From: Rebecca billardiae RCC1528
Taxonomy: Eukaryota; Protista; Haptophyta
Direction of reading: 5' to 3'
Assembly: GCA_965240325.2 (NCBI GenBank)
Contig: OZ251227.1
Location: 3,348,001-3,412,000, forward strand
Length of the DNA stretch: 64,000 nucleotides
A model generated the notes under the pieces. That model did not search any database, was not told the DNA's origin, and saw only the letters and a program-made list of their open reading frames with translations. Of this stretch, positions 1 through 64,000 are shown one piece after another. The first letter of the stretch is position 1; each line of letters begins with the position of its first letter. Both the position numbers and the translations under genes were made by a program.

Positions 1-79
1 AGACAGCCTATACACTACTACGACTAGGTCATATGTATATATATATATCGAAAAATTAAGCATATATATATCATAGCTT

Positions 80-111
<32 letters not shown>

Positions 112-556
112 TAATATCGTCGTCTGATCGTCATCTATCCGTCAGGCGCGGACGCGGAGTGCCGTAGTTATATATATAGACTGATGATACTGATTCACGA
201 CTGATATTCGTCCGCGACACACGTACAGCCCCGACGGTGACGAGTTGATGACGTCGCAGTAACTAATAACCTTATATATATATATATATATAATTCATGA
301 CTGGGCTTGAGGGCCGCGTGCATGTCAATTCAGGCGCGCGTGAGTCCGGCGAGGAGCTAGCGGGCGGTGTGCGGGTCACGATTTATATATGGCGGCACTT
401 GTTCGAAGCCTGAGAGTGAGAGAGCATTCTGGGCTCCGTGCAGAGTGCATTGCCTCGCCTGTCGGGCTTGGCCGGCTTGGGAGGCTCAGAGCACGCCACG
501 GTTCGCCGACGGTAGCGTCACCACCATGCGCTGGCGCGCGCGGGCAGGCGCGCGCG

Positions 557-1873
557 TCAGTCGTCGTCCGGCAGCTCCTTGTCCGACATGATCACCGACG
601 CGTGCTTCACGCCCATCACGATGTCGTGCGCGAGCTCGAGCGCGCGCTCGAACGTCGCGCCGTGCTGCTCGACGTCGAGCACCGAGTCCGGGAGCTCGGC
701 GAGCACGCGGCCGAGCGCGCGGCGCGCGTAGCTGCCAAAGGCCACCCCGTGCACGCCCTCCTCGGTGTTCAGCAGCCCGCGCACCGCGAGCCGGTGCGCG
801 GTGTGCGCGTTCGCGCCGCCCGCGACGCTCGCGAAGTGCAGCCCTTCGCCGAGCGGCACGGGCCGCTCCGAGATGACGCGCGCGGCGAGCTCGACCGCAG
901 GCGCGGACGCGCCCATGCCCACGTCACCGGACATTGGCCGGCCGTCGAGTTGCCACATGAGCGGGAGGCGCGGCGCCGAGCCGTCGGCGTGCACCACCGC
1001 GTCGAGCGCGCGCATCTCCGAGCCCATCCCCTCGCCGAGGTCGGGCGTCGAGATGGCGAGCAGCTGCAGCGCGCGCGCCGCGTCCGCGCCGATCTCGTCC
1101 CAGAGCTCTGCGAATTGTCCGCTCGCGCCGCGCCCCTTGCGCGTATGGATCTCGAGCGCGTCGACGCGGCCGAGCATCGAGCGGACGTGCGGGATGTCGG
1201 TGACGTGCACGTACGTGCCGATCCGCTCGTACGGGCACACGGGCACGCACCGGCCGCAGCCGTAGCACCGCTCGGTGAGAACGCCCTCGCGGGGCGACGG
1301 CGCGTCGGCGGCGCCGGCGCCGGCGCCGACGGAGGCGCTCAGGATGGAGTCGAGGATGGCGTCGGCGGGGCAGACGGGCACGCACGGGCGCGGGCAGTCG
1401 GGCGGGCAGGCGGACGCGTCGAACGTCGCCTTGCGGAAGTGCACGTCGTCCTCGCCGTCCTGGATGCTCAGCATGAGCCACGGCGCGCGCACAGGCACGT
1501 GCGCCGCTTGGCCCAGCTCAAGGGCCGCCGAGACGCCCGCCTCGGCGGCGGCGAGCACGGCCTCGTCGGCGCACAGGTCGATGCAGTCGACCCCGCTAAG
1601 CGTGAAGAGCAGCGCCAGGTTGCGGATCGACGGCACGTCCTGGTTCGACGCGCCGCAGATCAGCTTGACCCACCGGCCCGCATGCAGCGAGTCCATCGGC
1701 TCAAGAGGCGGCGGCGCGGCGCCGAGCGTGCGCCGCGCGGCGTCCGTGGCGGCCGCCGGCGCGGGGCGCGGGGCGCGCACCGCGGAGCTGCCCGCGGCTG
1801 GGCGCGCCCCCACCGCGCAGCCGAGCGCGAGCGCGAGCGCCGCCAGCGCGCGTGGCGTGGACGGCGGCAGCAT
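557..1873 (-). CDS. ldpA: LdpA-like 2x[4Fe-4S] protein, probably plastid-targeted
   Basis: WVKLICGAS...GVDCIDLCAD N-terminus, DDVHFRKA, CPPDCPRPCVPVCPADAI and CYGCGRCVPVCP ferredoxin motifs, WQLDGRPMSGDVG; ATG at 1873 precedes a hydrophobic signal-like segment (ALAALALALGCAVG). Confidence 0.88.
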   Translation of the reverse strand: MLPPSTPRALAALALALGCAVGARPAAGSSAVRAPRPAPAAATDAARRTLGAAPPPLEPMDSLHAGRWVKLICGASNQDVPSIRNLALLFTLSGVDCIDLCADEAVLAAAEAGVSAALELGQAAHVPVRAPWLMLSIQDGEDDVHFRKATFDASACPPDCPRPCVPVCPADAILDSILSASVGAGAGAADAPSPREGVLTERCYGCGRCVPVCPYERIGTYVHVTDIPHVRSMLGRVDALEIHTRKGRGASGQFAELWDEIGADAARALQLLAISTPDLGEGMGSEMRALDAVVHADGSAPRLPLMWQLDGRPMSGDVGMGASAPAVELAARVISERPVPLGEGLHFASVAGGANAHTAHRLAVRGLLNTEEGVHGVAFGSYARRALGRVLAELPDSVLDVEQHGATFERALELAHDIVMGVKHASVIMSDKELPDDD

Positions 1874-2054
1874 GACGGCGGCTGTGCCGACGAAGCAGGG
1901 TTGCGTGAATGAGTGCGCGCCGCGGCTCGGCGGGGCCGAGGCTGGACGGCTCTCCAGCTTTTGATCAGCTTGGAAAGCGCCATCACGCACAGTGAGATTC
2001 GATCGGCTTGGTGGGCTCCCGCGCAGCGGTGCCGGCTGTTTGCCGCGCCGCGAA

Positions 2055-3794
2055 ATGGCGCCTGCAGCCTCGACGCTGCGGCAGGAGCTGCTCGCCGCGG
2101 CGGCGGACGTCGAGCCGCGGGGCGCGGCGCCGCTCGAGCCGGCGGACGCGGCGCCCGCCGGCGCAGACGGCCCGGCGGGCGGGCTGACCAACGGGCAGGC
2201 CTTCGCGAGCGTCGTCAAGTGCGCGCTGGGCGCGGGCGTGTTTGCGCTGCCGCTGACGTTCCAGCGCGCCGGCTGGCTGCTCGGCGCCGGGGCGACGGTG
2301 GCGATGGCCGCGGCGTGCACGCACACGATGGGCATGCTCGTGCAGTCCGAACGCCGCGTGCGCCACCTCACCGGCGCGCCGCGCGCGCTCACCTACCCGC
2401 AGCTCGCGGGCCAAGTGCTTGCCGAGGGCGAGCGCGCGCGCGCCGCCGTCACGCTGGGCGTGGGCGTGCTGATCGTCGCGGGCTCGGTGGCGGTGTGCGG
2501 CGCGTTCGTGGCGTTCGTCACGGGCACGCTCGCCCTCGAGCTCGGCGTCCCGCGCCGCGCCGTGCTCGCCGCCGCGTGCGCGCTCGAGCTCGTGCTGTGT
2601 CAGCTGCGCTCCTTCGCCCTTCTCTCTCGCGCGAGCGGCGTGGGCAACGCGGCGATCGGCGCGGGCTTCGGCGTGGTGCTGGCGTACGGGCTGGTGCACG
2701 CGCCGCCCCCGCGCCTCGCGCTGCGCGCGCTCCTCGTGCTCGCCCGCCCCGCCGAGCTCGCGCGCGCGCTCGGCCCGATCGCATTCAATTTCGCCGTCCA
2801 CTTTTCGCTCCTGCCGGTCGGGCAGGCGACGCGCGAGCCCGCGGCGTTCGGCCGGGTGGTGCGCGGCGCGTTCGGGCTGCTCGCGGTGCTCGACGCGTCG
2901 TTCGCCACCGCGTGCGTCGCGCTGTACGGCGACCGCCTCCGCTCGAACGTGATCGACTCGATCGGCGCGGACGCGGCGCGCGAGGCGGCGGCCGCGTCCG
3001 CTTCCGCCGTGTCCGCCGCCGCCGCGGCCGCCGCCACCGCGCCACACCTAGAGCCCGGCGGCGGCGGCGTTGGCGGCGGCGGGCTGCTCGCGAGCCTCGG
3101 CGCGGTCATCTCCGTCGGCGGGCGGCACCGCCTCGCCCAGCTCGCCGTCTCGATGACCAAGTGGCTCCTGTCGCTGTCCCTGCTCCTAACGGTGCCACTG
3201 GTGATGGCTGCGGCGCGAGAGCTCGTCGAAGGCGCGTGCGCGGCGGCGCTCGATGGCGCGAGCGCGCGGCGGGAGCTGCGGCGGCGAGCGGCGGTGGCGG
3301 GCGGCATCGGCGTCGACGAGGGTGGGGACGAGGCGGACGCGGCCGCGAGCGCGGCGGCGGAGGCGGCCGCGCCGGGCTCGCAGCAGCTCGCGCAGCCGGC
3401 GTGGCGCGCGTGGCGCGTGCGTGTGTGCGGCCTGGGCGTGGGCGCGCGCGCGCTGCTGTCCACGTGCGTGCGCGCGGCGCTCACCGGCTGCCTCGGGCTG
3501 CTGGTGCTCGCGGTGCCGGACTTTGGGCTGCTCGTGGGCTTCGCCGGCGGCGTCGCCGCCGCGGGCTGCGGCCTCGTCCTCCCGCCACTGATCCACGCGC
3601 GCACGCACAGGCTTTGGCTCACGCGCGCCGCGCTGCTAACGCACTGCCTGATCTCCGGGCTCGGGGTGGTGGTGGTGGTGACGAGCTGCTACAGCACGCT
3701 GCGCGACGCGCTCGAGCACCATGCCGCGCACTCGGCCGCGCACCACCACGGGCACCGCGGGGGGCACAGTGGCCCGCCGCATCCCCCGCCGTGA
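2055..3794 (+). CDS. Amino-acid transporter (Aa_trans/AAAP family)
   Basis: QAFASVVKCALGAGVFALPLTFQRAGW, TYPQLA, AFNFAVH and many hydrophobic helices; first ATG in the ORF at 2055. Confidence 0.85.
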   Translation: MAPAASTLRQELLAAAADVEPRGAAPLEPADAAPAGADGPAGGLTNGQAFASVVKCALGAGVFALPLTFQRAGWLLGAGATVAMAAACTHTMGMLVQSERRVRHLTGAPRALTYPQLAGQVLAEGERARAAVTLGVGVLIVAGSVAVCGAFVAFVTGTLALELGVPRRAVLAAACALELVLCQLRSFALLSRASGVGNAAIGAGFGVVLAYGLVHAPPPRLALRALLVLARPAELARALGPIAFNFAVHFSLLPVGQATREPAAFGRVVRGAFGLLAVLDASFATACVALYGDRLRSNVIDSIGADAAREAAAASASAVSAAAAAAATAPHLEPGGGGVGGGGLLASLGAVISVGGRHRLAQLAVSMTKWLLSLSLLLTVPLVMAAARELVEGACAAALDGASARRELRRRAAVAGGIGVDEGGDEADAAASAAAEAAAPGSQQLAQPAWRAWRVRVCGLGVGARALLSTCVRAALTGCLGLLVLAVPDFGLLVGFAGGVAAAGCGLVLPPLIHARTHRLWLTRAALLTHCLISGLGVVVVVTSCYSTLRDALEHHAAHSAAHHHGHRGGHSGPPHPPP

Positions 3795-4157
3795 CGGGGT
3801 CGGGTGCGCTCGTGCGCCAGCTGATGAGTGATGATGGCTCAGCCTCGCCCTCAGGACTCGACCAGTGTCACTCACAGACACAGTCACAACCGTGTACACA
3901 GTACAGTATCAGACTACCGCTTGATACAGATTACAGATGCACACGACAGTAACCACGCCAACCTGGGCTGCACCCGGACACGAACTGTACTCAGTCAGTG
4001 GACCGCCTATGCCATGAGTCATAGCAACTTCAAACTGGGCCGGGCGCGACTGAGCAACCACCATCAGTCCGAGTGGGCTCGCCTGCGCCACCGGACTTTC
4101 CCGGTTGCTTGTGCTGCGCTTGCGGTAGTGCGTCGGGCGAGCGAGCGCCTTTCGGCC

Positions 4158-6331
4158 ATGGCCGCTCGCCACGTCACGTGCACGCGCGCCGCGTGCGCGC
4201 TGCTGCTGGCGGCCGGTGCGTTCGCGCGGTCGAGCGGGGAGCCTGGCTCGAGCGGCGGCGGCGGAGGCTCGCTCTCCTCGGACGACCCGGCCGCCCGCGC
4301 CCGCCGTGCGCCGCCGAGCCGCGTCCGGCTCGCGGGCGGCGATGGCGCGGAGGACCCGCCGCCGGTGCTCGGCGCCGGCCGGCCGCTCCCGGACGTGCGG
4401 CCGAGCCGGCCGCGGATGGAGTCGATCTCGGGGGACGCGAACACGCAGCTGGGCATGCCCGAGCTCGCCGCCCGGCTCAAGCGGCTGTACAAGGAGAAGC
4501 TGCTGCCGATGGAGCGGATGTCGCTCTACTCGGACTTTTACGGAAGTTTCCTCACCGACTCGCACTTCGACTCGCGGCCGATGGTGCTGCTGATCGGGCC
4601 GTACTCGGTGGGGAAGACGTCGTTCATCAAGTACCTCCTCGGCCGCTCCTTCCCCGGCGAGCGCATCGGCCCCGAGCCCACCACCGACCGGTTCATCGTC
4701 GTGATGAACGGCCAGGAGGATCGCGTCACGCCCGGCAACGCGCTCGCCGCGAATGCGGAGACGCCGTTCCAGCCGCTCTCGATGTTCGGCACGCAGTTCC
4801 TGAACAAGCTGGAGGCGTCGCAGCTGAGCGCGCCCATCCTGCAGCGCCTCACCCTCATCGACACGCCGGGCGTGCTCTCGGGCGAGAAGCAGCGCGACAT
4901 GCGCGGCTATGACGTCTACAAGGTGCGGCGTGCAGCCAACGTGGTTGTCCCACTCATCGGTTGGATGTTGGACCACGTGTTGGTTGTTCAACTGCGTGGT
5001 TGTACAGCGTGTGTGTACAACTGTCGTGTCTGTCTGTGTGTCTGTACACCGTGTGCAGCTACGGTCTGTCGCGTCTGTCTGTCTGTCTGCCTGTCTGCCT
5101 GTCTGTCTGTACAACAAGGTACAGACAGACAGACGCGCCTTCCCAGCACGCGCGGACCTGCCGTCCGCGCGGTGTGCACGTCGGGGGGTCGGGGTGGGTG
5201 ACGGGAGAGGGGGCTGGGCGCGGCCGTCCTGCGCGGCGCGGCGGCGGCCGACGCGGCACGCCGCGCCCACGCGCGCGCGCGCGCCCTCAGCCAACGCTCC
5301 GCGAGGGTGGGCGGTTGGGCCTGCCCGCCTGCCTGCCTTGCCTCCGGTGTGCCTGACGCCCGAGCCGCCGCCCTCTCCTCCCGCCGCCCGCCGCGCGCGA
5401 CCAACCCTAACCCTAACCCTAACCCTAACCCTAACCCCAGGTGACCGAGTGGTTCATCGAGCGCGCCGATCGGATCCTGCTGCTCTTCGACGCGCACAAG
5501 CTGGACATCTCGGACGAGTTCAAGAAGATCATCCAGCTGCTGCGCGGGCACGACGATAAGGTGCGGCTCGTGCTGAACAAGGCCGACTCGACCGAGCCGC
5601 AGGAGCTCATGCGCGTGTACGGCGCGCTGATGTGGTCGCTCGGCTGCGTCATCCAGACGCCCGAGGTGATCCGAGTGTTTATGGGAAGCTTCTGGGAGAA
5701 GCCGTTCGCGCACGACGGGCTGCAGCAGCTCTTCCTGGCGGAGGAGCGCGACCTCGTCGCCGACCTGCTCGACCTGCCGCGCAACGCCGCCATCACCAAG
5801 ATCAACGAGCTTGTCAAGCGCGCGCGGCTCGTCAAAGTGCACGCGGCGCTGCTGACGCACCTGCACGACGCGATGCCCGCAGTGTTTGGGCGGGAGGCGA
5901 CGCAGCGCAGGCTGCTCGGTGACATGATGGGCGTGTTCCGCAAGGTGCAGCGCGCGCACAAGCTGCCGCCCGGCGACTTCCCCGACATCGAGCGCTTCAC
6001 GCGCCGCGCGGCGCAGTTCAACTTCGCCGAGTTCCCGCGGATCGCGCCGAGGCGGTGGCAGCTGGTCGACGAGCTGCTCGAGGTGGATGTGCCGGAGCTG
6101 CTGCAGATGGTGCGCACGCACCAGCGCGCGTCGAGCACGCGCCGGACCAACGTCGCGTCGACGCTGCCGCACCTCAAGTCGGCGCAGGTGCGCATGGCGG
6201 GGCAGCCGCTCACCGACTCGTGGCGCGCCATCCCGAAGCGAGACTTTGGCGCGGGCGCGAGGCCGGGCGGCTCGGGCTCGGCGGCGGACGGCGGACCACG
6301 CGGCGCCGGCAGCTCCTCGGCGGCGAGGTGA
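4158..6331 (+). CDS. EHD/sarcalumenin-like dynamin-superfamily NTPase; exons 4158-4922 and 5441-6331
   Basis: GPYSVGKT P-loop, [22 protein letters not shown]; GT-AG intron 4923-5440 restores RGYDVYK|[27 protein letters not shown]; LNKAD; [13 protein letters not shown]. Confidence 0.92.
5405..5434 (+). repeat. (CCCTAA)5 telomere-type repeat at the 3' end of the EHD intron
   Basis: Five exact units followed directly by CCCCAG acceptor (5435-5440). Confidence 0.95.
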
Positions 6332-6362
6332 ATTATAATTATATATATATATATACATATAT

Positions 6363-6649
<287 letters not shown>

Positions 6650-6723
6650 AATGCTGCGCTCAGGCGCCGGCCCGGCTCGTCACGTCGTCGACGTCATCAT
6701 CAGCTAGGACGCTGTCGCTCAGA

Positions 6724-7905
6724 TCAGCGGCCCGACAAGCCGGCGCGGCCGTGCGGCGCGTCCAGGTCGAACCCATCGGCGGCGGGCACGACCGCGTACG
6801 GGTTGAGCCCCGGGTGCGACGAGAAGTAGTGCACCTTCACGTGCCGCAGGTTGAACGAGCGGCGCACGGCCTCGTGCGACTGGTACACGTCGCGCGTGTA
6901 ATCGGCGAGGTGGATAAAGTGGGTAAGCGGCCGGCGGTTCGCCTTGAAGTGGGTCATGTACACACTCTCGAATCGAGCCAGGGTGTGGAAGAGGCGCAGG
7001 TCGACCCAGCACAGCGCGTCGCCGCCGAGGAAGCGCCGCGCGCCGAGCATCCCGTCGAGCCGCTCCAGCCCGCGCTGCAGAGCGCCCTCCGCCTCCTCGT
7101 AAGCGGTTTGGGTCCGGGCGAAGCCGCACTTGTACACGCCATTGAGTACGTCGGAGTACACCCACTCGTGCAGCTCGGCGAGCTCGGCGTCGCGCTCGGG
7201 CGGGAAGAGGCGCGGCGCGGCCGGCGCGCCGAGCCCGCCGAACGCGCCGTCGAGCATCCGCAGGATCTCCTCGGACTCGTTGTTCACCGCCTCGCCCGTC
7301 GCGGTGTCGACGAGCAGCGGCGTGGTGAACTTGGCGGCGCCGCGCGCGCCGTCGCCGCCGTACTTGTCGTACGCGTCGCGCACGGAGGCGCAGCCGCCGA
7401 CGGTGTCGGGCACGAGCGCCTCGTCGCACTCGAACGCGCCGTGCCCCGCCGGGCTCGCCAGCGCCGCGTCGCCCGGCGCGCGGTACACCCAGCCGACGTG
7501 CGCGTCGCTCGGATCGTCCGGCCGCGTGCGCTGCCACGTCGGGTGCGCGAGTGAGTAGGAGATGGCGTGCTCGAGGCCCTTGAGGTAGAGCGCGCTGAGC
7601 ACGCCGTTCGCCCACGGGCACGCGAGCGCGAGGTGCAGGTGGTAACGCCCCGCCTCGGGCGGGTGGCGGCCGCCCGGCGACACGAGCTCACGGAATGCGC
7701 CTGGCGTGCGTTTGAACTCGCCCTTGGCGCCCACCTCGTCGAGCGCGGTGCGCGCGCCGCCGCCGGCGGCGAGCGCGGCGAGGCGGGCGGCGGCGGGCGC
7801 GCGCACGGGCGCGCGCGTCAGCGCCGCCGTCCGCCACGCGCCGCGCGCGAGCCGCGCGGAAGGCATCGTCAGCAGCAGCGTCGTCAAGACGTGCGCCGCC
7901 GCCAT
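6724..7905 (-). CDS. Glutathionyl-hydroquinone reductase (Xi-class GST, YqjG/ECM4-like)
   Basis: [14 protein letters not shown] active site, [55 protein letters not shown]; N-terminal targeting-like extension. Confidence 0.92.
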
Positions 7906-8014
7906 TGATCGCCGATTCGCGCGCGCCGCGAAAGAAAGGTCCGGGCCGGGAGCGCTCTCCCCACTGCCAAGGGGGTCTCTCCCAACCTAAACGGCTAAAC
8001 CGCATGGCGAGCGC

Positions 8015-8941
8015 ATGCCATCGCCTGGGACACGACGATGGATCCCGTTTTGGGCGTCCACCGCGCTCACTCTAGCGCTGGCCCCGCACCATGACTCGCG
8101 CGGCCGACGTGATGCCCAGCTACTTTTCATCCACGTGGGGAAGGCAGGCGGGGGCACGGTGAGAAGCTTCATGCGCGACCACGGTGTCGCGTACCTCGAG
8201 TCCCACACCCATCGCACATCTCTGAGCGACATTCGTTCAGCTGCTGACGGAAAAGTGGTGGTGGTGTTGAGAGACGCGGTGGCTCTATTCATAAGCGCAT
8301 TCTATTGGTTGCGCAACCCCCGTGAACTGCGCACAGACCCTGCAAACACGCAGGTGACAGCCTGTTTTGATGACGTGGAGCCGTTCACACGTGCGCTCCT
8401 CAACTTGGGTTCTGATGATGCACATGGCCAGCCGAATGCGTCCTGCATCGCCCAAGCGCAGGACTTCGTGGCAAACCCTCAACTGGCGCACATCAGCAGG
8501 CGCATCGCGTACTACTTTGACAGCAGCGCCGTCCGCGCGCTCTCACGCATGGATGTGTTCGTTGTGTGCGCCGAGCGGATGGAGCGCGACCTGGCAGACA
8601 TGGTCCGCTGGCTGAACGGCTCGAAGTCCGGGGCGCGGATGCAGCGGGTGGGCCGCGCGTGGGCGCTACCTTCGGTGAACCGCGCCCAGTACAACCACAC
8701 GCGCGCGACCTCGCTGCTTGAAGAGCGCACGGCGGCTGCGCTTGCCTCCAGCAGCCTGCTTGCCGCTGACTACCACGCGGCGGCCATCGTGCTCTGCATG
8801 AGCTCCAACTACGGTCCCAGAGTCTCCGTGATGCCCGCGGAGCTGGGCCGACTCAAGGTGGTCAACTGCTCGGGATCGCCGCCCCGTGCTTCATACCTGA
8901 TCGACGACCAAGTACCACCACCCGCCGAACTGCATGAATGA
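8015..8941 (+). CDS. Sulfotransferase-like protein with N-terminal signal/anchor
   Basis: LFIHVGKAGGGTV (5'-PSB-like loop), VVLRDAVALFISAFYW (3'-PB-like), terminal ADY motif. Confidence 0.7.
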   Translation: MPSPGTRRWIPFWASTALTLALAPHHDSRGRRDAQLLFIHVGKAGGGTVRSFMRDHGVAYLESHTHRTSLSDIRSAADGKVVVVLRDAVALFISAFYWLRNPRELRTDPANTQVTACFDDVEPFTRALLNLGSDDAHGQPNASCIAQAQDFVANPQLAHISRRIAYYFDSSAVRALSRMDVFVVCAERMERDLADMVRWLNGSKSGARMQRVGRAWALPSVNRAQYNHTRATSLLEERTAAALASSSLLAADYHAAAIVLCMSSNYGPRVSVMPAELGRLKVVNCSGSPPRASYLIDDQVPPPAELHE

Positions 8942-9249
8942 CTGAGACTTATTGCAGTGAAGTGAGCCGCGGAGCCCCGGCCCGGACACTCGGACAGCGG
9001 ATGCGCACAGGCAGCACAGCCCAATAATCATCTCGAAAGTCGAAATATCGAGCCCCGCCCCGGACCGTTGAAGCCGGCACCCAACCTGGCGACTCAAAGC
9101 GACGCGGGACTCGGGGCCGCACTGGTCATCAGCAAAGACAAGCAGCAAGCAAGGGCGGGAGGCGCGAGCAAGCCGCGGCTTGGCACGCCTGCGCCTACCA
9201 CCAGGCGACCGCACCTCCGCTCTCCGCGCGTCGAACGAGCCACCTGCCG

Positions 9250-10374
9250 ATGAGCGAGTGCGTGCCCGCCACCGGCGAGTGCGCGGTCACCGCCCCTCGC
9301 GCGCGCGCGCTCACCACCGCCGACCCCGCGCGCACGCGCCGTCGCGACCGCCATGCGCCGAGCAGGCGTGGAGGCGGCAAGCGCAAGCGGGCGGCGAGCA
9401 CGACCGACGAGCCGGGTGCGCGCGGCGGCGCGCGCGGCGACTGTGCGCGCGCACGGCCTGCCTCACTCCCGCGCCCGGCCCTCCCCCGCCGCGCGCGCGC
9501 GCAGGCGCGGACGCGGACGACGCCGTTTCCGAGACACTTCCCGGCGTCGCGTACTCATGTGGGTACTGCGCGGTGGGGCTGGGCGGCGAGACGTTCATCG
9601 AGAGCGTGCCCGCGGCGTCGGTCGGCGCGGGCGGCGAGGCCGCGCCCGTCGGCACCGGCGTGCCGCTCTGCCTCGACTGCTTCGCCGCAGGCGTCGAGCT
9701 GCCCGGCCGCGCGCGCTCAGACCCGTACCGCGTTGTGCACGGCGTGTCGCGGCCGATGTTGGCGACGGGCTGGGGCGCGGACGAGGAGCTCGCGCTGGTC
9801 AACGCGATCGAGCGGATGGGGTGCGCGCGGCGCGCGCGCGCTCGCGCCGCCCACGCGCCCGCCGCCTGCCCGCCGCGCGCTGCCGCCGCGGGCTGCGGCT
9901 GCGGCTGCGGTTGCGGCTGCGGCTGCGGCTGCGGCTGCGGCTGCGCCTGCGCCTGCCCGCCTGCCGACCCGCCCGGCTGCTGCTGGCGCGCGCCGCGCCC
10001 GCCGCCCCCTCGCCCTGCACGCAGCTTCGGCAACTGGGCGGAGGTCGCCGAGGCGCTGCGCTCGCGCTCACCCAAGAGCGCCGCTGAGGCGGAATGCCAC
10101 TACACGGTGCACTACCTGACAGCGGCCGAGGCGCCGCTGCCGGCGGTGCGGGAGTCGCCGCTGAGCCCGGCGGAGGAGGACGCGGAGCGCGCGGTGTGGA
10201 TGGAGACGACGGGCGCGCCGCTCGAGGCCTCCGTGCGCGCGCGGCGCGACGCCGCCTTCGCACGCCACGTGGACGCCGTCGGCGAGGCGGCGCTGGCCTA
10301 TGGTGCCCTGTCTCTCTCCGCGCACGGCCGCGCGGACGACGGTGGTGACGCGGCCGGCGGCGGCGGCACCGGCC

Positions 10375-10414
<40 letters not shown>

Positions 10415-11501
10415 GCGCGCCTCCGGCCGGGGCGGCGCCGCCGGCCCCTCCGCCGCCGAGCTCGCCGGTTACATGCCGTTACGCGGCGAGTTCGACATCG
10501 AGTGGGACAATGACGCGGAATTGCTTCTTGCCGATCTCTCCTTTGGGCCGGGCCGAGACGGGGCGGAGGAGGCGGAGGAGGAGCGCGCGCTCAAGATGCG
10601 CGTGTGCTCGCTGTACAACGCCAAGCTGGACGAGCGCGCGCGGCGGAAGGGCTTCATCGTCCGCCGCGGCCTCCTCGACTTCCGCCGGCAGCAGGCGGCC
10701 GACCGCCGGCGCTCGCGCGAGGAACGTGAGCTGCACGCGGCGCTCCGGCCGTTCGCCAGGTACCACTCGGCGGAGGAGCACTCGGCGTTTGTGCGCGGGC
10801 TGCTGGCGGAGGTGCGGCTGCGCCGCCGGATCGCGCAGCTGCAGCACTACCGCCAGATGGGGCTGAGCACGCTCGCGCAGGCCGAGCTGTACGACCGCGA
10901 GAAGCGCACGCGCGACCTGAACACGCGCGCTCACGAGTTTCCAAACCCGACGCGCGCCGCCGCCAAGGGCGCCAAGGCGGCGGCGGCGGGCGGCGGCGGC
11001 GGCGGGCCGGGCGGCGGCGGCGGCGGCGGCGGCGCGGGCGGCGCGCCCGCCGCGCCCGCCGCCGGCGGCGGCGCGGGCGGCGCGGGCGGCGGCGGCGCGG
11101 GTGGCGGCGCGAGCGCGGGCGCGGCCGCCGACGGCGCCGCCGGTCCGGGCGGCGCCGTCGGCCTCTGCCTCTCGACGCACGAGGAGCAGCTGTGCTCGGT
11201 GCTCGGGCTGACGAGTGCGCAGTACGCGTACGTCAAGCGCGTGCTGCTGCACGAGTGCCACCGCGCGGGCTTCCTCCGGCGCGACGAGGCGCGCACGCTC
11301 GTGCGCATCGACGCCCGCAAGGCCGGACACGTCTTCGACTTCTGCGTGCACGCCGGCTGGCTCCCCGAGGGGCCTCCCGCCGGCTCGGCCGCCGCGCCCG
11401 CGGCCGAGCCCGTCGGAGCCGCCGCGCCGCCGCCGCTCACCGCGGAATACGCGCTCCCGGCCGCGGCCGAGCTCGGCGGCGCCGAGCGGCCGGCCGAGTG
11501 A
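9250..11501 (+). CDS. ADA2: Transcriptional adaptor ADA2 (ZZ-SANT-SWIRM); predicted introns 9416-9504 and 9821-10024, possibly also 9258-9365
   Basis: WGADEELAL...MG|FGNWAEVAE...ECHY SANT, GYMPLRGEFDIEWDNDAE, YNAKLDERARRK, C-terminal SWIRM (EEQLCSVLGL...IDARKAGHVFDF..AGW); splice phases checked. Confidence 0.92.
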
Positions 11502-11510
11502 GGGTAGTGA

Positions 11511-11531
11511 GGGTTAGGGTTAGGGTTAGGG
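11511..11531 (+). repeat. (TTAGGG)3 telomere-type repeat just after the ADA2 stop
   Basis: GGGTTAGGGTTAGGGTTAGGG preceded by degenerate GTGAGGGTAGTGA. Confidence 0.9.
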
Positions 11532-12272
11532 CGAGTGAGAGGGGCGGCGGCGGGAGCCGGCGAGCCGCCCTGCGAGGGCAGGCCTCCAGGGCAGGCCCTC
11601 GCGCGCGATGGGCGCACGCCAAGCTCCGCCGCGCCAAAGCCCCAGGCCCGCAGGCGGATCACCAGGGGCGCATCAGCGTCATCATCATCCCATCCACATT
11701 CTGAATTCATCACGAGGTCCTGGCAATGATGATTCCGAGGTTTTCCGAACTCGCGTCGGCGGCAGCTCCGCCTGCCGCCCTCCCGCCGAGCGATCCTTCT
11801 CCTCCGTCCCACTAGCCAGCGTGCTTGCAGCCGCAGCTGTCGACCCGCCGCCCTCGCACGGCCCGGCCCGCCTCGCCCTCGGGGAGCCGCTGCCCGGTCC
11901 GGAGGCGGAGTCCGGTCGGCCGTCGGCCGCCGCTGCCGCCGAGAGGCGAGAGGCTGCGAATGAGTGAGCCGCCCGCACCGCGGCACCGCCCACCGGCACC
12001 GGGCTGCCGCCGCCGCTGGCCGCGCATGTGGGCATGTGGCGGGCAGCAGCATGGCGCCATCACGCCCTGGGCTATGGCCGGCCCGCTGCTGCCGGATGGG
12101 CCGCACCCGCCCGCCCGCAGGCAGCGCCGCGTACACGCCGCCGTGGCATACATGTACCGCCATCCCGCATCCAGGTCCGCCGGGCTGCGGCGGGCGGCCC
12201 CGGGCGTGCGGCATCACTACTGCTGATAATAAATAATAATAAATGATGACAGTAGCAGATGACGACGATATA

Positions 12273-12925
12273 TGTGATGGGGTTGTTGGCACGACAATAA
12301 TAACTGACGACGATTGTCTAAGAGGCCCGCGGTGCCGCGGCGCGGACAGCAGCAAATGCAGCAATGCGCCCGGTACTGCTCTATCTTAAAGAATCATCTC
12401 GACCAACGCACGACCTGCCTGCCATTATATTATTTATATTTTATTTTATTTATTAATAATAATTATTAATATATATATCATATATCCTATTATATATATA
12501 TATGTATATATATATTCGCCTCATCATTCGGCCTGAGCCAGGCGGCGCCGAGCTCAATGGTCCTGCTGCCATCTCGGCCCGACCCTCACTTCGATCATCG
12601 TGATCGTGCGCCACGAGGGCCTTAACCTTTCGAGTTTCGAGCCTACTGCTCTGTGCTCTTGTGCGCACGCACGACGGCCTATAGAACGACTTACTCGCTG
12701 CGCTGCTCAGTGCTCCTGGGCCTTAGGCTAATAAGTATAATAATAGGCGAGGTTGGCATGGCGGTCAGGACGGCCAATTGGTGAACGGGGTTTTTCATCA
12801 GGCGCCGAGCCAACCGACTGCTACCGAGTACCGACGCTGCAGTGCAGTGCCTCTCGGGCTCTCGGTCACTCTGAGACTGAGACTCTCGCCTCACTCGCAG
12901 CGCAGAGTCACGCCCCGTTCAGGTC
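12273..12925 (-). mobile_element. Degenerate, internally deleted and insertion-expanded copy of the family A element
   Basis: 12273-12722 aligns collinearly to the reverse complement of 39809-40031, and 12744-~12925 to the reverse complement of ~38810-38936; right boundary approximate. Confidence 0.88.
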
Positions 12926-13100
12926 CATATCTAGTATCTACTGAATAGAGAGAGAGAGATTCAGAGAGAGAGACTAGAGACGACGATATTAATAATTTAT
13001 TATACTCAATAATAATAATCTATATTATATAGTTAGGCGCGCGTGCCCGGTCATCACTGAGAGTCATCATCGCAGCATCAGCTTATTATTATATTTATAC

Positions 13101-13192
13101 TAACGACGTGGTATGCAACGGGCAGGCGTCAGAGTCAGCAAGCTGTAGCAGCAGATCGAGCAGCAGAGACAAACACCAGGATCAGCGCTCCT
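13101..13192 (+). repeat. Dispersed repeat, family D, copy 2
   Basis: 91/92 identical to 6363-6454. Confidence 0.9.
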
Positions 13193-13317
13193 CGCCGTCG
13201 TCCCCCCCCCCCCCTCGTAGTCGCCCATCACTCCATCGCCGAGCGGAAGCTCGACGCACCGAGTCTGGCGTCGACGCGCACGGCGCCACCGCGGTGGTCG
13301 CGGTGCGCCATAGCATA

Positions 13318-13404
13318 TGGCATTATTCTTCCGAATCCGACTCCCGCGTTCGCGTCTTCCGAATCCGACTAATTATACGAGTCGGATTCGGAAGAATAAT
13401 GCCA
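13318..13404. repeat. 87-bp inverted repeat (26-bp perfect arms), MITE-like
   Basis: TGGCATTATTCTTCCGAATCCGACTC at 13318-13343 and its reverse complement at 13379-13404; partial third copy at 13355-13370. Confidence 0.85.
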
Positions 13405-13571
13405 GCAGCAGTCAGCACTCGCATCCGGTGACGTGACTCACCGTGACTGTCTCACCTGCGTCCGATTCGGCTGGCTCGGTCGCGCGGGCGGCCTGGGGGG
13501 GGGGGGGGGGCGGCCACCGTGCAGGCCTGCAGCACAGGCGCACAGTCTGACCGGCAGGCGGCAGCGCCACT

Positions 13572-16500
13572 CTACGGCTGGCGGGACGACTGCTGCAGCT
13601 GCTGGTCACCAAGCGGCACCAGCTGGCGCGGCGGCAGCTGCTGCTGAGCCTGCTGCGCGGCCCCCTTCAGCGGAGCAGCGCCGTCGTGCTGCGCTGCGGC
13701 CGGAGAGGGCACCAGGCTCATGAGGTCGGCGAGCCCAAGGCCCGGCGACGCGCGCCACTCGCACGCCGCCGTCGCGAGGCCGAGGCCTGGGCTGCCGGGC
13801 GGCGGCCGGCCCTCGGCCGCGCACGCGGCGGCGGGCGACGCGGCGGCTGGCACCGTGGTCGCGCCGGGCGGTGGAGCGGCGCTCGTCGGCGCGGCGACGG
13901 CGGCGGCCGGCGCGGCGGCAGCCCGGGCCCAAGGCCCACCGCCTGGCGTTTCCACGGGCTCGGCCGCAGCCTCCGCGCCCGCGCCGTGCGGGCCGTGCGG
14001 CGGGGCCGGCTGCGCCGCGCCCGCGGGCGCGTACTCGGCCGCGGCCGCCGCCTCCGGCTGCGCGCCCGCCGCCGAGATTGCAATCTCGTCCGCCGCCGAG
14101 ATTGCAATCTCGCCCGCCGCCGCCGCCGCTGACTGCTGGCGCGCCGGTGAGCGAAGCAGATCGCTCAGGCTGAAGTCGTGCCGTGCGCGCAGGCAGGCCT
14201 CGATGTGCGCCTGTGCGCGGAGGGGTAGGGTAGGGTTAGGGTTTGGGTTGGGGTTTGTGAGGAGGAGGGGAGCCAGGCAGAGCGCACAGCCGAGGCGGGC
14301 GCGGGCGGCGCGCGGTGCGAGCGAGGCCCCGCGCGAGCAGGCAGCTAACCCTAACCCTAACCCTAACCTAACCCTAACCCTAACCCGGTGCGAGCGAGGC
14401 CCCGCGCGCGCAGCCAGCCGCGCGCGCCGCGCGCGCCGCGCACACGTTCTGCTCGTCCAGCCCGAGCTGGAGCTGCGCGGCGCACACGGGGCACACCGGC
14501 GCGCGCCCGTCCGGGTGGAGCAGCGAGGCGGCGACGAGCGCGCCGCTCAGACCGCCGCCATCGCTGTGCTCGAGCAAAGCCTTGCGCTTGCGATCATGCG
14601 CGCGCGCGGAGCGCGCGGCCGCCTGGCTCGAGCGCTTGGCCGCACGCTCGGACGCCTCCGCGTCGTCCTCGGCGCGGCGCTCGGCGGGCGGCGCCGGCTC
14701 GGCCGCCACGATCCTGAACGGCCGCGCGCGCCTCGACTTGGGCTTGGGCGCGCTGCGCGCGCGCTTGCCCCTCGGCGCGCCCGCGTCCGCGCCGCCGCCG
14801 CCCTGCGCCTCGCCGAGCTGCCCCTGCCCCTGCTGCTGTTGCCTGGCCAACGCTTCGAACGGCTTGTCCGAGCCGTAGTTGTAGAAGATCTCGTCGCCCT
14901 GCGCCCGGCGCGCACGCACGCGCCGTCCGCATCAGGGCCCCGCGCGCGGCTGCCGCTGCCACTGCCGCTGCCGCGTGCGCGTGCGCGTGCGCGTGCGCGT
15001 GCGCGTGCGCGTGCGCGTGCGCGTGCGCGTGCGCGTGCGCGTGCGCGTGCGCGTGCGCGTGCGCGTGCGCGTGCGCGTGCGCGTGCGCGTGCGCGTGCGC
15101 GTGCGCGCGCGGGGCCGCGCGCGCCGCGTGCGCCGCGCGCGCGGGGCCACACCTCGTTGATGCGCTGCGTGGCGGTGAGGTAGGCGCGCATGGGCACGAG
15201 CTGCTGGATGTCGCGGTGCGTCCCCTTCGGCGTCTTGAAGCACAGCCGCGCGTTGTACATCGGCTGGCACCGCGGGTCGTTCGCCATCGACGCGGCGCCG
15301 AGCTCCCAAGCAGCCGCGCCGGGCAGAGGGTAGTGCCGTCCGTCCGCGGCGGGATTGGCCGCGTTGGCGCGCAGCTCGAGGGCGAACTGGCGGCCGTCGA
15401 TGAGCTGGCCGCCCGAGCCCGGGATGCGCACCATGTAGCTCTGGTCCAGCCCGCGCGACGCCTCCACCTCCTCCTGCGCGCCGCGCGCCGCGTAGTGTCC
15501 GCGCGCGACAGCTCGTCGGCCGGCGCGCGCGCGCGCGCCGGCGGCCGCGGCGCCGCGTGGCGCGCGCGCGCGCGGCGCGCGCGCGGCGCACCTTGAAGAG
15601 CAGCGGCCCCGAGTAGGCGGTGATGATCTCGCCGCCCTCGAACGGCTCGCCCGCGAACAGCCCGAGCCCCGCCTGCGCCAGCCCGGACTCCCGGACGAAG
15701 ACGCGGCCGTTGGCGAGTGTGCCAAACTCGTCGGCACACGAGATGAACGGGAGGCGGCCATCCTCTTTCACCATCTGCTGCGCGCACGCGATGGGGCGCG
15801 CGGCGCGGCGGCCGAGGAGGTCGGTGGTCCCCGACGCGTCCTCGCGCCTCGCGCGCAGGCACGCGTCGCACAGCCGCGCCTCGTCGTCCGTCGGCTCGAG
15901 CTCGACCCACGCCGGCCGGGAATTGGCGCGGCACTTTGGGTGGAAGAAGTTGGAGCACTCGGCGCACTGCGCGCCGCCCGCGTTCGAGTTGACGCCCTTG
16001 CACGCGCAGGACCACGGGCGCTCCTCGGGCTTGCGCGGGCAGCGCACCGCGTGCATCAGGATGCCGCGCTCCGTCGTGAACACCTTCGCGCACCAGCGAC
16101 ACTCGTACGCGCACGCGGCCTGCGCGAGCACGTCGACGCCCGCCGCCTCGAGCTGCGCGCGCTCGCAGCCGGTGCAGAGGTACGACTCGCGCAGCTTGTC
16201 GAACTCGCGCGGGCTGAGCTGCAGCCGCTCGCACTGCACGTGGAAGAACTTCTCGCAGCAGCCGCACCACAGCTCGGGCGCGCGGCGCGAGCACACGCCG
16301 TGGCAACGGCAGCCATACGCCTTGCCCTCGCGCGAGTTGCGCGCCGCGAACTTCTGCTCCTCGCGCGAGGCCCACATGCGGTTGGCCGCGGTGTCGCGCG
16401 TGCCCTTGCCCAGAAAGTCGCGCAGGATCTCGAGCTGCCGCGTCTGCGAGCGCCGCCGCTTGGCGCGCGCGGGCGACGGCTCGGGCGGCGCCGCCGCCGC

Positions 16501-16644
16501 CGCGGACGCCGCCGCCGCCGCCGCCGATGCGGACGCGGCCGGCGCGGCGGCCGCCGCCTGCGTCGTCAGCGCGCACGCCGCGCGCATGTCCCCGCCCACG
16601 CGCAGCTCCAGCCGCACGCGCACCTCCCCGCCGCCGTCCGCCAT
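13572..16644 (-). CDS. PHD-ZnF-PHD-SET-UBZ4 protein lysine methyltransferase-like; exons 16644-15592, 15473-15153, 14898-14446, 14210-13572
   Basis: Two C4HC3-like PHD fingers, YECRWCAKVF..HAVRC finger, SET motifs ESGLAQAGLGLFA..GEIITAYSG / SMANDP..NA / ATQRINE|GDEIFYNYG, and CPVC..DEQN|AHIEACL joined across intron 3; all three junctions GT-AG and in phase. Confidence 0.85.
14222..14386. repeat. Two oppositely oriented telomere-type arrays in intron 3 of the SET gene
   Basis: Degenerate G-strand array 14222-14258 and (CCCTAA)n array 14345-14386 on the + strand. Confidence 0.9.
14973..15106. repeat. (GCGCGT)n hexamer array in intron 2 of the SET gene
   Basis: About 22 units of strictly alternating purine-pyrimidine sequence. 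Confidence 0.95.
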
Positions 16645-17395
16645 GCCCGAGTGCGCTCGATGAGGCGCCGCGCTGCTCGAAACTTCAAGTTCGCCGCAGC
16701 AGCTCGCCTTGCCGCAGCGCTGGCCGATGCGCACGCCGCCGCGTGGCGGTTGGCACGACGCAAGACAAACGGCGGGCTCCCGGACTTGATGCGATCGATT
16801 TGAATGTCCGGCCGGGCAAGCCGGTCAGCAGAGCCAGAGAATGAGATGGGCTCCGCACGCGCCACACTAACTTGTTCATTCAGCTGATTCAGCGTCGCCA
16901 ATCAGCCAGAGACAGAGTGCTGCGCTGATATGTATCATGGCGCACTCGATGACGACGATTCGCGCCGCAATGTGGCGGTACTACAGTTCGTGCGCATGGA
17001 AATATGTCCTGGATGACTGCATGACTGCCGCGGGTGGCATCAAGTTCGGCCGGCCTTCGGGCAATCGCCAATGAAGTGAATGAGTACGCCAATCGCCACT
17101 ATCGAGTATCGGGCGGGCCTCAGGCGGCCGCGCCGGCCGCGCGCCGCCGCCGCCGGCGCCCGCGCGGCCGGGGCCCCCGCCGCGGGCCGCGGGGCGCGCC
17201 GCGGCGTGCACTCACTGGCGTGGGTCGGACGTAGACGAGACGTAGTGCTCGGACGTGCGCGGCCTCAGGCTCAGACGTCAGAGTCAGACTCAGAGTCTGT
17301 CTGCGAGGCTGAGTCCGACGACCGACTGTCACTGATGATGACGCGATTGATTGATGATGACGCCTTGAATCTTGATGATGCGCCAATTTGCGCCA

Positions 17396-17969
17396 TCAGC
17401 CCTCGGCCGGCGCGAAGATGTGCCGCTCGGCGTACTCGCGCAGCGCCTCGGCGCACGTGCGCTCCGCCGCCGCGCCCCCCGCCTCGCACGCGCCCTTGCG
17501 CGCGTACCCGGCGCGGCAGTACCCGCCGCACGCGTCTCGCTGCGCCGCGCCGCGCGGGAGCACCGCGTCAAGCGCAAGGGCACGCTCGTCGGCGGAGAGC
17601 CCGCGGAGGCGCGGGAGCTGCGACGAGCCCGCGGGGAGCTCGAGGGTGGTGACGAGCGCGCCCGTCGCCTCGATCGCGCGCGCGAGCCCCTGCGCGTCCA
17701 CCGAGCCGCCGCCCGACGGCGCAGGCCGCCACGCCAGCCCCTCAGGCGCGCCCTCGGCGCCGAGCGATAACGAAGCGCGCTCGCCCGACACGCACGCCCG
17801 GTCGTTGGCGAGCTGGACAGGGCTGGCGGCGCTGATGCAGTAGTGGAAGGCGTGCACGCCGGGCAGGCAGACGTTCGTGTCCTTGTCCGCGCTCAGCGCC
17901 CACACGAACGTGCAGCACGCACCCTCGGCCTCGGCGGCGGCGGCGGCCGCCGCTCCGCCGCCGCCGCCC

Positions 17970-18006
<37 letters not shown>

Positions 18007-18786
18007 GCTCGGCCGGCGGCGCGCCGCCGCTGGCCGCGCCGCCGGCGTCGGCGGCGCACTGCGCGCCGGCGAGCGGGATCGCCGCGACGCGCAGGTGCAT
18101 GAAGCGCGCCGCCTCGCCGCCCGCGGCCGCACCGCCCGCTCCCGGACCGCCCGCTCCCGGACCGCCCGGACTCGGCGCCGGCTGCAGCGACTGGTCCAGG
18201 CCAAGATGGCCGCCGGCGCGGCGCGGCACCCAGGGCTGTGCGCACGGCGCGAGCAGGTCGACGGGTCGGGCGCCGGCGAGCGCGGCGACGAGCGCGAGCC
18301 AGACGCGCGCGTGGTGCGCGGCCGCGGCGAACGCGCCGACCGAGCCCGCGCGCCGCCAGCCCTGCGCCAGCCCCGGCCCGCCGAGCCGCACGAGCGCGCG
18401 CGCGTCCGCGCACGCGCACGCCGCGCCGCACGCGCGCGCCGCGTCCGCGCGATCGGCGCTCGCGCGCGCCGCGGGGAGGTCCACGTCCATCGCGTTGAAC
18501 GAGGCGCGGCCGAGCGCGCGCGCGGTGCTCGCGTGCGCGGCCGACGCCGCGCGGAGCAGCGCGAGCGCGCCCACCGGCTCCGCGCGAAAGTCAAAGTGCC
18601 CCAGCGCCGCCATGTAACGAATTTTCGGCGCGGCGCCCACAAAGTGAACTAGGGCGGGGTTTGCGGCGCGCGGCGCGCCGCCCGCGCCGAGCGCGAGCGC
18701 GCCGGAGAGCGCGGTCTTGGAGGCGAAGTTGAGGATGAGCGCGGGCGTGCCGATCGCGAGGCTCTCCTGCTCGCCGCCGCCCTCGC

Positions 18787-18819
<33 letters not shown>

Positions 18820-18839
18820 CCTCCGCCCCGCCGCTGGCC

Positions 18840-18870
<31 letters not shown>

Positions 18871-18887
18871 GCGCCGCGCGCCGAGCG

Positions 18888-18932
<45 letters not shown>

Positions 18933-20563
18933 TCGTCCGGAGCGAGCTCGTGCGCCAGGGCGCCGTCCGGCGCGCCCGTCGGCTCCCACAGGACGGTGTG
19001 CGCGAGGCCGGCGGGGTTGCGCAGCGTCGCGCTGCCCTCCGCGCCGCGCCACCGCGCCTCGCCGCCGTCGAGTGCCGCCGCCGCCGCCGCCGCCGCCGCC
19101 GCGCCTGGCGGCGCGCCGCCGCGCCGCCCGCCCGCCGCGCCGCCGCCGCCGCCGCCGCCGCCGAGTGCCGCCACGCCGTCGAGCGCGTCGAGCTCCTCGC
19201 CGCCCGCCGCGGCGTGCAGCTCGCGCGCCAGCGCCTCCACCGCCGCCGCGCGCTCCGCCTCCGAGCCCAGCCCGCGCATCGCGCCCACGACAGGCACGAG
19301 CGCGCGCGCGCGCTCGCCGAGATTCAATCTCGGCTCGGTCCAGTGGCCCAGCGGGTGAGTGAGCGCGGCTTCTGATTGGTTGCGCAGGCGCTCCCAGCTG
19401 CGGTGCGCGTTGGCGGCGCCGGGCGCGAGCGGCTCGCCGCGCAGCCCCTCGAGCCGGAGCCGGTCGCACGGCCGGTTGTGCAGCGCCGCGCTCAGCGCGT
19501 CCCGCGTGCGCACCCGCCACGTCGCCGGGTGAACGACTGCGTGGACAGCTGCCGCGCAGCACGACGAGGCGACGACATCTGCCATCAGCTGGTTCGAGCG
19601 GTGGTACGGCCTCGGCGCGTGCGGCGGCGCGGTGAGGTTGCGCGCGTCGGCGTCGGCCCACCAGCGCGGCGCGAGCTCGGCCGCGAGCAGCGCGAACCGC
19701 TCGTGCCGCGCGAACGCGCGCGCGAACAGCGCCTGCGCCGCGCCGCGCGGGTCGCACTGGTGGCAATAAACAATTCCTAAAAGAATTCCGGAGCAGCCGG
19801 CGCCGCCGAGCGAGAAGTGCGGCGCAAAGATGAGGTGGTGCCGGCTGAGCGGCGGGGTGCGGAGCGCGGGGTACGGCGAGCGCACGACCGACACGTCCGC
19901 GTCGAGGAAGAGCGGGTTCACACGCGCGCGGATCAGCCGGCGCAGCAAATGCAGCTTGGCCCACTCCAGACGATACGGAAGGTTCGGAGGCTCGAGCGCG
20001 CCGCCGGCGAGCCCGACGGAGCGGAAGGAGGTGTGCGCGCACGAGGCGCGCCAGGGCTCCGCCGCGAGGAGCGCGCAGTGGTCGGGCTCGAGCGTCACCA
20101 CCAGCGAGTGCTCGATCCCCGCGCGCCGCAGGCCCCACACCAGATTCACCGCGTACGAGGAGGCGGGCTCGGTCGAGATGGTGAACACAAATTCGCCGTG
20201 CCGCGAGCGCGCGGCGAGCGCGCGCTCGAGCTCGCACGGCTGCTCGAGGTCGCCGCCGCGGTAGACGGGGACGTGCGAGCTCTGCGGCACGGCCGCGTCG
20301 CGCGCGCGCCCCTCGTTCGTCGCCCACGTGTACTCGGCGCACGCGCGGCGCGGCCGCGGCCGTATTGCCGCGGCCGCGGCCGCGCGCGCGCCGCCCGCCG
20401 CCGCCGCCGCGGGGGCGGGCCCGAGCGGCTCGGCGAGCGGCTGGGCCGGCTGCACGCGCTCGGGCGCGCCAGCCCAGCGCAAGCTCGTCAGCGCCAGCGC
20501 GACGCACATCGCCGTGAGCACGCAGATGTGCATCGCGCGCGGCCGTCGGAAGGCGGTCGCCAT
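17396..20563 (-). CDS. Nucleotide-diphospho-sugar transferase (GT77-like), type II membrane protein with long C-terminal extension
   Basis: N-terminal TM (ICVLTAMCVALAL), AVNLVWGLRRAGIEH, WAKLHLLRRLI..VNPLFLDADV..RSPY (DxD), LVHFVG. Confidence 0.78.
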
Positions 20564-20630
20564 CGTGCCGCGAGCTGCTCGAGCGCGTCGCGCCCGGAGC
20601 ACTTGCTTTGCACCTCGCCCACCCCGCCCC

Positions 20631-22256
20631 ATGCGCCGCGCGCCGTGGCTGTGCTTCGCGCTGCTCGCCGCGTCGGCCGCGCGGCCGGCGCGGGGCGGGC
20701 GGCCGGGCGACGGGCTCTTCGAGGCGTCCGTGCCCGCGTACGTCGCCTCCGACCTCGTCGGCGCCACGCGCCGCGCCGCGGCCGCGCGCTGCGCGTCGCA
20801 GCTCCCGGCGATGCGCGCGCACGTCGACCGGTACCGATCTCTTGAGAAGGTTCTCGTCTTCGAGCCGCCGACGTGGGAGACGCAGGGCATCGGCACGCTG
20901 GTGTGGTGGTACATCGGCGCGTGGAAGGCCGGGCTGGGCACGCGCCGCGCCGCCTTCTTCTCCAACGGCGACGGCGTGCGCTCGCGCACGTTCGAACTCA
21001 ACGCTCGCTTCCGCGTCGACGCGCTCGGCGACAGGGGCGAGCTGCTGAACTGGAATTGGTCGGAGCGCGGCGTGCGCGGGAACGTGAGCGCGGCGATGCG
21101 CGCGCGTGGGCTCCGCGAGCCCGACGCCGAGCTGCGCGTCGTCTGCGAGAAGGCCAAGGCCTGCGCGTTCGAAGCACACGCCGGGCCGGGCGACGGCAGC
21201 GGCGCGCGCCGGCTCGTCAAGTCGGCGCGCTCGCTGGCGGCGGCGGCGGCGGTGCTCGCGTCGAGCGCGTGGGTGCGCGTGACGATGTGGGACGGGGACC
21301 ACGGCCGCGTGCGCCCCGTCAAGAAGTGGCCGAACTGGCTCACCCAGCCGCTGCCCGGCGTCAGCCGGCCGAACGGCGGCGTATTCGACTGCGGGACACA
21401 CTGGCTGCTACGGCCGGCGCCGAGCGTGCAGGCGGCCATGCTGCCGATCGTGCAGGGCGTGGACCGCGTGGGCGGCGCGCTGACGGGGCTGCACATCCGC
21501 ACGCTCGCGCTCGACATCATCTTCAAGGGGCGTGCCGCGCGCGGCCGCGCCTGCCCCGCCGAGGAGCTCCGTCGGCAGCGCGCGCTGCTTGGACTGAGCG
21601 CGCGGCTGCGCGGCTTGCAGACAGCGCCCAACCGGAGCACGGCCGAGCGCGCGCTCGGCGAGGAGTGGCGGCTGTGGAACGCGATGGCGGCGGAGAACTG
21701 CCCGAAGTGCGCGACGGACCCGTTCGAGTGGTGCCACCCGCGCGGCGCGGGCGCCACCTCGCTCCGCGTCGCGGGCGAGGGCGCGCTGGTAGGCATGGTG
21801 CGGTGCGCGCTCGCGCACGGCTCGCGCGCGCCCGCGCGCCGCGCCGACGGCCCGACGCGCGTCTTCGTCTCGACGGACTCGCTCGGGCTGGTGCAGCTGC
21901 TGCGCGCGACGCCGGGGCTGGCGCGGCTGCTCGTCACCACGGGCGACGCGCCCGCGCACGTGCAGTGCGACGCCTCGCGCAAGCGGCAGCACGACGCGTG
22001 CGGCTCGGCGGCGGCGCGAGATACGGCCGAGATCAAGGCGGCGACTGATCTCTCACTACTGGGCCTGGGCGGGTGGGCGATGCAGTACTCGGGCTCGACG
22101 TTCTTCACGCTCGCGGCGGCGATCAACCCGCACCTGCGTGGGGCCGCGCCGGGCGACATGGCGGGCACGTGCGTGCGCGCGCCCTGGAGCATCCCCGGCT
22201 GCAACCGAGAGCTCGTCCACTGGACGGACGCGTGCGCGGGCGCGGCCGCCGAATAA
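20631..22256 (+). CDS. Fucosyltransferase-superfamily (GT23/GT37/GT11-like) protein
   Basis: Signal peptide; QGIGT, GLHIRT (motif I), RVFVSTDS (motif II), ATDLSLLG..SGSTF (motif III). Confidence 0.65.
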   Translation: MRRAPWLCFALLAASAARPARGGRPGDGLFEASVPAYVASDLVGATRRAAAARCASQLPAMRAHVDRYRSLEKVLVFEPPTWETQGIGTLVWWYIGAWKAGLGTRRAAFFSNGDGVRSRTFELNARFRVDALGDRGELLNWNWSERGVRGNVSAAMRARGLREPDAELRVVCEKAKACAFEAHAGPGDGSGARRLVKSARSLAAAAAVLASSAWVRVTMWDGDHGRVRPVKKWPNWLTQPLPGVSRPNGGVFDCGTHWLLRPAPSVQAAMLPIVQGVDRVGGALTGLHIRTLALDIIFKGRAARGRACPAEELRRQRALLGLSARLRGLQTAPNRSTAERALGEEWRLWNAMAAENCPKCATDPFEWCHPRGAGATSLRVAGEGALVGMVRCALAHGSRAPARRADGPTRVFVSTDSLGLVQLLRATPGLARLLVTTGDAPAHVQCDASRKRQHDACGSAAARDTAEIKAATDLSLLGLGGWAMQYSGSTFFTLAAAINPHLRGAAPGDMAGTCVRAPWSIPGCNRELVHWTDACAGAAAE

Positions 22257-22795
22257 TCTATATAGCTGCTAGTGCTGGTAACGTTATTCGCGCGCGCCGA
22301 CCGAGGCTTGGGGGTTATACGGAATTAGCTACTAGACGGCCGTTACGACCACTGATGTAGTATAGACCGTTTTCCGGGCTGCGCTGCCTAGCAGTACCGA
22401 GTGGCGATGCCAGAGTAGTCTAGCAGTACAGCTATATGTGGGGTTATTGGTACAATAACTGATTGTCTAAGAGGATGACGACAAGAACGCCGGGTGCCAG
22501 CGCCGCTCATCAGCCACATCGCCCTCTACCAGACCATCGCCTCAAAGGGCGCTGCTCCCGGACAAACAGTCTGTCCGGGTTGTTCTGCCGCCCACCAGGA
22601 GACTCTAGGGGGTCCATGACAGCAGCCCACTGAATTGTGATTTTCGACAACCATGCGATTTAGGTGTCTGACGAGCGTGGCGCTTGCGGAGGCACCCACA
22701 AATATGTCCTGGAACCCAGCCCAGCCGTCAGAAGCACCCAAAACCGACTCCGCGCGTCGTCGCGCGGTCGTGCGCGCACGCCAGCTGCGCCACTG

Positions 22796-23116
22796 TGTCA
22801 CATACAGATTCAGCCAAACGTCAACGACTTGTTATGGCGGCTAAATGACGGTATGTCGTCGGACTTACTTATTCATAACCGTTGCAACCCGCCCCAACAA
22901 AATTAAGGTGGACTTGCTAAATTTTAGTAGGCACGATGAGTGCGCGTAGAGGTCGGTGAAAAACTACTCCAAGATCGAGCATGTTACCCACTTAATTAGA
23001 GACATGTACCCGTATATATGCACTCACCCACCCGTTTATTATACAATGCGGGTGGGTTTTAAATATATATTCAGGGTGGTGTCAATATGGGGGTACCTTG
23101 TTCACTATTCGTGACA
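22796..23116. mobile_element. Low-GC nested insertion with TGTCAC..GTGACA ends
   Basis: Abrupt drop in GC, 6-bp inverted ends, CTG on both flanks. Confidence 0.45.
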
Positions 23117-23432
23117 CTGGGTCATCCGAATAGGCCGCGCCGCCGCGCGGAGTGACGGCGGGCTCATGCCACCGTCAAACCGTCCCGCAGCAGGCCCGGA
23201 CGGACCTGATGCGGGCGGCGGGCTGCAAGCCGAAGCACACTACCAAGCGCACCTCTGAGCATGCCACCATCCCCATAGTCGTGAAGGAGTCCTCCGCCAT
23301 CGACGCTTGCGTGCGCAGACTAGCAGTCATCGCCGCCGCAGAGCTTGCCGCGGCCGTTCGGCGACTTCCGTGCCCGTGCTCTGTGTCACCGGCGTCGTCG
23401 CCGTTCGTCGTACCCCAGCCCACGCGAGGCCG

Positions 23433-24752
23433 TCACCGGTCCACCGGTACTGCGGCGGACTGCGCGCGCTTCGCCGCGCGCTCGCCCTCGAGCTCCGCCG
23501 CTCTCCTCTCGCGCTTGAACTGGACGCAGTCGGCAGCCATGGCAGCCCGCTCGGCCGCAGCGCGATCTGTGCCCCCCCGCGCGCTGCGCTCGGTTGCGTC
23601 GGCGCGCAAGCTGGCGCGCGCAGCGTCGGCGACGGCGCGCGCGGTCGCCTTGCGCGACGAGTCCAGCTCCACCTGCTGCTCCGTCAGGCGCACCTGCTGC
23701 TCCAAGATGACCGCGTGCTCAGCAGGAGTCACGCGCTGCTCGTGCAGCGGCACCTGCACGCGGCCTGCTGCGGACGCGCGCGGCGCGCCGGCGTCGGGGG
23801 GCGAGTAGAGGTCGCGGAAGGGGCAGCTGTCGTCGCCGGCGCCCAGCGACGTGTCGTCGGCATCCAGCTCCGCCTTCCTCTCCGCCGCCGACGCGCCCTG
23901 CTTCCGGCTCAGGATGCGCTCCATGTCCTTGTTCTTGCCCTTCCACCACCTGTGCACGGTCATCAGCCAGATGCCGATCACCTCCAGCAGCGGCGAGTCG
24001 TGGCGCGCCGAGATGCCGAGCGCATCCGCGCAGACGAGCGCGAGCGCATTGGGCTTCTTCGTCCCACCGTCGCGCGCGGTCTGGGCGCACGCCGGGGTGA
24101 ACACTCTGACCAACGGCTTGTGCTTCTTCAAGTTCTCGAGCATGAGGTCCACGAGCGTGCGGAGGAGGTCGAGGAGCATGAAGTTGAGCACCGATGCGTA
24201 CCGCGGGCGAAAGCCGGCCACGGGCCGACCGGCCAAGGGCTGCAGCACGTGGATGGCGCGCGCCGCCACCGCCGTCTCCTCGAGCTGCTGCGCGCTGACG
24301 TTGACGTCAGGCCGTAGCTCGGGCCTGCACGGTTGCACACAGCCGAGGCCGTCCGCGGAGGAGGCGAGCCCCTCGGCGGTGCCAGCGGGGACCTCGGGCG
24401 GGTCGCACACATCCATGGGCACGCGTGCATCATCATCTGCCGCGCCCTGGACCTCGTCATGCCCGGCACAGCGGTCCGCAAGTTGGTCGGCGGTAGCTGG
24501 CCCTTGCGGCAGAGACGTCGCGGGCACGTCCGAGGGCGAGAAGGCAGCGTCGGGTGGGGAAGGAGACAGCGTCGAGTCGTTGCCGATGCCTATCCCACCG
24601 CGTTGCGCATGTTCGTCTCCGCGTTGCTCGCCTGCACGTGCTCCTAGGACGCGCTCCTTGGTCGCGGGCAGCACACGTTGAGCACGCAGATTCAAATCAT
24701 GAAGCACGAGCGTCGACTGGCCAGCGACTCCCAGCGAGAGCCCGGTCCACAC
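23433..24752 (-). CDS. Hypothetical element-borne protein with C-terminal coiled coil (start uncertain, possibly pseudogenised)
   Basis: 439-codon ORF with a protein-like central region (NFMLLDLLRTLVDLMLENLKKHKP..EVIGIWLMTVHRWWKGK); the frame continues past the TGA to 23175. Confidence 0.45.
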   Translation of the reverse strand: MWTGLSLGVAGQSTLVLHDLNLRAQRVLPATKERVLGARAGEQRGDEHAQRGGIGIGNDSTLSPSPPDAAFSPSDVPATSLPQGPATADQLADRCAGHDEVQGAADDDARVPMDVCDPPEVPAGTAEGLASSADGLGCVQPCRPELRPDVNVSAQQLEETAVAARAIHVLQPLAGRPVAGFRPRYASVLNFMLLDLLRTLVDLMLENLKKHKPLVRVFTPACAQTARDGGTKKPNALALVCADALGISARHDSPLLEVIGIWLMTVHRWWKGKNKDMERILSRKQGASAAERKAELDADDTSLGAGDDSCPFRDLYSPPDAGAPRASAAGRVQVPLHEQRVTPAEHAVILEQQVRLTEQQVELDSSRKATARAVADAARASLRADATERSARGGTDRAAAERAAMAADCVQFKRERRAAELEGERAAKRAQSAAVPVDR

Positions 24753-25312
24753 GAAGCATGGCTACCTGTCCGCAGCCGCCCAGCCGCTCGGCGAGGCGCC
24801 TGCGCCGAGGTGGGCGCGCCCAACGGCGAGCGGACGGCCGTCGACGAGGGCCATCAGCCTCGCCGACCCCGTTCAGAGCTCCGCTCCCGCGCCGGGGCCA
24901 GCCGAGCGCGGATTTGGAATCTGCCGATCGCGAAAACACGCCGAACAAGTTCTGAAAAGGAAAAGAAAAGAAATCAAAAAGCAATTTAATCTGATGGACC
25001 CCCTACAGGAGATCGGTTTCCGGCGCCGGCCTCTGCCGCCTGCTTCGCCAGGCGCGGCGTGCGAGATGGCTCCAGCCAAGCTCGTCCTGCGTCGCCGGCG
25101 GCGGCGGCTCGCACGCGGGTGGCGCGTCGCGTGCACCGACCAACATCTTTCGGCAAGGACACGTAAATCCCACTGAGTAGGAACACACGCAGCCGCCTCG
25201 GCATCGACATGCCAGGCGGCGTGCCCACCTTCATCGGCCAGCAGTTGGCGTCGGCGTTCACGAGGACGGCTAGACATATATATATATATATATAGTCCGC
25301 CGCCGTGAAATA

Positions 25313-26934
25313 TGACCGCGTTCCGCGGTCCTTTTCCGTAGAACGAACGTAGTTCAGGGCCCGCGGTGGCGGCCGGTGCACCCTCCGTCGCAGTCGTCTA
25401 TTGACAGACCAGTTGCATATATGCGGATAGTGCCCGTACAACTAGACTCCAGCGGCGCGCCGCCGCCCGCCGCGCCGGGCGGGCCCATTGCAGCCGCCGG
25501 CGCGGCGCCGATTGTGTACAGGCGGATGCGACGAGGCGTGATCGACGCATGAGCGCGACTCCCCGTGCACACCAGGCCACGCGAAGCTGACAGCCAGGGA
25601 GCACGGTGCGGGGCCGCGGATTCGTTCGGGCCGCTGCTGCTGACCGCTGAGTCCCCGGGGTCACCCCCCGCGCCGGCAGCGCCCGGGATGATGCACTGGT
25701 CCGAGTAGGGTTCGACCAGCGCCTGCGCGACGGCCGACAGGCGGGCGCGAGGCGTGATCGACGCATGAGCGCAACTCTACGTGCACGCCAGGCCACGCGG
25801 AGCTGACAGCCCGAGGGAGCACGGTGCCGAGGTGCGAGGGCACCGGTGATCCGGTTCGCGCACTCGCCGCGCGTGCACGGGCAGCTGACACACCTCGATC
25901 AGGCTCGGCACGCGTTGCAGAGGCACGGCCAGCTCTGGGGACGTCACGCACCACCGTCGCCCGCGCAGCTCGTCCTCCTCGTAGAGTACCGTTCAGTTCC
26001 GAGGCGTAGCCCTCGCTCAGAGTCGACCGACGATGGACTCGGATCGTCGCCGCGCCTGCTCTCTCTCAATCAAGAAGAGTTCTGGGAGACCCCGGAAAGG
26101 CATGGCAAGGGCGGCGCGTGGTGAAGTCGAAGGCTCAGAGATCGATCAGTCCGGCATCAGGCGCCACTGCCCCCGAGCTTGCGAGAGCCCGAACACAGGG
26201 CGGCGGCTGCGGCGCCGGCTCGCGGACGCGCCGGGGCCGCGCAAGGCCGCGCCGAGGCATCGACAGGGCGGCAGGGGCGGCGGGGGCGCGCGGAGTGAGC
26301 GGGGGCACGACGAACGCGATGTCGACGGCAGTCGGGACCCGCCGCAGCCGCGCGCTCCAGGCGCCATTCGCCGCGCGCACCTGCCCATCGCCGTCCTCAC
26401 CCGTCGGTCGCTCGTGAGCCTCGTGCCCGTGGCTCGCCTCCAAACGCGGGCCGCCTCTGGTGGGCCGCCGCCCGGGGCCGCACGCGCGCCCAACCAAGTC
26501 CGTTCGCGTCAGATAGTATATTGAGATATACGCCGAGCTTGGGCCCTCTGCTACTGACCCTTGCCTTGTCGGCTCCTGATACAGATAGGGCGCGATTGAA
26601 TAGTTGATCAACTGATTCAAGGGACGTACATTGTCACATCGGTTCGCGGCAATCTCACTATCAAACTAAATCGCTCGTAACGAACCGTTACGTTAAAGTC
26701 ACGGCCGCTCACGTCCCGTCCATCGATTGAATAGGGGAATGTCGTGGACGCGGTTATTTCTCCGTAATGCATGTGTAGAGAGGGTCTCAAAAATCAAAAC
26801 TCGGTCACCGCCAGCCCTAAAAATATTAACATCGCCCCCCGTCCCTTTTTTCTTGATCAAAGATCTTTTTAAAACGTGGTTAGGGCCCACGGAGCGGGCT
26901 CCACGCTGCGCGTTCCGCCCTGCACCGCGGGCCA
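25313..26934 (-). mobile_element. Family C non-autonomous element
   Basis: Left end shared with 63804 onward; terminal hairpin GACCGCG-TTC-CGCGGTC; GGCCCGCGGTG (25358-25368) inverted at 26923-26933; internal ~80-bp direct repeats near 25532 and 25748. Confidence 0.62.
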
Positions 26935-27078
26935 TTATATAGCAGCTGCTAGTAGTAGCACGCAGTAGCATATCTGACGGATGCTAGTAGTATGGGGGTA
27001 GTAGTAGCAGTATATATGTATATACATATATATATATATATCGTGATCGTCGCCGGTGTCAAAGTGCTACCGTCGCCG

Positions 27079-28860
27079 TCACGGCCGCGGCGCCTGCGGC
27101 GGCCGCGACGACGGCACGACGCTCGCGTTGAGCACGGGCCAGCGCGGCGGGGGCGGCCCCTCCTCGCCGAGCACGACCTGCACCAGCTTGAACCGATGGC
27201 CGCCGTCGGGCGCGTCCGTCTCCGCCGCCACCGTCAGCCGGAGCGCGCACACGTCCCGACCCGAGTCGATGGCGGCCATGTCCGCTTGGACGAAGCGGAG
27301 GACCGCCTCGCGCGTGAGCGAGGTGCGGGCGCGGTGGTGCCCGCTGATCCGCGCGGGCTCGCACGCGCACGCGCGCGCGCACTCGGCGCGCACCACGCCC
27401 ATCCCGCCGTACGACACGAGCCGGCGCACGGCGATGTACATCCGGTGCGCGTCGTCCGGCCGGATTTCCGGGAGCGTGCGGTTGGCCGCGGGCGGCAGCG
27501 GCAGCAGCTGCAGCGCCACGACCGCGCCGACCTCGGTCGCCTCGAGGCCGGGCTTGAAGACCGTGCGCGAGCCCGGCTCCTTCTCGATGAACCGCCACCC
27601 CCGGCTCTCGAGCACGTGCGCCACGATGGCGCCCTCCGCGTCGATCACGTGCCGCCGCTCCGGACGGATCTTGTCGGCTCGGCTGATCGCACGCTGCTTG
27701 CGCACCGCGCCGGCGCGAATCCTCTCGAGCCGGTTGGCGTCGGTTGTGTAGCAGACGAGGGAGCGGTGCGGCCCGAGCTCGGGCGCGACGGGCGGCGGGA
27801 GGAACGGCGGGCCGCGCCGCGCCGCCACGCGCAGCCGCCCGCCGCTCGCCCACGCCGCGTGTAACCGCCACGTTTCGTCAACCAGCCACTCTGAGTAGAG
27901 CCGCGCGGCGCGCTCGGTCGGGTGCACGCCGTCGTGCGTGACCCACGCGGCGAGGGAGACGTTGGGCCAGCGGCCGGCGGGCGTGGCGAACTCGTGCCAC
28001 AGCAGGTCCTGCGCCGACACCGCCGCCGCGTGGTAGTACCGCGCGAGCGCCACCGCCTTCTCCTCCTCGGTGGGCGAAGGCGGCCCGTCCCGGCCGCGCC
28101 GCAAGTCAGCGAACGGTCCAAGCGCTGCGGGCAGTGGGAGGTGCGGCGGCGTGGTGGCGGTGCACAGCCGCTCGAGCCCGCCCGGGTGGCGCAGCGGGTT
28201 GTGCGCCGGCCACACGCACCACGGGAAGAGCACGACGAAGAGCACCGCCGGCGGCGCGCCGCCCGGACTCGCCGGGTGGCGCAGCAGAGTCCGGATGAGT
28301 CGCTCGATGTGGTGCAGCTCCGAGTCGGCGACGACGCCCATCTCGAGGATCCAGAGGTCGACGCGGCGCGGGGCCCACGAGGAGAGGCACTCGGCGAAGA
28401 GGCGCAGCGAGCCGCCCGCGCGCCCCGCGTTGTACAGCGCGCTCTCCGCGTGCGGCCACGTGTCGTTCAGCCAATCGAACCAGCGGCGCACCCACCCGCG
28501 CCCGCGACTCGCGCGCGAGACGAGCTCGGCGTTCTTGCCGGGGCCGAGGTCGCGCGTGGAGCAGCAGCGCGGGCAGAAGGGCATGAACGAGTGCGTGCAC
28601 CCGCCCTGCGTGCCCGTCACCGACGTGCCCAGCGCCACGGCCGTGATCGGCTGCCCCGCGCTCAGCGTCTCCCAGAAAGCCGCCCAGCCGGCCGAGCCGC
28701 CCGCGCCGTGCAGCTCGGCGCGCTCGAGCATGGCGTACGTCGTGAGCTCGGGCGTGGGCCGGGGGGGGAGCGACGCCAGCTGCGCGCCCACGGCGGGCCC
28801 GTCGAGCATCAGCGCGAGCACGAAGCAGCTGCATGCCGCGAGCGCGCTCCCGGCGGCCAT
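27079..28860 (-). CDS. Secreted SGNH/GDSL hydrolase-like protein
   Basis: Signal peptide, VALGTSVT (block I Ser), NAGRAGG (II), VDLWILE (III, Asn absent), HDGVHP (V). Confidence 0.75.
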   Translation of the reverse strand: MAAGSALAACSCFVLALMLDGPAVGAQLASLPPRPTPELTTYAMLERAELHGAGGSAGWAAFWETLSAGQPITAVALGTSVTGTQGGCTHSFMPFCPRCCSTRDLGPGKNAELVSRASRGRGWVRRWFDWLNDTWPHAESALYNAGRAGGSLRLFAECLSSWAPRRVDLWILEMGVVADSELHHIERLIRTLLRHPASPGGAPPAVLFVVLFPWCVWPAHNPLRHPGGLERLCTATTPPHLPLPAALGPFADLRRGRDGPPSPTEEEKAVALARYYHAAAVSAQDLLWHEFATPAGRWPNVSLAAWVTHDGVHPTERAARLYSEWLVDETWRLHAAWASGGRLRVAARRGPPFLPPPVAPELGPHRSLVCYTTDANRLERIRAGAVRKQRAISRADKIRPERRHVIDAEGAIVAHVLESRGWRFIEKEPGSRTVFKPGLEATEVGAVVALQLLPLPPAANRTLPEIRPDDAHRMYIAVRRLVSYGGMGVVRAECARACACEPARISGHHRARTSLTREAVLRFVQADMAAIDSGRDVCALRLTVAAETDAPDGGHRFKLVQVVLGEEGPPPPRWPVLNASVVPSSRPPQAPRP

Positions 28861-29048
28861 GCTGCTGCGCGCCCAGCCTTTGACGCAAAGTCCGGGCGGC
28901 TCTTGATCAGCCCGCTGCCGCCCGCTGCTCACCACTCTACAACTCCGGGCCGGCGCGGGCGGGCGAGTCCCGCGCGTGCGCCTCCCGTGACCAAGCTGAA
29001 AGCAGGGCGGGTCACAAGCTTGGACGTCGTCCACGCGGCCGTGCGGGG

Positions 29049-30404
29049 ATGACGGCGGTGCGGCGCGGCGCACGGCACGCGCGCGCGGCGGTGCTGGGCT
29101 TCGCCTGCACGATCGCCGCGGCGACCTCCAGCGCGGACACGGCCGACGGCCACGTGCCGCGCGCGGCGCTCGCCGCCATCGCCGACGCGCACCTTGAGCA
29201 GTGGGAGCGCTGTCTCTCTGACAACGGCGCGAGCGACGACTGCCTCGCGGGCGCGTCGGAGCGCTTCGAGTGGCGCGGGCCGTTCGGCGAGGCGCTCTCG
29301 CTCGAGGACGCCGCCGACGCGCTCCGCCCGGACTCGCCGTTCCGCGCCGCCTTTGCGCGCACGACCGCGTGGCGCCGCTCAATCTACGTCGGCGCGAGCT
29401 CGGTCGCCTATGTCGCCGACCTGTTCCACGAGTGCTCGAACGGCGTCGTGGGCGACGACGAGATGCTGTCCGTGCTGAGCGTCGATCCTGCCACGCGCGA
29501 GCTCGAGCGCTGGGACCTCGGCCTGTACGCCGACCACTTTGACCACACCGTCGCGCGGTGCAACGGCGGGCGCACGCCCGCGCCGGAGCGGCCGCAGCAG
29601 ACGTACGTTTTAGAGGGCAAGGCGGTGGCGGCGCTGGACGCGCTGTGGGACGACGAGGCGGACGCGGCGCCGGGCGCGCTGGCGGAGAACGTGACGCTCT
29701 GCCTCAGCGTGCTCCCCGCCGGGCGCTCGTGCGTGCGCACGCGCGAGGCGGTGCTCGCGCTGCTCGGCGCGCGAGGGCGCGCCAACTCGCGCGCGTTCAC
29801 CAGGCGAGCGGTGCTTGGGCGCGGCTCGGCCTGGCTGTCGTGGGTCGCGCACGGCGTGTGCGCGGACGGCACGCGCGAGCAGCTCGAGGGCGAGCTGCTG
29901 TACGAGATCGAGCCGAGCACCGGCGCCGTCACGCGCATCACCCACGTCATGGACCTCCATGCCGTCCGCGCCTCATGCCAGCTCGCCGACGCCGACGCCG
30001 ACGCCGCCGCGGACGGCGGGCGGCCGGGCGCGCAGCAGAACCGGACGGCGCCTGCGCTCGTCAGGCTCGCGCTCAACGCGCTGCGCGGCGGCGCGGGCGC
30101 GGGCGCGGCCGGGCGGCCGGCGGAGGAGGACGGCTCGCGCACCGCGACGCGCACCGCCGCCGCCACCATCTCCGCCCTCATCCTCGCCCTCGTCTGCCTC
30201 GGCATCCTGGCCGTCACCGCCGCCATGTGTGTGCGCTCGCGGCCGGGCCACGGGCCGATTGGGCTTGCGCTCGAGAGCATGGGCGTGGAGCGCGCGGCGG
30301 GCGACGAGCTGGCGGGCGAGCACTCGGCGGAGTACGCGCTGCACCAGGGCGGGGACGACGACGCGCCCGCGCCGCTGCTGATCCCTGGGATGACGAGTCG
30401 CTGA
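29049..30404 (+). CDS. Uncharacterised type I membrane protein, possibly two SnoaL/NTF2-like domains
   Basis: Signal peptide, two cysteine-containing globular halves, TM ISALILALVCLGILAVTAAMCV; fold assignment tentative. Confidence 0.6.
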   Translation: MTAVRRGARHARAAVLGFACTIAAATSSADTADGHVPRAALAAIADAHLEQWERCLSDNGASDDCLAGASERFEWRGPFGEALSLEDAADALRPDSPFRAAFARTTAWRRSIYVGASSVAYVADLFHECSNGVVGDDEMLSVLSVDPATRELERWDLGLYADHFDHTVARCNGGRTPAPERPQQTYVLEGKAVAALDALWDDEADAAPGALAENVTLCLSVLPAGRSCVRTREAVLALLGARGRANSRAFTRRAVLGRGSAWLSWVAHGVCADGTREQLEGELLYEIEPSTGAVTRITHVMDLHAVRASCQLADADADAAADGGRPGAQQNRTAPALVRLALNALRGGAGAGAAGRPAEEDGSRTATRTAAATISALILALVCLGILAVTAAMCVRSRPGHGPIGLALESMGVERAAGDELAGEHSAEYALHQGGDDDAPAPLLIPGMTSR

Positions 30405-31129
30405 GGCGAGGCCGAGCATCGAACACGGCGCGCTGGCCGCCGCTCCGCGACCGCCGTTGCAACGCCAACGGCAACGACGACGCGCGCGTGTTTTACACCG
30501 TGTTCCGAGCCCGACGTCGGAGTTCTGCTATGTAGTCCTACTACTGCTACGTGGCATACTACGCGCGCACACTCGGGCACTGGCATCATCTGTCCGCGGG
30601 CAGTCTGCCAACAGGCAACAGCCAGTCGGGCGCCGCGCGCTATATATATATCGTCGCCAATATCGGGCGGCGGATTCGTCGTCTGCCGCGCTGCGGCCGG
30701 TCACGGACACATCAGTGCTGCGCTCTGAGTCTGGCCGCGCGCGGCCATTGATCGTAATACTAATAAATGTCTAATAAGATACACTTACGACATTATTAAG
30801 ACTAAGAGTTACAGTGATACAGTCCGAAGTAGCTGCCGCGTATATATTATATATTATAATTATCAATTAATTATATATATACATAATAGCGGGCCGCGGA
30901 CCCCGCGTCGCGCTCGCAGACGCGCCAGAGTTATTGCCTATACACTCTCGGCCTCAGTAGACACCGACGGTGCTGCTGCAGCAGGCAGCTCGCGCCCCGC
31001 TGCTGATGACTCACTACAGATTCGAGTGCGCGCAGCGCCGGGCACCGCTCCGCCCGACAAGGCGCGGCCCGGGGCCACGCCGGCGTCGCGTCCGTCCTCT
31101 CGACCGAGAGCCCCGCGCGCAGACGGCGC

Positions 31130-32608
31130 CTACCGGAGCGGGGGGAAGTCTTCGGGCGAGAGCGCAAAGGCAGCGGCGGCGCCGTTGGCCAGAGCCGCGC
31201 CGTTGGGCTGCGGCGGCGCGGCGGCGCGCGGCGCACGCTTTGGCTGTGCGCGCGCGCCGTCGGCGGCGGCCCAGCCGGCGGGTGGCGCAGGGTCTGCGCT
31301 CGCCGTGCCGCCGGCAGCGGCGGCGCTCGCGACGACGATGCGGCCGTGCCATCCCTCCGGCCCGTTCGAGCGCGCCGCCTTGGGCGCGGGCGCGCCCGCC
31401 TCCGTCGCCTTCCGCGCGGCGCGGCCCGCGCCGACCGCGCCGCCGCCGCCCGCACGCACGACCTCGCACTGGAAGCTGACGCCGTCCTGAGCGTAGCGGA
31501 CGATGAGCTCGAGCGCCTCGCCCTGCGTCACGAGCAGCGGCTTGGGCTGCCCCTCGTCGCTGCCGCGCGTGTCCTCGAGCAGCTGCAGCGCCTGCCCCCA
31601 CTGCATGTCGCGCGGGAAGTTGTCCACCGTCGCGGCCGGGTCGGTGGACATGGCGTGCGAGCCGGCGGCATCGTCGCTCACGTCCCACGAGGCCACGAGC
31701 GCGTGGGCGACGCCGGTGCGCGTGGCGACGAAGGGGACGCGGCGCTCGGGCGGGAAGGCGCTCGCCGTCGAGTCCCTCCCGAAGTCGATCTGCAGCACGG
31801 GTATCCGCTCGGACAGCAGCGCATGCTCGCACGACGAGAACCGGAAGCCATACTGCTTCGTGAAGACGAGGGAAGTCGTGTCCTGCAGCTCGTTGAACGC
31901 GCGCAGGTCGATGCCCTCCCACGAGCGCACGGCGGTGATGGCCTGCACGTCGGCCGACTCGATCAGCGTGACGTACTGCGTGCCGCGCGCCGGCAGGATG
32001 TGCGCGTGCGGCGCGACCAGCCGCTCGCGCGCGTCCTCGACGTAGTGCAGCGCAGACTCGCCGAGCAGCAGCGTGCCGAGGATCTCCGAGACGAGAATGT
32101 CGGGCGTACCGTCGAGCTCGTCGGGCTCGACGTCGGTGGACATCTTGTTGATCACCTGCACGCGGTCCGACATCCGGTTCGACTCGATGATCCGCGTCGC
32201 GAGCGCGGCGAGCTCGGCGTTCGCCTCGATCGCGATCACCTTGCGCGCGCCCGCGAGCGCCGCCATGATGCTCAGGAGCCCTGAGCCCGCGCCGATCTCG
32301 AGCACGACGGAGTCCGGCTTCACGAGCGTGCGCAGCGCGTTCTGGTAGAAGTGGTTGCGGTCGAGGTCGTTGATCATCGCGAAGTGCCAGTCGTTCACCG
32401 TCTCGATCAGCGCGGTCGGCTTGTTGCGCAGCCGCGCGGGCACGATAAAGTGCTCGGGCATGCTCTGGCCGAAGTAGTGCTCGGGGCCGCCACGCTGGTC
32501 GCAGGGCGGGACGTACGGGCCGAATGTGCGCTGCGCGCGCGCGTCGGGCTGCCCGTCCGACTCCTCGCCGTCGTCGTGCGCCTCGCCCGCGACGCGCGGA
32601 TCGTGCAT
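31130..32608 (-). CDS. PRMT7: Single-domain protein arginine methyltransferase, PRMT7-like
   Basis: WHFAMINDLDRN, VLEIGAGSGLLS, double-E loop LVSEILGTLLLGE, RDMQWGQA at the THW-loop position. Confidence 0.85.
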   Translation of the reverse strand: MHDPRVAGEAHDDGEESDGQPDARAQRTFGPYVPPCDQRGGPEHYFGQSMPEHFIVPARLRNKPTALIETVNDWHFAMINDLDRNHFYQNALRTLVKPDSVVLEIGAGSGLLSIMAALAGARKVIAIEANAELAALATRIIESNRMSDRVQVINKMSTDVEPDELDGTPDILVSEILGTLLLGESALHYVEDARERLVAPHAHILPARGTQYVTLIESADVQAITAVRSWEGIDLRAFNELQDTTSLVFTKQYGFRFSSCEHALLSERIPVLQIDFGRDSTASAFPPERRVPFVATRTGVAHALVASWDVSDDAAGSHAMSTDPAATVDNFPRDMQWGQALQLLEDTRGSDEGQPKPLLVTQGEALELIVRYAQDGVSFQCEVVRAGGGGAVGAGRAARKATEAGAPAPKAARSNGPEGWHGRIVVASAAAAGGTASADPAPPAGWAAADGARAQPKRAPRAAAPPQPNGAALANGAAAAFALSPEDFPPLR

Positions 32609-32712
32609 GGTGGCGGCGCGCGGCAGGGCGCGGGCGTGGGCGGGACGACGAGGACAGCCAGTCAAAGGAGTGGCGGCGGGATTCCAAGTTGGAGCGCGGT
32701 GCACGGGTGTGC

Positions 32713-33840
32713 CAAGGGCGGTAAGGGCTGTCAACTCCCAGTGGCGGCAGCGCCAGAGGTTGGTTCCCGCTTCGCTGCTGCGCGGCCTCGCTCCAGCGAC
32801 TAACTCTCGTGGGCGCCCGCCCCGGGGGGCGAGTGGGGCGCGCACGGCGCGAGCTCCTGCGGCCGTGTACGCGCGCGCGGAGGCGGCGCGCGCGGCTGGG
32901 CAGGTGCTAGGGAGTGCATGTCGCCCTCCCACGCCGCGCGCCTTGCTCGCCGCCGCTTTCGCCGCGCCTCAGGCCAGCGCGCACGCGTGCGCCGCCTCCA
33001 GAGCCAGCCTCGGGCCCGCGGCAGCTGGCCGCGCGCGTGTGGTGCGCGGTCTGGTCGGCGCGAGTCGGTCGGGGCCATCGGGCGAGGTTCGCATACTTTA
33101 GACGCGCGCTCTGCCGCCGCGCGCCGCCGCGCATGGGCCCGGTACCATCCCGTGAAGCTGTTGAAGGAAGCTGATCGATGAATGCACGACAAGCAGAAAT
33201 GAGCTCGAACACGCGACAGTGAGCGCCCATGCGCGTGATAGGCGGCCGCATTGGGCGCGTGTACGGCGTCCTATGAGTGCATTGCCCCGCTCTTCATCGC
33301 CTGCGCGCGTCTATTGTGCTCTCCAGCGTCTCCATGAGCGTCCAAACATGAGCATTTTCGCATTCGTGCTGCAGTTCGTGTCAGACCTAAGATGCTTGCG
33401 TGTCGACCCATGACAACCGTGCGCGGCGGCGCGCGGCGGCAGAGCGCGCGTCTAAAGTATGCGAACCTCGCCCGATGGCCCCGACCGACTCGCGCCGACC
33501 AGACCGCGCACCACACGCGCGCGGCCAGCTGCCGCGGGCCCGAGGCTGGCTCTGGAGGCGGCGCACGCGTGCGCGCTGGCCTGAGGCGCGGCGAAAGCGG
33601 CGGCGAGCAAGGCGCGCGGCGTGGGAGGGCGACATGCACTCCCTAGCACCTGCCCAGCCGCGCGCGCCGCCTCCGCGCGCGCGTACACGGCCGCAGGAGC
33701 TCGCGCCGTGCGCGCCCCACTCGCCCCCCAGGGCGGGCGCCCACGAGAGTTAGTCGCTGGAGCGAGGCCGCGCAGCAGCGAAGCGGGAGCCAACCTCTGG
33801 CGCTGCCGCCACTGGGAGTTGACAGCCCTTACCGCCCTTG
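32713..33840. mobile_element. Foldback element with 421-bp inverted arms and 7-bp TSD (P- or hAT-like termini)
   Basis: 32713-33133 is the reverse complement of 33420-33840 with 2 mismatches seen; termini CAAGGGCGG; GGTGTGC duplicated at 32706-32712 and 33841-33847. Confidence 0.92.
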
Positions 33841-33957
33841 GGTGTGCGCAGCAGGACTTTGCACCGTGACACCGTACAAGTACTACTGAACCGTCGCGTC
33901 CGTTGGTCATGAAAAGCACCTCCCCGCCTGCGCAGTCCTTTGTGCACGCGCGCGGCG

Positions 33958-35139
33958 ATGGCGCTCGTCACCGTGAGCCACGCGCAGCTCGAGGCGTCGG
34001 ACGACGGCCTGTCGGCGGAGATCGAGGCGGCGTTCGGCGCGGAGGGCCTCGGTCTGCTCCTCGTCTCGGGCGTGCCCGGCCTCGCGCCGCTCCGCGAGCG
34101 GCTGCTCCCCCTCGCGCACCAGTTTGGCACGCTCGCGCCCGAGGTGCGCGCGCGCTACGAGTCTCCGTCGACTTTCTACTCGATCGGCTGGTCGCACGGG
34201 AAGGAGCGGCTGCAGGGCGGCGTGCCCGACTTTGCCAAAGGCTCGTACTACAACAACCCGCTCCACAACCGCCCCTTCGACGACGAGGCGATCGTCCGCG
34301 AGTGGCCGTCGTTTGCGGCGCCCAACGTGTGGCCGACCGAGCACGTGCCCGAGATGGAGGGCGCCTTCATGGAGCTCGGCCAGCTGATCGTGCGCGTCGG
34401 CCGGCTGGTCGCGCGGCAGTGCGACGCGCACGTCCACGCGCGCTGCCCCGCCTACCCGCGCACCTTCCTCGCCGACCTCCTCGGCTCGTCGCGCGTGTGC
34501 AAGGCGCGGCTGCTCCACTACTACGCCAAGGCCGAGCCGCGCGCCGAGCCGCCCGCCGGCGCGGGCGCGGACGGCGGCGCGGCGGACGCGGGCGCGGGCG
34601 CGTCGGACGCGGACATCGCGTCGTGGTGCGGCTGGCACAACGACCACGGCTCGCTCACCGGCCTCGTCGCGCCGCTCTACCTCGACGAGCGCACGGGCGC
34701 GCGCGCGCCCGCGGGCGCGGACGCGGGCGCAGGGCTTTTCATCCGCGGCCGGCGCGGGCAGCTGGTGCGCGCGGCGATCCCGCCGGACCACCTGGCGTTC
34801 CAGATCGGCGAGACGGCGCAGGTGCACTCGGGCGGCGTGCTGCAGGCCACGCCGCACGCCGTGCGTGGCCCCCGCGCGCCGGGCATCAGCCGCGAGCAGT
34901 TCGCCGTCTTCATGGAGCCGCACCCGGACTGCCCGATGCGCGCGCCCGACGGCGCCGAGCCCGCGGCCGTGCAGCCGGAGGGCGCGGCCGCGCGGCTGCC
35001 GGCGGGCGTGCCGCCGCTGCTCACGCGCTGGGGCACGGAGCGCTGCCCGTTCACCACGTGCGACTTTGGCGCGTTCAGCGACGCGACCTACCGCATGTAC
35101 TACGCCGGCGACGAGGCGAGCGCAAACGCCACCGCTTGA
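33958..35139 (+). CDS. 2-oxoglutarate/Fe(II)-dependent dioxygenase (IPNS-like)
   Basis: AFGAEGLGLLLVSGVP, GWSHGKE, DFAKGSYY, RLLHYY, WCGWHNDHGSLT (HxD), ATPHAV, ISREQFAVF. Confidence 0.88.
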   Translation: MALVTVSHAQLEASDDGLSAEIEAAFGAEGLGLLLVSGVPGLAPLRERLLPLAHQFGTLAPEVRARYESPSTFYSIGWSHGKERLQGGVPDFAKGSYYNNPLHNRPFDDEAIVREWPSFAAPNVWPTEHVPEMEGAFMELGQLIVRVGRLVARQCDAHVHARCPAYPRTFLADLLGSSRVCKARLLHYYAKAEPRAEPPAGAGADGGAADAGAGASDADIASWCGWHNDHGSLTGLVAPLYLDERTGARAPAGADAGAGLFIRGRRGQLVRAAIPPDHLAFQIGETAQVHSGGVLQATPHAVRGPRAPGISREQFAVFMEPHPDCPMRAPDGAEPAAVQPEGAAARLPAGVPPLLTRWGTERCPFTTCDFGAFSDATYRMYYAGDEASANATA

Positions 35140-36166
35140 GTCACCACGTCCGCGCGCGCCAGGCCGTCAACTGTCTTTCTAGGTCGCGCCGGCGTGATTC
35201 CGCGCCCACTTCTTGGGCTGGGCCATGCACGTACAGACCTCCCTGTGCCCTCATCATGAAGTCAAGTCTCACGTCCGACATTCTGGGCACAGCATGCGCC
35301 GCCTTGGCCGCAACGGAAGAGCTGAATGAAGAGCGGCACCGCTGACCGCAAGGCCGCGCTGTGCACAATAACCGATATTATTTTTATTTACATTCGTACT
35401 GTAATTTATTACTACACTAACTGTTCACACCGGACACATACGCGGGCAGAATGGCCACCAATAATATAACCATGCTGCTGCTGATGTGATTAATTCGGTG
35501 TCGACTGTCGGGTGTGCGTCACGGCCGTGACTCGACGCGGCAGCGGATGCGCCGGATGCTCAGTAGTCAACGGTCTTACTCTTAGTCTATGCCGCGCCGA
35601 CATGCAACATCGTCATCTGCTACTCAGTGTACATTAGCTAGACGCATCTGCTGTCGGGCTGCCAGTCTTGTCAGCTGGCTGCCGGTCGAGTAATGAGTGA
35701 ATGACGACGCAGCCGCACAGACGCGCACTCGGCACTCCCCGACCGCCCGGGCCGACCGCGACCGCTCTCCGGAGGACCTGACCGGAGGAGGGCGACGACG
35801 CCGACAGGTCAGGCCCGCTAGAAAAACAGTAGGTTTCCAGCCAAAGTTGCGCAGTAGCGGAGCTCCAACCCCTATTGATGATGGGCAGATCGTGTGAGTG
35901 GCGGTGGCGAGGCAGGCGGTCGGTCGCCCAGGCTGGAGGAGTGATGCCAGGACCTCGCCGGCCACTTCCGACTTCGCCAGTCGGATTCTGCTGGTGCATG
36001 TAATACTAGTGTCAACTGCCTACTTTGGGTAAAGTACAAATGTAAAGTAGTAGGTACCCCCATACGGCTGTCCTCTGTGAATCAGTTCCCGTTACCCCCG
36101 TACACCGCCCTTGCCGTACATACCGTACGCGCGCGTTCGCCGAGTGGCCGCTTCGAGGGCGCCATC

Positions 36167-38395
36167 ATGCCAGACTCCGACCGGCTTGGAGGCGGGTGCG
36201 CCGGCGACAAGGTTGACGCCGCAGACCACACAGCGTTCCGCTACCCCATGTACGTCGTTCCGCTCGACGCTGTGCTCGCCATGTCGCCGAGCGAGGGCGT
36301 GCTGCCGCACCAGACTCTGCTCGCGCGCGGCATTGCGCGCGAGTGGAACGGCCGAGAGCACTGCCTCTTCGTCTCGCACGTGTGGGCGGGCGCCGATCAC
36401 CCCGACCCGACATTCGAGCAGTATGGCGTCCTGCAGCGCGTGCTCGCCGCGCTGCGCGAGGGGCGCACGTCGACGAGCTGCAGCTACGGCATGGCCGCCG
36501 CGCGCGGCCAGCGCGTCACGCGCTCAGGCGCTGAGTGGCGCGCGCTCCTCGCGGACGCGGTCGTGTGGTACGACTACCAGAGCGTGGCGCAGCCGAGCGT
36601 CGCCGGCCCCGACGAGGTCGAGCGCGCCGCGCGGCAGCTCGACGACGCGATCTCCTCGCTGCACGCGTACGTGCGCCACTCGCACACGCTGCTCGTGCTC
36701 GCGCCGCCCGTGCGTCGGCACGGGCCGGGCGGCGGGTACACCGACTTTTCGAGCTGGCTCTCGCGCGGGTGGACGCGGTTCGAGGCGCTCTCGGCGTTCC
36801 TCTCGCACGCCAACCTGCCGGGCCACGACTTCGTCACGCCGCCCGTCCTCGTCGCGGGCCCAGACGCCTCCCGCCACGTCGAGTTCTGCGGCGCATACTC
36901 TGTCCGCAAGCCGGTCGGGCTGGGGCGCTTCAGTGTCGACTCCGACCGCGCGCGCCTGTACGACGCGGCGCGCGGGATGTTCGCCGCGCGGCTGCGCGAG
37001 CTGGAGGCCGTCGCGGATGGGGCGCGCGCGCCCGCGCCAGCCGGCGCGCGCAGCTCCGCAGCCTCGCGCGCCAGCGGGCTGCTTGCCGGCGCCAATCGCC
37101 GGCGCTCCAATTCGGCCGATCTCAATGCGCACGCGGCGCGCGGCGCCGCTGCGGGCGCCGGGCTGGCCAGCGGCGAGGCGGCGGTCGCGCTCGAGCAGTA
37201 CCGCTGGCTGCGCGCGATGCGCAACTACCTGCTCGACGGCCTCCCCCGGCCGCACTGCGGGGGCACCGACCACCTCCCGTTCTGCGGCGAGGCGGACTGG
37301 GCTGCGTTCAAGCGCGCGTACCGGCTGCGCGGGCCGACAGAGCAGGTCGAGGGCGGCTGGTGCCCGCTGCAGCTCGCGGCGGTCTCGAACAACGTGGCCG
37401 TCGCGCGCGAGCTGCTCGAGCAGGGCGCGGACGTGCGGTACAGGCGGCCGGCCTCCTCCCTCGACCGCTGGCTCGGCACCGCCGGCCAGCAGTCCGCGCT
37501 CGACTATGCCGTGCGCACGTGCGGCGGCGAAGGGCTCGAGGCAGCCCCAATGCTCTCGCTACTGATCGAGCACGGCGCCGACCCGCTGGAGGTGCCGGCG
37601 CCGAGCGCGGAGTCCGGCGGCGGCACTCGGTGGCCGTCGAGCTGCTTGCACAAGGCCATCACGTACGGCAACGTGCACTCCGCCGCCTTCCTGCTCGAGC
37701 GCTACCCGCAGCTCGCCAGCCCCGAGTTCGACACGGCGCGGGGCGTCGGCTTCTCACACTCAATGTCGGCGGTTGTGAATCTGCATGCGCACATGGTGGG
37801 CTTTCTGCACGCGCGCGGGCTCGAGGGCACGATGGTGGTCGCGTACCAGAGCTCGACCGAGCTGCACGCCGCCGCGTTCCACGGCGACGCCGAGTCGCTG
37901 CGCCTCATCCTCGGCCGGGCGCACGCGCGAGACTACCTGCGCTACATCCCCGTGAGGCACATGGGGCGGCGCCAGGCGCGCGAGTTTGCACGCTCGGCGC
38001 TCGAGTACGCGCGCACCGTGCTGCTCGAGCGGCGCCCGCCGGACTCGCTGACGCGCTACCGCTTCGACCTGCTCTCGGGCACCCCGCTGCACGCGGCCGT
38101 CGCGAACAACCAGCTGGCGTGCGCCGAGGTGCTCCTGCGCCACGGAGCAGACCCGGCCGCGCGCTCCTTCTGGGGCGAGACGCCGGCACGCCTCGCGAGG
38201 CGGCTGGGGCACGAGGCGCTCTCGCGCGTGCTGCTGCAGGCGCAGGCAGCAACGCGGCGTGGCGCGAGCGGCGCCGCCGTGCGTCCACTTCCGGCGGCAG
38301 ATGACGACGTTGCGACCCTCGGCACCACTGCTGGCGGCAGTCACGCTGGCTGGAGTCCCAAGCCGGACGAGGCAGCTACGAGTACGTCGCGGTAG
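36167..38395 (+). CDS. HET (heterokaryon-incompatibility-like) domain plus ankyrin-repeat protein
   Basis: FVSHVWAGADHPDP, VWYDYQSVAQ, WLSRGWTRFE; ankyrin repeats such as CPLQLAAVSNN, TPLHAAVANNQLACAEVLLRHGADP, GETPARLA. Confidence 0.8.
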   Translation: MPDSDRLGGGCAGDKVDAADHTAFRYPMYVVPLDAVLAMSPSEGVLPHQTLLARGIAREWNGREHCLFVSHVWAGADHPDPTFEQYGVLQRVLAALREGRTSTSCSYGMAAARGQRVTRSGAEWRALLADAVVWYDYQSVAQPSVAGPDEVERAARQLDDAISSLHAYVRHSHTLLVLAPPVRRHGPGGGYTDFSSWLSRGWTRFEALSAFLSHANLPGHDFVTPPVLVAGPDASRHVEFCGAYSVRKPVGLGRFSVDSDRARLYDAARGMFAARLRELEAVADGARAPAPAGARSSAASRASGLLAGANRRRSNSADLNAHAARGAAAGAGLASGEAAVALEQYRWLRAMRNYLLDGLPRPHCGGTDHLPFCGEADWAAFKRAYRLRGPTEQVEGGWCPLQLAAVSNNVAVARELLEQGADVRYRRPASSLDRWLGTAGQQSALDYAVRTCGGEGLEAAPMLSLLIEHGADPLEVPAPSAESGGGTRWPSSCLHKAITYGNVHSAAFLLERYPQLASPEFDTARGVGFSHSMSAVVNLHAHMVGFLHARGLEGTMVVAYQSSTELHAAAFHGDAESLRLILGRAHARDYLRYIPVRHMGRRQAREFARSALEYARTVLLERRPPDSLTRYRFDLLSGTPLHAAVANNQLACAEVLLRHGADPAARSFWGETPARLARRLGHEALSRVLLQAQAATRRGASGAAVRPLPAADDDVATLGTTAGGSHAGWSPKPDEAATSTSR

Positions 38396-38592
38396 TACAT
38401 ATATGGGTACAGGCTTCGTCGTTCTAGTATATCAATCATAATGTCATCGTCAGCACGGCGGTAGTGCTGAGCAGAGAGAGAGAGAGAGAGAGACTCACTG
38501 AGAGTGAGAGAGCCGTCAGCCAGAGCGCGCTGAGTAGTAGTACTCGGCGCGTCGTCACTATACGCGCATCATGCCATCAATATATATATATA

Positions 38593-40031
38593 TGTCTAGC
38601 CGTCCTCGAAGCGCCTGCGCCATCCAGATGCAGTGAGGAGGCGAGGCACACGCCGGGCAGGGCGGAGCCACGCTGCGAGAGACCAGACTTTATACATATT
38701 GTATGGGATAGCTTGGACGACGCAGCTCGAGAGCCGCCAAGCCGCACGACAGCGAGGCACGAAGGACATCGTGCATAGGGCGCCTCGAAGCTGCGGGCCG
38801 CCGGAAACGGCTGCGAAGGGCGCTCGCTGCGAGTGAGCAGGAGGCATGCAGCAGCGACGGTAACGGTTGGCTCGGCGCCTGATGGAAAACCCAGTTCACG
38901 AATTGGCCGCCCTGACCGCCATGCCAACCTTGCCTAGTGAGCTTGACCCGTTGCACGCGTGAGCGCCGAAAAAACGACACTTTGGCAGTGATAGTCATCA
39001 GCACCGTCGCCGCATCGTGGGCATGCCGCTGCCGCCGCCGGCGGCGGCAGCGGGAGCGTGGCAGCAGATCTACCACCTTCCGCGTTACGCGCTGCGTCGT
39101 GCGCGCCAGGTGGCAGGTTTCCCAGGTCCGCCGCGCGGAAGGCAGCGTGAGCGGTCGGCGAGCGCACGGAGATGAGAAGTAAGCGCGCATCGTGAGAGCT
39201 TCAGCAGCTTGCCCACGCGCTTCACGAAGGCGGTGTGGTTGCGTGCGCACGCCTTCTGTACCCGTACCCGCGATCAAAGCGTGAGCCACTCCCTAGGTCT
39301 TGCCTGCGCATCGCGGGCCGCGCCTCGTCTCCTGAATCCTCGTTCACGAGGACAGCACGTGTATCCGTGTACGCGCTCGCGGCCGATGGCGGCTCCCCGC
39401 GTCGAGAGCCGTTTGGCTGGAGCCGCATCCAAGGGCATGTATCCTCACGGCCCCACCCGATGCTGACGCTGAGGTGGCGTGCTTGCCGAAGGTAGCCGCA
39501 TTGGCTGATCTCTCTGCCTTTGGGCAACCCTTTGCAACCGCGCCGGCTCACGCTGCCAGCGCGCGCGCGGCGTGGCTTCGTGGTGGACACCTGCCCTGGG
39601 TTTTGTCGTTCGTTCTCAGCGACGGTTGGGTCGATTGACATGCGGATTGGATTGGTGCATTGCGAATCGGCTTCGCAATGCACCATTGCGCTCGGATCGG
39701 CGCGGACGTCAGCCATGCGGCAGCGCGAGCGACAAAACCGCGAGATTTCATACGCTTGTCGTTTTTTCATACGCTCACGGTTACTCACCCGTGCAACGGG
39801 TCGCTTATGGCCCAGGAGCAGCGCAGAGAGTAGGTCGTTCTAGGCCGTCGTGCGTGCACACAGAGCACGGGCTCGAAAGTCCCTCGTGGCACGAGAAGAG
39901 GGTGGCCAAGATGGCAGCCGGACTTGAGCTCGGCCGCCTGGCTCAGGCTGAATGGCAGGCAGGTGTTGATACGGCGCATTGCGCTCCCACCGTCCTCTTA
40001 GACAATCAGTTATTGTGCCAATAACCCCACA
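38593..40031 (+). mobile_element. Family A element, copy A2 (1439 bp, non-autonomous)
   Basis: (TA)n|TGTCTAGCCGTCCTCG ... CCGTCCTCTTAGACAATCAGTTATTGTGCCAATAACCCCACA|(TA)4. Confidence 0.85.
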
Positions 40032-40039
40032 TATATATA

Positions 40040-42794
<2,755 letters not shown>

Positions 42795-43067
42795 CGACTG
42801 ATGAAATAACATTAATTATTGGTAACTGCTGCAGTCTGCTGCTGTCGGCTATCGTGCGTCCGGTCTGCAATGACAACCAGGTTCGCGCGCTCTGTGCGAC
42901 TCAGCACTGCTCGAGTCAATCAATCTCCTCAGCAGCACATGCAACGACGACGATCGACATGCAGTCGTGTCAGCAGCTACAACGCGGACTCAACGGTGCC
43001 GGTGCCCGGTCCGGCGTGGACCCGTTCGCCCCTGGCCAGCACACTCACTCGATCACACTACGCCCGA

Positions 43068-44003
43068 TCATGGCAGAAGCCCGAGCGCGCGCGCGAGCTC
43101 GCAGAACTGTGCGGGCTCGAGCTGCTCGGCGCGCAGCGCGCCAAACTCGGCGGGCACCTCGGCCGCCGAGCCGTCCGCGCGCGTCGGCAGCCCGGCGAGC
43201 AGCGGGCGCAGGCTCTGCCGGAGCATCTTGCGCCGCGTGGAGAAGGCGGCGCGCGCGAGCGTGTGCACTGCCTTGAGCGACTCGCGCTCGGACGGCGGCG
43301 CGTACGTGACGCGGATGCAGGTGGAGGTGACCTTGGGCGCGGGGGAGAAGGCGTGGGGCGGCACGTCGAAGAGCACCTCCACGTCGGCGAACAGGTGGTA
43401 CACCACGCCGAGCGCGGAGTACTGCTTGCGGCCGTGCGGCGACGTGAGTCGCTCCACCGCCTCTCGCTGCAGCGTGAGCACCGCGCGCTCGATGTGGTCG
43501 GCGCCGAGCATGAGGCTGAGGAGCAGCTCGGCGGTGCAGTAGTACGGCGGGTTGGAGAGCACCGACACGCGGCCCGTCCCGCCCACGCACGCCGCCGCCG
43601 CCTCCGCCCACCGCACGTCAAGCATATTGCCCTGCTGCACGCGCAGCGAAGGCAGCTGCTCAGCGAGCGTCGCGATCGCGCGGCGGTCGATCTCGACGGC
43701 GGACATGCGCGGCCAGCGCTCGAGCGCGTGGCGCGTGAGCGCGCCCTGCCCCGGCCCGAGCTCTAGCACGCCGCTCCCCTCCTCGCTCGAGTCCTCGAGC
43801 GAGCCGACGATGCGCCGCGCGACGGCCTGGTCGACCAAAAAGTTCTGTCCGAGGCTCTGCTTGGCGGACCAGTCCGGCCGGCCGGCGGCGAGTGAGGCGG
43901 TGCGCGGCGGCGTGGGCAGTGCGCGCACGTGCCGGCCCGCGAGGACGAGCAGCAGCGGCGGCACGGACCGATGGAGCGTCGCTCGCATGCCAGCCGCTCG
44001 CAT
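43068..44003 (-). CDS. rsmA: SSU rRNA adenine dimethyltransferase (KsgA/RsmA), organellar
   Basis: [71 protein letters not shown]; start may be 43988. Confidence 0.93.
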
Positions 44004-44255
44004 GCCAGCGATGTCACGTGTGGTCGTCGCGTTATTCGGCGGCAGCCATCGTCCGCGGTTCCTCATCTAAGATTCTATTATTAAATAAGTTGTTCGCGCG
44101 AATGCCGAATGGCGAATCAGCATGGGGGCTAGCAGTTGCAGTGAAAGCCAGAGATAAGGGCGCGCAGCGTTGACTGCTGAGTCAGTCACTGAGTGCCACC
44201 GGCAGACTCTAGCGACGAACGTCGACGATCCCTTCGGCGGGGAGCTGCACGCTCC

Positions 44256-45386
44256 TCACGCGTCTGACGATGGCGCCCCGGGCATCGCCATCCGGCCGAG
44301 CACGGCGCGCCACTCGCGCAGCAGCGCGTCGCGCGTGAGCCGCTCGCGCGCAAACGCCTGCCCGCGCTGGCCGATGGCGCGCGCCTCGTCCGTGTGCTCG
44401 CGCGCCCAGCGCACTCGCTCGGGCAGGTCGTGCAGGTCGGCGGCGACCGGGATGTAGTGCTGCCACGCGCGCAGGTGCCGGTGGTACCACTCCGTCCACG
44501 GCCGGTGCGCGAGGAGCAGCGGCCGGCCGGCGTGCAGCAGGAACTTGACGCGCGACGAGTACCCTTTGCCCTGCACATCGAGCGAAAACGAAAAAGTGCG
44601 CACCTGCTCCTCCATGGAGATGAAGCCGGCGCTACCACCCCCGGCGGCGGCGTCGGCTGCTGGCGCGGCCGGGCGGTCGTCGGCGGTACCGGCCGGCGCG
44701 GCGGCGCGCGCGCCGAGCTGCGCCTGCGTCCAGTACACGTTGTTGCACACGACGAGGTCGGGGTGCTCGGTGGCGAGCTGCTGCAGCCGCATGCGCACCG
44801 GGTGATGGTGGATGGTGCCGAACCAGCACGCGCGCGCGTCCGGCGCGGGCGCGGCGGCGGCGGCGGCGAGGCCGGCGCACGTGGTGTCGTAGTCGGAGGC
44901 GAGGTTCGCCTCCGCCCACACGTCGCACGCCCAGTCGGGCACGGCCACGTCGTGGTACCCGGGCGCCTCGCACATGGAGAGCACGCGCTCGAGCGCGATC
45001 GCGCCGCGCTGCGCGGCCGTGAGCGGCTGCTGCTGCCACAGGTGGAGCTCGAGGGCGTCGAACGAGCCGTCGGGGTGCCGGCCGACGCGCTTGACGACGC
45101 ACCGGTCCCCCGTCTGCACGACGACCGGCGCGAAGTCCGGGACGGCGACGAGCCCGTCCGCGCTCAGATCGTGCGCCGCGCGGATGATGCGCTGCATCGA
45201 CGCGTTGCGGTCGGCCCAGCCGCCGAGGTCCTCGAAGCGCAGCTCGCCGCGCTCCTTCGAGACGAAGAGCATCTCCGCGTTCTGCTCGCCGCGCCCCGCG
45301 GCGCGCACCTTCGCCTGCCAGCATCGCGACCACGCGCCGATCGTGGCGGCGGCCTTCTTGTTCCGATCGTCGTCGTCAGCCGCCAT
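44256..45386 (-). CDS. Glycosyltransferase family 90 (CAP10/POGLUT-like)
   Basis: VAVPDW, WFG, LDVQGKGYSSRVKFLLHAG, EWYHRHLRAWQHYIPV, DLPERVRWA..ARAIGQRGQAFA. Confidence 0.85.
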   Translation of the reverse strand: MAADDDDRNKKAAATIGAWSRCWQAKVRAAGRGEQNAEMLFVSKERGELRFEDLGGWADRNASMQRIIRAAHDLSADGLVAVPDFAPVVVQTGDRCVVKRVGRHPDGSFDALELHLWQQQPLTAAQRGAIALERVLSMCEAPGYHDVAVPDWACDVWAEANLASDYDTTCAGLAAAAAAPAPDARACWFGTIHHHPVRMRLQQLATEHPDLVVCNNVYWTQAQLGARAAAPAGTADDRPAAPAADAAAGGGSAGFISMEEQVRTFSFSLDVQGKGYSSRVKFLLHAGRPLLLAHRPWTEWYHRHLRAWQHYIPVAADLHDLPERVRWAREHTDEARAIGQRGQAFARERLTRDALLREWRAVLGRMAMPGAPSSDA

Positions 45387-45799
45387 TTGCGATGTCGCCC
45401 GTTCAGGTAGGTTCACTTCACAATAACTAACACTACATTGTGCTATCCGTACGCCCCCTGTGGTTCCATGTGGTTCCAGGCACTTTGCGGCCTCGCCGCG
45501 GACGCTGCGGAGGGCCGGAGGCGAGATGCGCGGCGGTGCACATCGTGCCCCCGAGCGGACCGCCTAGCCCCAGCCGGGCGTCGCTCGACTCGTCCATCGC
45601 GGCGAGTGAGAGCCGTCGCGCGAGGGGCGGGTCGAGGGTGGGGCGCCTGGTACATTGACGCCATCGTTTTGGACCGATTCTTTTTTTTCCCGGGCGGTGC
45701 TCCCGGTGAAAAAGCAAGCAGGGGAGAATTCCGTCGGAGCAGTTTTATTTTGGGGCTTTTTACGCGTTTTGGCCGTATATTGTTTGCGTGCTGCTGCTG

Positions 45800-47700
45800 C
45801 TCACTGTCATGAATGCGTCGGCGATCAGACCGTCACTCACCGCAGCGTGTAACAGTGGCGGTGGCGGAGCAGCGGACGATGCCGCATTGACGGGCGGCTG
45901 CCACGCGCACGAAGCGGCCGGTGACTACTTCTGATGCAGCGCACTGACACGCATTGCACTGATATTGATGCGACCGGTCGTCGATCACCCGGGCGGACGA
46001 CCGTCTTGCCGTCCTGCTTCTCCTGATGAGACAGCAGTCGCGCGCAGCCGCGATCGCGCCGCGGGAGACAGGTGGCGTTGTCAAAACAACGCCTCGCCTC
46101 GCCGGTGGTCGCACGCCGCGCGCGCGCGCGCGCCGCACCTCGACCACCTTCTGCGTCGCCCGCCAGTTCGTCGCCGCCACCACCGTCGACAGAATGGGCA
46201 ACGTGAGTATGAAGCGGAGCAGCGCAACGCCGAGAGCGCCGACTCCGTCCAGCGCCACGCCCACGAGCTTGCCCCGGCGCGTGACGAAGCCGTGTCCGGC
46301 TAGGTGCGCGCACAGCTCGCGGCTCGGCCATGGGGCCGCCTCGCTCGCGTGCCAGCCCCCGTCCTCGCGCTGTCACGCCCCCTTCTTCTTCACCGCTGCA
46401 ATCTTGTCCTGCCGCCTCAGATCGTGCGCGCGGAGAGCCGCTGGCTGCACGGGCTCGCCACTCGCAGCGCCGACGCGCTGCAGCTCGTCCTGCATCTCAC
46501 CCATGTCGAGCTCGACCCAGGCACCTGTCACTGGCTCGTGCCCGCGCTGCGCCGAGGTTGCCAGGCTCCGCCGCGCCCAGAGCATCACGCCGGTGGGCGC
46601 TCGCTGCGCTGCCACCTGCTGCCCTGCCGCAGCGGCGGCGGCCGCCGCCGTCGGCTGCGCGCTCGGCTCGGCTCGTCAAGCCAGCGCGCACCGACCTTGC
46701 CCTTGTGCAGGGCAGCAGCGACTGCGGGCCCGTGCATGACAAGTGCCGTTGCGTCGGCCCAATCCGACACATCACCGCCTGCCTCGCAGCGGCTCTGAGT
46801 CTCGAACGTGACCATGGATCTCGGGCTCATCACTGGCTTGCCCTTGGACTCCTGCCAGTCCTCCTCCTTGAAGCGACGGGCCATCGCCGCGGGGTCAGCG
46901 CACATCTGCACCCTCGCTGGCAGCAGCCGCTCTGCGGCGGCCAGCTCGAGCGCGAGAAGGCGGAAGTCGTACGAGTCGCCGCCGTGCGCACACAGAATGC
47001 CATCAAACCCGGTGTCCGTGATGATCTCCTTCATCCAATCCAGCAGACCGTCCACCTCCGATGCGAAGTCCGGCTTGGTCGCCACGGCCTCGGCCGTGAG
47101 CGCATGCCACTCCGGGTCAGGTGCGATGGACACTCCCGCCGTGTTGAACTTGCCCGCCCACGCACCCACCTTGATCGGCTCCAGCTCGGCCTCAGCATCT
47201 TCATCTGGCCCCGGAAGAAGTGTGTTGATGCTGGCGACGATATGGAGCTCGACCAGCCGATGCCTGGCTGCACCGGCGCTCCCGCACGCGCCGTGGTGCC
47301 GATCGCGCGGAGAGAGAAGTACACACACTCCTGCTTCGCGTCCGGCTTCACCGTCCCGCCCTCGCGCGACACAGGGACGCGCGCCGGCTCGGCCGCGAGT
47401 GCTGCTCGGCCGCGAGTGCTGCAGCCGGCAGAGTCAGGCCACCATCGGCGTCCTCCTCTGCGTCCTCGGCAACGACCATAGGCTCGGCAGCGTCGACGAA
47501 CATGTGCTCGCCACTATCTGGCGCATCGCCCTGAGCGCGCGCCATGTTCGCCTCCTCGACGCCGCATGTTCGTCATGCGAGCCGCAAGGCGGAGCGACGG
47601 GATCATCATGATGCTCGTCCGCATCCATGTAGCCGGACACGTACGTGTTCTCCGCCTCGGGCTCCCCGGAACGATCGAGCACGTCGGACTCGTCGTCGTC
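45800..47700 (-). pseudogene. Decayed piggyBac-like transposase with N-terminal DEDDh 3'-5' exonuclease domain
   Basis: Exonuclease-like HALTAEAVATKPDF and ILCAHGGDSYDFRLL; LRFILTLPILSTVVAATNWRA resembles the start of the piggyBac core; RQCGIVRC..TVTRCGE resembles the Cys-rich tail; frameshifts, stops and missing catalytic core; boundaries approximate. Confidence 0.55.
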
Positions 47701-48027
47701 AATCCCGCCGCCGCCAGCCGATGACGGACTCAGCTAACCCGCCGCCGCGTGACCGCCGCCACCCAGCCATTGGCCGACACGTGCGAACAAGGTGCGCCAT
47801 GATGCTCGTTCCCGCCCTCCGCCCGAAAAACGACCAACGATTTCCACGGAGCCTACGGCTATGCTCGGACTGCACTACTGCCACTGCCATCAAAGCGGCG
47901 AGTGTAGCTTGTAGATATCCCCCATACACTTACGTAGGCAACAGCCAACAGGGCCCCGGGTTGACACACCGACACGCCGCCCCCCGGTCGCTGCCGGACG
48001 GCCGCCGTTGGGCCCCGCGCCAGAGTG

Positions 48028-49485
48028 TCAGCCATCATCTGAGAGTGCGGCTTCGCCTTCCCCGGCGTCCCGCCGCCGACCAGTGGCCCGAGTGGCCGGT
48101 CCGGCCAGTAGTGAGTTTGGTTGCCGAGTCGCCGGCTCGGCCTGGCGGCCGGGCTTGACCGCCACCCGCGGGAAGGCACCCGTCGGCGGCCGCTGTTGCC
48201 ACACCACGAGCGCGCTCCCGCGCTTCGAGCGCCGCCCCCTGCCGCCGCCCACCTGCACCATCGCGGTGCGGTTGTTCTTACTGCCGAGTTTATTCCGCGC
48301 GCGCTTGGTTGTCGGCTTGATCACTCTCGCGTTCACGTCCGTGATGGGCGTGGGCGCGGGCAGCCCGAGCGAGACGTTGCACGCGTGCCACTTGCGCGCG
48401 AAGGGCTGCCGCCGGGCCTCGGCCCACCACAGCTCGGCCACGAGCGGCATCGGCAGCTGCGCGCCCGGCCGCGGGCCCAGCGCCGCCGCGATCGCCTCCG
48501 TCGCCGCTGCGTACCCGGCGCCTCCGTAGATTGCTGCATACGGTAGCCGCCACGGCTTGAGGTTGCCGTTCCAGTGGAGCAAGCCGCCCTGCGCCTTGGC
48601 GAAGGCCATCGCCTCGAGCGCCTTCGAGCCGCGCAGCGAGGGCACGCCCGGCGCGCCGAGGAACCCCACGTTCCACCGCGGGCCCAGCGGGTTGATTCGG
48701 TCGTCCAGCACGAGATGCAGCTCCGGCTGACCCGCCAGCTGCCACAGGCAGCTGCGGTTGTGCTCGAGCGTGAGCGCGTGCCACCGGTCGAGGTAGCCGC
48801 CGCCGCGCCAGCGCTCGAGGTCGAAGAGCGTCACGCCCGCGTTGATCGTGCGCAGGCGCGGGTCGGTGAGCGTCATGCGCTCCGAGCGGCTCCCGCCCAC
48901 CCACCACCGCGCGTACCGCGGGTGGTCGGCGCACAGGTGTTTGTACAGCGGCTCTTCAAATCTCACCGACCAGATCGGGCTGCCCGCGTCGGTGCGCCGC
49001 GCCTCCTCGAAGAGGAGCGAGATGTCCACGCGCGCGATGATGTCGCAGTCGACCCACAGGAACCGCGTCGCGCCCGCCAGGTCGTCCGGCGTCAGGTAGA
49101 AGCGCACCCAGTTGTACGGACTCCCGAGCTCGTCCGGGCGCGACGCGCTCGCGGTCACAATGTTCGGGTGCCACGCGGACGGGTCGAAGACGCGGAGGTG
49201 CAGCCCCGCGCTCCGACGGCGCAGCGCCTCGTACAGCGGCACGCGCGAGGCCCGCGGCCGCCCCTGGATGCAGTTGAAGAGCGCGCGCGCGGCCGCCTCG
49301 TCCTCGCGCAGCACGAGCACGTGGATGTTGAGCTGCGAGCGGCTCGCGTTGTGGTGGAAGACGAGCGAGTTCACGAGCGTGGTGAGCGCGCGGCTCTGGT
49401 GCAGGCTGCACCCGCACGCGACGTGGACCTCCGGCCGGCGAGGAGGCAGCGCGAGGAGGGCGACGAGGAGCGCGGGATGCAGCAT
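48028..49485 (-). CDS. Glycosyltransferase family 8 (GAUT/GATL-like)
   Basis: Signal anchor, NWVRFYL, FLWVDCDII (DxD), INAGVTLFDLERWR, LAGQP, RWNVGFLG, LLHWNGNLKPW. Confidence 0.9.
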   Translation of the reverse strand: MLHPALLVALLALPPRRPEVHVACGCSLHQSRALTTLVNSLVFHHNASRSQLNIHVLVLREDEAAARALFNCIQGRPRASRVPLYEALRRRSAGLHLRVFDPSAWHPNIVTASASRPDELGSPYNWVRFYLTPDDLAGATRFLWVDCDIIARVDISLLFEEARRTDAGSPIWSVRFEEPLYKHLCADHPRYARWWVGGSRSERMTLTDPRLRTINAGVTLFDLERWRGGGYLDRWHALTLEHNRSCLWQLAGQPELHLVLDDRINPLGPRWNVGFLGAPGVPSLRGSKALEAMAFAKAQGGLLHWNGNLKPWRLPYAAIYGGAGYAAATEAIAAALGPRPGAQLPMPLVAELWWAEARRQPFARKWHACNVSLGLPAPTPITDVNARVIKPTTKRARNKLGSKNNRTAMVQVGGGRGRRSKRGSALVVWQQRPPTGAFPRVAVKPGRQAEPATRQPNSLLAGPATRATGRRRDAGEGEAALSDDG

Positions 49486-49852
49486 GAGATCCCTCCCTGC
49501 CCGATGAATAAATCATGCTGCGCAAAAAGCATCAGCCGACGAAAGCGGATTGTATTCGTCAGCACGTACTTTTCATCACCTTTGAATAGGCGGCCGGCGC
49601 ACGATTGTATTAGATACAGTACGTCGTGGTCGCGGTTCGTTCAGGCGACGCGCTCATCGTCGGCTTGGCCGATTGGGCACCGCTCCGACTGGCCGACTCC
49701 GTCACTCCGCGTGGGACAGCGCAAAGCGCTGGCGCCGGCCCGGGGCCGGGCGGAGGTTGTAGTCACAGTCCGAAACGCGCGTTCGTCACAGTGATGCTGA
49801 TATAGTTATTGACGTACTCAGATGGCGTGCCGCGCTGTCAACACTGACACTG

Positions 49853-50827
49853 TCACCCAACTCTACCCCTCGCTCGCAGCAAGCACCTCGGGACCGGGCT
49901 GCGCCGAAAGTCCTGCTCAAAGCGCGCGCGCGCGTGCGCGTAGACCTGCTCGTCGTACCGCGTGAGCGCGGCTATCGCGTCCTGGGCCTCGGCGCTGACG
50001 GTGGGCACGGTGGACTTGGTGTTGGTGCCGTGGTCCTTTTTGCTCAGCGTCTCGCCGCTGCGCGCGCCGGCGCACGTGCACGGCACGGGGGGCGGCATGC
50101 GCGGCCAGATGTAGTGGACCGCGAGGCAGAAGGCCGCGGTGTACTGCTCCAGAATGCCGACGAAGAAGGCCGCGTCGAGTCTCGCCTTCGCCCGCGCGGT
50201 CGCGTTCCGGACGAGGGTGCCGTAGCCCGACGCGGACGCCAGCGCGCCGCTCGGCTCCGGCGGGGCCGTCAGGTGCGCCGTCTGCATGTTGTACGCGTGC
50301 CAGCCCGTCTGCCGCTGCCCGGCGGTCGCGTGCTGCGCGCGCAGCCAGGCCTCGAGCGTCGGCCGCTCCGCGCTCGGCACGAAGCGGTGGACGTGCGCGT
50401 AGTGGCTGACCACGTGCGCCGACGGCAAGCGCAGCATCAGCAGCACGCGCACCGGCGGCAGCCCCCGCTGGACGCCGATCCGCGCCAGGCTCGGGCGCAG
50501 GGGCAGCTCGCACGACGCGAAGCCGCAGGGCTGGGCCGGCGCCACCTGCCGCAGCGTCTTGTGCAGCACGTCGAGCGACGTGTTCGGGAAGCGCAGCTGG
50601 GCCCCCCAGCACAGGTTGATGTTTCCGCACTTGCGCAACGTGCCGTCGCCCATCGCCTTGGCCGTGCGCCAGAGATCGACATTGAGGCTGCTGCCGCCGG
50701 TCTTGGGGCAGTGCGCGAGGAAGTAGTACGCGTGCGGTCTACTCACGCCCAGCACGGGCGCCGCAAGCAGGCCGACGGCGAGCAGCCGCAGCGCCGAAGG
50801 GCGTTGAGGCCGCGCCGCCCCCCCCAT
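49853..50827 (-). CDS. Sulfotransferase (Golgi-type)
   Basis: Signal segment, FLAHCPKTGGSSL, MLRLPSAHVVSHY, FFVGILEQY, YDEQVYAHARARF. Confidence 0.8.
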   Translation of the reverse strand: MGGAARPQRPSALRLLAVGLLAAPVLGVSRPHAYYFLAHCPKTGGSSLNVDLWRTAKAMGDGTLRKCGNINLCWGAQLRFPNTSLDVLHKTLRQVAPAQPCGFASCELPLRPSLARIGVQRGLPPVRVLLMLRLPSAHVVSHYAHVHRFVPSAERPTLEAWLRAQHATAGQRQTGWHAYNMQTAHLTAPPEPSGALASASGYGTLVRNATARAKARLDAAFFVGILEQYTAAFCLAVHYIWPRMPPPVPCTCAGARSGETLSKKDHGTNTKSTVPTVSAEAQDAIAALTRYDEQVYAHARARFEQDFRRSPVPRCLLRARGRVG

Positions 50828-53800
50828 CGTGTGCATCCCCAGTGACAAGCTCAAAGCAGCGAAGCGGGGGCCGACCGCCGCCGGAGGCCGGACCGGGAGG
50901 GCGAGGTCCCGAAAATATGGCGGCGCGACAGCCGACGGGCCGCAGGTGTGCGGGCTCTATGCAAGCTTGCCGCATCAGCAACTCGCGCGCGAGGAAGGAG
51001 GCGTGATGGGCGCGGCGGCGGCACAGCCTGGGAACGGGCGGACGTTGTCATTGCTGTCTGCGCGAACCAACGGCAGGGTCACAGCGCGCGGCAGGTCGGG
51101 CGGCGTGACTCGTGAGACTGAGAGTGCCGGCCGGCCCCCCCCCCCCAAAGTGGCCGCCTTTGGCCGCGCGCCGACTTGGGAGTCTACGCTGCGCGTGCCC
51201 CGTCTCGTGCCCCACCGGCCGCGCGCTCACTTGTCGACGTTCTTCGCGACCGCACGTTCAGCACTGCCCGACCCCCGACCTCGTCCGGGCAGGGGGTGGG
51301 AGCGTCTGGAATGGGCAGACGCGAATTCGCCGAATTCGCCGACGCCCGACGAATATTAATGGTGAATTTCGGCGAATCGAACATTTCCGCATGCACCATA
51401 TCACCACCCCAACGGCACGAGAGGCTACGAGTGTCATACGTATGACGCGTGGCACAGCCCGTCGACTACCAGAGACCGTGCCCAAAGCTGTGGCGCCTCT
51501 GTGCAGCCTAGCTCTGACACGGCCCTTGGCTCTGAGACGCGCGCGGCTTGGTTCACACTTGCGCGCCGCAGGACGTGTGGGCTGTGAGGCGTGACTCGGG
51601 CTCGGACCGACGGACCTCGGCCGCCAGCTTCCTCAGCCTTCGCTATGTTGGCGGCGTGGCCCACTGCATGCGTGCCAGGAAGCAGTGCGTTCGAGTCTGC
51701 CGCGCCACCCGGCGAATGCCATTCTCACCGACCCCACCACCAAGCCCGGCGCGCAGCTGTCCGTCGACCTTGATTCTTACGTTGCTCTGCATGCCGGGAG
51801 TGTGCGCGCAACGGCCGCGCCAGCTCGCCAAACGCCTGAGGCCTCGTCGGAGCGCACGCCGTATCACTCGTAGTGAAGATGCGCTACGTGCCCCTGAGCG
51901 TCACCGACGCGTGCAAGGCCCAGCTGCTCGGGGCCGCCTAAGTCAACGCAGCGTCGCCAAGCGGCGAGCCGGGTGGTTCCACTAGACTCGCCCTCTCTAC
52001 GCCGGACGACTGGCTGCTGCCGCCGCTGTGGAGGCATTCAAGCGCCGAGCGCATCGTACTTGGCAGCCCGCTGGGCGAGTTCCGTCGTACGCCGCTCGCC
52101 TCGGCGCGGTGGGCGTACACACGGCGGCGCGCGGGTCGCGCTCCCACGATGCCGAGGCGGCCGCCGGCCGCCGGGAGAAAATGAGTCGGCCGGAAAATCG
52201 GGGCATTTCGCGATCGACATCCAACCACGAATCAGGAGACCCGCGTCGTCCTACCTGTGTCGTTAAATCATAGAATGGGTCCAGACCTCAGGATTTGGGA
52301 AACTCGGAAAATGAGAGAAATTCAAAACCCGCCGCGTGCGCCCGCCACAGCCATCCGCCGCGAGGCGCCGCCCGCTGCCGCGCCGCCGCAGTCGTAGACG
52401 TGCACGCGGCGATGGCGCACGCGGTCGGGCAGAGGCATAGAGCCTTTCTGCGCCGCCCTGCGCCGGGCAACTCGCGTCTGACCATCTTCTCGGCGCCTTG
52501 AGCCCGCACGGGCGTGTGCGCCGCCTCTCGGCTTCAGCCGTGCTGTCGTCCCCGCAAAGTATGCGCGCGCTGAGCGCAACCCGAGGCGCGCATCCCAGGA
52601 CGGCGTGAGCCATGTGACAGTACGGTCGTGGGCGCGCGCCATGGTGCCCAGCGGCTTCACGTGCGTGCCTCTTTGCTGCCTCGGCAGGCAAGGCGCGGCA
52701 TGGCTCTGGCTGAATGTGGCGGCGGCGCACGCTCGCGCTCTCGCGGGCCTGCAGCTGACCGTCGAGGTGCGAGGGCGCGAAGCGCTGCGCCACGCGCAAG
52801 CGACAGTAGTTCACCGCTTCGCTACCGCCCCGCTGCGTCCCATCGGAAGATCTACTGGACTTCGCGCGGCCTCGCCCTCGCGGCGGAAGGCGAGAGCGAG
52901 GTGGCGGCGGGAGCGTCCGCCCCAGCGCGCGCCAACCTGACGAAACCCGAAATCTGCACGCCAGTGGGCCGCCCACTGGCGTGCGAATCGGCGAATTCTT
53001 CGGGGAATTTGCCAATTTGGTATTCTATGCTCTTTCGAAAAGAAAAGATGTTTCTCTCTCATAACCGTACAGCGCCGGGAGACTCACGGGAGACTCACTC
53101 AACTTTAATGGTCGGTCCCGGGCGCAAGGTTGGTGCGCAGGCGACAAGAATTGGCTCACATTTAGCGTCTCGGAGATCTCCTTCGGACACTCCGCGGGTT
53201 GGTTGCGCTCCGCTGCCGCCCGCGCGCGCTAAAATTCATTCTTTAAAATAGGGTTTTCAGTGCACGAAGAACCAAGCGAAGAACATGACTCCAACGGGCA
53301 AAAAAGAGCAAAATCAACAGATTTGCGGAGCTTCCCGTAGGCTATGAAGGGCACGGTGCAGGCGAGTGATGCGGGCGCTCCATGGCCATGTCGGCCGTCG
53401 CGGATGGCGTCAACGCACGCCACATGCTCAAGACACATGCTCACTCGCACACACTTGGGTTGGGCGGGGCGAGACCGCGCTCGCGCAGCCGATCGACACT
53501 CAACGACGCTTGTGCGTTGCGACTGCTTTGACACAGCGAACGGCAGGGTGCAGACTCGAGATGTGAGGGTCATGCGGGCTTGGACTCGTAGCCAGTACCC
53601 ACTGGCGGCAGCCTGCATGCCGCGCGTACTCGTCCGGACGCGAACTCGTACATCGAGCGGCCAAACTGCTGCGCGAGTCGCCGCCCCAAGTCACAAGCTC
53701 GCCATGGATCGCAGAGCCCGCGTAATCTCGGCGCTGTACGGATAAGATCTCCTCATCACGCTGTCCTAAAAGCACCGTTTCGGCCTGACGAATGCCGCTT

Positions 53801-53884
53801 CGCATGAATCACACAGCCTGATTTTACTCCGAGTGAGAACTACGGAGGGCTCCTCGGCTGCTTGCGTCCACACGACGGGCGACC

Positions 53885-56871
53885 ATGTCGACGGTGCGCC
53901 CGAGCCCTGCCGACACCGACGACGGTGCTGGCGTGGTTGACCTGGCCAGCGAGAGCGGTGATAGCCTCGAGGCCGAGCCCGAGCCCGCGACGCTCACGCG
54001 CTGGGGCCGGTTCAGCGACGCGAAGCTTGAGGAGCGCTTCTGCGCGCACCAGCTCGGTGCGCTCACCTCGACGTTCCTCCGGCTCGTGTGCTGCATGGCG
54101 GTGGCGAACTTGATCCTCCTCACCGCCGCGCTCATCACGCGCGGCCGCCTCACGCCCATCAACCTCGTCCCCAACCTCGCGGTGTTTGCGTGGGCGGTCG
54201 TCGTCGGCTGCACCGCGTACAGAGCGCCGCGCTCGCGCGCGCTCAAGCAGCTCGCCTCGGCGCGCGCGCGGCTGGCGCTGCTCGAGCTGATGTGCGCGTC
54301 GCTCCTCGTCACCTTCATCCTCCGGCTCACCACCTTCTCCTTTGGCCGGGCGAGCATCGTCTTCCCGCCGAGCGCGGCGGAGCAGGCTTTCGAGTCTGGG
54401 CCTGCCGCGGGCGATGCGGACCGGCCGACGGAGCAGCTGGGTTCGCACCTGATGCGCGTGTGGGCGTTCGTGATCGTCGGCGCGCTGCACACGCCGCTGC
54501 ACGCCGAGACCATGCTCAGCGTCGCCATGGCCGGGCTGCTCGCCATCCTTTGCGCGCACCGTGTGCGGCCAATCACACTCTCGTATCAAGGCCGCACGGG
54601 CGACGTGGCGGCGTGCGCGCTCCTCGCGACGCTGCTCGCGCTGGGCGTGCTGTGGCGCTCGCGCACCGACCGGCACGTGTGGCACTTCCGCCGCGCGGTC
54701 ATGGAGGCCGCGCGCAACTGGCGCGACGCCGAGCGCGCGCAGCTCGATGCGCGCGCGCGCGCGACGCGCGCGGAGGCGGCCAAGCATGCACGCTCGCGCC
54801 TCATGCGGATGGTGCGCGCGCGCGCCGACGGCGCGGGGACGCGCGCGTGCGCTGGCCCCACGGCCTCCCGCGCGCGCCCTCGTCGCCGCCCTCTTCTCAC
54901 ACGCCTCTGCGCGCTCTCCCTGCGGATGACGCGCTGCTGTGTTTTTTCATATTTGATCGTCTGCTGTTTTGATATTCGTGGTATTGGTCTGCCGCCGACT
55001 GTCTCTGTGTGTGTCTGACTGTCCCTGTGTGTGTCTGACTGTCCCTGTGTGTGTCTGTGCGTGCGCGGCTGTGCTCGAATCATCATACTGTCTCATCACC
55101 CTCTGCATGCCGCGGCTGCACCGTGCGTCGGCGGTTCTCGCGTGCTCGCCTCCGCGGCGCCGCCGCTCCTTGCGCCCGGAGCACAGGTGATGCATGACCT
55201 CCGCTCGCCACTGCTCTCGGTCGCCAACAGCGCGCACGTGCTGGCCGAGCTGCCGCCAGAGACCGCGCTCGCCGAGCCGAGCGCCGCGGCGTGTGTGCGC
55301 GCGTGCGGCGTGTGCGCGGCGCTGATGGAGACCATCGTCTCCGACCTGCTCGACTTCGAGCGGATCGACAGCGGCCGGCTCAACCTGGTGCTAGAGCCGT
55401 TCTCCCTGGCTGGCCTCGTGCGCGTCGCGTGCGAGACGTTTGCGGGGCTGGCCGCGCAGCGCTCGGTGCGGCTGGTCGCGGAGCCGCTGCCGCCGCTCGC
55501 GCTCGAGGCGAGCTGCGTGGGCGACGTGCATCGACTGCAGCAATGTGCGCGCGCGCACGCGCCGCCCTCGCGCCGACGCGCCGGCCTGCGCTGATCTCTC
55601 GGCTCCGCCGCGCGCGCGCGCGCGGCGGGTGGCGGCACGCGCGCGCAGGCCTCAACAACGGGCTTAGCAATGCGCTCAAGTTCACGCCGGACGGCGGAGT
55701 GATTGGCGTCGGCTGCGCGGTCGAGCGCGCCGCGCCGCAGCCGGACGGCGCGGACGCGTGGGCGGTTCGGATCAGCGTGCGCGACAGCGGCGCGGGCATG
55801 TCTGCGCAGGAGCTGCAGCTGCTGCTACACGGCGATTCGTTCACACAGGTGGGCCAGGGGCAGCTGCAGGGCTCCGCTGGCACCGGCCTCGGCCTGACGA
55901 TCGTGAAGCACATTCTGCAGCTGCACGGGCCCGGCTGCTCGCTCCAAATCGCTTCGGCCGGGCACGGCCACGGCACCACCTTCACGCTGCACCTCCTGCT
56001 GCCCGCGCACACCGCCGCCGCCGACGGCCAGGCGCGCCGCGCGGCCGACGCCGACGCCGGCGCTGCTCGGGGCACGCCGACGCCCAGCGCGCCGCTCCGC
56101 TTCCCACCGGACTTCCGGGTGCTGTACGTCGAGGTGAGACGCGCGGCCGCCCTCACCCGCACCCCCTAACCCCACCGCGCCGCGCGCGGAAGGGGCGCGC
56201 GTCGCGCGCGGACGGGAGCGGCGGGCTCGCGCGCTTGCGCTCACTCGGCCGGCGCGCGCCGTGCGCGCGCGCGCTCGCGCTCGCGCGCGCAGGACGACGC
56301 GCTCCTGCGCAAGTCGGTGCACCTCCGCGTGTTTGCCAAGCTGGGGGCGCCGTACGACGTCGCGACCGACGGCGCGCAGGCGCTCGAGATGGCGACCTCG
56401 GCCGGGACCGACCGTTACGCCGGCCGTTACGCCGGCCGTTACGCCGTGGTGGTGCTGGACAATCAGATGCCGATCATGGGCGGCGACGCGGCGGCGCGCG
56501 AGCTCCGAGCGCGCGGGTACGGCGGCGTGATCATCGGGATGACCGGCGACCCGACCGGCTCGCCCGAGCGCGCCCGGTTCGAGGGCGCCGGGCTGAGCGA
56601 GTGTGTGGACAAGGACTCGGCCGGCATCGACCGGTTGCGCCGGCTGCTGCAGTCGTATGCGCTTGGCGCGGAGCTTGGCGCGGAGCCGGGCGGTGGCGGC
56701 GCGGCGGCGGCCGCGGCGGCGGGCGGCGGCGCGGAAGAGGACCAACCCACCGCCAAGCCGGAGCCCGCCGTGGCCCGCGCCAGACGCAGCAACGATTCGG
56801 AGGAGAGCCACCGGCTCACTCGCCTGACTGCCGCTTATGAGGCTGTCGCGAACACCGCTACGCACGTGTGA
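53885..56871 (+). CDS. Membrane-bound hybrid histidine kinase; exons 53885-54811, 55187-55544, 55649-56133, 56293-56871
   Basis: Multiple TM helices; H-box M|VMHDLRSPL; N-box LQQC|LNNGLSNALKFT; G1 VRDSGAGM; G2 GTGLGLTIV; receiver LYVE|DD..VVLDNQMP..GMTG..DK; all junctions GT-AG and in phase. Confidence 0.92.
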
Positions 56872-57212
56872 CGGCGAGGGCCGCACTCCCGCTGGCGGCC
56901 CTGGCGCGCTGCGGCGATGCTGCTGCCGGGCCGGGCGCGCGGTGATGTGGCCACGCCCGACAGCACCTCAGGCCAGATGAGGGCGGCCGGGGGTCGGCGG
57001 CCCACGAACGACGAAACGTGCCGCGGGCTGCACGGTGTGTCGGCCATCAGCTGAAACTACGACGGCGGTCAACACTCACAATACTGTACGTCACGTAACG
57101 TTACCTACCGTATCGCGGCCATCGGCCTCGGAGCGGGGTCACTGTGGCTAGGCCACCCGGGGAACGCAGGGCGCCATCGTGCCGACTCCCACGACAACCC
57201 GAGACGCGAGCC

Positions 57213-58286
57213 ATGCTGCTCGCACGGGCGCAAATAGCGAGGCTGGCCGCGTCGCTGGCGCGCAGCCCGTGGGCGGCGCCCGCGCGCGCGCTGTGCACGT
57301 GGCACACGTACAGCCGCCGCGTCGCGCTCCGCGCCACCGCCGCGTTCGCGCTCACCTCCGCCGCCGGCTCCGCGTGCGCGCTCGGCCTCGCCGCGTGGCT
57401 GCAGCACGACGAGCCGACCGACGCGGACGAGGTGCTGGTCGCGGCGTACCGGCTGCTGCCGTGGCGGCAGATCTCGCGGTGGGCGTCGGCGCTGTACGAC
57501 GCGCCGCTCCCGCGCTGGGCGCGCCGCCCCGTCCTCGGCGCGTACGCGCGCGCGTTCCGCGTGCAGCTGGATGAGTGCCACCCGTCCGAGCTCGATGCTT
57601 ACGGCTCGGTGGGCGAGCTGTTCGCGCGCTCGCTGCGGCCGGGCGCGCGCGCGGTGGACGCGGGCGCGCCGGTGGTCTCGCCCGTCGACGGCCTCGTCGT
57701 CTCCGCCGGCCGCGTCGTCGGCGAGCGCCTGCCCGCCGTCAAGGGCTTTTCTTACCCGCTGCCGCGGCTGCTCGCGTCGAGCGCGCACAAGGGGCGGAGC
57801 CTGTACCAGCTCACGTGCTACTTGGGGCCGGGCGACTACCACGGCTTCCATGCGCCGGCGGACGTGGCGCTGTCGGGCTCGCGGCACATCGCGGGCGAGC
57901 TCCTCTCCGTCCGCCCCGCCGTCCTCGGCAAGCTCCCGGCCACGCTGGCCGCCAACGAGCGAGTCATTCTCCACGGCGTGTGGGAGCGCGGCGCGTTTGC
58001 GCTGGCGGCGGTCGGCGCGACCGGCGTCGGCTCGATCGAGCTGTGCGTCGACCCGCGCGTGCGCACGAACGCGCCCGCCGCGCTGGCGGGCAGCGTGGTC
58101 GAGCGCGACGTGCCCCGCGCCTCCGCGCGCGCGCGCAAGGGGCAGCAGCTCGGTGGCTTCCGGCTGGGCTCGACGGTCGTCCTCGTGCTCGAGTGTGACG
58201 AAGCGTTGGAGTTTGCCGTGCGGCCGGGGGAGCGCGTGCGTGTCGGCCAGCGCGTCGCGTGGGTGCGCGGCGGCGCGGCGGCATAG
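57213..58286 (+). CDS. PSD1: Phosphatidylserine decarboxylase proenzyme (PSD1-like, mitochondrial)
   Basis: LFARSLRPGAR, VSPVDG, YLGPGDYHGFHAP, NERV, VGATGVGSI, FRLGSTVVL autocleavage motif; Arg-rich presequence plus TM. Confidence 0.92.
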   Translation: MLLARAQIARLAASLARSPWAAPARALCTWHTYSRRVALRATAAFALTSAAGSACALGLAAWLQHDEPTDADEVLVAAYRLLPWRQISRWASALYDAPLPRWARRPVLGAYARAFRVQLDECHPSELDAYGSVGELFARSLRPGARAVDAGAPVVSPVDGLVVSAGRVVGERLPAVKGFSYPLPRLLASSAHKGRSLYQLTCYLGPGDYHGFHAPADVALSGSRHIAGELLSVRPAVLGKLPATLAANERVILHGVWERGAFALAAVGATGVGSIELCVDPRVRTNAPAALAGSVVERDVPRASARARKGQQLGGFRLGSTVVLVLECDEALEFAVRPGERVRVGQRVAWVRGGAAA

Positions 58287-58741
58287 CCCGCGGGTCCGCC
58301 GCGCGGCGGGCGTGCCCGCGCCCAGCGGTCATCCGCCGTCTGGCCCAGCCGACATAATCTCGCGCCGGGCCAGTATGAGAATTCATGAGACCGCCTGTAT
58401 TCTTAGTTAGGCAGTCACCAGCTCGTGAACTGAGTTGAGTCCGAATGATACAGCGTACTGTATCATAGTACTGATATCAGTATTCCGTACGTACTGTACA
58501 AGCGGCAGTCAGTCTTCGCAAGGGCTTGCTGTAAGTACAGTAAGTCTAGACGCGCTGGACGAGCGCCACGTCGGCAGCCGGCGACGAAACATTTCGCGGA
58601 AACTGCCGGTCAAAAGCTGAGCTGTCTCACGTAGTCGCGCACCGGTCGCGCGCGGAGCAAGCCCGCTTCGAGTGCCAGCTCAGCACGTCCGGAAGCCGCC
58701 CGCCGCCGCCCGTCATGACGCCACGTCCGCCCGCCGCCACG

Positions 58742-59395
58742 ATGCTCCTCCCGCTCGCCCTGCTCGTCGCCGCGTCGCCAACGGCCAACGCCTGGTACGC
58801 CGAGCCGTACTACCACTACGCGCCGCTCGTGCCCTCCCCGCTCCAAGCCATGCTCGCCTCAGCGCGCAGCCCGTGGGAGTCGCCGTTTGCAGGCTGGCCG
58901 ACCGTCTCGCGCGTGCGGCGCGCGCCGAGCCCGCTGCTGGAGATGGTGCACGAGCTCGGCGAGCTGCTCGGTGACGCCGCGCGCACGCACGCGCAGATCA
59001 AGGTCCAGCACGACGACGACGGCGGGCTGCGCCTCGCCCTGCACGACCTGCCCGTCGACGAGGACGTGAAGGTCGAAGTGGACGGGCGCGCGCTCGTCGT
59101 CTCCGCCACCGCCGGCGAAGCGCGGTACCGCCGGACGATCGAGCTGCCCCGCCGCGTGGTCGACGCGTCGCACATCAGCGCGACCATCGAGCACGGCCTC
59201 GTCCATGTGCACGTCCCCGCCAGCGCCCTCGCCGCCCCTCCCAAGAGCACGTCAATCCCAGTCCGCCGCCTCGACTCGAAAGAGCCCGCGGCCGCGCTCA
59301 CCGACGCGGCAGACGGCGGCGAGGCGAAGGAGCAGGCCTCCGCAACGATTGTCGGCGGGGACAATGGCGCATCGGCACCACGCGTCGAGCAGTAG
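58742..59395 (+). CDS. Small heat-shock protein (HSP20) with signal peptide
   Basis: EDVKVEVDGRALVVSA, YRRTIELP, ISATIEHGLVHVHVP, IPV motif; start may be 58715. Confidence 0.8.
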   Translation: MLLPLALLVAASPTANAWYAEPYYHYAPLVPSPLQAMLASARSPWESPFAGWPTVSRVRRAPSPLLEMVHELGELLGDAARTHAQIKVQHDDDGGLRLALHDLPVDEDVKVEVDGRALVVSATAGEARYRRTIELPRRVVDASHISATIEHGLVHVHVPASALAAPPKSTSIPVRRLDSKEPAAALTDAADGGEAKEQASATIVGGDNGASAPRVEQ

Positions 59396-59893
59396 ATCGA
59401 CTGCCTGCTGCTACTTGACGCGGCTGCCCTCTGTGTCACTGAAGTACTCTTGCCCGGAGCCGCCGCGGGCCGCTCAGGATGATCACTCGCGCCTCGTCAG
59501 TCAGGCTCACGATCGAGCCACTGCTGAAGTCCTGCGCGACTCAGAGTCACTGCTGAGACTATACTCATAGCCCGCCAATACTGATAATGATGACACGGTG
59601 ACTGTTACGACTCATATATATCGGCGACGACGACGACGTATACTGATATTATTGACGGACGACGATTCGTTCATGATCGAGACTCGAGAGAGAGAGTAGT
59701 GTCTAGGACTACGTCTACGGTGACCGTCAGTGAGCCAGATCGAGAGCAGACTGATCTGTGATCAATAATATAAGTAACGGACGAGCTGCTGGGGGGGGGC
59801 GGGCGGGGGGGGGGGGACCGGAGCCGGAGCCCTGATCACTGATGAGTCGTCTCGGATTATTAGTCGTCGTCTCTCATAATAAGACGATATATT

Positions 59894-59942
59894 TAACGAC
59901 GTGGCAGCATCGGACAAGCGTCAGGCTCAGCCAGTGCAACAG
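59894..59942 (+). repeat. Diverged family D terminus
   Basis: TAACGACGTGGCAGCATCGGACAAGCGTCAGGCTCAG aligns with the start of the 6363 and 13101 copies. Confidence 0.6.
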
Positions 59943-60778
59943 ACACATAGAATGCGTCCGCGCCTCGGCCGTCCAGGTCAGACAGTGCGCCACCCGCAGC
60001 CCTGCCCCCCTACGGCTACGGCCGTACGGGAGCCGGGGGCCGGCGGATGGAGCACCGCCTCGGCCTGGGGCACGCGGCGGCGAGGGCAGATGCCGCCGCG
60101 GCCGAGCGCCTTCCGGAGCACTTGCCCTTGGATGAGGGTGAGGTAGTAGTCGATGTCGCTGCCCGCCGACCTGGCTGGCGGCGAGTAGCTCCGGCAAGCG
60201 GCAGCCGCGGCTGTCGCCCCCGCGGTGCAGCGCCCGCGTGGGCGCCTGGATGAAGATGATGATGAGGTCGTAGTACGCGTCGCCGCGCGCCGGCCAAGCG
60301 GCGCGCAGCTGCAGAAGAGGGGCTTGGTATATGACGCTGCTGCTCGATCGTCAATCATATTATATTCATAATCGTCTGCTCGCGGATCGGGATCCGACGC
60401 AGTTGTCTGACGCACCGTGGCCGCCGAGCGTGCGATGACTCGGGACTCCGGGCTGACGGGTGCTGCCATCAGACGGCAGCGCCCAAGCGAACCGCCGGCG
60501 CCAGAGTGCCACGCTGCGGCCGCACGCGCAGCGGCAGCGCGGCGAGCTCACCTAGCGCGGGCCGGCACTTGGCCGGCGGCGCCTCGACTCTCCCAGCGCC
60601 GACTGGCGACGCCCACTGACCGACACCGGCAGTGCCCCTTGCACGAGCTGCGTGCACCGCGCAGAGCGCCGCTCGCCCGCTGCTTGGGCACGCCGCGGGC
60701 GCCAGCCGCTGGCCGCGGCCTCACCCATGCGCGCGCGACGCCGCCGGGCTGCCAGCCGCTGTCAGCGCGCTGTGCCGG

Positions 60779-61546
60779 TCAAGGCGCGTCGTACAGCGTG
60801 CGCTGCGCCATCGAGAGTGCCGGGCGCAGCTCGCGCCGGAAGTAGAGGAAGTCCTCGACGCGGCGCAGTTCCGCTTCCGCGTCGAGCACGCCGTCCGCCG
60901 CGAGCTCGGCCGCCTGCGGCTCGGATACCGGCACGCACAGCGTCGCCGTGTCCGCGATCGCGCGCGGCGCGAGCCGCAACACGTCCGGAAGCGGCTTGAA
61001 CGCCTTTGCGGTGACGACGCTCACGTCGAAGGCGCGCGCGCGCACGAGCTCGACGACGTTGGCGTTGACGACGTGCAGGTTCGTCAGCCCGAGCTCCGCC
61101 CCGACGGCCTCGAGGAAGCTCGCCTTCCGCCCCTTCGACTCGAGGGCAAAGACGCTCACGGCTGGCCCGAGGCTGAGCGCGAGCAGCACTGAAGGCAGGC
61201 CCGAGCCGGAGCCGAGGTCGAGCACGCCGCGCGTGCGCGCGTCGGGGGCGGCAGCGAGCTCGGACGCGACGAGCGAGGCGAGCGCGAGCGAGTCGTGCAC
61301 GTGGAACGGCAGCTTGGCGTACGCCGACTGCGAGTACACGTTGGTGTGCGCGTTGTAAGCCTCGAGAGCGCGCACGTACGCGCGCACGCCGTCGGCGGCG
61401 CGCGGGTGGGCGGCGCACACGGGCTCGAGCTGGGAGAAGTCGATCGCGGCCGAGGCCGAGGCGGCGAGCGCGCGCGGGCCGGGTGCACCCGCGTGCTGCG
61501 GCGCGGGGCGCGCGAGCAGCCACGCGGCGAGCTGGCCGGCGCGCAT
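60779..61546 (-). CDS. rsmG: 16S rRNA m7G527 methyltransferase (GidB/RsmG), organellar
   Basis: YNAHTNV, HVHDSL, VLDLGSGSGLP, LESKGRKASFL..LGLTN, VTAKAF. Confidence 0.88.
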   Translation of the reverse strand: MRAGQLAAWLLARPAPQHAGAPGPRALAASASAAIDFSQLEPVCAAHPRAADGVRAYVRALEAYNAHTNVYSQSAYAKLPFHVHDSLALASLVASELAAAPDARTRGVLDLGSGSGLPSVLLALSLGPAVSVFALESKGRKASFLEAVGAELGLTNLHVVNANVVELVRARAFDVSVVTAKAFKPLPDVLRLAPRAIADTATLCVPVSEPQAAELAADGVLDAEAELRRVEDFLYFRRELRPALSMAQRTLYDAP

Positions 61547-61793
61547 GCTGCTGCTCCCGCGGGCCACCGGTGTGCGGCCGGTCCGGCCAAAGCCCGGCCC
61601 CGGACATGTATGCATCCACGCACCCTCCGAACCGAGGCCGTCCGCCGCGGCTGTTCGATCTTTGGACTTTGGCGTTCGCTGCTGCGCCGACGGGGCTTTG
61701 GCTGCCAGCCAACCGACTTTCGACGACGCCTTGCCCCCAGCCAGATCTTGAGCGCGCGCGCGCACCGCGGAGGCGGGCGCGGTCGCAGGCGGC

Positions 61794-63455
61794 ATGTCGA
61801 GCTTCTGGTCGTCCGTCGAGGTGCCCCCGCCCGCCGAGGTGCAGCCCATCGTCGAGGGCTACGAGGCCGTCATCCGCGAGCACGCGGACGCGTCCGATGA
61901 TCCGTACGTGCGCGGCACGTTTGCGAACGGCGGCGGCGGCGGGACGCCCCCACGTGCGTCGGCGGCGAGCGCGGGCGAGCTCGAGGCCGACGCGGACGCG
62001 CGCGCGCTCTTCGTGCCCATCTCGCCCGACCTGAGGCGTCCGCGCGAGCCCGCCTCCGATCCGGGCCGCGCGGCGGCGGCGCACGGCGCGGACGGCGGCG
62101 AGGCGGGTCCGTTCAGCGACCCGCCGCGCCGCACGGCGGGCGAGGCGGCGGGCGCGGCCTTCTCGGCGGCGGCGGCGGCGCTCTCGGCGGCGGCCGAGCC
62201 GGTGACCAAGTCGATCCTCGGCGCGACGTTGGACGCGCCCGCGGCCGCGGAGGCCGAGGCGGCGGGCGAAGCGCGCAACGGCGGCGCGCGCGCGGCGCCG
62301 CCCGCCGCGGCCGCCGCGCCGCACGCGGACGAGGCGGCGCGCGGCGGCGCGGGGACGATGCAGCTCAGCAGCCGCAAGGGCGGGGCGATGTCGCGCCTCA
62401 CGCCCGCCGTGCGCTGCGCCGTGCTCGTCTTCGTCCTGCTCCTCGCCGTGGGCACGTGGGCGGTGTGCGCGCTCGCCGCGAGCCATGGGCGCGGCGACGC
62501 GGCCGGCGGCGGCGCGGCCGGCGGCGGCGACGTGGACGTGGGCGGGGCCGAGGGCGCCGACGGCGGCGCGCCGCCGCACGGCGCCGACTTCTTCGCCGGC
62601 GTGGACGCCGACGCCGCCGCCGCCGGCCGGCCGCACCGCCTGGGCGCGCGGCTCGGCAGCCACGGCGGCGGCGGCGGCGGCGGCGGTGCGGAGGCGCATC
62701 ACTACGCATACACGACGCTCGCGCGCTCTGGGGAGTCGCTGGGCCACTCGGACCTGATCGGCTGCCAGCCGCCGGCGCACGGCGACCTGCGGCTGACGAC
62801 GTACCCGGAGGGCCTGCTGCTCGTCTTCGAGAAGGCGTCCGAGCGCAAGAAGAGCGCTGCCGCGGCGCGGGGCGGCGGCAGGCGGCAGCCGGTGGCGACG
62901 TCGCTCGTGCCGTCCGGCATGCAGCCGGCGGCGGGCGGCGGCAACGGCACCTGGGGCACGGTGTGCGCGCACGGCTTCGTGAACAACGACCACGGCGCGC
63001 AGGTGGCGTGCAGGCAGCTCGGGTACGCCGACGGCGCGTACACCGTCGCCGACGGCGAGCGCGTCCGCCTCGCGCGCGACGGCGTCGTCGCCGGCCCGGC
63101 GCCGCTGCACGGCACCGGCCACGGCGCGCGATACGTGGCGCCCTACGTGCCGCACGCGACGCGCGCGGTGGCGGCGACGCTGCCCATCAACGCGCAGTGG
63201 CTGGCGTGCTCGGGGAAGGAGAGCAGGCTGGAGCAGTGCGCGGTGCGGCCGTACGCCACCAACTGGGTCGTGCCCGCCTGCGCGCACGGCGCGCACGACA
63301 TCGTGCTGCACTGCGCGGGCGAGCGAGACCCAGCCGCTGCGGCGCGCGAGGAGAGCCTCTGCCCCGTGGCACTGCCGGAGGACGCGGCCGTGCCGGCCGA
63401 CGCGGCGGGCGCGGTCGTGGTCGACGCGGACCTGTCCGGCGTGGGCGCGGCGTGA
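61794..63455 (+). CDS. Type II membrane protein with SRCR domain
   Basis: TM AVLVFVLLLAVGTWAVCAL; DLRL..EGLLLV, WGTVC..GF, AQVACRQLGY, LACSGKESRLEQC, C.H..DIVLHC. Confidence 0.85.
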   Translation: MSSFWSSVEVPPPAEVQPIVEGYEAVIREHADASDDPYVRGTFANGGGGGTPPRASAASAGELEADADARALFVPISPDLRRPREPASDPGRAAAAHGADGGEAGPFSDPPRRTAGEAAGAAFSAAAAALSAAAEPVTKSILGATLDAPAAAEAEAAGEARNGGARAAPPAAAAAPHADEAARGGAGTMQLSSRKGGAMSRLTPAVRCAVLVFVLLLAVGTWAVCALAASHGRGDAAGGGAAGGGDVDVGGAEGADGGAPPHGADFFAGVDADAAAAGRPHRLGARLGSHGGGGGGGGAEAHHYAYTTLARSGESLGHSDLIGCQPPAHGDLRLTTYPEGLLLVFEKASERKKSAAAARGGGRRQPVATSLVPSGMQPAAGGGNGTWGTVCAHGFVNNDHGAQVACRQLGYADGAYTVADGERVRLARDGVVAGPAPLHGTGHGARYVAPYVPHATRAVAATLPINAQWLACSGKESRLEQCAVRPYATNWVVPACAHGAHDIVLHCAGERDPAAAAREESLCPVALPEDAAVPADAAGAVVVDADLSGVGAA

Positions 63456-63712
63456 GCGCACGCGCGCGCCGGGGGGGGGGACGCCGCCGGCGAGCGCGCG
63501 ACGGGGCCGCCGCGGCGGTGTGGCGTGATTGATGACGGCTGGGCCGCCGCTGGGCGCGTGGCCGGAGTTGACTGATGAGAGAGAGTCCGCGCGGGGCCGC
63601 GCTGGCACCTGGCTGGCTGGCAGCGCCTCGCTCGGACACGGGCAGGAGTGTCGTCATTATGATCCGAATGTTCTGACGAAGCCTCGATCCGACGACGAAG
63701 CCGTCCGCGAGC

Positions 63713-63743
<31 letters not shown>

Positions 63744-63803
63744 ATAATCGCGATATATGCTGACGCTGATTAATTATCATACACATACACACACATATAT
63801 ATA

Positions 63804-63906
63804 TGACCGCGTTCCGCGGTCCTTTTCTGCATAGAATCAACGCAGTTGGGGGCCCGCGGTGGCCGTGCAATCGCGGCTCTCCGCCGTAGTGGCAGTTCGC
63901 CAGTTG
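63804..63906 (-). mobile_element. Family C element hairpin end (second copy, probably continuing beyond the window)
   Basis: TA|TGACCGCGTTCCGCGGTCCTTTTC identical to 25313 onward; GGCCCGCGGTGG conserved; follows TA/CA microsatellite. Confidence 0.75.
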
Positions 63907-64000
63907 AAGTCGGTTCTGAGATGACTGAAGCTATATTAGTCCGACCGTCGCCCTGCCTGCGCGACCGCGAGACTCATTCACACTTCACACAATCACAGCA

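Follow-up and report, generated by a model that had tools for sequence, protein, structure and literature searches.

Does a transposon copy that has grown by many small insertions point to a dedicated mutagenic system or to the ordinary evolution of spacer DNA? This question is raised by copy A, which lies in a spacer between genes in the window, that is, the whole 64,000-nt stretch of contig OZ251227.1 of the haptophyte Rebecca billardiae RCC1528 that was analysed. The initial annotation had described copy A as doubled in length by micro-duplications and had proposed a localised, insertion-biased process acting on repeats, an 'indel analogue of RIP'. Here, copy A is compared with two related copies (B and C), with other repeat pairs of the window and with non-repeated spacers. 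The features are listed in Table 1.

Table 1. Copy A, its parts and flanks, and the related elements of the window
Feature	Position	Strand	Description
Copy A	12273-12912	+	Old copy, truncated at its 3' end, of a non-coding element with TG...CA termini; 640 nt; aligns to the first 345 nt of copy B without its nested element (B')
AT-rich filler in copy A	12426-12523	+	98 nt, 9% GC; (TA)n, (TTATT)n and (TAA)n-like runs
AT-rich insertion, 11 nt	12730-12740	+	At the site where copy B has its nested element
Indel-free 73-nt stretch of copy A	12744-12816	+	93% identical to 38936-38864; CCAAT-like motif
Left flank of copy A	12215-12272	.	Simple-sequence spacer: TAA/ATAA runs, GATGACGACGAT motif
Right flank of copy A	12913-13089	.	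Homology to copy B ends; (GA)n, GACGACGAT, AT-rich runs
Copy B	38593-40031	-	Complete element, both ends present; lies at A^T within a (TA)n tract
Nested element in copy B	38945-39802	-	858 nt; imperfect TIRs of ~35-46 nt; absent from copy A
Copy C	22437-25275	+	2.8-kb element in a TA tract; sole outgroup for polarity

Genomic setting and base accuracy

The host genome is compact, gene-dense and ~70% GC. The window is itself ~70% GC, and its low-GC islands are short and intergenic. Eukaryotic proteins encoded in the window include a GST and an Ada2-like protein that carries a SWIRM domain. For the GST, 100% identity was found with just two sequences, the 1.4-kb Logan contigs of runs ERR14847148 and ERR14847151 (RNA-like), its next-closest matches being from MMETSP (62%) and from the haptophyte Diacronema lutheri and an unclassified pelagophyte (54-56%).

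Many gene-to-gene spacers contain a (TA)n tract (6453-6650, 42678-42800, 25275-25296 and 63713-63740, among others). Long hexanucleotide arrays are found at 9864-9970, (GCTGCG)n, in what is probably an intron of the Ada2-like gene, and at 14972-15118, (GCGTGC)n. Long homopolymer runs of C and G are located in the spacer 3' of copy A (13203-13216 and 13496-13511). The spacer of copy A also holds a near-perfect hairpin with ~24-nt stems (13317-13405), which looks like a small foldback element; its matches to miRNA models were weak and sub-threshold, and an Rfam scan of 11500-13800 returned sub-threshold matches only.

Both Logan contigs align to 6621-8050 of the window without gaps and at 100% identity over 1430 nt, part of a TA tract included. 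The assembly is therefore accurate to the base over the part open to such a check. The two contigs stop at 6621/6626, within the tract at 6453-6650. Long-read consensus errors are mainly homopolymer indels, and the 5-9-nt duplications and the 98-nt AT tract of copy A are unlike them. Given, in addition, the agreement with the RNA contigs and the similar texture of all spacers, an assembly or consensus artefact at 12273-12925 is very improbable.

The transposon family and its nested element

Copies B and C, both of which sit inside (TA)n tracts, are inserted there at A^T, and each has a 7-bp hairpin located 6 nt from one of its ends (at 40009-40025 in copy B). They have in common only a 43-nt 5' end and a 3' end of ~20-30 nt. 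Helitrons insert at A^T without a target duplication, have a hairpin near one end and TC...CTRR termini, and encode Rep/helicase in autonomous copies. As candidates for a Helitron-like family, copies B and C show insertion at A^T and a near-end hairpin; their termini are TG...CA instead of TC...CTRR, and no Rep/helicase gene was found in the window. The 439-aa ORF of copy C had no match in Pfam or the Atlas, the 150-aa ORF over the 5' region of copy B had none in the protein collection, and exact look-ups of three ORFs in or beside copy A gave no match. The terminal 35-mer of the family had 0 matches among metagenome contigs.

The TIRs of the element nested in copy B are located at 38945-38979 and 39757-39802, and its 4-bp target duplication, AAGC, at 38941-38944 and 39803-39806. 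Copy B measures 1439 nt as it stands and 577 nt without the nested element (B'). Aligned with B', copy A reads through the empty site, from which it differs by 2 substitutions and the 11-nt AT-rich insertion. The initial annotation had seen here a ~870-bp deletion junction with AT filler. An internally deleted copy A with junction filler (12723-12749) was rejected, the missing 858 nt being the nested element of copy B. Since copy A aligns through once this element is removed, the alignment indicates that it predates the nested insertion or comes from a lineage without it. What distinguishes the two TIRs of this element is a 10-nt insertion, a near-copy of the adjoining bases (GGTGAG...CGTGAG) and thus a small duplicative insertion in another element.

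Copy A differs from copy B mainly by insertions

The collinearity reported initially between 12273-12722 of copy A (450 nt) and the reverse complement of 39809-40031 (223 nt) was confirmed, with a global alignment score >20 sd above 200 shuffles and above that of every other 450-nt segment of the window. Under five gap-cost schemes, this block contains 14-26 A-only gaps (227 nt), 0 B-only gaps and 7-27 mismatches. The whole of copy A, aligned with the first 345 nt of B', shows 311-329 matches, 15-34 mismatches (4.4-9.9%), 22-35 A-only insertions (295 nt) and 0-1 B-only, all within one copy pair. The differences are thus mostly insertions in A, as had been stated, and the asymmetry holds across gap costs (binomial P about 1e-7 to 1e-10). 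Collinearity continues beyond 12816 to about 12912 with further A-only insertions, and no counterpart of the last ~230 nt of B' is recognisable in copy A. A doubling in length therefore describes the homologous segments and not the copies overall, which measure 640 nt in A and 1439 nt in B (577 nt without the nested element). The small extra segments of copy A have a GC content of 53%, compared with 61% for the matched bases. What had been described as an AT-rich filler of ~100 bp proved to be the 98-nt tract in Table 1, which is bordered by an imperfect direct repeat of ~11 nt (GCCTGCCATT / GCCTCATCATT).

Under the same scoring, the A/B' alignment contains 22 substitutions and 29 indels, and seven other repeat pairs of the window together contain 23 and 9, so that indels per substitution in A/B are ~3-fold higher than in the other pairs (Fisher P = 0.013), whose own ratio (9:23) is fairly high. 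A 103-nt repeat located 180 nt downstream of copy A, at 13090-13192, differs from its counterpart at 6352-6454 by 4 substitutions and 0 indels. Two inverted arms of 425 nt, 280 nt apart (32712-33136 and 33417-33841; 99% identical), differ by 3 substitutions and 0 indels. The arms are a young foldback-type structure in GC-rich DNA. The ~100-nt unit (96% identical, gap-free) lies between two TA tracts at 6352 and after an AT-rich run at 13090; it could represent a very small mobile element or an isolated terminus. Two further pairs beside TA tracts (25310-25370 and 63801-63863; 25518-25609 and 25737-25827), 87-89% identical, have small indels in both directions. The indel-free stretch within copy A has a P of about 0.01-0.07 under uniform indel placement.

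Given the outlier rate of copy A and its indel-free neighbours, either the process acts patchily or some of A's insertions were acquired in a burst. In a burst, most insertions would have arisen together, through a single round or a few rounds of slipping DNA synthesis of low processivity, either when the copy was made or during templated break repair (interrupted gap repair or template switching), rather than by gradual decay. The excess of indels per substitution over the other repeat pairs, the indel-free state of both the neighbouring 103-nt repeat and the 73-nt block, the single direction of the changes and the 3' truncation of copy A are all consistent with such an event. However, several of the duplicated units are already one base apart, which suggests that they differ in age. 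Two further points that weigh against a burst come from the spacers, which are described below.

Polarity of the changes

Within the first 43 nt, which cover 3-4 events, the state of copy C is that of copy B, and all of these events are derived in A. In the state of B and C, the terminus folds into a perfect 7-bp hairpin, which is disrupted by A's insertions. The case for polarity had been made initially from two copies that lack the insertions; the copy at 22437 does polarise this stretch, and nothing beyond it. Farther on, we infer the polarity from parsimony and from the micro-duplication level of copies B and C and of the homologous part of B, which is close to the shuffled baseline, unlike that of A.

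The reverse history would have an A-like long state, perhaps that of a subfamily, as the ancestor, with about 30 short segments lost from the B lineage through deletion between short direct repeats as the element was streamlined. In a two-copy comparison, the loss of a tandem unit looks like a gain, and the outgroup covers only 43 nt. Yet every polarisable event is a derived change in A that breaks the terminal hairpin. Moreover, an A-like ancestor would have been a 'stuttering' transposon, whereas the micro-duplication level of copies B and C is close to that of shuffles, and a 98-nt tract of 9% GC is improbable within an active element. We therefore regard this reversal as quite improbable and treat the differences as gains in copy A.

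About half of the insertions copy adjacent bases

All the micro-duplications quoted in the initial annotation are present in copy A. They comprise GAC, TAA and CGACGA insertions (12293-12311), ATCGTG twice at 12597, TTTCGAG twice at 12628, TA at 12680 and TGCTCAG at 12704. The more general statement that the insertions mostly copy adjacent bases holds for only about half of them. A strict tandem test, in which the period equals the gap length, showed no excess (62 vs 66 expected). Since aligner gaps merge several neighbouring events, this test is limited, and it was replaced by local-match and tolerant-period tests. With the tolerant test, a tandem copy was found in 15 of the 33 small insertions, compared with 7.2 +/- 2.1 for random inserts (500 trials, maximum 14). 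The summed longest direct match between inserts and their flanking +/-20 nt was 65 (49 expected), and inverted (snap-back) templating was not significant (54 vs 48). Exact tandem duplications with units of 4-12 nt number 9 in copy A (1.9 in shuffles) and 3 in the homologous part of copy B (1.1 in shuffles). The A-specific exact units are of 5, 5, 5, 6, 6 and 7 nt, and near-copies of 7-8 nt are common. About half of A's inserted bases have no recognisable local template.

Some of these duplications resemble a target site plus one or two bases (TG-A-TG, TCGTG-A-TCGTG and TGCTC-AG-TGCTC), and the 7-nt TTTCGAG is repeated exactly. They might thus be TSDs of other DNA transposons that repeatedly inserted into this spacer and excised again. 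Such footprints should cluster at one or two lengths; in copy A, however, the units range continuously from 2 to 11 nt, mostly 2-9 nt, with no dominant class. Many events are microsatellite-like, and about 30 cycles of insertion and excision within 345 nt would be implausible. We consider this origin highly unlikely.

The texture of copy A is that of ordinary spacers

Near-duplications cover 20.8% of copy A and 16.6% of the other low-GC islands, which are non-repeated, compared with 7.2% of shuffles. Coverage is 6.9% in the homologous part of copy B (shuffles 6.3%) and about 11.6% in the whole of copies B and C (shuffles 7.4%). Copy A therefore has the texture of a spacer, and the initial description of a repeat turned into 'stuttering' intergenic DNA was apt. 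The enrichment of direct 5-mer repeats in the low-GC islands is 2.2-, 3.4-, 2.9- and 2.3-fold for spacings of 0, 1, 2 and 3 and has fallen to baseline by spacing 9; inverted repeats are barely enriched. Direct repeats with a period of 5-9 nt are in 2-3.4-fold excess in spacer DNA. In high-GC, mostly coding DNA, enrichment is confined to spacings that correspond to 3n periods, a pattern that would result from selective filtering of a general duplication process.

The duplication process thus looks general rather than repeat-targeted. Fungal RIP depends on duplicated DNA, affects every copy and produces C-to-T transitions. Like its targets, copy A is a degraded transposon copy, and its extreme insertion bias is what might be expected of a dedicated insertional mutagenesis that recognises duplicated DNA; unlike them, it carries insertions, its other copies are untouched and unique DNA is alike. 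If such a defence acted on duplicated DNA only, non-repeated islands would not exceed shuffles as they do (16.6% vs 7.2%), and if it mutated all long copies, copies B and C would not be near baseline nor the 425-nt arms and the 103-nt repeat free of indels. There is no sign of a recognition step. Given the same texture in unique spacers and the unaffected state of these repeats, the RIP analogue proposed initially is unsupported, and we give it very little credence.

The spacers also bear on a burst as the source of A's insertions. The density of duplications in copy A equals that of ordinary non-repeat spacers, and the spacer-wide excess of 5-9-nt direct repeats requires a general process anyway. 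We consider a burst unlikely, although it has more in its favour than the other alternatives, and retain gradual gain through a general process as the preferred reading.

The motif GACGACGAT occurs 9 times in the window (0.68 expected), mostly in spacers and often beside TA tracts, at positions including 116, 12261, 12306, 12979, 16951, 42946, 45366 and 59658. Three of the nine occurrences are in or beside copy A, one of them made by an insertion. The segment 12978-12994 has a 17-nt match to 109-125 on the minus strand. It is possible that GACGACGAT is a seed for a microsatellite of the (GAC)n type, or else a motif of the spacers.

Comparison with known duplicative-insertion processes

Polymerase-theta scars usually pair an insertion with a deletion, often with inverted templates. 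The inserts of copy A match nearby sequence above expectation, as in theta-mediated end-joining; however, with 0-1 B-only gaps there are no accompanying deletions, and inverted templating was not significant, so the combination of insertion plus deletion with direct or inverted local templates was not found in A. Slippage alone predicts exact copies, and gains as well as losses. The spacers, rich in scrambled short direct repeats, recall the 'cryptic simplicity' reportedly described by Tautz, Trick and Dover in 1986, and the rise of (GAC)n, (CAG)n, (TA)n and (TAA)n inside formerly complex sequence is a further likeness to slippage. Gains dominate in copy A, however, and several of its copies bear extra bases. 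Slipped-strand mispairing itself dates back to Levinson & Gutman 1987 (via PMC8355091, its reference 13).

Small tandem duplications are the most frequent type of short insertion in both humans and rice (PMC8355091, citing its references 1, 13 and 14). They have been shown to form when Pol alpha-primase/CST fills in breaks that have complementary 3' overhangs and NHEJ then joins the ends; theta-mediated joining serves as a back-up route (PMC8355091). A 'patch-mediated' break model had been put forward for natural rice insertions (Vaughn & Bennetzen 2014, via PMC8355091, its reference 14). Copy A resembles these duplications in the copying of adjacent bases and in the occasional extra bases at junctions. 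It differs in that its units are mostly of 2-9 nt and in that half of its inserted bases are without a visible template, and its sequence does not itself show breaks, overhangs or enzymes. The fill-in and end-joining, or templated repair, invoked in the initial annotation is thus plausible and not new, being established for small tandem duplications (PMC8355091 and its references 1 and 14).

An insertion-rich ratio had also been taken as an anomaly. Measurements in unicellular eukaryotes have given 0.14-8.6 indels per substitution (PMC7466956), insertions are ~6x commoner than deletions in S. pombe (PMC6330053), and indel-rich or insertion-biased spectra are reported for Dictyostelium, Plasmodium and Schizosaccharomyces pombe (PMC7466956, PMC6330053). 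The indels and substitutions of A/B (22-35 : 15-34) fall inside this span, and insertions likewise outnumber deletions. The published spectra, however, are direct measurements in AT-rich or model genomes, concentrated in simple repeats, whereas copy A represents a single history inferred for an alga of ~70% GC, in which the apparent bias is 30:1 or higher. We found no measurement of a haptophyte small-indel spectrum: a search for genome papers on haptophytes yielded none, and the E. huxleyi mutation-accumulation paper reports none (PMC7486954).

A probable history of copy A

On balance, we consider it probable, if only just, that copy A is a dead transposon copy that gained duplicative small insertions and microsatellites through the general process acting in spacers. 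Copy A would have inserted and then evolved unconstrained, gaining about 30 small insertions. In roughly half of these gains, the adjacent 2-9 bases would have been copied, some with one or two extra bases, and short microsatellites, (GAC)n, (CAG)n and (TAA)n, together with one AT-rich tract, would have been born and grown within the copy. The likely source is the general process behind short tandem duplications, namely replication slippage, the fill-in of staggered breaks followed by end-joining, or both. Here, duplication would be frequent relative to substitution, insertion-biased and active on all unconstrained DNA, and the texture of copy A would represent convergence on that of ordinary spacers. 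Some observations sit less easily with this history. The indel-free 103-nt repeat, at 4% divergence and in the same spacer, is hard to fit with a uniform, gradual process. The comparison concerns a single copy pair, itself ~3-fold richer in indels than the others (P = 0.013); about half of the inserted bases lack a local template, and most of the polarity rests on parsimony.

Implications

As a single locus, copy A is a clear example of known duplicative-insertion processes and no new system, and its strong insertion bias is notable. For annotation of this transposon family, the ancestral element is about 577 nt long, not 1439. It is conceivable, though we hold it doubtful, that a similar regime operates genome-wide. 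In unconstrained DNA, small insertions, most of them duplicative, would then be far commoner than small deletions and would match or surpass substitutions. Dead repeats would turn into 'stuttering' spacer within a few per cent of substitutional divergence, and only rarer large deletions would check spacer length. If true, such a regime in a compact, gene-dense genome of ~70% GC would depart to an unusual degree from the deletion bias that is widely observed. If the bias of copy A (about 30 insertions to at most 1 deletion, with ~1-2 indels per substitution) were genome-wide, it would bear on the origin of spacers and AT-rich tracts, on the speed with which transposon copies become unrecognisable, so that repeat content is underestimated, and on the general claim that small-indel spectra are deletion-biased.
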